DNA of 64,000 bases, from the sequence record MK482688.1; one strand, given 5' to 3'. Made by a program: the position numbers and the translations under genes. The notes beneath the pieces are model-generated. The model was not told the DNA's origin, did not search any database, and worked only from the letters and a program-made list of their open reading frames with translations. Below, in pieces: positions 1-64,000 of this stretch. Every line of letters begins with the position of its first letter. The first letter of the stretch is position 1. The stretch is from Escherichia phage vB_EcoM_LMP25.

Positions 1-1452
1 TTTGTACAGACCACCTTGTGTGAATGCAAGAGGGTTAGAACTTGCTGGCATATTAGCAATCATTTCGTAGCGTTTCTTGTGGAAGCTGCGAATCATCTCT
101 AGGTACTTATCAAGCTCTTTCCAGAAATCTAAACCACTCTCTTTAGAATACTGGTAAATCATTGGTAAGTTCAAAGATACAGCACCAATGTTAGCACGAC
201 CAACGTAGAACTCTTCCCCATTCTCGTTAAGATACGGAGATAAGAAGGCTCTGCAACCCATCGGTGAAATTACCTTACCAGAACGCTCAAAAGCCTCTGC
301 TACAGCACCATGACCAGATACACTTAAGAAATCTGGATACATTGCTTTAGAGCAACACTCAATAGCTTTACTGTACAGGTGACCTTGACAGATATTCTCA
401 TTGTGTCTCTTCTGGTCATAAATATAAACCAGTTTAGGGAATACAACAGGTTTCTTGCTCTTACCTTGACCATTCATACGAACATCTAGGAGAGTACTTG
501 CAATCATATATTGCAGTCGGTTATCTTCATTGGACATATCTGAGTCAAGTAACCCGAATGTCAAAGTTGTGAATGCAAAATCACCACGGCTACAAGGCAC
601 GGTATTTAGTTTCATCTCAAGTGACTGAAAACCTTGAGTCAGTTCAATTTGTAACTGCTCCATTACATAATTGTGGTAATGCTCTTTAGGAATACCATAA
701 GATGATGCTTTCTCAGCATGATAGCGTAGAGACTTCTTAGCATACGGTACAAGTACCTTATCAATCTCTGCTAAAGTAAAACCACCAAATTGCTGTGCAG
801 TTGCTGAAAGTACTACGTCACCAATAACCTGCAACGCTGACAGTACAGATTTAGGTTCACAGTACTCAATGCCGGACATTTCAAAGCCACCTTTTAGTAC
901 TTTACCAATGTCAAACAGGCAACAGTTAATACCACCAAAAATCAGGTCTCTTAAATCATGGATATAGATAAAGCCTTTCTCAATGGCTTCAAGTTCCTCT
1001 GGTGTTAGATGATACTGTTTAAAGATTTCTTTAGTCAGGTAACCACGGATAATTGAACCTTTCGTAGAAATTAAACTGCTGTCAAAGTTAGCATTTTCAC
1101 GGTCACCTAAGAAGAGTGTATCTTTAGTCTTCTGGTAGAGTTCATCCCAATTTTGAGCAACCTCTTTACGGTAATTTCTATATGTTGAGTAAGACTCATA
1201 AATCTCGTGATTGACTTCTGCCAAAGCACCCTCAACAATACTGTGAATATCATTTACCGAAATTAGCAAATTATTCTGCTTAGTGGACTTTACCAGAATC
1301 CTCATAAATGCTGACTCAAGAGCTTGAGTAACATCTGGTGGAAGCTCTTTATAACCAACTCTGTTAGCTGACTTTGTGACTGCTGCTAAAACTTTTTTGA
1401 TATCAGGTTCTTCAAGTGAGCCATTCTTTTTAATAATCTGTACTTTGTTCAT
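1..1452 (-). CDS. nrdD: Anaerobic ribonucleoside-triphosphate reductase (class III RNR), N-terminal ~484 aa; C-terminus lies beyond the window start
   Basis: Manual translation of the minus strand from ATG at 1452: ATP-cone-like N-terminus, then VVFPKLVYIYD, KAMYPDFL, PMGCRAFLS, GRANIGAVSLNLP, which match conserved NrdD blocks. Frame stays open to position 1. Confidence 0.85.
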   Translation of the reverse strand, partial: MNKVQIIKKNGSLEEPDIKKVLAAVTKSANRVGYKELPPDVTQALESAFMRILVKSTKQNNLLISVNDIHSIVEGALAEVNHEIYESYSTYRNYRKEVAQNWDELYQKTKDTLFLGDRENANFDSSLISTKGSIIRGYLTKEIFKQYHLTPEELEAIEKGFIYIHDLRDLIFGGINCCLFDIGKVLKGGFEMSGIEYCEPKSVLSALQVIGDVVLSATAQQFGGFTLAEIDKVLVPYAKKSLRYHAEKASSYGIPKEHYHNYVMEQLQIELTQGFQSLEMKLNTVPCSRGDFAFTTLTFGLLDSDMSNEDNRLQYMIASTLLDVRMNGQGKSKKPVVFPKLVYIYDQKRHNENICQGHLYSKAIECCSKAMYPDFLSVSGHGAVAEAFERSGKVISPMGCRAFLSPYLNENGEEFYVGRANIGAVSLNLPMIYQYSKESGLDFWKELDKYLEMIRSFHKKRYEMIANMPASSNPLAFTQGGLYK

Positions 1453-1470
1453 TATTGCCCCTTTACATGC

Positions 1471-1495
1471 TAAAAAGGTCTCCGAAGAGACCCTT
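1471..1495 (-). terminator. Intrinsic terminator (GGTCTC-TTCG-GAGACC hairpin followed by T-run on the minus strand)
   Basis: Perfect 6-bp stem with TTCG tetraloop and a TTTTT run directly downstream of the 1501 stop. Confidence 0.5.
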
Positions 1496-1500
1496 TCATT

Positions 1501-1707
1501 TTAAATCTTTTTAGAAAACTTAGAAACGAGTTTTCTCAGTTTTTCAGTGATGCCTAACTGTATCTCTAATATTTCAAAGATAACCCATAGTAACATGGCT
1601 CCAAACAATGAACCTTGTTCAAAATCAGTAAATAGGTTAACAACAAGCATACCAATCACAATGGCTGGTGCATCAACAACCAGACCTTCCCAAAGGCGTT
1701 TAAGCAT
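1501..1707 (-). CDS. Small hydrophobic protein (hypothetical)
   Basis: 68-aa ORF with two hydrophobic segments, wedged between nrdD and the glutaredoxin-like gene. Confidence 0.4.
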   Translation of the reverse strand: MLKRLWEGLVVDAPAIVIGMLVVNLFTDFEQGSLFGAMLLWVIFEILEIQLGITEKLRKLVSKFSKKI

Positions 1708-1942
1708 TATTCACCTCTGCCATAAAATTCTGTAGCGTTCCAACAGGTTTTAGGTTTTGTCCATCAGTTTTCATGATGAATGGCATCTGACGAACTGGCA
1801 TCTGTGCAATATCCATCAGGTCTGATAGTTCATAGTCCTGCCCTAACATTCTCACAACATGGTCAATACCACGAGCTTTTGCAAAATTCTTTGCAGTCTC
1901 ACACTGAGGGCATCCAGTTTTGGAGTAAATTACATAAGTCAT
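1700..1942 (-). CDS. Glutaredoxin/NrdH-like redoxin
   Basis: 80 aa with N-terminal YSKTGCPQCETAK (CxxC redox motif in a thioredoxin-fold context); placed between RNR genes. Confidence 0.6.
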   Translation of the reverse strand: MTYVIYSKTGCPQCETAKNFAKARGIDHVVRMLGQDYELSDLMDIAQMPVRQMPFIMKTDGQNLKPVGTLQNFMAEVNNA

Positions 1943-3015
1943 TAAGGAACCTCTAAAAATCCACTATTCAAATCATCTACAACAGTATTCAACAGGTACG
2001 CACCGTTCTGTTGCTCCTGATTAGCATTCTGCTCTTTATCAATTTCCATCTTCTTAATCATGTACTTCAAAGGTGGTTCTTTAGGAGCTACAAAATCTCT
2101 GGGAATGCCAAACATATCATACAGTGGGGCAGCATTATAGTAAACCCACTCATGAAGAAGCTTTGTATTCAAGCCAACTACAGCACGTCCTTCGGAGAAG
2201 ATATAATACGACCATTTCTCTTCACTTTCAACTACTTCATCTAAGATTACTTTAATCTCTGGAAGAATTTGTTGAAAAGCTTTCTGCCATTCATCATCTC
2301 TTAAAGTTTCTTTTAAAACTTCAATATCAATTTTAGTGTGAAGGATTTCGTCAAGCATAATTTTCTGGACAGCTTGAGCAATACCCTGAAATTTATCTTG
2401 AGCATCAAGTGCAAAAGTACATGCAAAGGATGCCATAAAAGATATGCCTTCAAGTGCAGTCACTGCAAACAGCCCTTTCAGAATCACTTTATGGAAGTGC
2501 AAAGGGTCTTTGTCCAGAAGTGAATCACGTACATAACTCAGACGGTAGTTTATACCTTCATCCAGTAATTCTTCAAGAACACGATTCACAGTTTTTAATC
2601 GGTCTTGCACAGCAACATTCTGGTTAATCTCATCTAAGATTGTTTCAGGGTTTTTAATACATTGTCTTACAATCTCTGAGTAAGTAAGAGCATGTAGGTT
2701 TTCAATCTCAGACTGCTTCATAATTGCAGTTGCATAGATGTCATCAGAGATAAAGGGTGCAAAGGCAAATGCCAAGCTCTTAGCAACTTGAGTATCTGCT
2801 TCCCATTGCCACTTAAGAATCTCAAGCATTACACCTGACATTGATGCTGGGACACTCTCAAAATCAAGACGTGATTGTTCAAAAGGGAACTCATCTTCTG
2901 ACCAGTCTTGTGCTTTTTGTTGTTTATAAAGTTCAAAGATTTTTGGGTAGTGCTTATTGAGTGAGTCAAAAGTTTTTCTCTCACCACCTAAAAAGATTGG
3001 GTGCTGGTTAATCAT
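1942..3015 (-). CDS. nrdB: Ribonucleotide reductase class I beta subunit
   Basis: Listed ORF runs to 3075; the internal ATG at 3015 is preceded by AGGAG at good spacing, so start is placed there. Ferritin-like RNR small-subunit organisation adjacent to nrdA; assignment by size, position and glutamate/histidine-rich helices. Confidence 0.8.
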   Translation of the reverse strand: MINQHPIFLGGERKTFDSLNKHYPKIFELYKQQKAQDWSEDEFPFEQSRLDFESVPASMSGVMLEILKWQWEADTQVAKSLAFAFAPFISDDIYATAIMKQSEIENLHALTYSEIVRQCIKNPETILDEINQNVAVQDRLKTVNRVLEELLDEGINYRLSYVRDSLLDKDPLHFHKVILKGLFAVTALEGISFMASFACTFALDAQDKFQGIAQAVQKIMLDEILHTKIDIEVLKETLRDDEWQKAFQQILPEIKVILDEVVESEEKWSYYIFSEGRAVVGLNTKLLHEWVYYNAAPLYDMFGIPRDFVAPKEPPLKYMIKKMEIDKEQNANQEQQNGAYLLNTVVDDLNSGFLEVP

Positions 3016-3269
3016 AGCGTGATTTCTCCTTTCTTTATCATTTCTAAGGCTTGTTTTCTGTCTAAAACTTCCCAATTTTCTTTGTTAAACATCTCATAAG
3101 GTCTTGCGTAGATTTTACCATCTGCTGTAGAGATGTAAGAGATACCAGCAACCCATGAGTCATCATTTTGTTTTATCATCATGTCTGTGCTACTCACATA
3201 GTACATCGTTTTCCGAGGCTTATGGAGCAAGTATATAGGTCGCTCATGTTTTTCTATTAAATCTTTCAT
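3012..3269 (-). CDS. Hypothetical protein between nrdA and nrdB
   Basis: ORF 3012..3347 trimmed to the ATG at 3269 (GGAGAG RBS; avoids overlap with the nrdA stop). No recognisable motif. Confidence 0.4.
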   Translation of the reverse strand: MKDLIEKHERPIYLLHKPRKTMYYVSSTDMMIKQNDDSWVAGISYISTADGKIYARPYEMFNKENWEVLDRKQALEMIKKGEITL

Positions 3270-3325
3270 GGTCTCTCCAAAGTTATTTTTAGAGGGTCTT
3301 TTACGACCCCCCATAGTTGTTAAAA

Positions 3326-5560
3326 CTAAACACCACAACCCTCGCAATAAGCATCTTGCAGTGCAGATTTACCTACACCAATGCGACTATTAAGGTAGTA
3401 CATGGTTTTCATACCTACCGAGTTGGCATAAATCATGTACTTCAGAGCTTGAGCCAATGATACCTTCTTAGACTTTGCATAGTCAACATAGAAGTCTGAA
3501 GAAATAGCTTGACCAGTGAACTTTTGAACAATTGCATAACAATCAATCATGTCAAAGGTGTCAATATCCCAAGCAATTTCATAAACATACTTCAACTCTT
3601 CATAATCTGGAACAATAAACAGTACGTTACCAGTTGCAGACTTTTTAGTTAAAATAAAGTCACGAATTGGGTACAAGCCATTTGTCGTGTTAGTTGCTAG
3701 TGAAGAACTCTCATTAGGCATGTAAGCTTCTAATACAGAGTTTCGGATTCCACCATTTTCTTTGATACGTTGTGCTAAGTCATCCCAATCATATCGTAGT
3801 TTTGCATCATGCTTTTCATCAATCTTCTTGTTAGCTGTCTTTGGAGGAACCCAGCCTTCAGGATACTTAGTGAACTTCATGTACTCTGGAACGCCACGCT
3901 CTTTAGCAAGTCTCAGAGAGGCTTCATGCAGATAGTAAGAGTGCATCTCTGCCAGTTCATGAAGTTTCGTTTTACCTGCTCGTGAAGAGTAGTTCACATA
4001 GTTCTTCGCAAGGTAATGAGCCACATTTGTAAGGCCAATCCCAACAGAACGACGCTTCTGAACATGGTTACGCATCGACGGATACGGATAATCCATAAGG
4101 TCAATAACGGAGTCAACCATTGCAAGAGCATAATAAGCAACGTCAGCGTATTCATCTTCTGAAATTCTCCCTGCAACCAAACTAGCTAGGAAGCAAAGAG
4201 CCACCTCACCATCCTCTTTCACAGCATCGTCTCTGTAAAGGTCTGTCTCTTTCTCAAAACCATACACTGGCAATACAATTTCCATACAAAGATTTGACAT
4301 CTTCAATGGTTCTTTAAATGGTGTATGTGTGTTTGCATTGTTAGTGAAGAATGGATACACACGACCTGTAGCATAACGCTGTTGAATAAACAGCTTAGCA
4401 ATTTCACGAGCCTTGACTCGTCTGTGCTTAACTCCTGAATGTACTGCGTGACCAACTGCCATAGCAAACTCATCAGCAGATGCTGTGTAGAACATGTCAT
4501 AGAGTTTTGGTGCATCTTTGTAAGAGAATAGCAACCAATCTGTATCATACTGAACACACTGCCAGAAGTAATCGTTTGTGCCGAATGAGTAGTCCATCTC
4601 ATTAATACGTTTAGAAGGAACCGTTGTAGGGTGCTTCAAACGCAGTAAATCTTCAATCTGCGGGTCTAGAGCAGTGTAGAAGTTGTTAGCTGAACCACCA
4701 CGACTCTTCTGTTTGTTTGCCTCTACAGATGAACGTACAAGCTTGTAATAAGGTAGCTTACCCATGTGTTCAATAGTATTTTGACGGATACCATCACCAA
4801 TAGTGCGAGTCTCCATCAGCATCCCGATACCAGCTTGCTTTGTAGTCATATCATAAGCAACCTTTGCAGCAATACCGAGAGATTCAGCGGTATCATTCGC
4901 CTTAATCAAACAGCATGACGCATAACCTGATTTAGTGGCTCTTAAACCATTCAGGTAAGGAGTAGGAGCGTTAATCTTCAGGTCAGATAGGTAAGTGTAC
5001 AGCTTGATAACATCTTGCAGTCTACGGTGCTTTGGTTGCTTCTCAAAGGCTTTCATAGCCATACCCATAAACATAAATTGTGGTGACTCAAAAAGTCTTC
5101 CCGTTTTAATATCACGGATACCATACTTGTCTCTGAACTGTTTCAGGACTGCATAACCATAAGAGATATCTTTTGAGTGCACAATGTACCCTTGCAGGTA
5201 TTCAAGCTCTTCCTGAGAATAGTCCATCTTCTCCCAAAGTCCTGCTCTCTCCATATTTTTAACGAAGGTAACCAGCGTAGGAACCTTAGTAAAACCTCCA
5301 AAGGCTTCTTTGTAGATAATTCCCAGAAGTAGCCGTCCAGCCATATCTGAGTACTCTTGAGTTTGTTTATCAACACAAACATCAATCATGGCTTGGTGCA
5401 TCTCTTTTGTAGTGCAACCTTCATAGACACGTTTCATGGCTTCCATAGTGACTTCTGACCAGATGATTCCGCGCTTATCTGCCCATGATGCCCACTTATT
5501 CAGTCTTTCTGGGTCAAAGCTTACTACTGTACCGTTTGATTTTTTAATTGTCTTAATCAT
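3326..5560 (-). CDS. nrdA: Ribonucleotide reductase class I alpha subunit
   Basis: 744 aa; N-terminal ATP-cone, then CCLIKANDTAESLG and SNLCMEIVLP active-site-like blocks and a C-terminal CEGCG tail typical of NrdA. Confidence 0.9.
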   Translation of the reverse strand: MIKTIKKSNGTVVSFDPERLNKWASWADKRGIIWSEVTMEAMKRVYEGCTTKEMHQAMIDVCVDKQTQEYSDMAGRLLLGIIYKEAFGGFTKVPTLVTFVKNMERAGLWEKMDYSQEELEYLQGYIVHSKDISYGYAVLKQFRDKYGIRDIKTGRLFESPQFMFMGMAMKAFEKQPKHRRLQDVIKLYTYLSDLKINAPTPYLNGLRATKSGYASCCLIKANDTAESLGIAAKVAYDMTTKQAGIGMLMETRTIGDGIRQNTIEHMGKLPYYKLVRSSVEANKQKSRGGSANNFYTALDPQIEDLLRLKHPTTVPSKRINEMDYSFGTNDYFWQCVQYDTDWLLFSYKDAPKLYDMFYTASADEFAMAVGHAVHSGVKHRRVKAREIAKLFIQQRYATGRVYPFFTNNANTHTPFKEPLKMSNLCMEIVLPVYGFEKETDLYRDDAVKEDGEVALCFLASLVAGRISEDEYADVAYYALAMVDSVIDLMDYPYPSMRNHVQKRRSVGIGLTNVAHYLAKNYVNYSSRAGKTKLHELAEMHSYYLHEASLRLAKERGVPEYMKFTKYPEGWVPPKTANKKIDEKHDAKLRYDWDDLAQRIKENGGIRNSVLEAYMPNESSSLATNTTNGLYPIRDFILTKKSATGNVLFIVPDYEELKYVYEIAWDIDTFDMIDCYAIVQKFTGQAISSDFYVDYAKSKKVSLAQALKYMIYANSVGMKTMYYLNSRIGVGKSALQDAYCEGCGV

Positions 5561-5573
5561 TTTTGAATCCTAC

Positions 5574-5600
5574 AGATGAAAAGAGCCTCCGAAGAGGCTC
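5574..5600 (-). terminator. Hairpin GAGCCTC-TTCG-GAGGCTC with T-run (terminator-like), between the 5607 stop and the nrdA start
   Basis: 7-bp perfect stem, TTCG loop, TTTTC after the stem on the minus strand. Confidence 0.45.
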
Positions 5601-5606
5601 CCTAGT

Positions 5607-5942
5607 TTAAATCTTGAAAATTTGCTCATTCTGCCACATATCGTAAAACTTATCACTTACTTTTGTGACTGAAGAGGCGTGCATACAATTTAGGAACCAT
5701 GACGGTGTACTAGCATCCATAATTGTTTCAAGTTTTTGTGTGACATTCACATCCATGTCTGCAACAACGTAATTGCCTCGCATCTTGCAAACAATTCTTC
5801 CAAACAAGATTGCACTTCTGCCTCTTCTGTCGTCACAGTACATAACTGTGTCTCCGTGCTTAACATCTTGTCCGATACTATCAACACCTAATTTAGCACC
5901 TGAGATAATGTCATCATAAGATAGCTTTTTTGCTTTAGACAC
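5607..5942 (-). CDS. Hypothetical protein
   Basis: 111-aa ORF, co-oriented and tightly packed with neighbours. Confidence 0.4.
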   Translation of the reverse strand: MSKAKKLSYDDIISGAKLGVDSIGQDVKHGDTVMYCDDRRGRSAILFGRIVCKMRGNYVVADMDVNVTQKLETIMDASTPSWFLNCMHASSVTKVSDKFYDMWQNEQIFKI

Positions 5943-6267
5943 GGTATTTCTCCAAGTTTCTTTTTAGATATAACCAACCATAGTCAGTTCTTTCTACACC
6001 CATGAAGAGTGGAGCCATTACAACTTTACCAAAAGTATTCCTGTGTTGACAGATTTCAAAAGAATACTCTTTCTCAATATCAATCCCGTATTTGTACAGG
6101 ACTGCTTTTAAAACTTGTTCATTATCCAGAAGTGTATCTGGAGTCTCACCATACTTCTCAAGTAACGGGTCATTCATAAACACCGTCATAGAGATATTGT
6201 AGTTTGAGAAGTGGCTCTTCTGAGCCACACCTTCTTTATTAATGTTCTGTGAATCCATTATAACCAA
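5935..6267 (-). CDS. Hypothetical protein
   Basis: 110-aa ORF; its start overlaps the upstream gene end. Confidence 0.4.
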   Translation of the reverse strand: MVIMDSQNINKEGVAQKSHFSNYNISMTVFMNDPLLEKYGETPDTLLDNEQVLKAVLYKYGIDIEKEYSFEICQHRNTFGKVVMAPLFMGVERTDYGWLYLKRNLEKYRV

Positions 6268-6994
6268 CCCCTTTTAACCAGCACTTCAGGTTATTAGCAT
6301 CATAATTCAGTTTCGGGTATGAGGTTACATGGAACTGCTCACCATCATAGTAGACAATATCTGCAATCCATAGTCCATTCTCTTTACAGAAGTCTTTATC
6401 TGCTTTAGAGGTAATTGGATTAACTTCTACAAAACCATCTACACCCAAATCCTTTAAGCTACATACAATACCTTTGCAGATAACGCATGTGTCAGATACT
6501 ACCACAAAAAGTTCTTGGCTTTCAAGTTCTACAATGTATTCACCAAGCTGAACTTTAGGGAGATTAGATTGCTTCATAACCTTCCCATCGGCTGCGCGAA
6601 CAATTGCATACCACTCTTTACCATCAACTACTGACATTCTGATGATACACTCTTGACCAGTACGCTTCTCAATATCTGCAAGACGTTTTAAAGCTTCTTC
6701 ATAGTCGTCTGTGTACTTCAGGTCATTATTATGGCAAACGGCTTCCATAGCGCCATTGTGGTCATGCTGTGACAGATAAATCAGACCGTCAAGAACATAT
6801 TGCAAATCTGCCTGAGCATCCAGTGTCTCAATGGGGTCTTTCTCTTCAATTGCTTTTACAAGCTCTTTTGCTTCTTCAAGCATACATAGAGATTGAGATT
6901 TCAAAGACTCCCAATACTCATCACTGTAAGGTTGCTTTTGAGTGTTTCCACAACGAAGATTCCAGTTTTTTACTGATTCTCTTGAGTTAAACAT
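6239..6994 (-). CDS. Hypothetical protein (N-terminal helical region weakly MazG-like)
   Basis: 251 aa; N-terminal EE/D-rich helices (LEEAKELVKAIEE...DAQADLQYVLDGL) loosely resemble MazG-type pyrophosphohydrolases; not confirmed. Confidence 0.35.
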   Translation of the reverse strand: MFNSRESVKNWNLRCGNTQKQPYSDEYWESLKSQSLCMLEEAKELVKAIEEKDPIETLDAQADLQYVLDGLIYLSQHDHNGAMEAVCHNNDLKYTDDYEEALKRLADIEKRTGQECIIRMSVVDGKEWYAIVRAADGKVMKQSNLPKVQLGEYIVELESQELFVVVSDTCVICKGIVCSLKDLGVDGFVEVNPITSKADKDFCKENGLWIADIVYYDGEQFHVTSYPKLNYDANNLKCWLKGVGYNGFTEH

Positions 6995-7233
6995 TTGGAC
7001 TCCTTAAAATATCTGTTAACCTTTAGCTCTCGTGTTTCAATATATTCCAGATGTTCACGTAGCTCTTGACGTTTAAGCATTAGGTGCTGCATTTGAGATT
7101 CAACAGCTTCAACCTCTTTAATTATTGACTCTCTGGCATTTGCAAGAATGCGCTCAAGTTCTTCAATCTTGCTGTCAACTTTTGCTACATGACTCACAGC
7201 TTTACTTTTGTTAAACATTTTATTCTCTCTCAA
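6970..7233 (-). CDS. Hypothetical coiled-coil protein
   Basis: 87 aa, heptad-like charged pattern. Confidence 0.35.
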   Translation of the reverse strand: MRENKMFNKSKAVSHVAKVDSKIEELERILANARESIIKEVEAVESQMQHLMLKRQELREHLEYIETRELKVNRYFKESKCLTQENQ

Positions 7234-7239
7234 TAGTTA

Positions 7240-7737
7240 TCAAGCACAGTTTGCTTTCATTACCTTATGGATTCTTTTTTCAGCATCTTCATAAGTTTCT
7301 TTAGTAATAAACTTAATTGCTGCAATATTGGCATTGTAGAAGAGCCTGAGCTTCGAGTCAATCCTTTTTGTCATTACATCGAATTTATGTTGAAGGTTTG
7401 CTTCACCATAGACTAGACCACCTTTTGTGTAGTAGGTTTGAATAATGTAAAAATCAAAAGATTCTTTTCCAAAGCTTTCAATATCTTTTTTAATATACTC
7501 AGAAGAGGTTTCGTAAGTCATCCAATCACTCTCCTTAGTGACTACCTTCTTCCGAGTCTTCCCAGCAACTTTTCTTTTTGTCACACTGTTAAGCTGTTTC
7601 TTTCCGATATAATATTGTCCAGTCTTCTTACAGTGCACTAAATAGACAAAGCCAAAATGTTTAGTGGGGTCAACTTCCCCACATAAAGATACCCAATGAC
7701 CGTAGGTAGGGCAATTGCCAAATCCTTTAATCTTCAT
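7240..7737 (-). CDS. GIY-YIG family endonuclease (putative homing endonuclease)
   Basis: N-terminal FGFVYLVHCKKTGQYYIGKK matches the GIY-(10-11)-YIG spacing of GIY-YIG nucleases. Confidence 0.5.
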   Translation of the reverse strand: MKIKGFGNCPTYGHWVSLCGEVDPTKHFGFVYLVHCKKTGQYYIGKKQLNSVTKRKVAGKTRKKVVTKESDWMTYETSSEYIKKDIESFGKESFDFYIIQTYYTKGGLVYGEANLQHKFDVMTKRIDSKLRLFYNANIAAIKFITKETYEDAEKRIHKVMKANCA

Positions 7738-8767
7738 TCATACACGGCTCCCAATTATATTTCTTGAAAGAGAAATTGTCTTTTGGATTTCTCTCTTGAT
7801 ATGCTATCCAGAAATGCTGTTCCATTAACTCTAATGGTGTTTTGGTAACAGTCTGTCCATCCCATGATACATAGGTGTAAGAGTCTTTTTTAGCATAGAG
7901 TTCATAGATAGCATCAAGACACTCTTTATAGGTCTCTTTACCCTCTAAAGCATTCATCACAGCTACTTTACCAGCACCTTTAAGGCCGAAGTAGTTGTCT
8001 GCATTATCTCCAGCAACAGCCTGATAACACAAAAATTTAAAACCTACACCAACTGTTTTTGCAGCTTTTGGTTTTGATTTGATAGGACAATCCCAGATAT
8101 CACCAACATTATTATCAGCAATAAAAATTAGTGGTGACTTTTCATAAGTCATATCAATACAATAAGTCCCTTCAGCTTGTCGAAGGTCTTTGTCAATACT
8201 CATGAGAGCAGCCTTCTTACCCATCTTTTCAGCTTTAGCAATTACAATTGAATCGGCTTCGAATCCTCCCTTTAAGAGTTTGAACTCTGGTCTTGACAGA
8301 AGATACTCACGACAAGCGACTAAATGTGTTGGTGTGACAGCATCTTTACGGTTACCTTGATATTGGTGCTCAAGACCTTTCACATCTTTATGTTTATGCA
8401 CACCCTTCTCTGTTAAATAACCTACCCAAGTTCTTTCTTTACCAACAACCTTAAGCCATTCCTGAAGAACCTGCTGAGTAGCCATGATAGCTTCTTTTTC
8501 ACTCTTAGCTTCTTTCCAAGTCTGTCTTTCCCATTCATCTTCATCAAATGCTAGGCCAAGCTCTTCTACAAGGATTCTCTGGTCTGCTAACCATCTTGCA
8601 GCATCTTTTGCATTATCAAATGATTCAGATTCTTCTGCTGTGAGCTTATTAACGTATTTATACTTTGCTTTCTCAACTACACAAGCACCTTTATAGGCAA
8701 TGCTGTCAGAGTCAATAAAGACATGTGTAACTGAATCGGGAAGCTTTGTTAATGTGTACTTCTCCAT
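7727..8767 (-). CDS. RNase H / 5'-3' flap endonuclease (T4 RNase H-like)
   Basis: 346 aa; VFIDSDSIAY, EADSIVIAKAEK, SIDKDLRQ and GDNADNYFGLKGAG blocks align by eye with the acidic clusters and H3TH region of T4 RNase H/FEN nucleases. Confidence 0.55.
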   Translation of the reverse strand: MEKYTLTKLPDSVTHVFIDSDSIAYKGACVVEKAKYKYVNKLTAEESESFDNAKDAARWLADQRILVEELGLAFDEDEWERQTWKEAKSEKEAIMATQQVLQEWLKVVGKERTWVGYLTEKGVHKHKDVKGLEHQYQGNRKDAVTPTHLVACREYLLSRPEFKLLKGGFEADSIVIAKAEKMGKKAALMSIDKDLRQAEGTYCIDMTYEKSPLIFIADNNVGDIWDCPIKSKPKAAKTVGVGFKFLCYQAVAGDNADNYFGLKGAGKVAVMNALEGKETYKECLDAIYELYAKKDSYTYVSWDGQTVTKTPLELMEQHFWIAYQERNPKDNFSFKKYNWEPCMNED

Positions 8768-8783
8768 TATGGCTCTCCATATG

Positions 8784-8812
8784 AAAAAGCCCCATACTAA
8801 GTACAGGGCTTT
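8784..8812 (-). terminator. Hairpin plus T-run downstream of the SSB-like gene
   Basis: Minus-strand AGCCC...GGGCT stem followed by TTTTTCAT. Confidence 0.4.
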
Positions 8813-8829
8813 AAAGTAACTTTTAGAGA

Positions 8830-9687
8830 TTAGTCTTCTGTATCGAAGTCTTCATCTTCTTCGTCATCTGGGTCTGGCAAGTCTTCATCGTCACCATCAT
8901 CAGAATCATTCGAAGATTTATGGTCTGTTGCGTCTTCTTCAGTGATTTCACCGTTATCTTCGACACCATCAAGACCAAGCATAGCCAGTTCATCTTCATC
9001 CAGTTCAGGTTCACCGTTAGCACCGTTACCACCAGTGTAAGGTACAAGAGTATCAATGATAAACTGTTCCTGAATAGGCTTTGTCAAGACATTGTTCTCA
9101 AAAGTGTAGAAGTGAGTAGAAAGAATCACACTACCAAAAGAACCGTTACCAACTGCAATATCTGGATGAATTACATCATAGTTCTTATCATCTTCATGTT
9201 TGTCAGATGCTTGAGCTTTGATTTTCTTCATCGGCTGCTTAACAGCTACACGCTTACCATTTACTTCTTCAATCAGCATTACAGGGAATGACTGTTTAGC
9301 TGTCCATACAGCACCATCTTTATAAGCTGCTGCACGACTTACTTTCAAGATGTAGTAAGTGTCTGCTTCAAATGGTGGTTTGCAACCAAACTTCTCTTCG
9401 AAGTCATCTGCATCAACTGCTTCAGTGGTAACTTTATCCCAACCTTCTGGGTTTTTCTTAGACTTAGTAAACTCTTTAAACAGCTTGTTACCATCTTCTG
9501 CCAGAATTGAAACGCTGTAGTTACAGTCTTTGCCTGGGAATTTCTTATCAATGGACTTGCCTTTTCCCGGACGTGGTGAAGTGTTCAGGTAATAAAACCA
9601 GACATCTTTCAGAAGGTAACGCAGAGTTTGACGTTCAGTACCGTTGTACTTCTCTACCGGAGCTTTCATTTTAACAACTTTAGACAT
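8830..9687 (-). CDS. Putative single-stranded DNA-binding protein (acidic C-terminal tail)
   Basis: 285 aa with an extremely acidic C-terminus (DDGDDEDLPDPDDEEDEDFDTED), as in phage SSBs (T4 gp32, T7 gp2.5); replication-module context. Inference from composition and position only. Confidence 0.4.
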   Translation of the reverse strand: MSKVVKMKAPVEKYNGTERQTLRYLLKDVWFYYLNTSPRPGKGKSIDKKFPGKDCNYSVSILAEDGNKLFKEFTKSKKNPEGWDKVTTEAVDADDFEEKFGCKPPFEADTYYILKVSRAAAYKDGAVWTAKQSFPVMLIEEVNGKRVAVKQPMKKIKAQASDKHEDDKNYDVIHPDIAVGNGSFGSVILSTHFYTFENNVLTKPIQEQFIIDTLVPYTGGNGANGEPELDEDELAMLGLDGVEDNGEITEEDATDHKSSNDSDDGDDEDLPDPDDEEDEDFDTED

Positions 9688-9723
9688 TATTTAAACCTCT
9701 ATCTCAATTTATGAAGAGTACCA

Positions 9724-9752
9724 ATTCTAATTTGTTGATACTCTATTGTCAA
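9724..9752 (-). promoter_or_regulatory. Sigma70-like promoter TTGACA-N17-TAGAAT on the minus strand, upstream of the SSB-like gene
   Basis: Consensus -35 hexamer, 17-nt spacer, near-consensus -10. Confidence 0.5.
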
Positions 9753-9782
9753 ATATTAATTACTGGAAGTTGTGCTTATCTT

Positions 9783-9909
9783 TAGAAGCTGCTTTACGTG
9801 CAGTTTTTCCAGTTCTTACACGCTTCTCTTCATAGTATTTTGCTGGTTTTCCAGCAGTGGCTTTTAAGGAATCCCCAAAAACTTTTTCAAATGCTTTAGA
9901 GTGTTTCAT
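9783..9909 (-). CDS. Small basic protein (hypothetical, 41 aa)
   Basis: Hand-translated short ORF MKHSKAFEKVFGDS...KDKHNFQ, below the ORF-track length cutoff; lysine-rich. Confidence 0.25.
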
Positions 9910-10161
9910 GATATTCTCCGATATACTTGATATTCAAACACATTTTCTTTTATTACAAACAGCCAACCAATATTATGTTCAGGTATAGTAATAGTGACTG
10001 TGATAATACTGTGATGGAACTTTTCTTCTACCTCAACACCTCCATCACATTTCATGTAGAGCATTCTATAGAACCTATCAACCTTTGTCAAACACTCTTC
10101 CTGAAATTTATTTAAACTTTTTTCTTCAAAGAAGGGTGTGAACCCCTCTCTTTTATAGCTA

Positions 10162-12153
10162 TCACTCAGTTTCGAACGGGCAGTCATCTGCATCCTCACT
10201 TAATACAGGTGGAATCGTTGAGCTTTGACGCTGCTCTTCAGTATAGACTTCACCAGTCTCACGGTCAAACACTTCATCCTCATAATGTGGCAAAGAGTCA
10301 TCATAATGGTCTTCAGCTTCACCAATACCAAACTGCTGGCGAATGTTTTCTGCTGCACCATCAATGTCAACTCCACAACCAGATGCTTTGATGAGACGTC
10401 CTGTATCTGGATTGTACCAAGTATGACCAGCAATACCAGTTGACTTACCATGACGACGACACTTAGTTAACTTGATTTTTGTCAAGTTTTTCTTAACTGG
10501 GTCTGGGTCAACCTTGTTACGCATTAACAGAATGTTATTCATAGAAATCTGAAAATACGCACCAGAACCTTTGATATCCTCTTCAGAGATATCTCCACCT
10601 TCAGAGTTAGCTTTCTGACCACCTGCACTCTTACGAACGTGACATACGTTTACCTGCGCATACTGGTAGCGTTTGCAACGACGCAATAGCTCAGACAAAA
10701 CTTCTTCTTCATCCGTATCAGAACGTGACAGGGCTAACGTGATAGGGTCAAGAATGATAATCTTACAGTCTAAACTGTTAACAAGATAGTCAACAAACTC
10801 TAGCAGGTTATCTTGGTCAATTGCCCCTTGATGGTCAACGATATGGATACGACGGCCTTTAGATAGTTCTGCGTGTGCTCCTTTTAATTCATCCCAATCC
10901 CGTTCATCATAAGGAATCTCAGAAATCTGCTTGCTCAGGTGGATTGCACAGAGCATCTCCATCAACTCTTCATAGGTATCTTCTACAGGAATTACACCGA
11001 TATTATAATCAGTTTCTTTCCAAGCTGAGTAAATCATCTCACGAGTGTAAGCTGACTTACCTACTGAAGATGGTGCTGCAATAGTTGTAATCTCACCTAA
11101 ACCGTAACCACCATAAGTCAGCCTGTTCAAATCTCCGAAAGATTCTGGGAAAGGAATCAATGGAATCTGACCACGATTCTTCATTGCCTCAAAACCATCT
11201 GCAAAGTTCTTGATACCAGCAGGACAGTAACGAGGTGCATTGTAGATACGCTGCTTAAATCCTTCCAGAACTGTATCTTTCTCTTTATAGAACTTTGTCC
11301 ACCACTCGTTAAGGTCTTTTACGCCTTCTGGATACTGGAATAAACGAACCTTCTCAATAGGTAGGATACCAGCAGCCTCTTTAGTGGCTTTAGCACCTGC
11401 TTCATCGTTATCAAAGCACAAGTAAATCTCATCAAATGATGTAATGTACTGATAGTTATCTTTGATAGACTTGATGTTTGCACCTGATGGAACAGATACG
11501 TGACAGTAATTCTTACGACGAGATTTGTCCTTAATCGCAAGAGAAGTCATATAGATTGCTGTCGCACATTCCATCTCACCTTCCCAGATGAATAGACGGT
11601 TACCACCTTCTGGAGCAATCCATGAACCGAACATTGCCAGTTCACCTTTAATGTCTCCAACACCACCAGAAAAGTCTTTTAACTTACCTCGTAGGTGCTC
11701 TTTTGGATGGTCTTCTGGGTAACGGTGACGAACACGGTAGCCAACATGCTCTAGCTTGCCATCTTCATTGCGTTTGTAAGTTGGGTAGAAATGCGCGTCA
11801 ATTTCACCATCACTGTCAATGTCAACCTTGATACCCAAACGCTCAAGAACTTTTGCAGGAATCTTCCTGTCCTTTAAGTCCATTGCTTCAAGGTTTTCTT
11901 TCACATCGTCTAAATCCATTCCACGGAAAGTACGGTTTTTATTGTCTGAACCAGTAGAATAAGTGCTCACGATTTGTCCTTTATCAAAATCCCACTCTGG
12001 GAAACCTTTGTTACAACTAAAGCAAGTCATTGAATAAGAACCATCGTCATGATGATAGATTGAACCAGCATCTGATGAACCACAACGTGGACATGCGCAA
12101 TGACCAACAAACTGACCAGCCTCTTTCAATTTACGACCTTTAGACATTAGCAC
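10162..12153 (-). CDS. Bifunctional DNA primase/helicase (T7 gp4-like)
   Basis: 663 aa; N-terminal Cys-rich zinc-binding region (CPRCGSS...CFSC), TOPRIM-like DNDEAG block, C-terminal P-loop PSSVGKS and DnaB-like helicase region. Confidence 0.85.
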   Translation of the reverse strand: MLMSKGRKLKEAGQFVGHCACPRCGSSDAGSIYHHDDGSYSMTCFSCNKGFPEWDFDKGQIVSTYSTGSDNKNRTFRGMDLDDVKENLEAMDLKDRKIPAKVLERLGIKVDIDSDGEIDAHFYPTYKRNEDGKLEHVGYRVRHRYPEDHPKEHLRGKLKDFSGGVGDIKGELAMFGSWIAPEGGNRLFIWEGEMECATAIYMTSLAIKDKSRRKNYCHVSVPSGANIKSIKDNYQYITSFDEIYLCFDNDEAGAKATKEAAGILPIEKVRLFQYPEGVKDLNEWWTKFYKEKDTVLEGFKQRIYNAPRYCPAGIKNFADGFEAMKNRGQIPLIPFPESFGDLNRLTYGGYGLGEITTIAAPSSVGKSAYTREMIYSAWKETDYNIGVIPVEDTYEELMEMLCAIHLSKQISEIPYDERDWDELKGAHAELSKGRRIHIVDHQGAIDQDNLLEFVDYLVNSLDCKIIILDPITLALSRSDTDEEEVLSELLRRCKRYQYAQVNVCHVRKSAGGQKANSEGGDISEEDIKGSGAYFQISMNNILLMRNKVDPDPVKKNLTKIKLTKCRRHGKSTGIAGHTWYNPDTGRLIKASGCGVDIDGAAENIRQQFGIGEAEDHYDDSLPHYEDEVFDRETGEVYTEEQRQSSTIPPVLSEDADDCPFETE

Positions 12154-12340
12154 CTCTTCGTTGTAGTTCTGCCTTCAATCCATTTTCAATCTTGTCCAGT
12201 TCATGAATTTCATCTGCAATCTCTTTCCTTCTTGATTCAACTCTCTTAAGACGTTCAATCATTACCTCATTGGAAAGAGATGAGAGTTCCACTAAACGGT
12301 GGTCAATAACTTTAAAATTGTCTTTTACTCTCATCTTCAT
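12140..12340 (-). CDS. Hypothetical coiled-coil protein
   Basis: 66-aa charged helical ORF. Confidence 0.3.
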   Translation of the reverse strand: MKMRVKDNFKVIDHRLVELSSLSNEVMIERLKRVESRRKEIADEIHELDKIENGLKAELQRRGANV

Positions 12341-12348
12341 TCTCTCTT

Positions 12349-13092
12349 TTAAACTTTAATGATGGCTCTTAGCTTGTTCTCAAGGTCTGCAAGAGTACCA
12401 TTATTATGAATAATGTCACGCGCATATTTGGTAGAAATCCCATTTTCTGAAACATGTGACGAAACCTTATCCACATTGTCTCTTTTTACTTCGATAGTTT
12501 GGTGTGCAAATCTGCTCAGCCACTCAGCTTCAGAGTCAAACCTTAAGTCACTGATTAAAACAACACCGTATTGATTCTTAAGTGAGCAAACGTCAAAGAA
12601 ATTTGCCATTCGTTTTTCGAGGTCTTTAGCCCAGAATTTGTCACCCATAACTTTACGGATAACTTCAGTACCCCAAATCTGTTGAACCTGTCTTGATGAG
12701 AATTTATACTTTTTACTAAACCCCAGACGTGTTAATAAAGTTGGTTTAGCAACCTTCTTTAGTTCCATAATCAGTCGTCCGGTTAACTCTGACATAAGTT
12801 TAAAGTCCGTATGATAACGTTCACCTCTGAAAGTAAACTCCATAGCTTCTGTGACTTTGAACATCAGTTCAGGGTATGATAAATCAAAAACCTGTGGAGT
12901 CTCTTTAGTTTCACCGTACAGGTCATTCCAAGTCAAGTCAAATATCTTTGATGCAGAGAGTTTAAGGTTGTCTGCATAGGCCATTACTGCAACATTGTAG
13001 CCATACTCATCTTCTAGAATATTCTTAACAATAGAACATGAGGTGTCTTTTCCAGAACGCGCCTTTCCAGTAAATGCGATAATATTACTCAT
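12349..13092 (-). CDS. Deoxynucleoside monophosphate kinase (T4 gp1-like)
   Basis: 247 aa; N-terminal IIAFTGKARSGKDT P-loop closely resembles the T4 dNMP kinase N-terminus (LSGVKRSGKDT); size matches. Confidence 0.6.
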   Translation of the reverse strand: MSNIIAFTGKARSGKDTSCSIVKNILEDEYGYNVAVMAYADNLKLSASKIFDLTWNDLYGETKETPQVFDLSYPELMFKVTEAMEFTFRGERYHTDFKLMSELTGRLIMELKKVAKPTLLTRLGFSKKYKFSSRQVQQIWGTEVIRKVMGDKFWAKDLEKRMANFFDVCSLKNQYGVVLISDLRFDSEAEWLSRFAHQTIEVKRDNVDKVSSHVSENGISTKYARDIIHNNGTLADLENKLRAIIKV

Positions 13093-13112
13093 TCTATCTC
13101 CCTTAATTACTA

Positions 13113-13138
13113 AAAAGCCCCCAACTAAGGAGGCTTGT
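13113..13138 (-). terminator. Hairpin plus T-run (terminator-like) between the 13155 gene and the dNMP kinase gene
   Basis: Minus-strand AGCCTCC/GGGGGCT stem followed by TTTTT. Confidence 0.35.
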
Positions 13139-13154
13139 AAGTTTTTATAAAGAC

Positions 13155-13967
13155 TTAGTGCAGTTGGTCAGTATTAGTCTGTGAATACTCTTTTTCAGCC
13201 ATAGCTGAGATTTGCTTCACAAAATCATCACCAAAGTTAATGCGCAGCTTCTCTTCAATGATTGAAGCACCAATGCTCACCAGAACATCATTGATTGCTT
13301 GCATACTCACACCACCAGTCATACTCTCAATGAACTCAATGCTTGTGCCCATCATCTGTGAAAGCTGGATTAGTGCAACGATATTCATCATCGTAGAGAT
13401 GGCTGGAATCATCAATGCAACTTTCACCTGAAGTGGTTCTACATCAGCTACAGAATCATCTTTCACAGCTTCTTCTAGAGAATCTTTGGTTTGCTGGATA
13501 ATCTCTTTGATTCGTGGGTTTAATTCCTCTACACCCCAATCAAGCTTTTCATATCGTGACAGCTTCTCTTCCATTCGCTTCTCAAGAGCAGCCATAACAG
13601 CACTCGTTGACGAAATTAACAGGTCAACTAGCTCATTATTATCTAAGAGCAGTAGCGAGTCTTTTTCTTCAGAGGTCATGGCAATATAGTCATTTTTCTG
13701 CATCTCATAAAAAATGAACTCTGCAAGAGCATCAACACCTACAACAATAGATGCTAAAGCAAGTGTTTTGTCACACAGCATCATATTAACCTGTTCTGCA
13801 AAAGCACCGTTATCAGACTTGTCTTTAGGCAGGTTATAGCTTGCAGGCATAAACTGTTCTGTGTAGTTGTTTCCACGAAGAATCATAGCCATGCTTTCTA
13901 CGGCATTGATTAAGAATGCTTCGTCAATACCTTTTTCTTCAAGCATCTGGTCTACAGTAGTATTCAT
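13155..13967 (-). CDS. Hypothetical protein
   Basis: 270-aa ORF; no recognisable motif. Confidence 0.4.
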   Translation of the reverse strand: MNTTVDQMLEEKGIDEAFLINAVESMAMILRGNNYTEQFMPASYNLPKDKSDNGAFAEQVNMMLCDKTLALASIVVGVDALAEFIFYEMQKNDYIAMTSEEKDSLLLLDNNELVDLLISSTSAVMAALEKRMEEKLSRYEKLDWGVEELNPRIKEIIQQTKDSLEEAVKDDSVADVEPLQVKVALMIPAISTMMNIVALIQLSQMMGTSIEFIESMTGGVSMQAINDVLVSIGASIIEEKLRINFGDDFVKQISAMAEKEYSQTNTDQLH

Positions 13968-13968
13968 A

Positions 13969-14391
13969 TTATTTCTCTCTCAGTTGGTTAAGTTTCTTTC
14001 TAGAACATTTTAAGTTTTCGGATGAAGAAAAGTCAAGTGTCTTTTCAGAACGTGGATAGTAATGTCTATCCCAAGAAGTTTCAACATCATTAATCAGTGA
14101 CGCTAGATTACACAGGTCTGTACCACTTTGCAACCTCTTTTTAAGAGAATCTAGTAAAGCAACTGTGTCTTTAGCTTTACGTCTCGCTGTAGCAACATCT
14201 TTCATATGCTCAAATACAGAGCATTTTAAGTCATCTTCATAGTTTTCAGACAACTCTATTTCATGTTGTATATCAACCATTCTCCTGTGATGGTGAGCAT
14301 ATTCCCGTTGAGCAGCAATGTCAAGTTCTTCCAACTTCTGCAAAGCTCTAACAAAGTCAGCTATGTCTGGGTGAACAAACATTTTCTGCAT
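13969..14391 (-). CDS. Hypothetical protein
   Basis: 140-aa ORF at the start of the minus-strand operon. Confidence 0.4.
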   Translation of the reverse strand: MQKMFVHPDIADFVRALQKLEELDIAAQREYAHHHRRMVDIQHEIELSENYEDDLKCSVFEHMKDVATARRKAKDTVALLDSLKKRLQSGTDLCNLASLINDVETSWDRHYYPRSEKTLDFSSSENLKCSRKKLNQLREK

Positions 14392-14564
14392 GTAAGCCTC
14401 TTTTAAGTAACTATTAAGTTTTAATCTTTTATCTTAACGTATTCTATACGTTATACTTTAAAGCTTTTTAAAAGCTATTAAATAATCTTTTAAGAGTTTT
14501 AAAGTATCTGTATAGTTAAACTGTTAAGTAACCTTTTAAGTAAAAACCCACTTCGCAAAGATTA

Positions 14565-14589
14565 ACACCTTGTCAAGTACATTGTCAAC
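14565..14589. promoter_or_regulatory. Conserved ~25-bp box ACACCTTGTCAAGTAC(A/T)TTGTCAAC in a divergent intergenic region (second copy at 57006-57031)
   Basis: Near-identical sequence at two divergent promoter regions; contains two TTGTCAA (TTGACA on the minus strand) elements. Confidence 0.5.
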
Positions 14590-14648
14590 TTGCTTTTTAT
14601 AATTTTTTGCAGTAATGTATGAGGTTAATGATTTTAGAGGGAGTAAAA

Positions 14649-17348
14649 ATGGAAAACGTAGATTTTAAAAACTTACATTTAGTTGGTGATACAGAAACTG
14701 ATGGTTTACTCCTTGAGTTCACTAAAGTGCACGTAATGGCTTTCGCAGACTATAAATCTGACGATGAAGAGCCACCTGTATGGGTCTTTACAGATGAGCC
14801 TATCCTCGGTCACAAGTACACTAAGTACATCAAGGGTGGTTTACGTGAAGGTGTTGAGTTTGCGTTAAAGGCAAAACGACTTTGCATCCATAACGGCCTC
14901 GGTTATGACTGGTGGGTTTTCAATCACATTGCACCTGATTTATGGAACTTTGATAATCCAAAGTGTAAACCGTGGAGTAATTTCTTTCAGGATTCTCTTA
15001 TCCAGTCTCGTGTTCAGTGGATGGATAGACCAACTCCAAAGGGTTATAAAGGTGCTCATGGTTTGGCTGCATGGGGTGCTCGTGTTGGTGTTCGTAAACC
15101 AGAGATTGAACATTGGGGTGTGTGGAATGCAGAAATCTTCACTCGTGTTGTAGAAGATATCCGTATTAACGCCAAAACTAAACGGGCACTTGATAATGAA
15201 TATCTCAAGCTTAAGAAGTGTGGCATAGACACTTATGAAACCTACATGCGAGCTAAAGAAACATCTTTCTGGATGAGTCAACAAGCTATCAATGGCTGGA
15301 AAGCTGATAAAGAGCTTATGGAGTTCCATGTAAAGGAACTTGACAAGTTGACTAATGAGCTTGCTTCAGAGGTTGAACCACATCTACCTCCAACTATTAA
15401 GACTAAAGGTAAAGTCACTGGAGAAGAGTTTGCAAAAGCTTGGAATGAGTATGTTGAATCGTTCGGTCATGCAGATGGACTGAAGAGAATTACCAAGTAC
15501 CCTAAGACAAAGTACCGTCAGCAGGTACGTAACGGTGAGATGCAGACATATGAAATCAAGCCATTTGGTAAGCCAACTACAAAGATTTTTAACATTGAAA
15601 AGAGAAATTGCTATACACCAACCAACTCTGTAACTGGTGAAGAGTACAAGGAAGGCTTTGTAGCAATGAAGGATGCTCGTGCAATTTGCAATGAGTTGAA
15701 TGCAAAGATTGGTAAGAAATGCAAAGACTGGAAGCCAGTAAAAACAGTCAAAACTGTGAAGTACTACAACAGTCATGTTGTTAACCACTTTGAACTTGAG
15801 TCAAGTCGCTATACAGGTTTGATTGATGCACCATATACACCAATTGAGTTCGAAGTTTCTCGTATGACTCAGGTAGCAGTTGTTAAAGACTACTTGAAAT
15901 CAGTTGGTTGGATTCCAGATGACTGGAACTACAAGAAAGACTCAGATGGTCGCCCTGTCAAAGTTTGTCGTTTCAAAGACAACAAAAAGATGATTACAAA
16001 GCATCCTAAGTGGCAGGAGATGGTTGAACGGTGTGGCTTGAGTTATGTTGAACATGAAGGTGTCCAGTACATTGAGCATAACTGGTCTGTGAAGAAGTAC
16101 ACAGATTTGCTTGAGCCTTGCTTAATCCGTACTTCACCAAAACTTACTGAATCATCTTATGATACGATTGAAGGCGAGCTTGGACAGAAGATTGCTAAAT
16201 ACTATACTTTGATGCACCGACGTAGAACTATTGAGAACTCAAAGGATGATGAAAAAGGTTGGTTGAACCAGATTCGTCCTGATGGTCGCCTTAGTGCTGG
16301 TGCAATGGTGTTTGGTACTTCAACTGGACGTATGACACAATATGGTATTGTAAACGTACCGTCTGGTGCTGCTGTCTATGGGGAACCAATGAGGGCAGTG
16401 TGGATTTGTGAAGAAGGTACTAACGTCGTCTCTGTAGACATGAACTCAGCCCAGCTAGTTCTTCTTTGTAACTTTATGGGTGACAAAGACTTCACCAAAG
16501 CGGTGACGCAAGGTAAAGAAGAGATTGAGTTTATTCGTCAAGAAGATGGACGCTATTACTGCAAACATTTTGATGAGTACCTCAATCCAGAGATTGATAA
16601 GTACCTTCGCTATGACTCTGAGAATGACCTTTACGTTGTCTATTCAGGGACTGATGCACACACACTGAACAGTATTTACTTTAGCTTGAATGATGAGCAG
16701 GATATCTTGACTTGTCGAGCTACTCAGGATGAGAATCTTCTTCATGAGATTAGTAAAGGTCGTAAGAAAGCTAAGAATGGTATCTATGCACTGCTGTTCG
16801 GTGCAGGGGATGAGAAGTTTGCTAAGACGATTAAAGCTGCAACTACTCAGGAAGGTGCACTGACTAAACAAACTTACTTTATTCGTTTGCCTAAAATTAA
16901 GAAGCTACTAGATGACTTGGAAGCTGACTACAAAGCAACTAAAAAGGCACTTGAAGAGGTGTTTGGTAAGACTGCTGCAATCTCTAAAGGGGGTTTTGTA
17001 AAGGTTGCTGGAGCTTGGTTGTGGTGTAAATCTCCACATAAGTTATTGAATTATTTGCTCATGGGTTCAGAGGCTCAGATTCAAAATGAGGCAATTAACC
17101 TTGCTTGTAGAAGAGCATGTGAAGAAGGATTGACAAAATTAAATGGACGAAAACCAGCAATTGGTGCTAGGCTTTTGCTGGCATACCACGATGAAAACAG
17201 TTGGGAATGCCCAGAAAGTATGACTCAAGAAGTTAAAGCCATAACTGACTGGATGTATGGTCAGGCATCTAAGAATTTAGGTTTGAAGAGTGAGACGCTT
17301 GTAACTGGCACAGGTAAGGTTGGTAAGAGCTGGTTGGAAGTACATTGA
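14649..17348 (+). CDS. DNA polymerase, family A (Pol I-like) with 3'-5' proofreading exonuclease
   Basis: Start moved to the ATG at 14649 (GAGGGAG RBS). Exo I-like LVGDTETDGL, Pol A motif B RKKAKNGIYALLFGAG, motif C-like LAYHDENS. Confidence 0.85.
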   Translation: MENVDFKNLHLVGDTETDGLLLEFTKVHVMAFADYKSDDEEPPVWVFTDEPILGHKYTKYIKGGLREGVEFALKAKRLCIHNGLGYDWWVFNHIAPDLWNFDNPKCKPWSNFFQDSLIQSRVQWMDRPTPKGYKGAHGLAAWGARVGVRKPEIEHWGVWNAEIFTRVVEDIRINAKTKRALDNEYLKLKKCGIDTYETYMRAKETSFWMSQQAINGWKADKELMEFHVKELDKLTNELASEVEPHLPPTIKTKGKVTGEEFAKAWNEYVESFGHADGLKRITKYPKTKYRQQVRNGEMQTYEIKPFGKPTTKIFNIEKRNCYTPTNSVTGEEYKEGFVAMKDARAICNELNAKIGKKCKDWKPVKTVKTVKYYNSHVVNHFELESSRYTGLIDAPYTPIEFEVSRMTQVAVVKDYLKSVGWIPDDWNYKKDSDGRPVKVCRFKDNKKMITKHPKWQEMVERCGLSYVEHEGVQYIEHNWSVKKYTDLLEPCLIRTSPKLTESSYDTIEGELGQKIAKYYTLMHRRRTIENSKDDEKGWLNQIRPDGRLSAGAMVFGTSTGRMTQYGIVNVPSGAAVYGEPMRAVWICEEGTNVVSVDMNSAQLVLLCNFMGDKDFTKAVTQGKEEIEFIRQEDGRYYCKHFDEYLNPEIDKYLRYDSENDLYVVYSGTDAHTLNSIYFSLNDEQDILTCRATQDENLLHEISKGRKKAKNGIYALLFGAGDEKFAKTIKAATTQEGALTKQTYFIRLPKIKKLLDDLEADYKATKKALEEVFGKTAAISKGGFVKVAGAWLWCKSPHKLLNYLLMGSEAQIQNEAINLACRRACEEGLTKLNGRKPAIGARLLLAYHDENSWECPESMTQEVKAITDWMYGQASKNLGLKSETLVTGTGKVGKSWLEVH

Positions 17349-17358
17349 TGGTGTTGAA

Positions 17359-17871
17359 ATGATTACAGAAATTCGTCTTAAGGAGCTATTGGACTACGAC
17401 CCCGAAACAGGGGTCTTTACTTGGAAGTTTAGAGAAGGTAATGCAAACTTTAACTCTAGATTTGGAGGTAAGAGGGCTGGAAACTACAGAACAAATACTG
17501 ATGGACACAAGTCAGTTCAGTTGCTGATTGATGGAAGGGGTTACCAAGCAAATCGTTTAGTTATCTTGTATATGGATGGATATCTACCTGATAAAACCTT
17601 ACAGGTTGACCATAAGAATGGGGACGGTTGGGACAATAGGTACTTGAATTTAAGGGTTTGTACAGCTTCACAAAACTCTTGCAATCGGTCAAGAGAGTCC
17701 CCATCTGGGTTGCCAAAAGGTGTACAGAAGATAAGTAAAAGGTTTCGAGCAATGATACGTTTACAAGGTAAAAACTATCATCTTGGTATGTTTGACACAC
17801 CAGAAGAAGCCCATAAAGCTTACTGTGAAGCTGCTATTAAACTCCACGGAGAGTTTGCAAAACTAAGTTGA
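17359..17871 (+). CDS. HNH homing endonuclease with AP2-type DNA-binding domain
   Basis: VDHKNGDGWDNRYLNLRVCTASQN (HNH core) plus C-terminal AP2-like RAMIRLQGKNYHLGMFDTPEEAHKAY; begins 11 nt after the polymerase stop. Confidence 0.7.
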   Translation: MITEIRLKELLDYDPETGVFTWKFREGNANFNSRFGGKRAGNYRTNTDGHKSVQLLIDGRGYQANRLVILYMDGYLPDKTLQVDHKNGDGWDNRYLNLRVCTASQNSCNRSRESPSGLPKGVQKISKRFRAMIRLQGKNYHLGMFDTPEEAHKAYCEAAIKLHGEFAKLS

Positions 17872-17922
17872 CAAGGTGCTCAGGGAAGAGTACCTTATAC
17901 TACATCTTGTATAGGAGGGCTT

Positions 17923-18132
17923 ATGAGTCACCGTGGAAGAACCCATGCAGCGATGATGAAAGGTGCTTCAAAGGAAACTATCAAGAACCGTAAGCAGAAG
18001 TTGTTTGAGAGAATGAACAGGCTAATTGATAATACTTCCCTGTCTGGTGGTGAGAAAGTTTTCCTTAAAAGTAACCTTAAAAGCATTGCACAAGAACTTG
18101 TAGATATTGAATATTGGAGACATCAAAAATGA
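17923..18132 (+). CDS. Hypothetical protein
   Basis: 69 aa; AGGAGGG RBS. Confidence 0.4.
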   Translation: MSHRGRTHAAMMKGASKETIKNRKQKLFERMNRLIDNTSLSGGEKVFLKSNLKSIAQELVDIEYWRHQK

Positions 18133-18347
18133 CACTTGCAGACGTTATTCAGCAACTTCATGATAACTGCTATACTCCAGAGCTGATTCAGGAGATGTGC
18201 ATTGTAGTCATGCCTAGTAGGTTCGTAAAAACCTTTAACAGCGACACTTTAAGGTCTGCACACATTCTTATTGTTGAAGGTAAGATTGCAAAAGACCGTA
18301 CTGGAGTACTCAAAGGTGAACGTATTGATATTCTGGAGTTGCTATGA
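18129..18347 (+). CDS. Hypothetical protein
   Basis: Start trimmed to the ATG at 18129 (GGAGA RBS). Confidence 0.35.
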   Translation: MTLADVIQQLHDNCYTPELIQEMCIVVMPSRFVKTFNSDTLRSAHILIVEGKIAKDRTGVLKGERIDILELL

Positions 18348-18613
18348 AGAAAATGTACAGTCTCTGGGGAAGTATTATGTGGAAAGCAGTAATTGCGCTT
18401 GGTGTTGTTTTTCTATCTGGCTGCAACCCTTCTTATGAAGATAAAAATGCTTCTTACAGTCTCCCACCAGAGATGCAAGATTGCAGAGTATACAAGTTAC
18501 ATGGTGATGCTATAAGCAGGGATATTGTTGTTGTCAGATGCCCAAACTCTCAAACAACAACATCTTATAGCTATGGCAAAAATGGTCAATCACATACTAC
18601 GGTTATTGAGTGA
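18344..18613 (+). CDS. Putative lipoprotein
   Basis: Signal-peptide-like N-terminus ending in a lipobox-like LSGC. Confidence 0.4.
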   Translation: MKKMYSLWGSIMWKAVIALGVVFLSGCNPSYEDKNASYSLPPEMQDCRVYKLHGDAISRDIVVVRCPNSQTTTSYSYGKNGQSHTTVIE

Positions 18614-18623
18614 GGTTTTCACG

Positions 18624-18830
18624 ATGGAAGTATTAGTAAACTATATCTACCGTTATGATACTGTTCACACCACTACAACCGTAGCTCAACGTAACCCAAT
18701 CGTCCCACGAGAAGGTGAGTTGGTTCGCATCGAGGGTTGGACTTACACTGTGGAAAGTATCATTCATAAGTTTGATGTTGCTGGTGATGTTCAAGTTATC
18801 GACGTGGAAATTGGCGGTAAGAGAAAATGA
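18624..18830 (+). CDS. Hypothetical protein
   Basis: ORF 18525..18830 trimmed to the internal ATG after the lipoprotein stop (GAGG RBS). Confidence 0.35.
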   Translation: MEVLVNYIYRYDTVHTTTTVAQRNPIVPREGELVRIEGWTYTVESIIHKFDVAGDVQVIDVEIGGKRK

Positions 18831-18994
18831 AATCTAAGCAAACAATGACAGATGCAATCTTCACAGTACACAGTTTCGAAAGGTTGCACATTAAAGATGC
18901 AAAAAATACACCAAAATGCGTTGTACATTTCATTAAAAGACGTAGTGATAGGTCTTATATAAAATCTGACACAGGCGAGAGTACAAATGGGTAA
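18827..18994 (+). CDS. Hypothetical small protein (55 aa)
   Basis: Hand-translated; ATGA start/stop overlap with the upstream gene; below ORF-track cutoff. Confidence 0.25.
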   Translation: MKSKQTMTDAIFTVHSFERLHIKDAKNTPKCVVHFIKRRSDRSYIKSDTGESTNG

Positions 18995-19205
18995 AGATAA
19001 TAAATTTCAGAACGCAGTTCTTACAGAAGATGGTGAGCTTGAAGCATTCATTCTTCGTGTTGATGGTAAGTTATTCCGGTGTCGTTGTGGGTCAAACTGT
19101 TTCCATAAACCAGATAAAAACGACTTAGAGCTTTACGCATGTAATGCTTGCAACACTTGGTATCACTCAGAGGTTAAAAATGACAATTCTGTACAAACAA
19201 AATAA
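18987..19205 (+). CDS. Small Cys-rich (zinc-ribbon-like) protein
   Basis: 72 aa with CRCGSNC ... CNACN pairs. Confidence 0.4.
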   Translation: MGKDNKFQNAVLTEDGELEAFILRVDGKLFRCRCGSNCFHKPDKNDLELYACNACNTWYHSEVKNDNSVQTK

Positions 19206-20283
19206 AGATGGTTCCTTCAACGTCTGGTCATGTGTTGCTGTAGGTGACAAAGTTATCACAACCTATGGTAAAGAAAATGGCAAGATGATGTTTGAAGAGT
19301 ACACAGCAGAGCCTAAGAACATCGGTAAAAAGAATGAGCGTAATGCTGAACAGCAAGCTCTCTTTGAAGTTGCTGCTAAGTATAAAAAGCAAGTTGACCG
19401 TAAAGGGTATGCTTACACAAAAGAGTCTGCACAGAATACTGAGAAGGTAGGTGTACAGCTTGCTCATGATGCTGCAAAGGTTAGTCATGCAAAGTATCTG
19501 AAGTTCCCTGCTGATGCTCAACCAAAACTGGATGGTGTACGTTGTAGAATTTCAAGACACTTAAGTATTGGTAGTGTATTTACAGCATATTCTCGTGAGA
19601 ACACTATTTATAAAATTCCTACTGAGCTAATACCTGACATTATGGCAATGTTGAGGCTCCATAAAGACGTTGATGAATTTGATGGTGAAATCTATGCTCA
19701 TGGGTTGGACTTAGAAGATATTGTCTCCATGATTAAAAATGAAGACAATCCTGACCGACATCTACTCAAGTTTTACTGGTATGATATCTGTGACAGTACT
19801 AAGACGTGGCCTGAGCGTAGAGATATTATTGAGACTTCACCATTGAATGACTTCAGAGACGGCTGTAAAGTTGTTCCTGTTAAGTCTCGTCGTGTAAATT
19901 CTTGGGAAGAGTTTGATGAAGCCCATGATAAGTGGGTTGAAGCTCAGTTTGAAGGTGCAATGTACCGTTCAATCTCTGAAGACTCATTCTATGAGTGTTG
20001 TCACCGTTCATACTTCTTGATTAAGCACAAGAAGATGCACACTGAAGAGTTTAAAGTGACTGGTGTAAAGACTGATAAACGTGGTCATGGTAAGTTCGTT
20101 GTAGAGACTCTTCCTAACGTCTTTGTAGATGTTTCATGGAAAACTACACACGAGAAGAAACAGTATCTTGCTGAACATCCTGAAGAGTTTATCGGGAAAC
20201 CTTTAACTGTTCAGTTCCAGAAGATGACTCGTAAGGGTTCTTTACAGTTTCCTGTAGGGCTAGTTATTAGGGATTATGAGTAA
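19180..20283 (+). CDS. ATP-dependent DNA ligase
   Basis: Start placed at the ATG at 19180 (GAGG RBS). Contains the adenylation motif PKLDGVRC (KxDGxR). Confidence 0.8.
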   Translation: MTILYKQNKDGSFNVWSCVAVGDKVITTYGKENGKMMFEEYTAEPKNIGKKNERNAEQQALFEVAAKYKKQVDRKGYAYTKESAQNTEKVGVQLAHDAAKVSHAKYLKFPADAQPKLDGVRCRISRHLSIGSVFTAYSRENTIYKIPTELIPDIMAMLRLHKDVDEFDGEIYAHGLDLEDIVSMIKNEDNPDRHLLKFYWYDICDSTKTWPERRDIIETSPLNDFRDGCKVVPVKSRRVNSWEEFDEAHDKWVEAQFEGAMYRSISEDSFYECCHRSYFLIKHKKMHTEEFKVTGVKTDKRGHGKFVVETLPNVFVDVSWKTTHEKKQYLAEHPEEFIGKPLTVQFQKMTRKGSLQFPVGLVIRDYE

Positions 20284-20286
20284 ACT

Positions 20287-20433
20287 ATGTTCAGTACAGT
20301 CATTCTGTTTATACTGGTTGTCTTTGTATTATCATACATTGCAAGTAAGCTTTTGGACACATCTTTTGCAATGGGTGTTTTGTTCACAATCTTTTGTTTT
20401 GTAACACATATAGCTATCAGGACTTTTATATAA
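20287..20433 (+). CDS. Small membrane protein (hypothetical, 48 aa)
   Basis: Hand-translated MFSTVILFILVVFVLSYIASK...; preferred over the antisense 76-aa ORF 20274..20504 because of strand context. Confidence 0.25.
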   Translation: MFSTVILFILVVFVLSYIASKLLDTSFAMGVLFTIFCFVTHIAIRTFI

Positions 20434-20439
20434 AAAGTT

Positions 20440-20467
20440 GTTGACATAGAAAATTTGGTGAGTATAC
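20440..20467 (+). promoter_or_regulatory. Sigma70-like promoter TTGACA-N16-TATACT
   Basis: Consensus -35 and near-consensus -10 at the head of the repeat-containing leader. Confidence 0.5.
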
Positions 20468-20500
20468 TGAGCAGCATAAACCAACGGGTACTCACCAGCA

Positions 20501-20538
20501 TCACTTAAGAGTCTTCTAAGAGGGTTTTTAAGTGATGT
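20501..20538. repeat. Box A (38 bp, CACTTAAGAGTCTTCTAAGAGGGTTTTTAAGTGATGTG), copy 1
   Basis: Near-identical to 22037-22074 (two substitutions); a partial third copy lies at 20783-20816. Confidence 0.8.
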
Positions 20539-20544
20539 GTAGCT

Positions 20545-20612
20545 CGGTCAGGTATGGTGCGGTGGTGTAAGGTGGTGTCAGGTGTAGTATGGTGCGGTGA
20601 TGTGAGGTATGG
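20545..20612. repeat. GGTNN pentanucleotide-periodic tract 1
   Basis: ggtca|ggtat|ggtgc|ggtgg|tgtaa|ggtgg|tgtca|ggtgt|agtat|ggtgc|ggtga|tgtga|ggtat|gggta: GGT recurs every 5 nt for about 14 units. Confidence 0.8.
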
Positions 20613-20617
20613 GTAGT

Positions 20618-20643
20618 TAGTCTCAGCTACATTAAAATGAGAC
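20618..20643. repeat. Hairpin 1 (copy A): AGTCTCA-[GCTACATTAAAA]-TGAGACT
   Basis: Perfect 7-bp inverted repeat; loop shared with 22007-22032 while the stem sequence differs with compensating changes. Confidence 0.7.
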
Positions 20644-20650
20644 TTACCTT

Positions 20651-20684
20651 TTTAAAAGGTCTTTAAACAGGGTCTTTTAATAAG
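20651..20684. repeat. Box B (34 bp, TTAAAAGGTCTTTAAACAGGGTCTTTTAATAAGG), copy 1
   Basis: Near-identical copy at 21917-21950 (one substitution). Confidence 0.8.
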
Positions 20685-20749
20685 GTAGTGTCAGGTTAGG
20701 TTAGGTGCGTTTTGGTAGGGTAGGGTAAGGTTCGGTAAGGTATGGGTGG
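20685..20749. repeat. GGTNN pentanucleotide-periodic tract 2
   Basis: taggt|taggt|gcgtt|ttggt|agggt|agggt|aaggt|tcggt|aaggt|atggg: 5-nt periodicity of GGT. Confidence 0.8.
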
Positions 20750-20777
20750 ATGGTAGTAGCCACGTTAAAAATCTACC
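20750..20777. repeat. Hairpin 2 (copy A): TGGTAG-[TAGCCACGTTAAAAAT]-CTACCA
   Basis: 6-bp inverted repeat; the counterpart at 22133-22160 has TGGCAG/CTGCCA (compensatory T>C and A>G). Confidence 0.7.
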
Positions 20778-20835
20778 AAGTTTCTAAAGAGTCTTCTGTT
20801 GAGGGTTCTTTACAAACAACTTAACAATCAACTAA

Positions 20836-21441
<606 letters not shown>

Positions 21442-21443
21442 TT

Positions 21444-21884
21444 ATGAATACAAAAGCATTAGCAGCAAAGTTTAGTTACGGTGACACTGTATCACATTCT
21501 GAGATGGATACCTTCTTAGGTATTGTGAAGCCAACTTATCAAGGTGACATTGTTAAGTACGAAGATGAAATGAAGGCTTATGCACTTACACGACTAAACC
21601 GACTTGAGAAGTTTATTGAAAAGCTTCTTAAAGAAGAGAAGATTTATCTGGTTGCTTCAATGGGTGTTGGTTATCGTGTTGTTGAACCTAAGCATCAAGC
21701 AACTATTGCAAAACGTAAAATGTCTGGTAAGATTGGTCGAGCTTTAAAGCAAGCTACTCAAGCGATTGAGAATGTGAACACTATGGCACTTAGTCACCAA
21801 GAACGTTCACGACTGATTGAACAGCAAAATCACTTAGCTGCTATGAAAGCTAATATTAACAAGCAACGCAGAAAACCTTTCTAA
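21444..21884 (+). CDS. Hypothetical protein (second cassette gene; basic C-terminus)
   Basis: 146-aa ORF immediately after the previous gene; lysine/arginine-rich C-terminal helix. Confidence 0.45.
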   Translation: MNTKALAAKFSYGDTVSHSEMDTFLGIVKPTYQGDIVKYEDEMKAYALTRLNRLEKFIEKLLKEEKIYLVASMGVGYRVVEPKHQATIAKRKMSGKIGRALKQATQAIENVNTMALSHQERSRLIEQQNHLAAMKANINKQRRKPF

Positions 21885-21896
21885 GTTGACTAGGTA

Positions 21897-21917
21897 GCCT
21901 CTTCGGAGGCTCCTTTT
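21897..21917 (+). terminator. Intrinsic terminator GCCTC-TTCG-GAGGC followed by TCCTTTTT
   Basis: GC stem with TTCG tetraloop and T-run directly after the 21884 stop. Confidence 0.55.
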
Positions 21918-21950
21918 TAAAAGGTCTTTAAACAGGGTCTTTTAACAAGG
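21917..21950. repeat. Box B, copy 2
   Basis: TTAAAAGGTCTTTAAACAGGGTCTTTTAACAAGG. Confidence 0.8.
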
Positions 21951-22003
21951 CTTAGCTTGGTTAGGTATGGTAAGGTGGTGTTTGGTGTTGTAAGGTATGG
22001 GTA
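21951..22003. repeat. GGTNN pentanucleotide-periodic tract 3
   Basis: gttag|gtatg|gtaag|gtggt|gtttg|gtgtt|gtaag|gtatg. Confidence 0.75.
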
Positions 22004-22006
22004 GTT

Positions 22007-22032
22007 AATCGGAGCTACATAAAAATTCGATT
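22007..22032. repeat. Hairpin 1 (copy B): AATCGGA-[GCTACATAAAAA]-TTCGATT
   Basis: 7-bp stem with one G-T pair; loop conserved with 20618-20643. Confidence 0.7.
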
Positions 22033-22036
22033 ACAT

Positions 22037-22074
22037 CACTTAAGAGTCTTTTAAGAGGGTTTTTAAGTGAGGTG
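22037..22074. repeat. Box A, copy 2
   Basis: CACTTAAGAGTCTTTTAAGAGGGTTTTTAAGTGAGGTG. Confidence 0.8.
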
Positions 22075-22130
22075 TGGCACAGTAATGTTAGGTAGGGTCA
22101 GGTCAGGTCAGGTGAGGTAATGTATGGAAG
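22075..22130. repeat. GGTNN pentanucleotide-periodic tract 4
   Basis: aggta|gggtc|aggtc|aggtc|aggtg|aggta|atgta|tgg. Confidence 0.75.
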
Positions 22131-22132
22131 GA

Positions 22133-22160
22133 TGGCAGTAGCCTTATAAAAAATCTGCCA
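22133..22160. repeat. Hairpin 2 (copy B): TGGCAG-[TAGCCTTATAAAAAAT]-CTGCCA
   Basis: Compensatory stem changes relative to 20750-20777. Confidence 0.7.
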
Positions 22161-22163
22161 AAT

Positions 22164-22213
22164 AAGCTATAAAATCTGTTGACAAGTCAGGTGTTATAGC
22201 TTATTTTTATACT
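22164..22213 (+). promoter_or_regulatory. Putative promoter (TTGACA at 22179) embedded in a 9-bp inverted repeat AAGCTATAA...TTATAGCTT (operator-like)
   Basis: -35 consensus hexamer centred between perfect 9-bp inverted-repeat arms (22164-22172 / 22194-22202); -10 is ambiguous (TATTTT or TATACT). Confidence 0.4.
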
Positions 22214-22251
22214 CAATGTAATACAAAATTTAATATAACTTTGAGGTCATT

Positions 22252-22635
22252 ATGAAAAAGATTTTATTAGCTGCTGCAATGGTTATGGCAATGAATTTAC
22301 CAGTCAATGCAACAGAACTTCCAAATGTGGACTTATCAGGTGTTCCAGAAGACACTTGCCAGATTGTAAAAGGTGTTGCTCTAGCTAATGGTGAGTTACT
22401 TAAACCAATCTCTGAAGAGTCTTTGACAGAGATGACTGATAAGGTGACTGACTATCAATATCGCGTTCTTGCAGAGTATTTCCTGCAATCTGCAAATATT
22501 AAAGAGAAACACCATGATGATATTGATGTACAGGCGATGCTCAATCATCGTATCCAGTTTAAAGAAGATTTGATGCAAAAAGCTATGTACGGTGTTGAGT
22601 ATTTCTTAGAAAACAGAAGCTGCACAGGTATTTGA
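22252..22635 (+). CDS. Putative secreted/periplasmic protein
   Basis: N-terminal signal-peptide-like MKKILLAAAMVMAMNLPVNA. Confidence 0.45.
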   Translation: MKKILLAAAMVMAMNLPVNATELPNVDLSGVPEDTCQIVKGVALANGELLKPISEESLTEMTDKVTDYQYRVLAEYFLQSANIKEKHHDDIDVQAMLNHRIQFKEDLMQKAMYGVEYFLENRSCTGI

Positions 22636-22636
22636 T

Positions 22637-22849
22637 ATGGCTCTTAAAAAGTTACATCCCAGAAGCGGTTATGGTAAGATAATTGACGATACAGACGGCT
22701 TTACAGTCTTTACAGTTATCTGTCAAGATGATTCACAGATTGAAAAGGCTCTTGATGATTATCTTAACGATGAACGTGAAAAGGTTAGGGCTACAAACAT
22801 AGATTCATTGATTGACACTTCACGCAAACGGAAGAAGAAAGATGAATGA
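22637..22849 (+). CDS. Hypothetical protein
   Basis: 70-aa ORF. Confidence 0.35.
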   Translation: MALKKLHPRSGYGKIIDDTDGFTVFTVICQDDSQIEKALDDYLNDEREKVRATNIDSLIDTSRKRKKKDE

Positions 22850-23141
22850 AGCTTTTGACCCTTATGCTCCACAAGATGATTGGGAGGCTGATAGAGAGGC
22901 TGAAATGGAGAGTTATATTTGTCCAATGGATGTAGACGAAATGAGAGACTTCGTTGCACATCGTTTTAAGAGAGAGATTAAATCCAGAGGTCTTTCTCAA
23001 GAGCAAGTTGCTAAAATTTGTGGCATCTCTCAAGCTCGTGTATCCAACATAATCCACCTCACTGGTAATGTTTCCCTTGAGTATATGTTGGAAGTATGTG
23101 AAAAATTTGGTGTTAATTTTAATTTAAGGTTGGCAGATTAA
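22842..23141 (+). CDS. XRE-family helix-turn-helix transcriptional regulator
   Basis: Start at 22842 (overlaps the upstream stop). HTH: LSQEQVAKICGISQARVSNI. Confidence 0.5.
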   Translation: MNEAFDPYAPQDDWEADREAEMESYICPMDVDEMRDFVAHRFKREIKSRGLSQEQVAKICGISQARVSNIIHLTGNVSLEYMLEVCEKFGVNFNLRLAD

Positions 23142-23142
23142 T

Positions 23143-23502
23143 ATGAAACGTGAAAACATTATCCACTCTGAAAACTTCGCATTAGGCTTTTATGGTGTCC
23201 CTACTCACCTTGAAAAGTATTATGGTGTGAAGATTCTCTCCAATCTCATTATGGCTTACAAAGATGGTAAGATTAAGCATACTGAGAAGAAACGTGTCAT
23301 GGGCTATATGGCTGTTGGTTCAGCAATCTCGAACATTAAGTTGGAAACAACTAGCAGTCAGATTGTAAAAGACCACTTCATCAAAGAGCTTTACCAAAAT
23401 CTTGATGGTGTAGATGTTCAGGCTGTTTGGCTAGATGTTGATGGTCACAACTACACAAGTTTCGTTTTCAAAAACGATGACATTAAGTGTCTGTTCCCAT
23501 AA
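23143..23502 (+). CDS. Hypothetical protein
   Basis: 119-aa ORF. Confidence 0.4.
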   Translation: MKRENIIHSENFALGFYGVPTHLEKYYGVKILSNLIMAYKDGKIKHTEKKRVMGYMAVGSAISNIKLETTSSQIVKDHFIKELYQNLDGVDVQAVWLDVDGHNYTSFVFKNDDIKCLFP

Positions 23503-23515
23503 TAGGTGATTAACG

Positions 23516-24031
23516 ATGATTGATATCTACTTACAAGATGCTCATGCAGATTTCCTTAAAGAGATGCTTAAAAAGTTTATGGCTTCACAGTATGAGAATG
23601 AAGCATCTTTTAAAATAGTTACATGTGGTGACGAAGCTGGTTTTGTTGAGATTGAACATGAAGGTACTGGAAAGACTGTTTGTAAGCTACCTGATAGCAT
23701 GTTCTCTAAAACGTTCTTAACAAAGACTAGTATAAATGTTAAGCTTGTTCCTCAGATTGAAACATACTCTGGTACAGATTACCCTAAAGGCTTCAAGTCA
23801 CTGATGAAACACTTCTTAGATGACTTTGTGAGTAATCTTCTAAGTGAGGTAACAGAAAGCCGTACAATATTAACTGTAGAGAATATAGGGAACACTATCA
23901 GGGTTACTTCTGACCGATATTCTATGAGCCTCTTCGACTTTGTACCTAAGAACTTTGATGGTATTCTGGATGAAGAAGATGACTGTGTAGACTTTATATT
24001 GGTTCTTGAACCAGTTTTTGAGGTTAAATAG
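23516..24031 (+). CDS. Hypothetical protein
   Basis: 171-aa ORF. Confidence 0.4.
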   Translation: MIDIYLQDAHADFLKEMLKKFMASQYENEASFKIVTCGDEAGFVEIEHEGTGKTVCKLPDSMFSKTFLTKTSINVKLVPQIETYSGTDYPKGFKSLMKHFLDDFVSNLLSEVTESRTILTVENIGNTIRVTSDRYSMSLFDFVPKNFDGILDEEDDCVDFILVLEPVFEVK

Positions 24032-24292
24032 ATGAAAATTGAACACTGCTATGAGTCTGATGGAACACCTATCCGTTGTCCACATTGCGGGTGTACAGAC
24101 TTACAAGGTGAGGTAAGTGAAATAGTCAACGGTCATATTGCTGAAGAAAGTACCCGATGCACAGGGTGTAATGAAATTATCGCTTTCTGGGCTTATGGTT
24201 CATACCAACCATCTCCACATTTTATCTACCATCGTAGTAAAGTTGTGAAGAGTGTTATCAACTGGTTCATTAAGAAAGGATTTACAAAATGA
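24032..24292 (+). CDS. Small zinc-ribbon-like protein
   Basis: CPHCGC ... CTGC Cys pairs. Confidence 0.4.
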   Translation: MKIEHCYESDGTPIRCPHCGCTDLQGEVSEIVNGHIAEESTRCTGCNEIIAFWAYGSYQPSPHFIYHRSKVVKSVINWFIKKGFTK

Positions 24293-24834
24293 TTAAATTA
24301 ATCTTTGCAAGTGGTGAAAATGGTGAGTTTGGTACTCCAACTGGTATGCCGTGGCCTCGACATAAACAGGACATGCAAGAGTTTAAGAGACTCACTAAAA
24401 ACAACTTAGTAGTGATGGGTAATGAGACTTTCAAGACTCTGGGGAGTAAGCCTTTACCAGAACGCGCAAACCTCATCTTAACAAACTCTGTACCATACTT
24501 AGGCATAGACTTTGGCAAAGATGATGTAATGTATGCTAAGGCCAGCAAAGAATCCTTTGGAGCATTTTTGAAGTATCTTGATAGCTCTATTGATGAAGAT
24601 GTCTTTGTAATTGGTGGTGCAGGTGTTCTTGTCGATGCTTTGCCGTATGCTGGTGTGGTGTTCCATACAGTCTTCCATAAAGTTACTGAAGAGGCCACTG
24701 TGCATTTACCTTTTGAAAACTTCTTTGCGAAGCTGTATGATAACCGTGTATTTACAAAGGTACAGTCAAAACCATCAGAGGATGGTAAAGCAACTTTTGA
24801 AATTTATGTTCCACAAGTAAAAGGACACTTTTGA
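24289..24834 (+). CDS. folA: Dihydrofolate reductase
   Basis: MIKLIFA...GMPW...VVMGNETFKTLG...PLPERANLILTN follows the DHFR pattern; immediately upstream of thymidylate synthase. Confidence 0.75.
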   Translation: MIKLIFASGENGEFGTPTGMPWPRHKQDMQEFKRLTKNNLVVMGNETFKTLGSKPLPERANLILTNSVPYLGIDFGKDDVMYAKASKESFGAFLKYLDSSIDEDVFVIGGAGVLVDALPYAGVVFHTVFHKVTEEATVHLPFENFFAKLYDNRVFTKVQSKPSEDGKATFEIYVPQVKGHF

Positions 24835-24835
24835 T

Positions 24836-25735
24836 ATGTCACAAGCAGATTCAAGTTACAAAAATATCCTGAACCATGTTTTATCCGTTGGTGAACTGCG
24901 TACTACACGAACTGGAGATGTTATCTCTGCATTTGCTCCACCTCAGTTTCGTTTTGATATGCGAACTGGTTTCCCGCTCTTAACATCTAAACAGGTGTTT
25001 ACACGGCAAGTCATTGGGGAAGCTTTATGGTTCCTGAATGGTGAGAATAAACTTGGTGAACTCCGTTATCGCACTTGGGGTGAAAATGATGGAGAACGCT
25101 GGACTATCTGGTCAGATGATTTTAAACGCTGGTTAAGCTCTAATTATTCCTCTGAACAAGACTGGTTAGAAGATGCAGGTGGTAGAATCTACGGGGTTCA
25201 GTGGAGAAACTTTGAAGGTCATAATGGTTGTGTTGTAGACCAGTTAGAAACCTTAGTAACGAAGATGAAAGGTGATATCACAGACCGTTACATGCTTGTT
25301 AATGCTTGGAATGCAGCAGATATTGCAGCAAACTCAATGGCTTTAGCACCTTGTCATGTTCTGTTTCAGATTTATATCACCAACGAAGGTGAAGTTGACT
25401 TGCAATGGTATCAACGTTCTGTAGACACCTTTTTAGGACTTCCGTTTAATATTGCATCTTATGGTTTTATTCTGGAAGTTCTTTGTAAGATGACTGGATA
25501 CACTCCACGGTACTTGATAGGTGTCTTTGGAGATACTCAGATTTATCAGAATCATATGAAGCAGGTTTATGAACTGATGAACAATGAAGAGTTCCATGCA
25601 CCAACTTTTGAGATTGGTATCCCACTTAACACTTTAAGTGACCTAAAACATCTCACTGCAAGTGACTTTATCGGTGGAATTAACAACTACCAACATGCAG
25701 GAAAGATTGAAGCGCCTTTGTCAGTAGGTAAGTAA
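24836..25735 (+). CDS. thyA: Thymidylate synthase
   Basis: Active-site LAPCHVLFQ, and QRSVDTFLGLPFNIASY; 299 aa. Confidence 0.85.
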   Translation: MSQADSSYKNILNHVLSVGELRTTRTGDVISAFAPPQFRFDMRTGFPLLTSKQVFTRQVIGEALWFLNGENKLGELRYRTWGENDGERWTIWSDDFKRWLSSNYSSEQDWLEDAGGRIYGVQWRNFEGHNGCVVDQLETLVTKMKGDITDRYMLVNAWNAADIAANSMALAPCHVLFQIYITNEGEVDLQWYQRSVDTFLGLPFNIASYGFILEVLCKMTGYTPRYLIGVFGDTQIYQNHMKQVYELMNNEEFHAPTFEIGIPLNTLSDLKHLTASDFIGGINNYQHAGKIEAPLSVGK

Positions 25736-25740
25736 AAAAC

Positions 25741-25772
25741 AAAAAAGGCTCCCGTCAAAAGGAGCCTTAAAA
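25741..25772. terminator. Bidirectional terminator hairpin (GGCTCC...GGAGCC) between convergent genes
   Basis: Stem flanked by A-run and T-run; lies between the thymidylate synthase stop and the 25775 stop. Confidence 0.5.
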
Positions 25773-25774
25773 TT

Positions 25775-26146
25775 TTATTTTTCAGTATTCTTTGTGTTCT
25801 TCTCAGTAATAGCTTGGAGGGCTGATACTGATTGAGCCAGATTATTTACACTGTCAGAGAATTTATCAAGAGTTTTGGTAAGTTTTGCGTTTTCGCCCTT
25901 AACATTCTCTAACTGAACTTTCTGGTTCTCCATCCCTAGCTGAATCAATCTCATGTCAGACTGTAAATCACGAATAGCTGAATAGTTACTTTTGGAATAA
26001 TTATCTAGCTGCTGTAACTTTGTTGTGACAGACACTTCTTGTTTACCACTTGAAACTTGCATGGTGGTATACATCCCAATAACACTAAAAATACCAACTA
26101 CAATTGCACCAATATTATTTTTAAAAGCTTCCTCTAGCCACTTCAT
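25775..26146 (-). CDS. Hypothetical membrane-anchored coiled-coil protein
   Basis: N-terminal transmembrane segment, then a long Q/N/K-rich helix. Confidence 0.4.
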   Translation of the reverse strand: MKWLEEAFKNNIGAIVVGIFSVIGMYTTMQVSSGKQEVSVTTKLQQLDNYSKSNYSAIRDLQSDMRLIQLGMENQKVQLENVKGENAKLTKTLDKFSDSVNNLAQSVSALQAITEKNTKNTEK

Positions 26147-26340
26147 TTATTCTCCCCCTTAAAAGCTTTTTCTAAGTTATCTACGAACTCATCATCAATA
26201 GGTGTGTCTGTTTTACTCGCAAGGTATCTTGCAAGCCTAAAGAACACTTTCTCAATCATGTATTCACTTAGAAGGGATAAAATGAGTTTCCAGAAGAAGC
26301 TACCTAGATTTTTTAGAAGAATTGCTAGGATTGTAGGCAT
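26143..26340 (-). CDS. Small membrane protein (hypothetical)
   Basis: 65 aa with a hydrophobic N-terminus. Confidence 0.35.
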   Translation of the reverse strand: MPTILAILLKNLGSFFWKLILSLLSEYMIEKVFFRLARYLASKTDTPIDDEFVDNLEKAFKGENK

Positions 26341-26383
26341 TTAATCACCTCATCAGCCAAGATGGTGAGAATACCCATAAAGA

Positions 26384-26412
26384 ATATTAACACCATCTTA
26401 ACAATCAGTCAA
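26384..26412 (-). promoter_or_regulatory. Sigma70-like promoter TTGACT-N17-TAATAT on the minus strand
   Basis: Just downstream of the tail-fibre stop, upstream of the two small membrane-protein genes. Confidence 0.45.
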
Positions 26413-26419
26413 CAAGGGA

Positions 26420-28804
26420 TTAAGCAGTTCTCACCCAAGCCATTAACTTGTAGAACTGGTTAGTAACACTAAATGCTGAACCAGAACCTGTACTACCAGT
26501 GTTACCACTGACTGTGTGGCTGTGAGCACCAATACCTACAGAGTGGGAATGGTCACCAGCACCGCTTGTAGTACCAGACCATGTGTGTGTATGGTTACCA
26601 GTTGTGTTAGTGTTAGGGAACTTGTTATCAGTTCTGTCAAGCCAGTCAAGAGTTCTTGTCTTGTTGTTACCAATAGTGGTATAACCGTACTGAGCATCAC
26701 CACCATTAACCAATAGTAGACCTAAGTGGTGAGCGTGGTTACCAGCAGCACTTGTTGTACCACTTACAGAGTGAGTATGACCACCAGTACTATTAGTGCC
26801 CTTCGTACCATAATCAAAAGATGAAGTGGTGGCAGAGAAACTGTGAGTGTGCGATGGTAAGTTACCAACAGCTAAAGTTACAGAGTCTGAACCACCAGTT
26901 GTAGCAACATCTGAACCGTTTGCTGCTGCGATTCTGATAGTTCTACCAACACCATTGTTCAGGTACGTCCAAGTTAACCCAGGCAACGCTGTGTTAGGGT
27001 TAACATTACTGTTAAACCATGTTACAATACCAACTGGGTAGATTTTATTAAGGTCTGTAGAGTCACTAATTGCTTCTGCAATTTTCTGGTCAGTTTCAGC
27101 TTTAGTGTATGCACCAATCTCTGAAGGGTTTGGTCTCTGAGCTTCAGTGTAAACCTTAGACCATTCAGCCTCAAAACCCTGCCTATCTCTAGCTGTTCTA
27201 TACCATAAACCACTATTCCTGTAATCAAACCTTAATTGTGCAGTTGGTGTTGATGCTAACGTATTAGCGAATAGGTGTAAGACTAAACGGCTTGAACCAC
27301 CACCCTTGATAGTCTCTACATAAATTCCTGAAGGTTGGTTCCAAGCCACACCACCATCAGACTCCTCCACTAAAGCTCTGGATGCTGGCCATAAGTACTT
27401 TGCATCGGTTGCAGATTTAACGTAGTATCTATCATCTAAGTTAGACCAATCAGATGGTTGTACCTGACCAGTGATTCTAACAGTTTTATTCAGTAAGAAA
27501 TCACTCCCCATGTAAATGGTGGTAGCAGTCCTGTCATTGTGAATAATGAGTCTGGTCGGGTCTGCTGTTTCTCCATTCCCAATATACCACCTTCTCACAT
27601 CGTCAGCATTATGGGCAGAGAGATACACCTCTTTATCCTGAATAGTATTCCTTAGTTGCAATAATGGGCCATTCTGTTTAATAACCTGTGCAGACCTGAA
27701 AGTGTTTACATCACTTAGCTTAGCAAGATTACTCAAAGTTCCTGCTGGAATATATCTAGAGTCGATGTTAGTCCAATCAGAAGGTTGAACTTGACCAGTG
27801 ATTTGGACTGTTCTGCTCATGGCAATGGTGTTACCTAGTGAGATTTGTGTATTTGCTAAGTAGTTATAGATGTTTACAGTGTTTTCATCGGTATCATTAC
27901 CAATATACCACTTACAAGTTCCATCTGATTTTTTTGCTTGGATATACAAAGCAGCAGTTGTATCTACATTTTGCAGAGTGATAGCATTAGCATTCTTCTT
28001 AACAACAAAGTTAGTGAAAATATTAGAGCCACTAAAAGTATTATCACCAGCCAACTGTGCAAATTTCTGATTAGCCACTGTCTGAGTAAAATATCTAGCA
28101 TCTAAGTTAGAGAAGTCAGAAGGTTGAACTTGACCCATAACTCTTAGTGTCTTGTTAAACGATGCTGTTGCATCAAGTGTCAACATTGAACCGGTGGCAT
28201 GATTGTACAAATAAACATTAGTATTATTTGCATTTCCTTGCCCAACATACCAAGTTTGCTGGTTATTAGCATCCCTACCTTGAATATATGAAGCACCTGC
28301 ATTGGTTGCTTTCTTAAGGGTTAACTGCTCACCATCAGTTACAATTGCTTGCCTAATGCTGAAGTTATTTGTAACAGCAAGCCTTGCATATCTTGCATCA
28401 TTCTCTTCATTAGTTCTCATCCCAAGTTCATTAGGACTTGGTTTATTCAGAGTATGGTAAACAGTTGCTGACCTTGAAGCATCTGCAATAGTTAGTTTAA
28501 GACCATTTGCGTTAATTTTAAAAGTCTTTAAAACATCCCCAATAGTAATCTCAGAAGAGCCTGTCGGGTTAAATACTACCTTACCACCATAAAGTAACTT
28601 AATAATCCCTAAGTCACCAGTCATAGTGCTACCAGCAATCTGAACAAATCTTTCAAGTTTAAAAGATGCTAAGAAGTCTTGATAGGTCATTCGACGGTCT
28701 TCATCACCCAGCATTTCAGGTCTCTTTTTAACTCTGACATGAAGAAGGTCATCTGAACGGATTGTGTCGATTGAGTTTAATTCACTCAATTTGTAATCTG
28801 CCAT
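26420..28804 (-). CDS. Tail fibre protein (long; receptor-binding; HxH-rich C-terminal tip)
   Basis: 794 aa; three internal ~110-aa repeats containing (R/Q)(I/V)(T/M)GQVQPSD(W/F)(S/T)N(L/I)D.RY; C-terminal HTHS / GNHTHT / GDHSHS / GAHSHT repeats like T4 gp37 metal-binding tips. Confidence 0.7.
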
Positions 28805-28850
28805 TATATATTATCCTCTCAAAAGGGGCTATAAAGCCCCTGTAAAGAAA

Positions 28851-30038
28851 TTAAGCTGTTCTCTGCCATACATACAGTACGAAGGATGGCTGCTCAATGT
28901 TGAAAGCTTGTCCACCACCAACACTATTAGTGTTCCCGCTATGCGTATGTTCAGAAGAAGAAACTGTTACAGTACCATTGTGTGTATGTGAACCAATACC
29001 AACTGTGTGGCTGTGAGCACCAATACCAACCGTATGGTTGTGGTTACCAGTTGTGTTAGTGGTAACACTGAAAGAGTGGCTGTGAGCACCAGCGACTTCA
29101 CAGACAGCATCTGCTGAGTACCATGATTGGTCATTCCTTGAAGACCAAACCATTGCAGGTCTTTCCGATAAACCACCACCTGCTTCATAGGTCAATCTGT
29201 GGTTGTGAGCACCATCCGCATTTGTTGACCCACTACCCACATGGTTGTGGTTACCAGTCGTGTTAGTGGTCTTTGTCCCATAGTCAAAAGAGTTGGTAGT
29301 CTTAGTTCCATAATCAAAAGCTGAAATTGACACCGTTGCATTATGGGTGTGACCACCACCACTAAGAGACACAGAGTGTGAGTGTTGTGGCATGTTATTA
29401 ACTGACAAAGTGACAGTTGAAGCACCAAATACAGAGCCTGCTGGTCTTGTATCAGAGTCATAACCAACCAACGCTCTACCTTTTGAAACTAACTCCCAAG
29501 TTCCTCCACAAATTAAATACGTAGAAGGGTTTGCAGAGTTCATGGAAAGATGGATAGTACCTACTGGATAAGAAGCCTGAACAGCCTTGTACAAGTTATT
29601 TACTGCTCTTGCTGTAGCATACTTATCTGCATCTTCATTATAAAGGTTAGATGTTGTCCAGTTCTGAACATTACTCAATCCTACCTGTGCCTTAGTTGTA
29701 TTATGTGGGTTGCTCTTGTCCTGAATATGCTGTTGAACAAGATTATTAACCTCTTCTGAAGACATAATCTGTAGATTTGCTCTTGCCTGAGCTACATTAG
29801 TAACGTCTGATAAGTTATTTGCAGCAACTAACTGAAGAGCATTGATAACGTTATCTAAACCAATTTGTGTTTTAGTAACACCATGAGGGTTATTTCTTAG
29901 GCTTGAGTGTGGAGCAAGTAATTGCTCAAGAGTACATCTCTTATCCTCAATACCCTGCTTAAGATGGAAGATATCACTAAGGTCAATTGGTAAGGCTGCT
30001 TGAGGCAAGGCACTAATTTGAATTTCACCTACCGCCAT
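28851..30038 (-). CDS. Tail fibre protein (short paralogue with HxH-rich tip)
   Basis: 395 aa; C-terminal GNHNHxG / AHSHS / HTHN repeats; same C-terminal ending (-W.RTA) as the 794-aa fibre. Confidence 0.65.
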   Translation of the reverse strand: MAVGEIQISALPQAALPIDLSDIFHLKQGIEDKRCTLEQLLAPHSSLRNNPHGVTKTQIGLDNVINALQLVAANNLSDVTNVAQARANLQIMSSEEVNNLVQQHIQDKSNPHNTTKAQVGLSNVQNWTTSNLYNEDADKYATARAVNNLYKAVQASYPVGTIHLSMNSANPSTYLICGGTWELVSKGRALVGYDSDTRPAGSVFGASTVTLSVNNMPQHSHSVSLSGGGHTHNATVSISAFDYGTKTTNSFDYGTKTTNTTGNHNHVGSGSTNADGAHNHRLTYEAGGGLSERPAMVWSSRNDQSWYSADAVCEVAGAHSHSFSVTTNTTGNHNHTVGIGAHSHTVGIGSHTHNGTVTVSSSEHTHSGNTNSVGGGQAFNIEQPSFVLYVWQRTA

Positions 30039-30040
30039 TA

Positions 30041-38065
<8,025 letters not shown>

Positions 38066-38066
<1 letters not shown>

Positions 38067-38305
38067 TACATTTTTCCTGCTCTTCTAAGTTCGTTGTAAG
38101 CAATTTCCTCTTTATACGACCTCTGAATCTCAAGAAATTGTCTCAATGATAATAAATCAGAGAATGTCATAGCAAAGAGTTGGTCAAGTGTTTCTTTACA
38201 CCCTTCCATACCATAAATAGCAAGCACAAATTTCATCTCGTCTGCTTCTTCATAGGTTGCCTCTACAGCAGCATCAGTCAGTGGTGTCTGTAGAGTGTTA
38301 CCCAT
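38066..38305 (-). CDS. Tail assembly chaperone, downstream ORF in the -1 frame (candidate frameshift extension)
   Basis: 79-aa ORF in the -1 frame relative to 38308..38706, open upstream of its ATG; typical G/GT arrangement before a tape measure gene. Confidence 0.4.
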
Positions 38306-38307
38306 GT

Positions 38308-38706
38308 TTACTGAGAAGTTAGGCTTTTGAAAATGCTTGCTTCGAAAAAACTTCCGAAGTTTGCCTCCAGCGCAAATGCTAAGTAATCAATAAATTCACC
38401 ATAGTTTGCTTGGAAGTATGTATCAATATTAAGTGGGAAGTCATCAACAGTTGCCCCTTGAAATAACAGGGTAGCCATTTCTTCAAGGTTAATTTCTTCA
38501 ATTCTGTCAAAACAAGCTTCAACAAGTTCTTTAAATGGAACCATTGGAGCTTCTTTCTTACCCTTGTCAGTCAGACTTGACAGCATCTGTGCAAAAGTTG
38601 GAACAACAATTTTACCCAACTTCATAGACATCTTAATACCATCTCTTGCCCCAAGCAGAACGATATTTACTTTCTTACCATTAATTACTCTAGATTCTGT
38701 TTTCAT
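38308..38706 (-). CDS. Tail assembly chaperone
   Basis: 132 aa; position between tail tube and tape measure; acidic. Confidence 0.45.
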   Translation of the reverse strand: MKTESRVINGKKVNIVLLGARDGIKMSMKLGKIVVPTFAQMLSSLTDKGKKEAPMVPFKELVEACFDRIEEINLEEMATLLFQGATVDDFPLNIDTYFQANYGEFIDYLAFALEANFGSFFEASIFKSLTSQ

Positions 38707-38779
38707 TGTGATTCCTTAATACTTTTAAAAGAAACAAAAAAGGGGAAGACCTTTTAAAGTCTCCCCCTTATAGGATTTA

Positions 38780-39226
38780 TTAAACACTTGACGCTGGAAT
38801 TGTAGAAGTGTAGTCTAGCTTCTCACAACCAAAAATCCAAGTTTTAGAGTTCTGGTCACGACCAAGTTCAATCTGTGGTAATTCCTGCAACCAAGCATTA
38901 ATACCAGTTGCCAGAACAGAGCCTGATGGGTCGTAGATTACGAAGTTAGAAGAGATATCTTCTTCAAGTTCCATATTGTCTTGTTTAGCTTGAATTGCAG
39001 AAAGCATCTGGTTAGAGAGAGAAGTCTGCATTAACTCAATCTCAATAGTACCTGTCTTGTCTGCATTTCTTGTCAGAGCAACCTGACCACCTGCACCAAC
39101 AACTGGTGTCACAAGTGGTGATGTTCTCTGTAGACGCAAGAATGAGTCTGGAGCAAAGCCTTCAATAGCAATGCCGTTCCAGCTACATACAACGTCTTTA
39201 GGGGAATATTGCTGATACATAGCCAT
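38780..39226 (-). CDS. Tail tube protein
   Basis: 148 aa; directly downstream of the sheath gene. Confidence 0.5.
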   Translation of the reverse strand: MAMYQQYSPKDVVCSWNGIAIEGFAPDSFLRLQRTSPLVTPVVGAGGQVALTRNADKTGTIEIELMQTSLSNQMLSAIQAKQDNMELEEDISSNFVIYDPSGSVLATGINAWLQELPQIELGRDQNSKTWIFGCEKLDYTSTIPASSV

Positions 39227-39241
39227 TCCAATTTACCTCTA

Positions 39242-40594
39242 TTATTCGTAAGCCACTGTACCTTTCAAGTCAACATCCAAGATAGCCCCTGCTAAGATAC
39301 CTGCGAAGGTAACGTCTTTCAGGATACGTGCTTTCTTGTCTGCCAAAGCAACTTGAGAGGCTTTAGGAACATTAACTGTGTAAGATGACAGGAAGTTTCT
39401 GTTGACTGCTCTTTGCAGAGAGGTTTCAATGACTTGACGAATACGGGTAATACCAGTATCATCATAAGTAATCTTACCACCCTTCTGGTTAATTAGCAAG
39501 TCTCTCAGAGAAGTTTTCAGGTCTGATTCTAACCAGTCAACACCACGGACGATATCAATCCATTCCCCACCAGAAGTAATCCCTCTACGAACCACTGGAA
39601 CACCACCATCAAGGTCAATAAAGTTACAGTGACGTACATCTAAAGCAGACTTCTGAATACTTGTCAGAGGTCTCTGATTAGATGGTTGTAGAGAAGCTGC
39701 TACGCCAGTTAGCTGAGCATTACCCCAAGCAATTGAGCCTGCATCATATGGAGCACCATAAGCAATGTATGCCATCTCTGGATAATCTTCTGCTGCTGCG
39801 TGATGCCACAAGCAAACTGTACGAGTGTACATATTCTTAGCAAGCTGTGCTGGAACATCATTTGCACTGGCTAATTCTGTACCTTGTAGGGCTGTTACAT
39901 CGGAGTTAGCCGTAAAGAAGATTTTCTTACGAGCCTGAATCTCAGAAGCCATTGCTAAGACAAACTGTTGCGTTCTGTCTTCTGCTGCAATGAAATACCA
40001 GTCAGTAGAGTAAGCTTCGATAGCTGCCAGAGCAGTTGCTGCTGTATCGGCAGTTGTACTTGCAATATATACAGTCTGTGCTGTGGTTGTTACTTTCACA
40101 AAGTCATTATCACCAGCTTTGGTAATAATCATTGTGGCAGAGCCATTGCTACCAGTTACGTTCACAGAAACCTTATCTTTGATTGTTGGGTCAGCTTCAA
40201 TCTGTGTTTTAAACTGTTGCAACACGTTTTCAGCAGTGTCTTCAGCTTGCGCTGTATACTGATATGGTTGAGAAATTCCACCGCCAGCAGCTACAGTAAT
40301 AGAGTAGTCTGTACTTTCAGCAACGGCATTAGGAATTGATACAGTGTACTGCATAGCACGTCTACCAATATAAAGCTGAGTTACTTTAGGAGTCTGACTC
40401 CAAAGTTGTTTAGCAGCCTTATATGCAGCAGTATTCTCATCGAAATCTTCAGCAACTTCAGTTAAGGAAGTGTAACCACGGACTCTTTCTTCAAAATTAT
40501 CTGTTGAAGCTAAGAATAGTGGCAAACCAAAACCTTCTCTTGTAGTTCCTGCGGTGTTCAATGTAATATCTACATTAACAATTGGATTCCACAT
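39242..40594 (-). CDS. Tail sheath protein
   Basis: 450 aa; size and position upstream of tube and chaperones in a myovirus tail module. Confidence 0.55.
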   Translation of the reverse strand: MWNPIVNVDITLNTAGTTREGFGLPLFLASTDNFEERVRGYTSLTEVAEDFDENTAAYKAAKQLWSQTPKVTQLYIGRRAMQYTVSIPNAVAESTDYSITVAAGGGISQPYQYTAQAEDTAENVLQQFKTQIEADPTIKDKVSVNVTGSNGSATMIITKAGDNDFVKVTTTAQTVYIASTTADTAATALAAIEAYSTDWYFIAAEDRTQQFVLAMASEIQARKKIFFTANSDVTALQGTELASANDVPAQLAKNMYTRTVCLWHHAAAEDYPEMAYIAYGAPYDAGSIAWGNAQLTGVAASLQPSNQRPLTSIQKSALDVRHCNFIDLDGGVPVVRRGITSGGEWIDIVRGVDWLESDLKTSLRDLLINQKGGKITYDDTGITRIRQVIETSLQRAVNRNFLSSYTVNVPKASQVALADKKARILKDVTFAGILAGAILDVDLKGTVAYE

Positions 40595-41194
40595 TTATTT
40601 TACCCCTTTGGAGTCTACATCTAGATGGATAGTATATTCTGGTGGCTCTTGTCCTTCTTCATAAACCAACTCACCATCAACAATGACACGCTCAATAATA
40701 CTTCCACGTTCATCCTTCAGGACTGAGTTTTTTACAAGAGTTACAACAAGAGGTGCAGAATTTTCGAAATCTGTATTGAGATAAGTATAGTCATTCGGGA
40801 TAGCTCCAGTGTCCAGTACTGTAGCTCCTGTTTCTTCAAGGATTAAATCTCTGACTGAACTCATCTCTAATCGTTGTTTAAGCTCAAGCATAATACTGTG
40901 AGCACCTTTACCATTCACCGTAATTAATACAGGAATCTGAAAAGCAATTCTGTAGCAAACTACATCATCCTCAACAAACTTATCAAGAACCCAACCATAA
41001 GGTGTTGCAGCATCTTGACAATATACGGTAATAAATGGCTGGTCAGGTTTTAAACCTTTGTCATTTGAGTTATCAGAAGGGTAAGCTCTAATTACATTTG
41101 GTCTATTATTCTTATCACGAGCTAGTCTGTGACCAATAACATCCACTAAGGTTCTAACTAGACCTTTTTCAAGTTCTGCTGTTTCTAACTGCAT
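40595..41194 (-). CDS. Hypothetical structural protein (tail terminator/completion region)
   Basis: 199 aa; synteny. Confidence 0.35.
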   Translation of the reverse strand: MQLETAELEKGLVRTLVDVIGHRLARDKNNRPNVIRAYPSDNSNDKGLKPDQPFITVYCQDAATPYGWVLDKFVEDDVVCYRIAFQIPVLITVNGKGAHSIMLELKQRLEMSSVRDLILEETGATVLDTGAIPNDYTYLNTDFENSAPLVVTLVKNSVLKDERGSIIERVIVDGELVYEEGQEPPEYTIHLDVDSKGVK

Positions 41195-41570
41195 TCATTT
41201 TATCCCTTCTAATAATGATATATTCATAATGGGATGTATGGGCTAATTGCTGTGACCAATCCATAGTCATAAATACTTCATACTCATGACCATCAATCAT
41301 AACAATATCAGACTCATTCCACTCTACATCATCTGAAGTTCTAAGCTTATATGTGGTATACAGGATTCTTGTATCGGTAAGCCTAATACCTTCCGGTAAA
41401 GCAATCTGTGTACCATTCTTTACAGAACCTTTGATATATGGCTGGATATTACCTTTGCAGTTAACCTCTACAATATCTTGTGAAGCTACCCAATCACCAT
41501 CATCATTATAATAACCGTCTTCAGAGACTTTACGCTTTACTACAAAGCTGTGTCTGTTTAAGAGTCTCAT
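41169..41570 (-). CDS. Hypothetical structural protein
   Basis: 133 aa; synteny. Confidence 0.35.
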   Translation of the reverse strand: MRLLNRHSFVVKRKVSEDGYYNDDGDWVASQDIVEVNCKGNIQPYIKGSVKNGTQIALPEGIRLTDTRILYTTYKLRTSDDVEWNESDIVMIDGHEYEVFMTMDWSQQLAHTSHYEYIIIRRDKMNAVRNSRT

Positions 41571-42049
41571 TTTTTAATACCCTTCTTAGTAGAAATTTTA
41601 TAAGCAAGGTTATCTCTTAAGTCACCTGTCTCAACAAGAGGTGCGTTAAAGCCTTTTTTCTTGACTGTGGAAGGTGCGTTAGGAGGGAGGATAGCAGAAT
41701 TACCAAAACCCCTTTTAATTGCCTTTTGAGTATTCTTTGCAAATGCTTCTAAGGTATTTGAAGGGTCTGTGTTGAGACTGCTAAGTTGCTTATATAGATT
41801 CTTCTTAGTCTGCTCTAACAAGGTCTGTTTGTTTAGCATCATAGTGATTTCAAACAACCTACGATATACTTTACCAGAAGCTGAAGGAACCCCAATAACT
41901 TCTTGTAAATACATTAAAGCAGGATAAGAAAAACCAGAGCTATGTTGACCTTGTTCTTGAAAATACCCAACTTGAGCATTAGCCGTTTGCAAGTTCTTCA
42001 TAGCCCCGACTAATTTTGCTCTAGCGGGGTGAATAACCCTTTTAACCAT
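41567..42049 (-). CDS. Hypothetical head-tail connector region protein
   Basis: 160 aa; synteny. Confidence 0.35.
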   Translation of the reverse strand: MVKRVIHPARAKLVGAMKNLQTANAQVGYFQEQGQHSSGFSYPALMYLQEVIGVPSASGKVYRRLFEITMMLNKQTLLEQTKKNLYKQLSSLNTDPSNTLEAFAKNTQKAIKRGFGNSAILPPNAPSTVKKKGFNAPLVETGDLRDNLAYKISTKKGIKK

Positions 42050-42498
42050 TATTCATCTCGCTCGATAATAAATACGCCATTAACACGGTTGCAGTAATCT
42101 CTGCCTTCGTATCTGGCAGCATCACCATATTCTGTGTATTTCTTGACAGAGCAAGGATTATGACGACGCATGTCAATATCACACTGATTAATACCACCTG
42201 CATAGGGTAGTCCTGAAACAGAGCTTTTAACAAGGTCGTCATAAACAGCTTTCAGAGATTTGAATCTGGAAGAGTTACGTAAGTAAACACCACCAACTTT
42301 CTCATCTCCCATCTTGGCTACTTGAAAGAGTAAATATTTAAGAGCTTTGATGGCTGCTTTCTTTTCATCCTTTCCAGATTCTAGGTAGAACCACTCTAGC
42401 ACAGACTGTTCAATAAGAATTTCGTCATTATTGGTGTCTGTGCAGAGGATTCTTACTCTATCAAGAGGGTTATTGGCTGGGTCGCCTGTATAACACAT
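42049..42498 (-). CDS. Hypothetical head-tail connector region protein
   Basis: 149 aa; synteny. Confidence 0.35.
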   Translation of the reverse strand: MCYTGDPANNPLDRVRILCTDTNNDEILIEQSVLEWFYLESGKDEKKAAIKALKYLLFQVAKMGDEKVGGVYLRNSSRFKSLKAVYDDLVKSSVSGLPYAGGINQCDIDMRRHNPCSVKKYTEYGDAARYEGRDYCNRVNGVFIIERDE

Positions 42499-42519
42499 TC
42501 ATAACCCTCCTTAAGAATA

Positions 42520-43629
42520 TTAGTCTTTAGCGTCAGAACGAACATCTACCAGCAACTGAGGACGAGTACAGTATGGCAGCATGTAAGAGTGAGCTTCAAA
42601 GTCGATACCTTCGTCACGGTCTTTTTCGTATTCGAATACGTATAGTTCCTGACCAAGTGTATTCGCATAACCCATCTTAGGACATGGGCCATATGCCACT
42701 TCGAAGATGTTGTTTGCTTCACCCAGCATAGAAACGTTAGGGAAAGCATGTCCTACACCTACAGTTCCATCCTGAGTAACACCATCAATGCTAACCAGAG
42801 TGTGAACTTTACCACGCTTGTCTTTGAACTTACCGTTGTACTGGACAAACTTAACACCACCGTAGTAGAAGGTGTTCATATGAGCCTGAACGCCGTCAGT
42901 ACCACCAGTTCTCAGAGAACCAGTAATCTGTTGCCAAGCCAGTGGAGTCTGCTGTGCAAGATAAGCGTCACGAATCTTAGGATGCTTGGTCAGTTTGCTG
43001 AAGAATACACGGTCAACAACTACGTGAATTTCTTCACCGTTGATTACAGTGCCAGTCTTAGCTTCGTCTTCCATGTGCATACGCAGTTCTTCAATAGAAG
43101 CGTCAATGTCAGCATTAGGGTTGTCAAGGTCGAAGTAAACAGTCTTCTTCTCAACGTCGAACTGCTTGTACAGGTCAGCATACAGAGTACCACGAGCATC
43201 AACAACTTTACCCTTCAGAGCTTGCATAAACAAGAACTCACGAGTAATATCGAACTTGGTACGAATCTTCATCAGCTTCTTAGCACGTACTACAGCTTCA
43301 GTAGTCAGTTCGTTTGCAGTGCCTGGCTGACGTACACCCTGAATCTCATCAGGAGTAATGCTTTCAACTTCTTTGAAGTACATCATTGGGAAGCTGATTT
43401 GACGAACACGCTCAGGTGCGCTAGTCTCTGCTTTACGGCTATCACGGTCTACCGCATCAAGCAAACTAACATCCCAATCAGTCAAGTCCATAAGGAAAGT
43501 AGTTTGGGTAATTGGTGCTGAACGGAACAGACCTAAGTTGGAAATATACCCATAAGTATTTGGGATAGACTGGACTTCACCAGTCAGGTCAGCAAGGAAA
43601 AATCTGCTTTTTTCAGAATTAGTCAACAT
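42520..43629 (-). CDS. Major capsid protein
   Basis: 369 aa; directly downstream of the protease/scaffold and decoration-like genes. Confidence 0.6.
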   Translation of the reverse strand: MLTNSEKSRFFLADLTGEVQSIPNTYGYISNLGLFRSAPITQTTFLMDLTDWDVSLLDAVDRDSRKAETSAPERVRQISFPMMYFKEVESITPDEIQGVRQPGTANELTTEAVVRAKKLMKIRTKFDITREFLFMQALKGKVVDARGTLYADLYKQFDVEKKTVYFDLDNPNADIDASIEELRMHMEDEAKTGTVINGEEIHVVVDRVFFSKLTKHPKIRDAYLAQQTPLAWQQITGSLRTGGTDGVQAHMNTFYYGGVKFVQYNGKFKDKRGKVHTLVSIDGVTQDGTVGVGHAFPNVSMLGEANNIFEVAYGPCPKMGYANTLGQELYVFEYEKDRDEGIDFEAHSYMLPYCTRPQLLVDVRSDAKD

Positions 43630-43662
43630 TGTAAAATTCTCCAGAATGTCTTATTATTGTTA

Positions 43663-44040
43663 TTACAGGCCAGTTGGTACGAAATCAATACCTTTAGCAG
43701 CCAGAGCTGCCTTAACACTCTCAGCATTAACACTTGCTTCAAGAGTAAGCATGTCTTTCAGTTCTGCATCACGGTAGATGCCTACCACTTTCAACTGACC
43801 ATGATAAGACAGTTGTGAGTCTGCGTAGAAGTTAACGATACACACAGAGTCAGCCTGAGCTTCTTCCCCTGCTGCAACTTTAGTACCGTCTGCTTTCAGA
43901 ACTTCACCTACACGGTATTCTGTTGAAGCAACTGGAGTGTACTCTTTACGAGAGTGACCTGTTGGGGTAATCTGTTCCCAAAGAATGATATCATTCAGAG
44001 GTTCTCTGTTACCTAACTTAGTAAAACCTTGATATGCCAT
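43663..44040 (-). CDS. Hypothetical head protein (decoration-like by position)
   Basis: 125 aa between protease and major capsid genes. Confidence 0.35.
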   Translation of the reverse strand: MAYQGFTKLGNREPLNDIILWEQITPTGHSRKEYTPVASTEYRVGEVLKADGTKVAAGEEAQADSVCIVNFYADSQLSYHGQLKVVGIYRDAELKDMLTLEASVNAESVKAALAAKGIDFVPTGL

Positions 44041-44051
44041 TATTGTGTTCC

Positions 44052-45398
44052 TTATTTGATAAGAGATTTGAGAGCATTCTGGAGAGCCAGTTTGCGTTGT
44101 TCAGCGGTGTCTTCGGAAGCATTCTTAGCTGGTTCTTTTTCTTCTTCAACCAAATCAGCTTCGCCGTCATTACCCATTTCTTCCATAGCATTAGAATGTT
44201 CAAGGACAGCACCAGCAGTTTCTTTCAGCTTGGTAATTTCTGATTCTTTTTCTTCCATTGCAGAAGCATGGGACGCGATAGTTTCATTAAGTTTCTGGTT
44301 AGCACCTTCCATAGCATTCATAAACAGAACACTCAGAGGGTTATCAAGACCAGCACCTAAAATAGTCGTTGCAGCTTCTTTTGCATCAAATCCAAAAGCT
44401 TCAGCAGAAGCAGAAATCTTATTAGTCAAATCTGACAAAGCAGCTTCCTGTTCTTTAGCTTTCATTTGAGCAACCTGAAGACGCAAAGCTTCTAGTTCTT
44501 GCTTTTCTTGTTCAGTCATTTCTTCACCTGAATTGTTAACGTTTAAACTTACAGGAGCCTCTTCAGAACCTTGTAAGTAATTTAAGAAATCATCTTGAGA
44601 CATGATTGAGTTAATTAAACCAAGTTCAAGAGCTTCCTGAGCAGAATAAACATTCGCCTCAGTATTCTTTACAGCTTCTTCAGAGAGATTACGAGATTCG
44701 GCTACAAAACCTGTAAAGGTTGCGTAGGTATCATTAATTCTCTTTTGAAGTCTTTCTTTGCTTTCTTCTGAGAGTGCTTGGAATGGTGAACCCATCCCTT
44801 TAAATTCACCAGCTTTAATGACGTTAATTGTTACGCCATTCTTTTCAAATGCCTTAGTTAATTCCTGATGAACCATGATTACACCGATAGAACCAACATC
44901 TGCATCTGGTGATGCAATAATTTCTTCAGCAGAAGATGCAAGAGCATATGCAGCGGAACAAGCGAACTCATCTACATAAGCAATAATTTTCTTTTGGCCT
45001 CTTGAAGCCATGATGTGACGTGCTAATTCAAAGCAACCTGAAGCTTCACCACCACCAGAATCAATATGCAGAACGATAGTCTTAATTGACTCATCTGCTA
45101 AAGCTTCGTCAAAGCCTCTACGCAAACCTTCATAAGAGCTTAATCCACCTGTACACATTGCATCAATGAATGTCATACGATGGGTTAAACCACCCATAAT
45201 AGGGATAATAGCAATGTCATCTTTCACTTTTAAAAGACTTCTTGCTTCACCTTTGGGTTTATCAAAGTTTACTGCTGCTTGGACATCACCCAGCAATCTG
45301 TTATTCACATAAGTTGCTGCTGAGTGAGCTAATGATTCAGTGGCTAGTAAAGGTTGGTTGAATAATCTATCAGCAAGTCTGAAGATATTCGAACTCAT
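44052..45398 (-). CDS. Prohead protease (S49/SppA-like) with C-terminal scaffold-like coiled coil
   Basis: 448 aa; HIDSGGGEASG and FACSAAYALA motifs of the S49 serine peptidase family, then a long E/K/A-rich helical tail. Confidence 0.65.
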   Translation of the reverse strand: MSSNIFRLADRLFNQPLLATESLAHSAATYVNNRLLGDVQAAVNFDKPKGEARSLLKVKDDIAIIPIMGGLTHRMTFIDAMCTGGLSSYEGLRRGFDEALADESIKTIVLHIDSGGGEASGCFELARHIMASRGQKKIIAYVDEFACSAAYALASSAEEIIASPDADVGSIGVIMVHQELTKAFEKNGVTINVIKAGEFKGMGSPFQALSEESKERLQKRINDTYATFTGFVAESRNLSEEAVKNTEANVYSAQEALELGLINSIMSQDDFLNYLQGSEEAPVSLNVNNSGEEMTEQEKQELEALRLQVAQMKAKEQEAALSDLTNKISASAEAFGFDAKEAATTILGAGLDNPLSVLFMNAMEGANQKLNETIASHASAMEEKESEITKLKETAGAVLEHSNAMEEMGNDGEADLVEEEKEPAKNASEDTAEQRKLALQNALKSLIK

Positions 45399-45409
45399 TT
45401 TTACTCACC

Positions 45410-45742
45410 CTATTTGTTTAAATCTACAGAGACTGAAGAGATAACATAGATACCTTCTTCAGCGAAGAATTGAGGTTTGCTAAGAGCACCAGTTGCCACG
45501 CATTTATCGTTAGCATCCCACAAGCTATAGTGTGAGACCGTTGCAGAAGCTGGAACAGTAATATTAACTGTATCTTCTGAGGCAATTAAGCCATTATCCG
45601 GTTCAGAAAAATAAATAGCCACTGGCTGAGTAACCTTATTTGCTGTAGGGTCTGCCGTTGGGTCTACATTGTGTAAAATAATAGTCGTTGGGGTTAGCGT
45701 GGCGAGGATTTTATTCTTACCATCAATAGTTAATGTTCCCAT
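45410..45742 (-). CDS. Hypothetical protein
   Basis: 110 aa. Confidence 0.35.
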   Translation of the reverse strand: MGTLTIDGKNKILATLTPTTIILHNVDPTADPTANKVTQPVAIYFSEPDNGLIASEDTVNITVPASATVSHYSLWDANDKCVATGALSKPQFFAEEGIYVISSVSVDLNK

Positions 45743-46242
45743 TAATTAAACCTTACTTTTTGTTTAAGGACTGTTGAATGGTTACCAGATTCATCTACCA
45801 CATTTACAATCATATCATATACTTTACCTTTGACAAGTACTTTGTAATCATTTTGTGAAAAAATGTATTCAAGTCTGTTTGTTTCTTTATTAACTGTCAT
45901 TGGAGATTGAAATGCAGTGTCGAGGGTAATGAAAGCGGCTTCAATGCTATTAACATTGATACGTTTATTCTCGCAGTTATATAACTTTACACCCAAAAGG
46001 CATGAACTGTCAAATGGAATTTTAACAATTTCACTACAATTTCCTGAAATAAACGGTTTTCCACTCATTGGAGCATCAAGTAACCTACAAATAGTGAAAA
46101 CGTCAGAGGTTCCACCATCACTTACATAACCTGAAAGGCTGACCCTTGAGCCAGCCCCTACAGATAATTTGTCAGTGATAATAAGAACACCTCTATACGA
46201 ATGCACTCGTGTAGCATTTGAAATAGAGATAACTTCAGCCAT
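45742..46242 (-). CDS. Hypothetical protein
   Basis: 166 aa. Confidence 0.35.
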   Translation of the reverse strand: MAEVISISNATRVHSYRGVLIITDKLSVGAGSRVSLSGYVSDGGTSDVFTICRLLDAPMSGKPFISGNCSEIVKIPFDSSCLLGVKLYNCENKRINVNSIEAAFITLDTAFQSPMTVNKETNRLEYIFSQNDYKVLVKGKVYDMIVNVVDESGNHSTVLKQKVRFN

Positions 46243-54196: not shown

Positions 54197-54284
54197 TGGT
54201 GTGCCGTGTAGGAGTCGAACCTACCGAGTCTCAATGACAAGGGATTTACAGTCCCCACCGCTACCATCTACGGGATAACGACAC
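54197..54284 (-). tRNA. tRNA-Tyr (GTA), type II
   Basis: Acceptor GTGTCGT/ACGGCAC, anticodon stem GGGGA/TCCCT with loop CTGTAAA, long variable arm, 88 nt. Confidence 0.7.
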
Positions 54285-54353
54285 ATTTAATTTCTATTCA
54301 GGCTAAGGACTTGCACCTTACAAATCGGTGAGCAATCGCTTCTCTCCTAAATT

Positions 54354-54430
54354 TGGCGGTTAGTCAGGGATTCGAACCCTGTGCCATTCGCTTAACAGGC
54401 GACCGCACATACCTTATGTGCTTCCTAACC
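54354..54430 (-). tRNA. tRNA-Asn (GTT)
   Basis: D-stem GCAC/GTGC, anticodon loop CTGTTAA, T-stem CAGGG/CCCTG. Confidence 0.7.
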
Positions 54431-54443
54431 ATGTTTAGTATTA

Positions 54444-54508
54444 CCAGACCGTATATTTCAATTTTTTCCGCTAAAAATTTAATAAATATTGCTGTAAACG
54501 GTCTTCTG
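54444..54508. repeat. tRNA-spacer repeat, copy c (CCAGACCGT ... TTGCTGTAAACGGTCTTCTG)
   Basis: Inverted arms AGACCGT / ACGGTCT around an AT-rich loop of about 45 nt; ends 6 nt before the next tRNA. Confidence 0.65.
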
Positions 54509-54514
54509 TAAATT

Positions 54515-54591
54515 TGGAGGCGGGTGCAGGAGTCGAACCTGCCGATACCATGCTAATGAGACATGTGAGACGCCCTTTCTCTATACCCGCA
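54515..54591 (-). tRNA. tRNA (CAT), second CAT-anticodon gene; Met or Ile2
   Basis: D-stem GAGA/TCTC, anticodon stem CATGT/GCATG with loop CTCATTA (unusual T37), T-arm GCAGG-TTCGACT-CCTGC, unpaired 1-72. Confidence 0.55.
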
Positions 54592-54602
54592 ATTCTTAAT
54601 GA

Positions 54603-54674
54603 CCAGACCAAATATCTTCTTTGTCCGATTAACTTTCAGATGAGTAGATTAAGTTTGCTGTAATTGGTCTTCTG
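54603..54674. repeat. tRNA-spacer repeat, copy d (CCAGACCAA ... TTGCTGTAATTGGTCTTCTG)
   Basis: Inverted arms AGACCAA / TTGGTCT; ends 7 nt before tRNA-Glu. Confidence 0.65.
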
Positions 54675-54681
54675 TCAAAAC

Positions 54682-54759
54682 TGGCGTTCCAGAAGGGATT
54701 TGAACCCTCAAATATCCACTTTGAAAGAGTGGTGACTTTACCATTTTGTCTACTGGAAC
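54682..54759 (-). tRNA. tRNA-Glu (TTC)
   Basis: Acceptor GTTCCAG/CTGGAAC, perfect anticodon stem CCACT/AGTGG with loop CTTTCAA. Confidence 0.75.
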
Positions 54760-54765
54760 ATTAAT

Positions 54766-54846
54766 TTGGTCTCCGTTGAAGGATTTGAACCCTCGACCCC
54801 TTGCTCCCAAAGCAAGTGCTGCTAAACCAAACTGAGCTAAACGGAG
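54766..54846 (-). tRNA. tRNA-Pro (TGG)
   Basis: Acceptor CTCCGTT/AACGGAG, perfect anticodon stem CTTGC/GCAAG with loop TTTGGGA. Confidence 0.7.
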
Positions 54847-54869
54847 ATAAACTTTTCAAACTCTATGTA

Positions 54870-54901
54870 ACCACTTTAACATTATTTTTTAGTGATTGTC
54901 A
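54870..54901 (-). promoter_or_regulatory. Putative minus-strand promoter (TTGACA-N18-TAAAGT) upstream of the tRNA array
   Basis: TTGACA with a weak -10; carries a variant (TTGTCAAGAACTTTTTT) of the motif at 53431 and 57028. Confidence 0.35.
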
Positions 54902-54965
54902 AGAACTTTTTTAAAATATTTTTCAGTATCTTAGAAAAGCTCTCATTTCGTTTCTATGTAGAACA

Positions 54966-54994
54966 TATTAAAGGGTATTAAACACATTGTCAAT
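54966..54994 (-). promoter_or_regulatory. Sigma70-like promoter TTGACA-N17-TAATAT upstream of the tRNA array
   Basis: Consensus-like hexamers with 17-nt spacing, between the vWA gene stop and the first tRNA. Confidence 0.5.
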
Positions 54995-55011
54995 ACCCTT
55001 TTTAAAACTTT

Positions 55012-56427
55012 TTACCAGATATAACGGTCAATCATTACTGCTTTGAGCATTACACTGATTGGGTCAAACTTCTCACCACCAAGCAGAGCTTTTAAAGTGG
55101 CTGGAGAGAACCCTGATACCATTGCTACACCGTTATCCTTAACAGATACTTCGCAAGTACCATTACGGTTTGCTAAGTACCAGAATACCAGTTGTGGCAT
55201 CTCATATCCAGCTTTTTTGTACTTACTCTGAATTGCTTCAAAGTTTGTACGTCCGTTAGCTCCATCAACCTGATTGAACTCCATATCGGAGAAGATGATA
55301 AGCTTACTTGGCATATCTTTCTGAGTCAAGTTGTTTCTTTTACCTGTCTCAAGAATGCGGTCAAAAGCTGCTTGTAAGTTAGTTGAGCCATATTCAACGT
55401 GTCGCATCACCTGACGATGACGGTTTCGTAAATTACCACTCAGTTCGATGAAGTGAGGGTTTGTTGAATAAACCATCAACTCATCCTTAAAGCAACCTGT
55501 ATTGCGTTCTGCTACATACAAGGCAAGTGATACACCAATATCAAGTGCAGTGATTGAACCAAAATTCACCCAAGACATTGAGCTTGAAACATCAGTCATA
55601 CATAGGATGTTTTCACCTTCTGCCATCCAGTTTGGTAGTGCTTTCCACTGCTCATTAGCAACATCTGCATTACCATACTTGAGAGATTTAATCACATCGT
55701 ATGGATAAACAGCACCAGCATTAATCTTAGTCTCACCTTTTGATAAGGACTCGATGTAAGCTTTGTAACGCTCTCCATCTTTACGGTTAAACAGTTTTTG
55801 GTAACGTGCAGCAGCAAGTGAAGGAATCTTACTGTAGTCAATATTACCAAACTCATTAGCAGAGATTTTTTGTTCAACTGTATCAGATAGTGCAGACAGC
55901 AGTGTGCGGTACTCTTTCTCACTCAAGTTTGCAAACTTGCAGAAACGTTTTACAAACTGCTTATGACGTGGTTTGACTCGTGGTAACCACTTAGCCGCCA
56001 AACCTGCTGTTGCAGGGTCTAGTAATGCTGCTTCTAAATGTTTGAAGGCATCTGTCTCGAAACGAGTACCTACGAAGATTTTGAAGTCATCAAAACGACC
56101 AAGTTCTGCAATCTTATCCATAATGCGAAGAACCTGCGTAGGCTCTAAAACTTTATCTTCAATCGCTTGAAGCAAAACAGTTCTGAAGGCTTTACGCTCA
56201 CCCATACCTTCTCGTACATCTCGCATATGCAGTAAAATACGAACTGCAACATCAACATCCTCACGCAAAGCTTTGTAGAACAAGTCTGGTAAGATTTCTA
56301 CATTGCTACGGCTTGAACCAGCAGCTTTGTAAAAATCTACAAGAGCAGACATTGATGAAGTATGGTTTACAGCACCATTTTCAGTTCGACCTGCATGAAG
56401 GTGCGCATGTTTAAATAACTCGCTCAT
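55012..56427 (-). CDS. von Willebrand factor A (vWA) domain protein with helical N-terminal domain; possible Ro60/TROVE-like RNA-binding protein
   Basis: 471 aa; MIDAS motif DVSSSM (DxSxS) at about residue 296 starts a ~175-aa C-terminal vWA-like region; ~290-aa helical N-terminus. Encoded directly upstream of the tRNA array. Confidence 0.5.
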   Translation of the reverse strand: MSELFKHAHLHAGRTENGAVNHTSSMSALVDFYKAAGSSRSNVEILPDLFYKALREDVDVAVRILLHMRDVREGMGERKAFRTVLLQAIEDKVLEPTQVLRIMDKIAELGRFDDFKIFVGTRFETDAFKHLEAALLDPATAGLAAKWLPRVKPRHKQFVKRFCKFANLSEKEYRTLLSALSDTVEQKISANEFGNIDYSKIPSLAAARYQKLFNRKDGERYKAYIESLSKGETKINAGAVYPYDVIKSLKYGNADVANEQWKALPNWMAEGENILCMTDVSSSMSWVNFGSITALDIGVSLALYVAERNTGCFKDELMVYSTNPHFIELSGNLRNRHRQVMRHVEYGSTNLQAAFDRILETGKRNNLTQKDMPSKLIIFSDMEFNQVDGANGRTNFEAIQSKYKKAGYEMPQLVFWYLANRNGTCEVSVKDNGVAMVSGFSPATLKALLGGEKFDPISVMLKAVMIDRYIW

Positions 56428-56508
56428 ATTTTACTCTCTTCTCTCATTTGTTGTTTGATGTGACAGACTTTAGAGTAACTTTATAGAGTCTGTCAACATC
56501 TTTTAAAA

Positions 56509-56880
56509 TTATTTTTTAAGGGTTGCAACAGCAGAGAACGTTGGTTTGTTGTCTGTCTGAGACTGACCACCGTTATCAGGAGTCTTCTTAGTGTCTGCTG
56601 CAATTGCTTTCATCTCACCTGCTGAGTGAGTCATGATAGTTTTACCGACCTCAATCATACTCTTGATGGTTACATCGTCTGTGTTTAACCCGAACTCTGC
56701 AAGCTTAGCAGCATCCCTTGTAACAATCGCCTCAAACAGCTTTGCAGCAAACTCAGCAGAATTATCAATGGTCAGTTGAGCTTTTACGAGTGAGCTTTTG
56801 TTACGAGAGCCTTTTGGTCTTCCAGATGGGTTTCCAGACTGGCCTTTTTTAAACTGGCCTTTGTTTGTTCTGTTTTTCAT
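56509..56880 (-). CDS. Hypothetical protein (basic, G/K-rich N-terminus)
   Basis: 123 aa; first gene of the minus-strand unit leading into the vWA gene and tRNA array. Confidence 0.4.
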   Translation of the reverse strand: MKNRTNKGQFKKGQSGNPSGRPKGSRNKSSLVKAQLTIDNSAEFAAKLFEAIVTRDAAKLAEFGLNTDDVTIKSMIEVGKTIMTHSAGEMKAIAADTKKTPDNGGQSQTDNKPTFSAVATLKK

Positions 56881-57005
56881 TGGTATGCCTCTTATAAGAC
56901 CTCTTAAAAGGCTTTTAAGATAAAAGATAGATATCCAGAAAGATATCTGTTTAAATAGCCTTTTTAGAGGAACCTTTTAAGTTATCTTCTAAGTATTTAT
57001 AAGCC

Positions 57006-57031
57006 TACACCTTGTCAAGTACTTTGTCAAC
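57006..57031. promoter_or_regulatory. Conserved ~25-bp box (second copy of the 14565-14589 motif) in a divergent intergenic region
   Basis: ACACCTTGTCAAGTACTTTGTCAAC; one TTGACA on the minus strand sits 17 nt from TAGGCT, a possible weak -10. Confidence 0.5.
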
Positions 57032-57128
57032 AACTTTTTTAACTTGCAATAGTTCTTGACTTGTTGTATGGATTACTGTACCATCTTACTTAAGCTGTAG
57101 GTCTGCCTTGTTCTACAAAGGAGACTTA

Positions 57129-57290
57129 ATGAGAAAATCAAACAACCCGAAGAAAGGTAAAAATACCAATCACTGTAAGGAATCAAAAAGGGTAGAGTTA
57201 CTCTACTATTCATCCTCTGAAATTGGTCTGTACCTGTTCTTTCAAAATTACAGAAGACAAGAGGATTATCTATGTGTAGTTCCCAATTAG
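57129..57290 (+). CDS. Hypothetical small protein
   Basis: ORF 57108..57290 trimmed to the ATG at 57129 (AAGGAGA RBS). Confidence 0.3.
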   Translation: MRKSNNPKKGKNTNHCKESKRVELLYYSSSEIGLYLFFQNYRRQEDYLCVVPN

Positions 57291-57505
57291 AAATCGCAGA
57301 TATTATAGATTTATATAAAACTGCAAAGAGTCATGGCTATATAACCTCAATTGGAAAGAATAGTCACTACGATGCTTTGACTGGAATGTATTTCAGGGCA
57401 ATGGCTCAATCTAGTGAACAACACTTAATGGTTTCTTCCAGTGAGTTTACTTCGTTTCTCTATTGCAGCAAAATTATAAATCGCAGGAGAACTGAAAAAT
57501 GTTAA
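57272..57505 (+). CDS. Hypothetical protein
   Basis: 77 aa; AGAGGA RBS. Confidence 0.35.
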   Translation: MCSSQLEIADIIDLYKTAKSHGYITSIGKNSHYDALTGMYFRAMAQSSEQHLMVSSSEFTSFLYCSKIINRRRTEKC

Positions 57506-58089
57506 CAGTAAGTTTTAATTACAATAGTGATGGCTCTGTATCAATTAATTCACCATATGCAAATGACCTACTTAAAGAGCTAGTCAATCAGTGTGGTAGA
57601 GGTCTTCACTATGTTCAAAATTCTTTTAAACAGAAGACTATTGCTAATAACTTGATGCGTGTAACAGTAACGGCATCGAATCCAAATTATGACTTTGATA
57701 GTGAAAGTCCGTATTCATTAGTTGCGCTTGGAGAGAGCAGCCAATTCAAACTTGTTTGCCACGACTCAGAAACATTCCTTAAGGTATTTTCCAACCTTAT
57801 CCATAATAATAAGTACAGCTACGTTGATGGTAGTGTAAATTTCTATCCAGCAAACTATACATGTTTGTTGGTTGATAATATGAGAAAAAGTAAGCAAGAG
57901 CCTACGGAAATTTCATTTGATGTGAACTCTAGTCCAGACGCAGAAACAAGTAAGAACTTTGATATGAGTTACGCATTGTCACTCAGTAAGAAATCCGAGT
58001 TCATTGATTATGTCAATGGATTTGGTTTTAAGTTTGATGAGAGTATGAATCTTAAAAAACTTAAGAACCTACTTAAGACCAAAGCTTAA
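57499..58089 (+). CDS. Hypothetical protein
   Basis: 196 aa. Confidence 0.4.
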   Translation: MLTVSFNYNSDGSVSINSPYANDLLKELVNQCGRGLHYVQNSFKQKTIANNLMRVTVTASNPNYDFDSESPYSLVALGESSQFKLVCHDSETFLKVFSNLIHNNKYSYVDGSVNFYPANYTCLLVDNMRKSKQEPTEISFDVNSSPDAETSKNFDMSYALSLSKKSEFIDYVNGFGFKFDESMNLKKLKNLLKTKA

Positions 58090-58136
58090 GTGTGAATAGG
58101 GGCTTATGCCCCTTTAACTATTTATAAGGATATTTA

Positions 58137-58508
58137 ATGAAAGCTAAGAGTGCAAAAGACTTTTATTGCTTCCTACAATCCTATATCAATTCCGTGCAAA
58201 ATGGTGAAAGGTACAACCTTAATGATGTTATCCCAACACCTTTGACATGGAGACTCAGTAAATGGCCTGAAGAAGATATTACACCAACAAGCGAACAGCG
58301 TACCTACAAACCTGAAATCAATATTCCAGACTCTGAGAATCTATTATACCCAATGTTCCATATTGTTGGTCTTGGAAGATTCCTTATGGATATCCAGTAT
58401 GTAATTGGTAAAGGCTATAAGGTTAAAGGTATTGTCGTTGGTGATGTATCTCCGAATCACAAAGGTTATTTTAGACTAAACGCACATTTAGAGGCTGAAA
58501 AGAAATGA
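58137..58508 (+). CDS. Hypothetical protein, paralogous to the N-terminal domain of the next gene
   Basis: 123 aa; aligns with residues 1-120 of the 58505 product (KAK..DF..F...I..V..G.RY ... WPE.DI ... Y.KP ... LLY ... FMD.QY.I..GK). Confidence 0.45.
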   Translation: MKAKSAKDFYCFLQSYINSVQNGERYNLNDVIPTPLTWRLSKWPEEDITPTSEQRTYKPEINIPDSENLLYPMFHIVGLGRFLMDIQYVIGKGYKVKGIVVGDVSPNHKGYFRLNAHLEAEKK

Positions 58509-59638
58509 TTAAAGCAAAGACTTACCCAGACTTCAAAGAGTTTGTGAAGGGCTTCATTGCAAACGTAAAGGCTGGTAAGAGATATGATTTTAGAACATAT
58601 CAAGAGGCTATTTTACCACTTACCTATAGCTCGTATTGGCCTGAAGCTGATATTGCAGAAGTTGAGAAGTTTGACTATAAACCAGACTACAAAGTTCCAT
58701 TTAGTGATGAGTTGCTTTACAGTGTTGGTGCTCAAATGAGAACTTCTGACTTCTTCATGGACTTACAATATGCAATTATCAATGGTAAAGACGTTGATAC
58801 AGTTTATTGTGAATGGCTGGCAAGAGTTAAACCATTCTCAATGTTGAATGCTAAGTTGAAGGGCGCTATCAAGCCACCATCAATCACTCAGCAACCAACC
58901 AATCAAACAGTAAATGAAGGTGGTACACTTACCCTAAGCGTTATTGCAACTAATGCCACTGGATATCAATGGAAAAAGGATGGTGAGGATATCACTAGCG
59001 CCACATCTGCAACCTACACAAAACAGTCTGTAGAACCTTCTGATGCCGGTTCATACACTTGTGTTGTATCTGGAGAGGCTGGGACAAGCGTTACCTCAGA
59101 TGCGGCAACAGTTACTGTCAACACACTGCCTGTGATTACACAACAACCTTCTAGCCAGACCGTCAATGAGGGTGGAAACATCAACTTGGAAGTGACTGCA
59201 ACAGGTGCAACAGGTTATCAGTGGAAGAAAGATGGCTCTGACATTCCTTCGGCTACAGATGCAACCTATAGTAAGTCTGGTGCTCTGCCAGCAGATGCAG
59301 GTTCATACACTTGCGTTGTAACAGGTGCAGGTGGTTCTGTCACTTCTAACCCTGCAACCGTTACTGTGAAAGCTTTACCAGTTATCACTCAACAGCCAAC
59401 CAATCAAGAAATCACTGAAGGTGAGACCTTAACGCTGAATGTTGTGGCAACAGGTGCGACAGGTTACCAATGGAAGAAAGGTGAGGAAGACATCCTCGAT
59501 GCAACTACTGCAACTTACACCAAAGAAGGTGCAACCGCTGCTGATGCAGGAAGCTACACCTGTGTAGTTACTGGTGCAGGTGGCTCTGTAACATCCAATG
59601 CAGCAACAGTTACAGTTAACCCAGCAGGGGAGGCGTAA
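58505..59638 (+). CDS. Protein with duplicated N-terminal domain and three tandem Ig-like repeats (Hoc-like surface protein candidate)
   Basis: 377 aa; three ~85-aa repeats (ITQQP(T/S)(N/S)Q.(V/I).EG..L.L.V.ATGATGYQWKK...Y.. ...DAGSYTCVV(T/S)G.(A/G)G.S.TS..ATVTV), an Ig I-set-like pattern. Confidence 0.5.
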   Translation: MIKAKTYPDFKEFVKGFIANVKAGKRYDFRTYQEAILPLTYSSYWPEADIAEVEKFDYKPDYKVPFSDELLYSVGAQMRTSDFFMDLQYAIINGKDVDTVYCEWLARVKPFSMLNAKLKGAIKPPSITQQPTNQTVNEGGTLTLSVIATNATGYQWKKDGEDITSATSATYTKQSVEPSDAGSYTCVVSGEAGTSVTSDAATVTVNTLPVITQQPSSQTVNEGGNINLEVTATGATGYQWKKDGSDIPSATDATYSKSGALPADAGSYTCVVTGAGGSVTSNPATVTVKALPVITQQPTNQEITEGETLTLNVVATGATGYQWKKGEEDILDATTATYTKEGATAADAGSYTCVVTGAGGSVTSNAATVTVNPAGEA

Positions 59639-60102
59639 TGCAACTCTCAAGAAAAGGTTTAGATGCTATTAAGTTCTTCGAAGGTCTGGAGTTAGAGGCT
59701 TACGAAGATTCTGCCGGAATCCCAACAATCGGGTATGGGACAATCCGTATTGACGGAAAACCTGTTAAGATGGGTATGAAAATTACTGCTGAACAAGCTG
59801 AACAGTATCTTCTCGCGGATGTTGAGAAGTTTGTTGCAGCAGTGAACAAAGCTATCAAGGTTCCAACTACTCAGAATGAGTTCGATGCACTTGTAAGTGA
59901 AACATACAACATCGGTATCACAGCTATGCAGGATTCCACATTTATCAAGCGCCACAATGCTGGTAATAAGGTAGGTTGTGCAGAAGCTATGCAGTGGTGG
60001 AACAAGGTTACAGTCAAAGGTAAGAAGGTCACTTCAAACGGTCTGAAAAACAGACGTAGAATGGAAGCTGACATTTATCTTGACAGTGTATACCCAAAGT
60101 AA
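59638..60102 (+). CDS. Endolysin, glycoside hydrolase family 24 lysozyme
   Basis: FFEGLELEAYEDSAGIPTIGYGT matches the catalytic Glu/Asp region of lambda/T4-type lysozymes. Confidence 0.7.
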   Translation: MQLSRKGLDAIKFFEGLELEAYEDSAGIPTIGYGTIRIDGKPVKMGMKITAEQAEQYLLADVEKFVAAVNKAIKVPTTQNEFDALVSETYNIGITAMQDSTFIKRHNAGNKVGCAEAMQWWNKVTVKGKKVTSNGLKNRRRMEADIYLDSVYPK

Positions 60103-60112
60103 TATCTTCATA

Positions 60113-60140
60113 GGCTCCTTCGGGAGCCTTTTTTATTTTC
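60113..60140 (+). terminator. Intrinsic terminator GGCTCC-TTCG-GGAGCC followed by TTTTTTATTTT
   Basis: Perfect 6-bp GC stem, TTCG loop, T-run; directly after the lysozyme stop. Confidence 0.6.
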
Positions 60141-60153
60141 TAAGGAGAAAGCT

Positions 60154-60552
60154 ATGAAACTTTGGGCTAGTGACTTTGGAACTTTTAAGTACACTCGTAA
60201 TGGCTCGCTTGTACGCATTGTCGGGAACAATGTGGTTTCAAGAGGTGACAAGGTATATACACGGTTTACTGTAGAGCTTGTTGAGCTGTCACCTATTGAG
60301 TCTGTGAACAATGGCCTGTTTAAGTTTGAGACTTACAATGTCAACGAACATGGACAATTCAACCCTCTTGGTGAAAGTGGACTTGATATTATTTCAGAGC
60401 ACCCATTGACAAAAGAGCAACTCGCAAGTTATTATAAAACTGTTCTGGAAAGGCAGTTAGCAACACATGAACAAGAAGCTAACTATCATTTACAACATTG
60501 CGAAGCTTTAAGAGCAAAAATAGAACAAGCAGAGAGAGGTTTTTATGAATAA
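60154..60552 (+). CDS. Hypothetical protein
   Basis: 132 aa. Confidence 0.4.
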   Translation: MKLWASDFGTFKYTRNGSLVRIVGNNVVSRGDKVYTRFTVELVELSPIESVNNGLFKFETYNVNEHGQFNPLGESGLDIISEHPLTKEQLASYYKTVLERQLATHEQEANYHLQHCEALRAKIEQAERGFYE

Positions 60553-60934
60553 AGAGATTCAAGTAAAAGTTGACACCTTTGGCCATGATGGTCGAGAAGA
60601 TGCTGGACTTGCTGACGCAGTGATTTTTGAGTGTAATGGAAATATTAGTCTTCGCTTTACAGGCTCAGGTAGCACCCTTCGCAGAATGCGAGATGATGCA
60701 GATGGTTGCCCTGTATTTGGCTGGTATGACATGGAGTTTCCTCTTTACGCCATCCATTATCCAGATGGTGGAGAAGACTGGACAACTCAATCAATCCGAG
60801 ATGAGCTTAATGGCATTCCAGTTGAGCAAGAAGAGCAAGAGCCTGTTGAACTCACATTCACTTTTATCAAAGAAGAGAAAGTTGGTGATTTGTCTGTAAC
60901 TGAAGCAATTCAAGTCTCACAGGTTATTCGTTAA
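60545..60934 (+). CDS. Hypothetical protein
   Basis: 129 aa. Confidence 0.4.
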   Translation: MNKEIQVKVDTFGHDGREDAGLADAVIFECNGNISLRFTGSGSTLRRMRDDADGCPVFGWYDMEFPLYAIHYPDGGEDWTTQSIRDELNGIPVEQEEQEPVELTFTFIKEEKVGDLSVTEAIQVSQVIR

Positions 60935-61227
60935 TGAGTAAAGTACAGGTTGTTTTCCCTATTTGTGACTTCTCACTAGAGCGTGAACTTGACCTGTACG
61001 AAGAAATTACTGACGAAATTATCTGGTCTGTTGTAGAAGAGGCTATCAAGAAGCTGTATGGTGGCCTCTTAAACCCATCAAGTAAGAAGTTAAGCACTAA
61101 GCAAGTAGCTGATACATACGTTTCATATGATGCCTATAACAAACCTTTTGAAAATACCTGCTTTGACCTTATGGTAGGTAATAACAAAGTCAACTATTTC
61201 TTCGTCAGAGAGTTTAACGATGAGTAA
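60934..61227 (+). CDS. Hypothetical protein
   Basis: 97 aa. Confidence 0.4.
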   Translation: MSKVQVVFPICDFSLERELDLYEEITDEIIWSVVEEAIKKLYGGLLNPSSKKLSTKQVADTYVSYDAYNKPFENTCFDLMVGNNKVNYFFVREFNDE

Positions 61228-61564
61228 GCTCCATGTCACAGTGTACAAAAACTTCTCAGATATCAAAGAGTCTTTAACAAACAAGCTTGATATGCAACGG
61301 AAAAGACTCTTTTTAATGTATGACATAGACAACTACAACCATCCTAAAGAGTTTAACTACAAAGATGGTACAAAGGTTGTTGAGTTTGAAGATTCTGTGA
61401 CGGTGTATGTAAAATATGACTTACCAGCAAAGTATATAGGGATGTTAGAGTACTACATATTCAAACATACTGGTATGCGTGGTGAGTCTGTCAAGATATC
61501 TTCTGTAGAAGTTTTTGAGAAACCTAACACACAACTTAAAAAGTATTTAATGAGGAAACTGTAA
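61220..61564 (+). CDS. Hypothetical protein
   Basis: 114 aa. Confidence 0.4.
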   Translation: MSKLHVTVYKNFSDIKESLTNKLDMQRKRLFLMYDIDNYNHPKEFNYKDGTKVVEFEDSVTVYVKYDLPAKYIGMLEYYIFKHTGMRGESVKISSVEVFEKPNTQLKKYLMRKL

Positions 61565-62145
61565 TGTCCGAAGAGCAACAGAGTATCACTCCACAAGTGA
61601 CCTTAGTACAACATTTTGGAAACATCGAAGGGTGTATTGCACTTTTTCAACCAAGTATCAATTCTCCTGCAAAAGTCTGTAAGTTGACTATGAATGTCAA
61701 CAACATCAGTGTTTGTCTTGTTGAGGAAGTCCAGTACTTCAAGTTTAATGATAGAGAAGTTGATGCTGCACTTTTGAAGTATCGAGCCAATCTTGAAAAA
61801 GACATTGACCATAAAGAGCTTGTAACACTGTTTGGTGACCTTCACAAGCTTCTTGAAAAGGTTATTAAGCGTACATACTACATGAACAATGGTTCAATTA
61901 TAACCACTCTGATTTCACCGTGTATCTCAGAGCCAATCCTTACTGATGATGGCGGGTACTATGTTGTAGCATCAGCAGATTCTGGTTGGTGGATGAAGAA
62001 TACAGCACTTAAGACGGTTATTGAAGCTATTCGTGAACATATCCCTTCATTCAGCCCGTGGAAAGGCAAAGGTGACGATTTTATCGCACTATTGAGTGAA
62101 GAGAGTAACAAACGTAGCGCATTACTGCCTAAAAAATACTCTTGA
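61564..62145 (+). CDS. Hypothetical protein
   Basis: 193 aa. Confidence 0.4.
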   Translation: MSEEQQSITPQVTLVQHFGNIEGCIALFQPSINSPAKVCKLTMNVNNISVCLVEEVQYFKFNDREVDAALLKYRANLEKDIDHKELVTLFGDLHKLLEKVIKRTYYMNNGSIITTLISPCISEPILTDDGGYYVVASADSGWWMKNTALKTVIEAIREHIPSFSPWKGKGDDFIALLSEESNKRSALLPKKYS

Positions 62146-62213
62146 CCGAATATACAATGTTAACTATGATGGGAGCTATCGAGAGGTAGTTCCCTTTTTA
62201 GTTTCTCAAGAAG

Positions 62214-62447
62214 ATGCGTGGTGAAAGAATGAAAAAACTAACTACAGTTGAAGATTACTACAAACTGTCCCTGTTAGAGCAATATCGTAGAAGTCAGAAT
62301 ATAAGAAAGTGCTATGGTAAACACGCTGAAGGTGACTTTTACCGTTGCTACGATGCAGATTTAAAAGGCGTAACACCTAGAGGGAGAGTCCTGCAAAGAC
62401 TTGTTGACCTTGAGTGGAATAAACGATTGAGAGGGATTGGAAAATGA
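62214..62447 (+). CDS. Hypothetical protein
   Basis: 77 aa (the true start may be the ATG at 62229). Confidence 0.35.
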   Translation: MRGERMKKLTTVEDYYKLSLLEQYRRSQNIRKCYGKHAEGDFYRCYDADLKGVTPRGRVLQRLVDLEWNKRLRGIGK

Positions 62448-62947
62448 TTTACGAAGAAAGATATAAGATAGATTATCAGGATACTCGTCATCACACCTCT
62501 TTGAGAGTAACCAAACCAAATGGGGATACCGGTATCATAGCACACTTTGGTGGTGATTATTGGTACGGTACAGGTTGCTTTGAGGGCTACACTCAAGAAT
62601 ACTTGAAAGCTTTCTACAGAGACTTTACAAATGACTACAACAGTGTTGTTGAAGAGAAGAATAAGTGCATTAAGCATGAATACCATGCTAGAGGTTGTCT
62701 GAATATTGCTATGATACTGGTTTTTTTCTTAGCAACATTACTAGCCGTATCAGCAATCAGCTACATAGCTCAAGACTTGACTATCACACAGATTACTGCA
62801 AAGGTATATGATGTTTGGTACTTGTATGCTGTTCCTTTAGCTGGTATCATCATCTCACTACTAAGATTCAGAGTTCATAAGAAACGACTTAAGGACTCTG
62901 AGGTTAAACTTGAAGAGGTAAGTAAAGAATGCAACCTACAATTATAG
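62444..62947 (+). CDS. Hypothetical membrane protein
   Basis: 167 aa with two C-terminal hydrophobic segments. Confidence 0.4.
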   Translation: MIYEERYKIDYQDTRHHTSLRVTKPNGDTGIIAHFGGDYWYGTGCFEGYTQEYLKAFYRDFTNDYNSVVEEKNKCIKHEYHARGCLNIAMILVFFLATLLAVSAISYIAQDLTITQITAKVYDVWYLYAVPLAGIIISLLRFRVHKKRLKDSEVKLEEVSKECNLQL

Positions 62948-63023
62948 CTGTATGTGTTCGTTTTGCAATCGCTGAAATGATTAACAAGGCAATCTTGAAA
63001 GATGCCTATGGAGAAACTAAGTA

Positions 63024-63248
63024 ATGATTAAGACACCTGTACCAATTTTTGGATTTCCTTCTATTGAAGAGTTCAAAGTTTATCTTGACAAAAACTTCTA
63101 CAATGAGCAGCCTGTTACTTTGCTGAAGAGTGACTTATCAGAGCTTCTTGATATGGTTATCAAGGCAACTTCTGAGAAGGAACCTGAGCAGAAAGCTGAG
63201 AAGAAGACTAGTAAGAAATCCGATAAAAAGACTGAAAAGTCTGAGTAG
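63024..63248 (+). CDS. Hypothetical protein (lysine-rich C-terminus)
   Basis: 74 aa. Confidence 0.35.
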   Translation: MIKTPVPIFGFPSIEEFKVYLDKNFYNEQPVTLLKSDLSELLDMVIKATSEKEPEQKAEKKTSKKSDKKTEKSE

Positions 63249-63301
63249 TAGCTTGAGGGGTTATTTGATAGCCCCTTTGTAGAAACTTAAAAGGTAGCGA
63301 A

Positions 63302-63574
63302 ATGACACCAGAATTAGAGGGTATCTCAGGTATCTGTAAGCCTGAAGGTGGTTGGAAAGAAAAAACATACTATATTGTAGATGTTGCATACTCTAATAAA
63401 AATATAATCCACAGAGCAATTATGTACTCAGGTTTTTGTAATGATGATGGAATACCAGAAAACTATAACTGGATTAAGAATGGTAGCTATGAGACAAAGC
63501 ATACAATCTCTGATGCTTACTATTTAAAAGTGGTGGCTGAGTTGCCTGAAGAATTTCAAATTGATAGGATTTAA
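63302..63574 (+). CDS. Hypothetical protein
   Basis: 90 aa. Confidence 0.35.
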   Translation: MTPELEGISGICKPEGGWKEKTYYIVDVAYSNKNIIHRAIMYSGFCNDDGIPENYNWIKNGSYETKHTISDAYYLKVVAELPEEFQIDRI

Positions 63575-63577
63575 GAG

Positions 63578-64000
63578 ATGAAAGAGTACATAGGTAAAGA
63601 ACTTGACGTTGTAGATGCAAAGACACAGAGATATATCTCTACTGTTAAGTTTCTCGGAATGAATGATGCAAATGATGATTACCCTCTCAACTGCATAGTG
63701 CTAGATAAGTTTGTTGCTTGTGGTATTAATTTTAATGAGGATAACTTTATAAGCTTTGATAAGGACGGTCTCTGGCGTGGTAAGAACCATCCTCAAGCAA
63801 ATGAGTTTGATATGCGTCTAGTGATACCACAAAAAGGTAAATCACAAAATGTAAAAGATATCCTTGTAGAAGCCTATGCAGAAGGTATAATAGATGTTGT
63901 GCATGATGTTGAAAAAGCTTTAAAGCTTGTTATGCCACATTTAGAATCTGGAAAGCTGACTTTAGAGATGCTTAATAGGGTTATTCGGAGAGCTTATGAA
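63578..64000 (+). CDS. Hypothetical protein, 5' part (continues beyond the window end)
   Basis: Frame opens at ATG 63578 (MKEYIGKELDVV...) and is uninterrupted to 64000. Confidence 0.35.
   Translation, partial: MKEYIGKELDVVDAKTQRYISTVKFLGMNDANDDYPLNCIVLDKFVACGINFNEDNFISFDKDGLWRGKNHPQANEFDMRLVIPQKGKSQNVKDILVEAYAEGIIDVVHDVEKALKLVMPHLESGKLTLEMLNRVIRRAYE

Follow-up and report, generated by a model that had tools for sequence, protein, structure and literature searches.

A free-standing copy of the Hex-Dec anchor domain in a late gene block of a Felixounavirus

The window analyzed here is a stretch of 64,000 nucleotides from Escherichia phage vB_EcoM_LMP25 (sequence record MK482688.1). In a similarity search the region was 100% identical to Escherichia phage vB_EcoM_LMP34/LMP33 and ~97% identical to wV8, and the window is therefore that of a Felixounavirus. 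The locus contains two adjacent genes, herein ORF A and ORF B, and an endolysin gene. The gene for the major capsid protein, located by searching all six reading frames with the gp58 peptide of Felix O1, lies ~15 kb from ORF B. The features are as follows.

58099..58125, plus strand: weak hairpin/terminator, GGGGC-ttat-GCCCC followed by a T-rich tail, just 5' of ORF A
58137..58508, plus strand: ORF A, 123 aa, 14.3 kDa, pI 8.6; anchor-domain paralog with no Ig domains
58505..59638, plus strand: ORF B, 377 aa, 40-kDa Hoc-like hexamer decoration protein
58505..58864, plus strand: capsid-binding domain (CapBD), ORF B aa 1-120, near-identical to the modelled 9ncf_S and 9c2d_S, R79 and R107 included
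58877..59128, plus strand: Ig-like repeat 1, ORF B aa 125-208, matching Pfam Ig_3, Ig_2 and I-set
59129..59377, plus strand: Ig-like repeat 2, ORF B aa 209-291, placed by Pfam and the repeat boundaries
59378..59638, plus strand: Ig-like repeat 3, ORF B aa 292-377, ending in the PAGEA tail at the C-terminus and the stop codon
59638..60102, plus strand: endolysin (glycoside hydrolase family 24 lysozyme), Pfam Phage_lysozyme 4.5e-41, phrog_7 endolysin
60112..60139, plus strand: strong intrinsic terminator, also a terminator in the wV8 annotation; its 7-bp stem includes 5 GC pairs and precedes TTTTTATTTT
42520..43629, minus strand: major capsid protein gene

ORF A, ORF B and the endolysin gene form a block on the plus strand, with the weak hairpin before it and the strong terminator after it. 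The stop codon of ORF A and the start codon of ORF B overlap in the motif ATGA, and the stop codon of ORF B and the lysozyme start overlap in TAATG (59638). A Shine-Dalgarno-like motif precedes each of the three genes, and the ribosome-binding site of ORF A is a good one. The original prediction had placed the pair just upstream of a lysozyme gene, and the Pfam match of the next gene agrees with this. The consensus terminator scan missed the hairpin at 58099..58125, which was read straight from the sequence; its counterpart in wV8 is an annotated Rho-independent terminator (L001 6700-6713), and the Felix O1 terminator table also contains this element. A consensus scan found no sigma-70-like promoter between the hairpin and ORF A. 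In Felix O1, RT-PCR showed that ORF 36 (Hex-Dec) and ORF 37 (the ORF A ortholog by position) are expressed late, with a peak at 60 min, and assigned the lysin to the middle expression class. ORF A, ORF B and the endolysin gene are a late three-gene block of a Felixounavirus.

The short overlap raised the question of whether ORF A and ORF B could be joined by a programmed frameshift. No canonical slippery heptamer was seen by eye at the overlap. Moreover, the ATGA overlap of the window gives way to one of 8 nt in SUSP1 and of 1 nt in a metagenomic relative, so the two frames do not keep a constant relation. The frameshift fusion was rejected, and an ordinary overlap of adjacent genes is preferred.

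The original prediction held that the product of ORF A aligns with the N-terminal ~120 aa of the next protein, and it named a pairwise alignment as the way to disprove this. In that comparison the similarity of the two N-terminal regions was significant: BLASTP gave 37% identity over 101 aa (E=9e-17), and the Smith-Waterman score was 144, compared with 27.2 +/- 4.8 (maximum 55) in 2000 shuffles (z=24). The three tandem Ig-like repeats of ~85 aa that had been proposed for ORF B were also found. They occupy aa 125-377, measure 84, 83 and 86 aa, share 70-71% identity at the protein level and 63-67% at the DNA level, and all match Pfam Ig_3 (2e-34), Ig_2 and I-set. Tandem Repeats Finder detected no DNA-level tandem array in the Ig region, and the repeat is therefore old and visible at the protein level, rather than a recent DNA duplication; with DNA identity of only 63-67%, a recent expansion of the Ig repeats at the DNA level was discarded. 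An internal duplication inside the anchor domain was considered as well, since the Bas63 authors describe two pseudo-C2 lobes in this domain (PMC12609058, PMC11821841, the Bas63 and Sf14 papers). The two halves have no sequence similarity in either ORF A (z = -0.02) or the CapBD (z = -0.9), and this candidate was dropped.

ORF B matched two proteins of known structure over its full length from residue 1 in phmmer searches: 9ncf_S, the 'Immunoglobulin-like domain protein' of Bas63 (E=4.8e-299), and 9c2d_S/9c3a_S, the 'tail protein' of Shigella phage Sf14 (E=1e-167). Judged by its sequence, ORF B is the ortholog of Bas63 Hex-Dec (bas63_0124, 9NCF chain S) and of Sf14 gp20 (9C2D/9C3A). The structures of Hex-Dec/gp20 were solved in 2025 by cryo-EM, and revealed a monomeric Hoc-like capsid decoration protein, the N-terminal ~118-120 residues of which form a CapBD located at the center of the pentamer-proximal hexamers of the T=9 head (PMC12609058, PMC11821841). 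The Ig-like domains point outward and are disordered, and at the hexamers on the true 3-fold axes no density was seen in either the Bas63 or the Sf14 study (PMC12609058, PMC11821841). In the Foldseek listing, 9ncf_S and 9c2d_S comprise 122 and 120 modelled residues. Thus the N-terminal domain, described in the original prediction as unknown, had already been solved in Sf14 (9C2D/9C3A) and Bas63 (9NCF), while the analogy drawn there with T4 Hoc was apt, as the ORF B orthologs are Hoc-like capsid decoration proteins by cryo-EM.

In Sf14, the reported salt bridges of Arg79 and Arg107 run to Asp221, contributed by three subunits of the capsid protein. In the 3-fold hexamers two of these three aspartates are displaced, and Hex-Dec is excluded from these sites for this reason. 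The hexamer center is acidic. Both R79 and R107 are kept in ORF B, and residues 215-227 of the major capsid protein encoded in the window read KHPKIRDAYLAQQ, so that capsid residue 221 is D. Mass spectrometry of Felix O1 virions detected gp36, the ORF B ortholog. A preprint on genome-wide knockouts found Bas63 gp124 to be more essential on E. coli S17-1 than on three other hosts. From the cryo-EM of Bas63 and Sf14 and the mass spectrometry of Felix O1, ORF B probably sits on the capsid hexamers of this phage.

Database records suggest another location. Most related records carry a 'tail' annotation ('tail protein' in GenBank, 'tail' for PHROG 3995, 'HK97 major tail subunit' in the old Felix O1 annotation), and PHROG 'major tail protein' families match the Ig region of ORF B, from which both proteins might be taken for tail proteins or tail adhesins. 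However, the likeness to tail proteins is confined to the promiscuous Ig-like repeats (residues 117-373), and for the orthologs of ORF B the tail location is refuted by cryo-EM, which places them on capsid hexamers (9NCF, 9C2D). The Bas63 authors themselves call the 'tail protein' label an error. We give a tail role for the two proteins practically no credence; the label 'tail protein' for ORF B is wrong and still stands in most genomes.

A T=9 capsid has 60 pentamer-proximal hexamer sites and 20 hexamers on 3-fold axes, 80 in total. One copy of ORF B would put its ~120-aa CapBD into the acidic center of each of the 60 pentamer-proximal hexamers, where R79 and R107 would pair with Asp221 of the major capsid protein. 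The three flexible, acidic Ig-like domains would project from the surface, probably for the roles proposed for Hoc, namely weak surface adhesion or the aggregation of particles. Nothing about ORF B is new in itself, as it belongs, with three Ig domains, to the decoration family solved in 2025.

ORF A is a free-standing copy of the Hex-Dec anchor domain. Its only sequence matches in the PDB were two Hex-Dec chains (E=1.2e-11 and 5.3e-11), and in PHROGs it matched phrog_4463 (unknown function) and the Hex-Dec family only; Pfam gave no match. The fold is that of the capsid-binding domain. The pLDDT of the AF2 model was 65 with a shallow alignment and rose to 78 once distant homologs were added. 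A fold search found no other PDB relatives of the anchor. The protein ends after the anchor, at 123 aa, and has no Ig repeat. Its counterparts are wV8 gp42, Felix O1 gp37, bas63_0125 and VpaE1 ORF40 (PHROG 4463), and a description of ORF A was not found in the literature.

Comparison of the two paralogs separates what was kept from what was changed. Twenty-two positions are invariant in both, and as most of these are hydrophobic or proline they are taken to be core positions. Nine positions (10, 13, 78, 79, 83, 94, 103, 110 and 111) are fixed but different between the paralogs, and they cluster in the two loops that bear R79 and R107 in Hex-Dec; positions 78, 79, 110 and 111 are the type-II sites of ORF A. 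Neither anchor arginine is conserved in ORF A, which has an invariant G78 at the place of ORF B R79 and a variable residue (N, Q, H or R) at that of R107. Likewise, ORF A has G110 where ORF B and all single-copy homologs have P. Since the single-copy homologs mostly keep R or K at the positions aligned to R79 and R107, ORF A is the derived copy. Yet the anchor arginines are not universal in the distant single-copy homologs, and their loss from ORF A is therefore no proof of lost capsid binding. The polar residues D85, Q87 and N115 are invariant in ORF A, ORF B and all distant homologs; on this evidence, ancestral capsid binding could be retained more fully than assumed.

ORF A is intact and of the same length in 232 of the 252 related genomes, which belong to Felixounavirus, Mooglevirus and Suspvirus, and wherever present it is followed directly by the genes for Hex-Dec and the endolysin. 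It has been lost from ~8% of the related genomes, including a natural lineage, and is dispensable in the laboratory and in nature. A word-indexed protein search retrieved close family members only, while an exhaustive profile search of 1.84 billion protein representatives recovered just 13 clusters with the anchor domain, one of which (P0101) is a spurious repeat protein. An 87-kb metagenomic contig encodes the same pair in the same order beside a lysozyme gene; identity is 44% between its ORF A-type protein (P0097) and ORF A, and 58% between the CapBD of its ORF B-type protein and that of ORF B. In a neighbor-joining tree, the ORF A-type sequences, P0097 included, formed one clade apart from the ORF B-type sequences, with 99% bootstrap. 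The more distant relatives have a single CapBD gene per recovered stretch, which in two of them (L016 and L017) lies before a lysozyme gene, and the upstream genes of four stretches (L016-L019) match those of the window (DUF2828, DUF5681 and a ~185-aa ORF). The simplest history consistent with these sequences is one tandem duplication before the split of Felixounavirus, Mooglevirus and Suspvirus. On this history, ORF A goes back to a tandem duplication in the common ancestor of these genera, which copied either the anchor domain alone or the entire gene, in the latter case with subsequent loss of the Ig repeats.

Next, we consider whether ORF A is a functional gene. Loss from about 8% of the related genomes and the lack of a reported phenotype are what one would expect of a decaying or functionless duplicate, or of an ORF that is not a real gene. 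However, pairwise dN/dS was 0.08-0.22 for ORF A over pairs with dS up to about 1.5, compared with 0.01-0.14 for the ORF B CapBD, and ORF A is thus under purifying selection, which is looser than that on the CapBD. The intact, same-length ORF in the great majority of the genomes, the 44%-identical metagenomic relative, the good ribosome-binding site, the transcript detected in Felix O1 and the confident predicted fold all argue in the same direction. We regard a functionless ORF A as very improbable.

The presence of ORF A in virions is addressed by two proteomes and two capsid structures. The Felix O1 virion proteome, compiled at a cut-off of at least 25% coverage, contains gp36 and several proteins of 9.7-13.7 kDa; gp37 is absent. 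For VpaE1, the paper's text gives 22 virion proteins, namely the Felix O1 set plus gp54, gp58 and gp68, and from this wording ORF40, the ORF A ortholog, is not included. Both Bas63 (bas63_0125, found by tblastn) and Sf14 encode ORF A, which is neither modelled nor mentioned in the respective papers (PMC12609058, PMC11821841). A text search of these found 'paralog' in neither, and 'duplication' was absent from the Bas63 paper. From the proteomes and the capsid maps, we infer that ORF A is not a stable component of the virion. The suggestion of the original prediction that the N-terminal domain is a virion-anchoring module therefore holds in part. It stands for ORF B, with the capsid hexamers of the head as the anchoring site, but does not transfer cleanly to ORF A, the anchoring of which is doubtful because its anchor residues are replaced, it is absent from the Felix O1 proteome and it is unmodelled in both capsids.

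These data bear directly on the possibility that ORF A is a subfunctionalized second decoration protein, in which the Ig-less ORF A would cap the 20 three-fold hexamers and Hex-Dec the other 60, so that together they would occupy all 80. ORF A shares the fold of the capsid-binding domain and is co-transcribed late with Hex-Dec, the start codon of which its stop codon overlaps. The 3-fold hexamers, with two of three Asp221 residues shifted, exclude Hex-Dec, and ORF A is changed in exactly those loops that carry the Asp221-pairing arginines, with the new residues kept invariant. A slightly basic protein (pI 8.6) would also suit the acidic hexamer center. Against this, neither cryo-EM study shows density at the other hexamers, though both phages encode ORF A; a monomer on a true 3-fold axis would, however, be blurred by icosahedral averaging. 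Low mass and copy number could explain the absence of ORF A from the older proteomes, yet the Felix O1 proteome, which lacks the ortholog, includes proteins of 9.7-13.7 kDa and proteins, such as the portal, with an expected copy number that is comparable or lower, and the ortholog is not among the VpaE1 additions. One natural lineage, moreover, does without ORF A. In sum, ORF A is probably not a second decoration protein, and the capping of the 3-fold hexamers appears distinctly unlikely.

Alternatively, ORF A may have been neofunctionalized toward a target other than the capsid (Hex-Dec itself, another phage protein, a host factor or a defense component) and have no role in the head. In ORF A the ancestral R79 and P110 are gone, as is the basic residue at 107, and other residues have become fixed at 78, 79, 110 and 111. 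Its dN is 2-3 times that of the ORF B CapBD, despite a very conserved capsid protein, and a capsid partner would explain this faster evolution no better than a non-capsid one. Both the absence of ORF A from the virion proteomes and maps and its dispensability in the laboratory and in nature agree with such a target. In addition, neighbors of ORF A in Bas63 interact with defense systems, with retron Ec67 responding to the endolysin g123 and the Ro60-like gp130 acting against ppl. However, nothing found here points to a particular alternative partner; of these Bas63 genes, g123 and gp124 appear in the PhageMaP text, and g125 is not mentioned. The database matches of ORF A, with none in Pfam and only phrog_4463 and the Hex-Dec family in PHROGs, do not point to another partner either, and its place immediately before the Hex-Dec gene, which has persisted through protein divergence of about 56%, speaks for a functional link. 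We consider a non-capsid target possible, if somewhat unlikely.

On balance, we lean toward ORF A not being a stable component of the head and acting off the virion or transiently. ORF A keeps the fold and the hydrophobic core of the anchor, with different residues fixed in the two capsid-contact loops, and is made late, together with Hex-Dec, as a dispensable protein. Its binding partner and the effect of binding are matters of inference: it would most likely be a weak or conformation-specific binder of the hexamer center during head assembly, and its binding would tune where and when Hex-Dec binds.

The new part of this locus is, modestly, the anchor-only paralog; the rest was mostly already explained. 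The copy of the capsid-binding domain in ORF A is conserved and expressed late, consists of the anchor only, and goes unmentioned in both structural papers. If ORF A still binds hexamers, it could serve as a natural experiment on the discrimination of quasi-equivalent capsomers by a decoration protein, and also as a compact capsid-display tag for therapeutic phages of the Felix O1 type. If it caps the 3-fold hexamers, then duplication has fitted one decoration fold to two quasi-equivalent capsomer conformations. If, instead, it does not bind hexamers, a structural fold has been recruited to a non-structural role.

Finally, we compared the two proteins with known systems. ORF B has the sequence features of Hex-Dec and Sf14 gp20: the CapBD, a number of Ig repeats within the range of one to four, and R79/R107 with Asp221 in the capsid protein. 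The number of Ig repeats is three in ORF B as in Sf14, four in Bas63 and two in Felix O1. ORF A differs from Hex-Dec/gp20 in having no Ig repeats, in lacking both of the reported anchor arginines and in having Gly in place of the otherwise invariant Pro110.

Like T4 Hoc, ORF B belongs to the non-essential monomers at hexamer centers that display a string of Ig-like domains and have a proposed role in adhesion or aggregation. The PHROG 'Hoc-like head decoration' families match only its Ig region (residues 122-290, 1.1e-41). The domain order is reversed: in Hoc the anchor is C-terminal, after the Ig domains, whereas in ORF B it is N-terminal. The 60 best sequence matches of ORF B include no Hoc chain, nor do the matches of ORF A at E<=10 or the sequence and fold matches listed for the anchor. 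We know of no anchor-only paralog in T4. According to the Bas63 authors, the anchor is larger than that of Hoc, topologically distinct and pseudo-C2-symmetric (PMC12609058, PMC11821841). The Ig domain of T5 pb10 (5LXK, 8ZVI) matches ORF B residues 215-292 (E about 1e-11), but pb10 has a single Ig domain and ORF B has three. The capsid-binding domain of pb10 has no sequence or fold match to the anchor, and ORF A matched neither 5lxk_A nor 8zvi_a. ORF B functions in the manner of both T4 Hoc and the T5 decoration protein pb10, yet it belongs to neither family, since its similarity to them is limited to the Ig parts and its anchor is unrelated to theirs.

Further parallels are the single-copy CapBD genes of distant, Felix O1-like metagenomic phages (P0099, P0100, P0102, P0103 and P0104), which share the anchor at E=1e-4 to 5e-10 with the family profile. 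Unlike the window, the stretches recovered for these genes contain no free-standing CapBD copy. The anchor is joined in them to different C-terminal cargo: Big_2-type Ig domains in P0099 and P0100, an I-set-like domain in P0102, a ~85-aa tail in P0103, and a Lys/Ser-rich disordered tail in P0104.

Among distant metagenomic relatives, the capsid-binding domain that ORF A carries in free-standing form (the anchor) was joined to various C-terminal parts. The anchor-domain genes in these contigs were located as follows:

L016, 6001..6462, anchor-domain gene
L018, 3182..3799, anchor-domain gene
L013, 869..1489, anchor-domain gene
L014, 2179..2868, anchor-domain gene

In the distant proteins P0099 and P0100 the anchor domain was followed by a Big_2-type Ig domain, in P0102 by an I-set-like domain, in P0103 by an unassigned tail, and in P0104 by a disordered tail rich in Lys and Ser. 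The anchor domain looks like a constant platform, with display modules that can be swapped at its C-terminus. Among close relatives of ORF B, the Hoc-like capsid decoration protein, the number of Ig repeats ranged from one to four (forms of 210, 294, 377 and 460 aa). The three repeats of ORF B itself (58877..59635, + strand) were 70–71% identical in protein but only 63–67% identical in DNA; since protein identity exceeded DNA identity, synonymous sites have diverged heavily. This divergence could reflect either the age of the repeats or selection against recombination between them.

The gene block containing ORF A and ORF B is flanked by a gene upstream of its weak hairpin and closed by the endolysin gene:

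57499..58089, + strand, ORF of 196 aa matching phrog_4034 (unknown function), directly 5' of the hairpin
59638..60102, + strand, endolysin, last gene of the block, orthologue of bas63_0123

The position of the phrog_4034 ORF was kept in all relatives. A counterpart of ~185 aa lay directly 5' of the single capsid-binding domain gene in the most distant contigs; in L016 and L017 it abutted that gene and had a faint Phage_Inh_N match. The phrog_4034 ORF may be part of the same functional neighbourhood as the capsid-binding domain genes.

A tblastn search with ORF A, together with VpaE1 Table S1, revealed that the VpaE1 ORF A protein has a counterpart of 99% identity in the record "Staphylococcus phage SA1". 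With a Felix O1-type gene in a Staphylococcus phage record, this entry looks mislabelled or contaminated.

A genome-wide knockout preprint reported that bas63_0123 can trigger the defence system retron Ec67, with toxicity confined to the retron-bearing background (10.1101/2024.10.10.617714). The metagenomic phage in which ORF A and ORF B are likewise paired has a gene matching Gad1 ~5 kb downstream of its lysozyme gene:

L011, 11510..12369, gene matching Gad1 (anti-Gabija, PF25705)
L012, 8967..9826, gene with the same match

Elsewhere in the window, a cluster of tRNA genes adjoins the gene of a DUF2828 protein:

49771..54846, - strand, cluster of 25 tRNA genes
55012..56427, - strand, DUF2828 "RNA-binding protein" of 471 aa, orthologue of Bas63 gp130

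Bas63 gp130 has been described as Ro60-like and as countering the ppl defence system, and a Y-RNA-like partner role for some of the tRNA genes has been speculated upon (10.1101/2024.10.10.617714).
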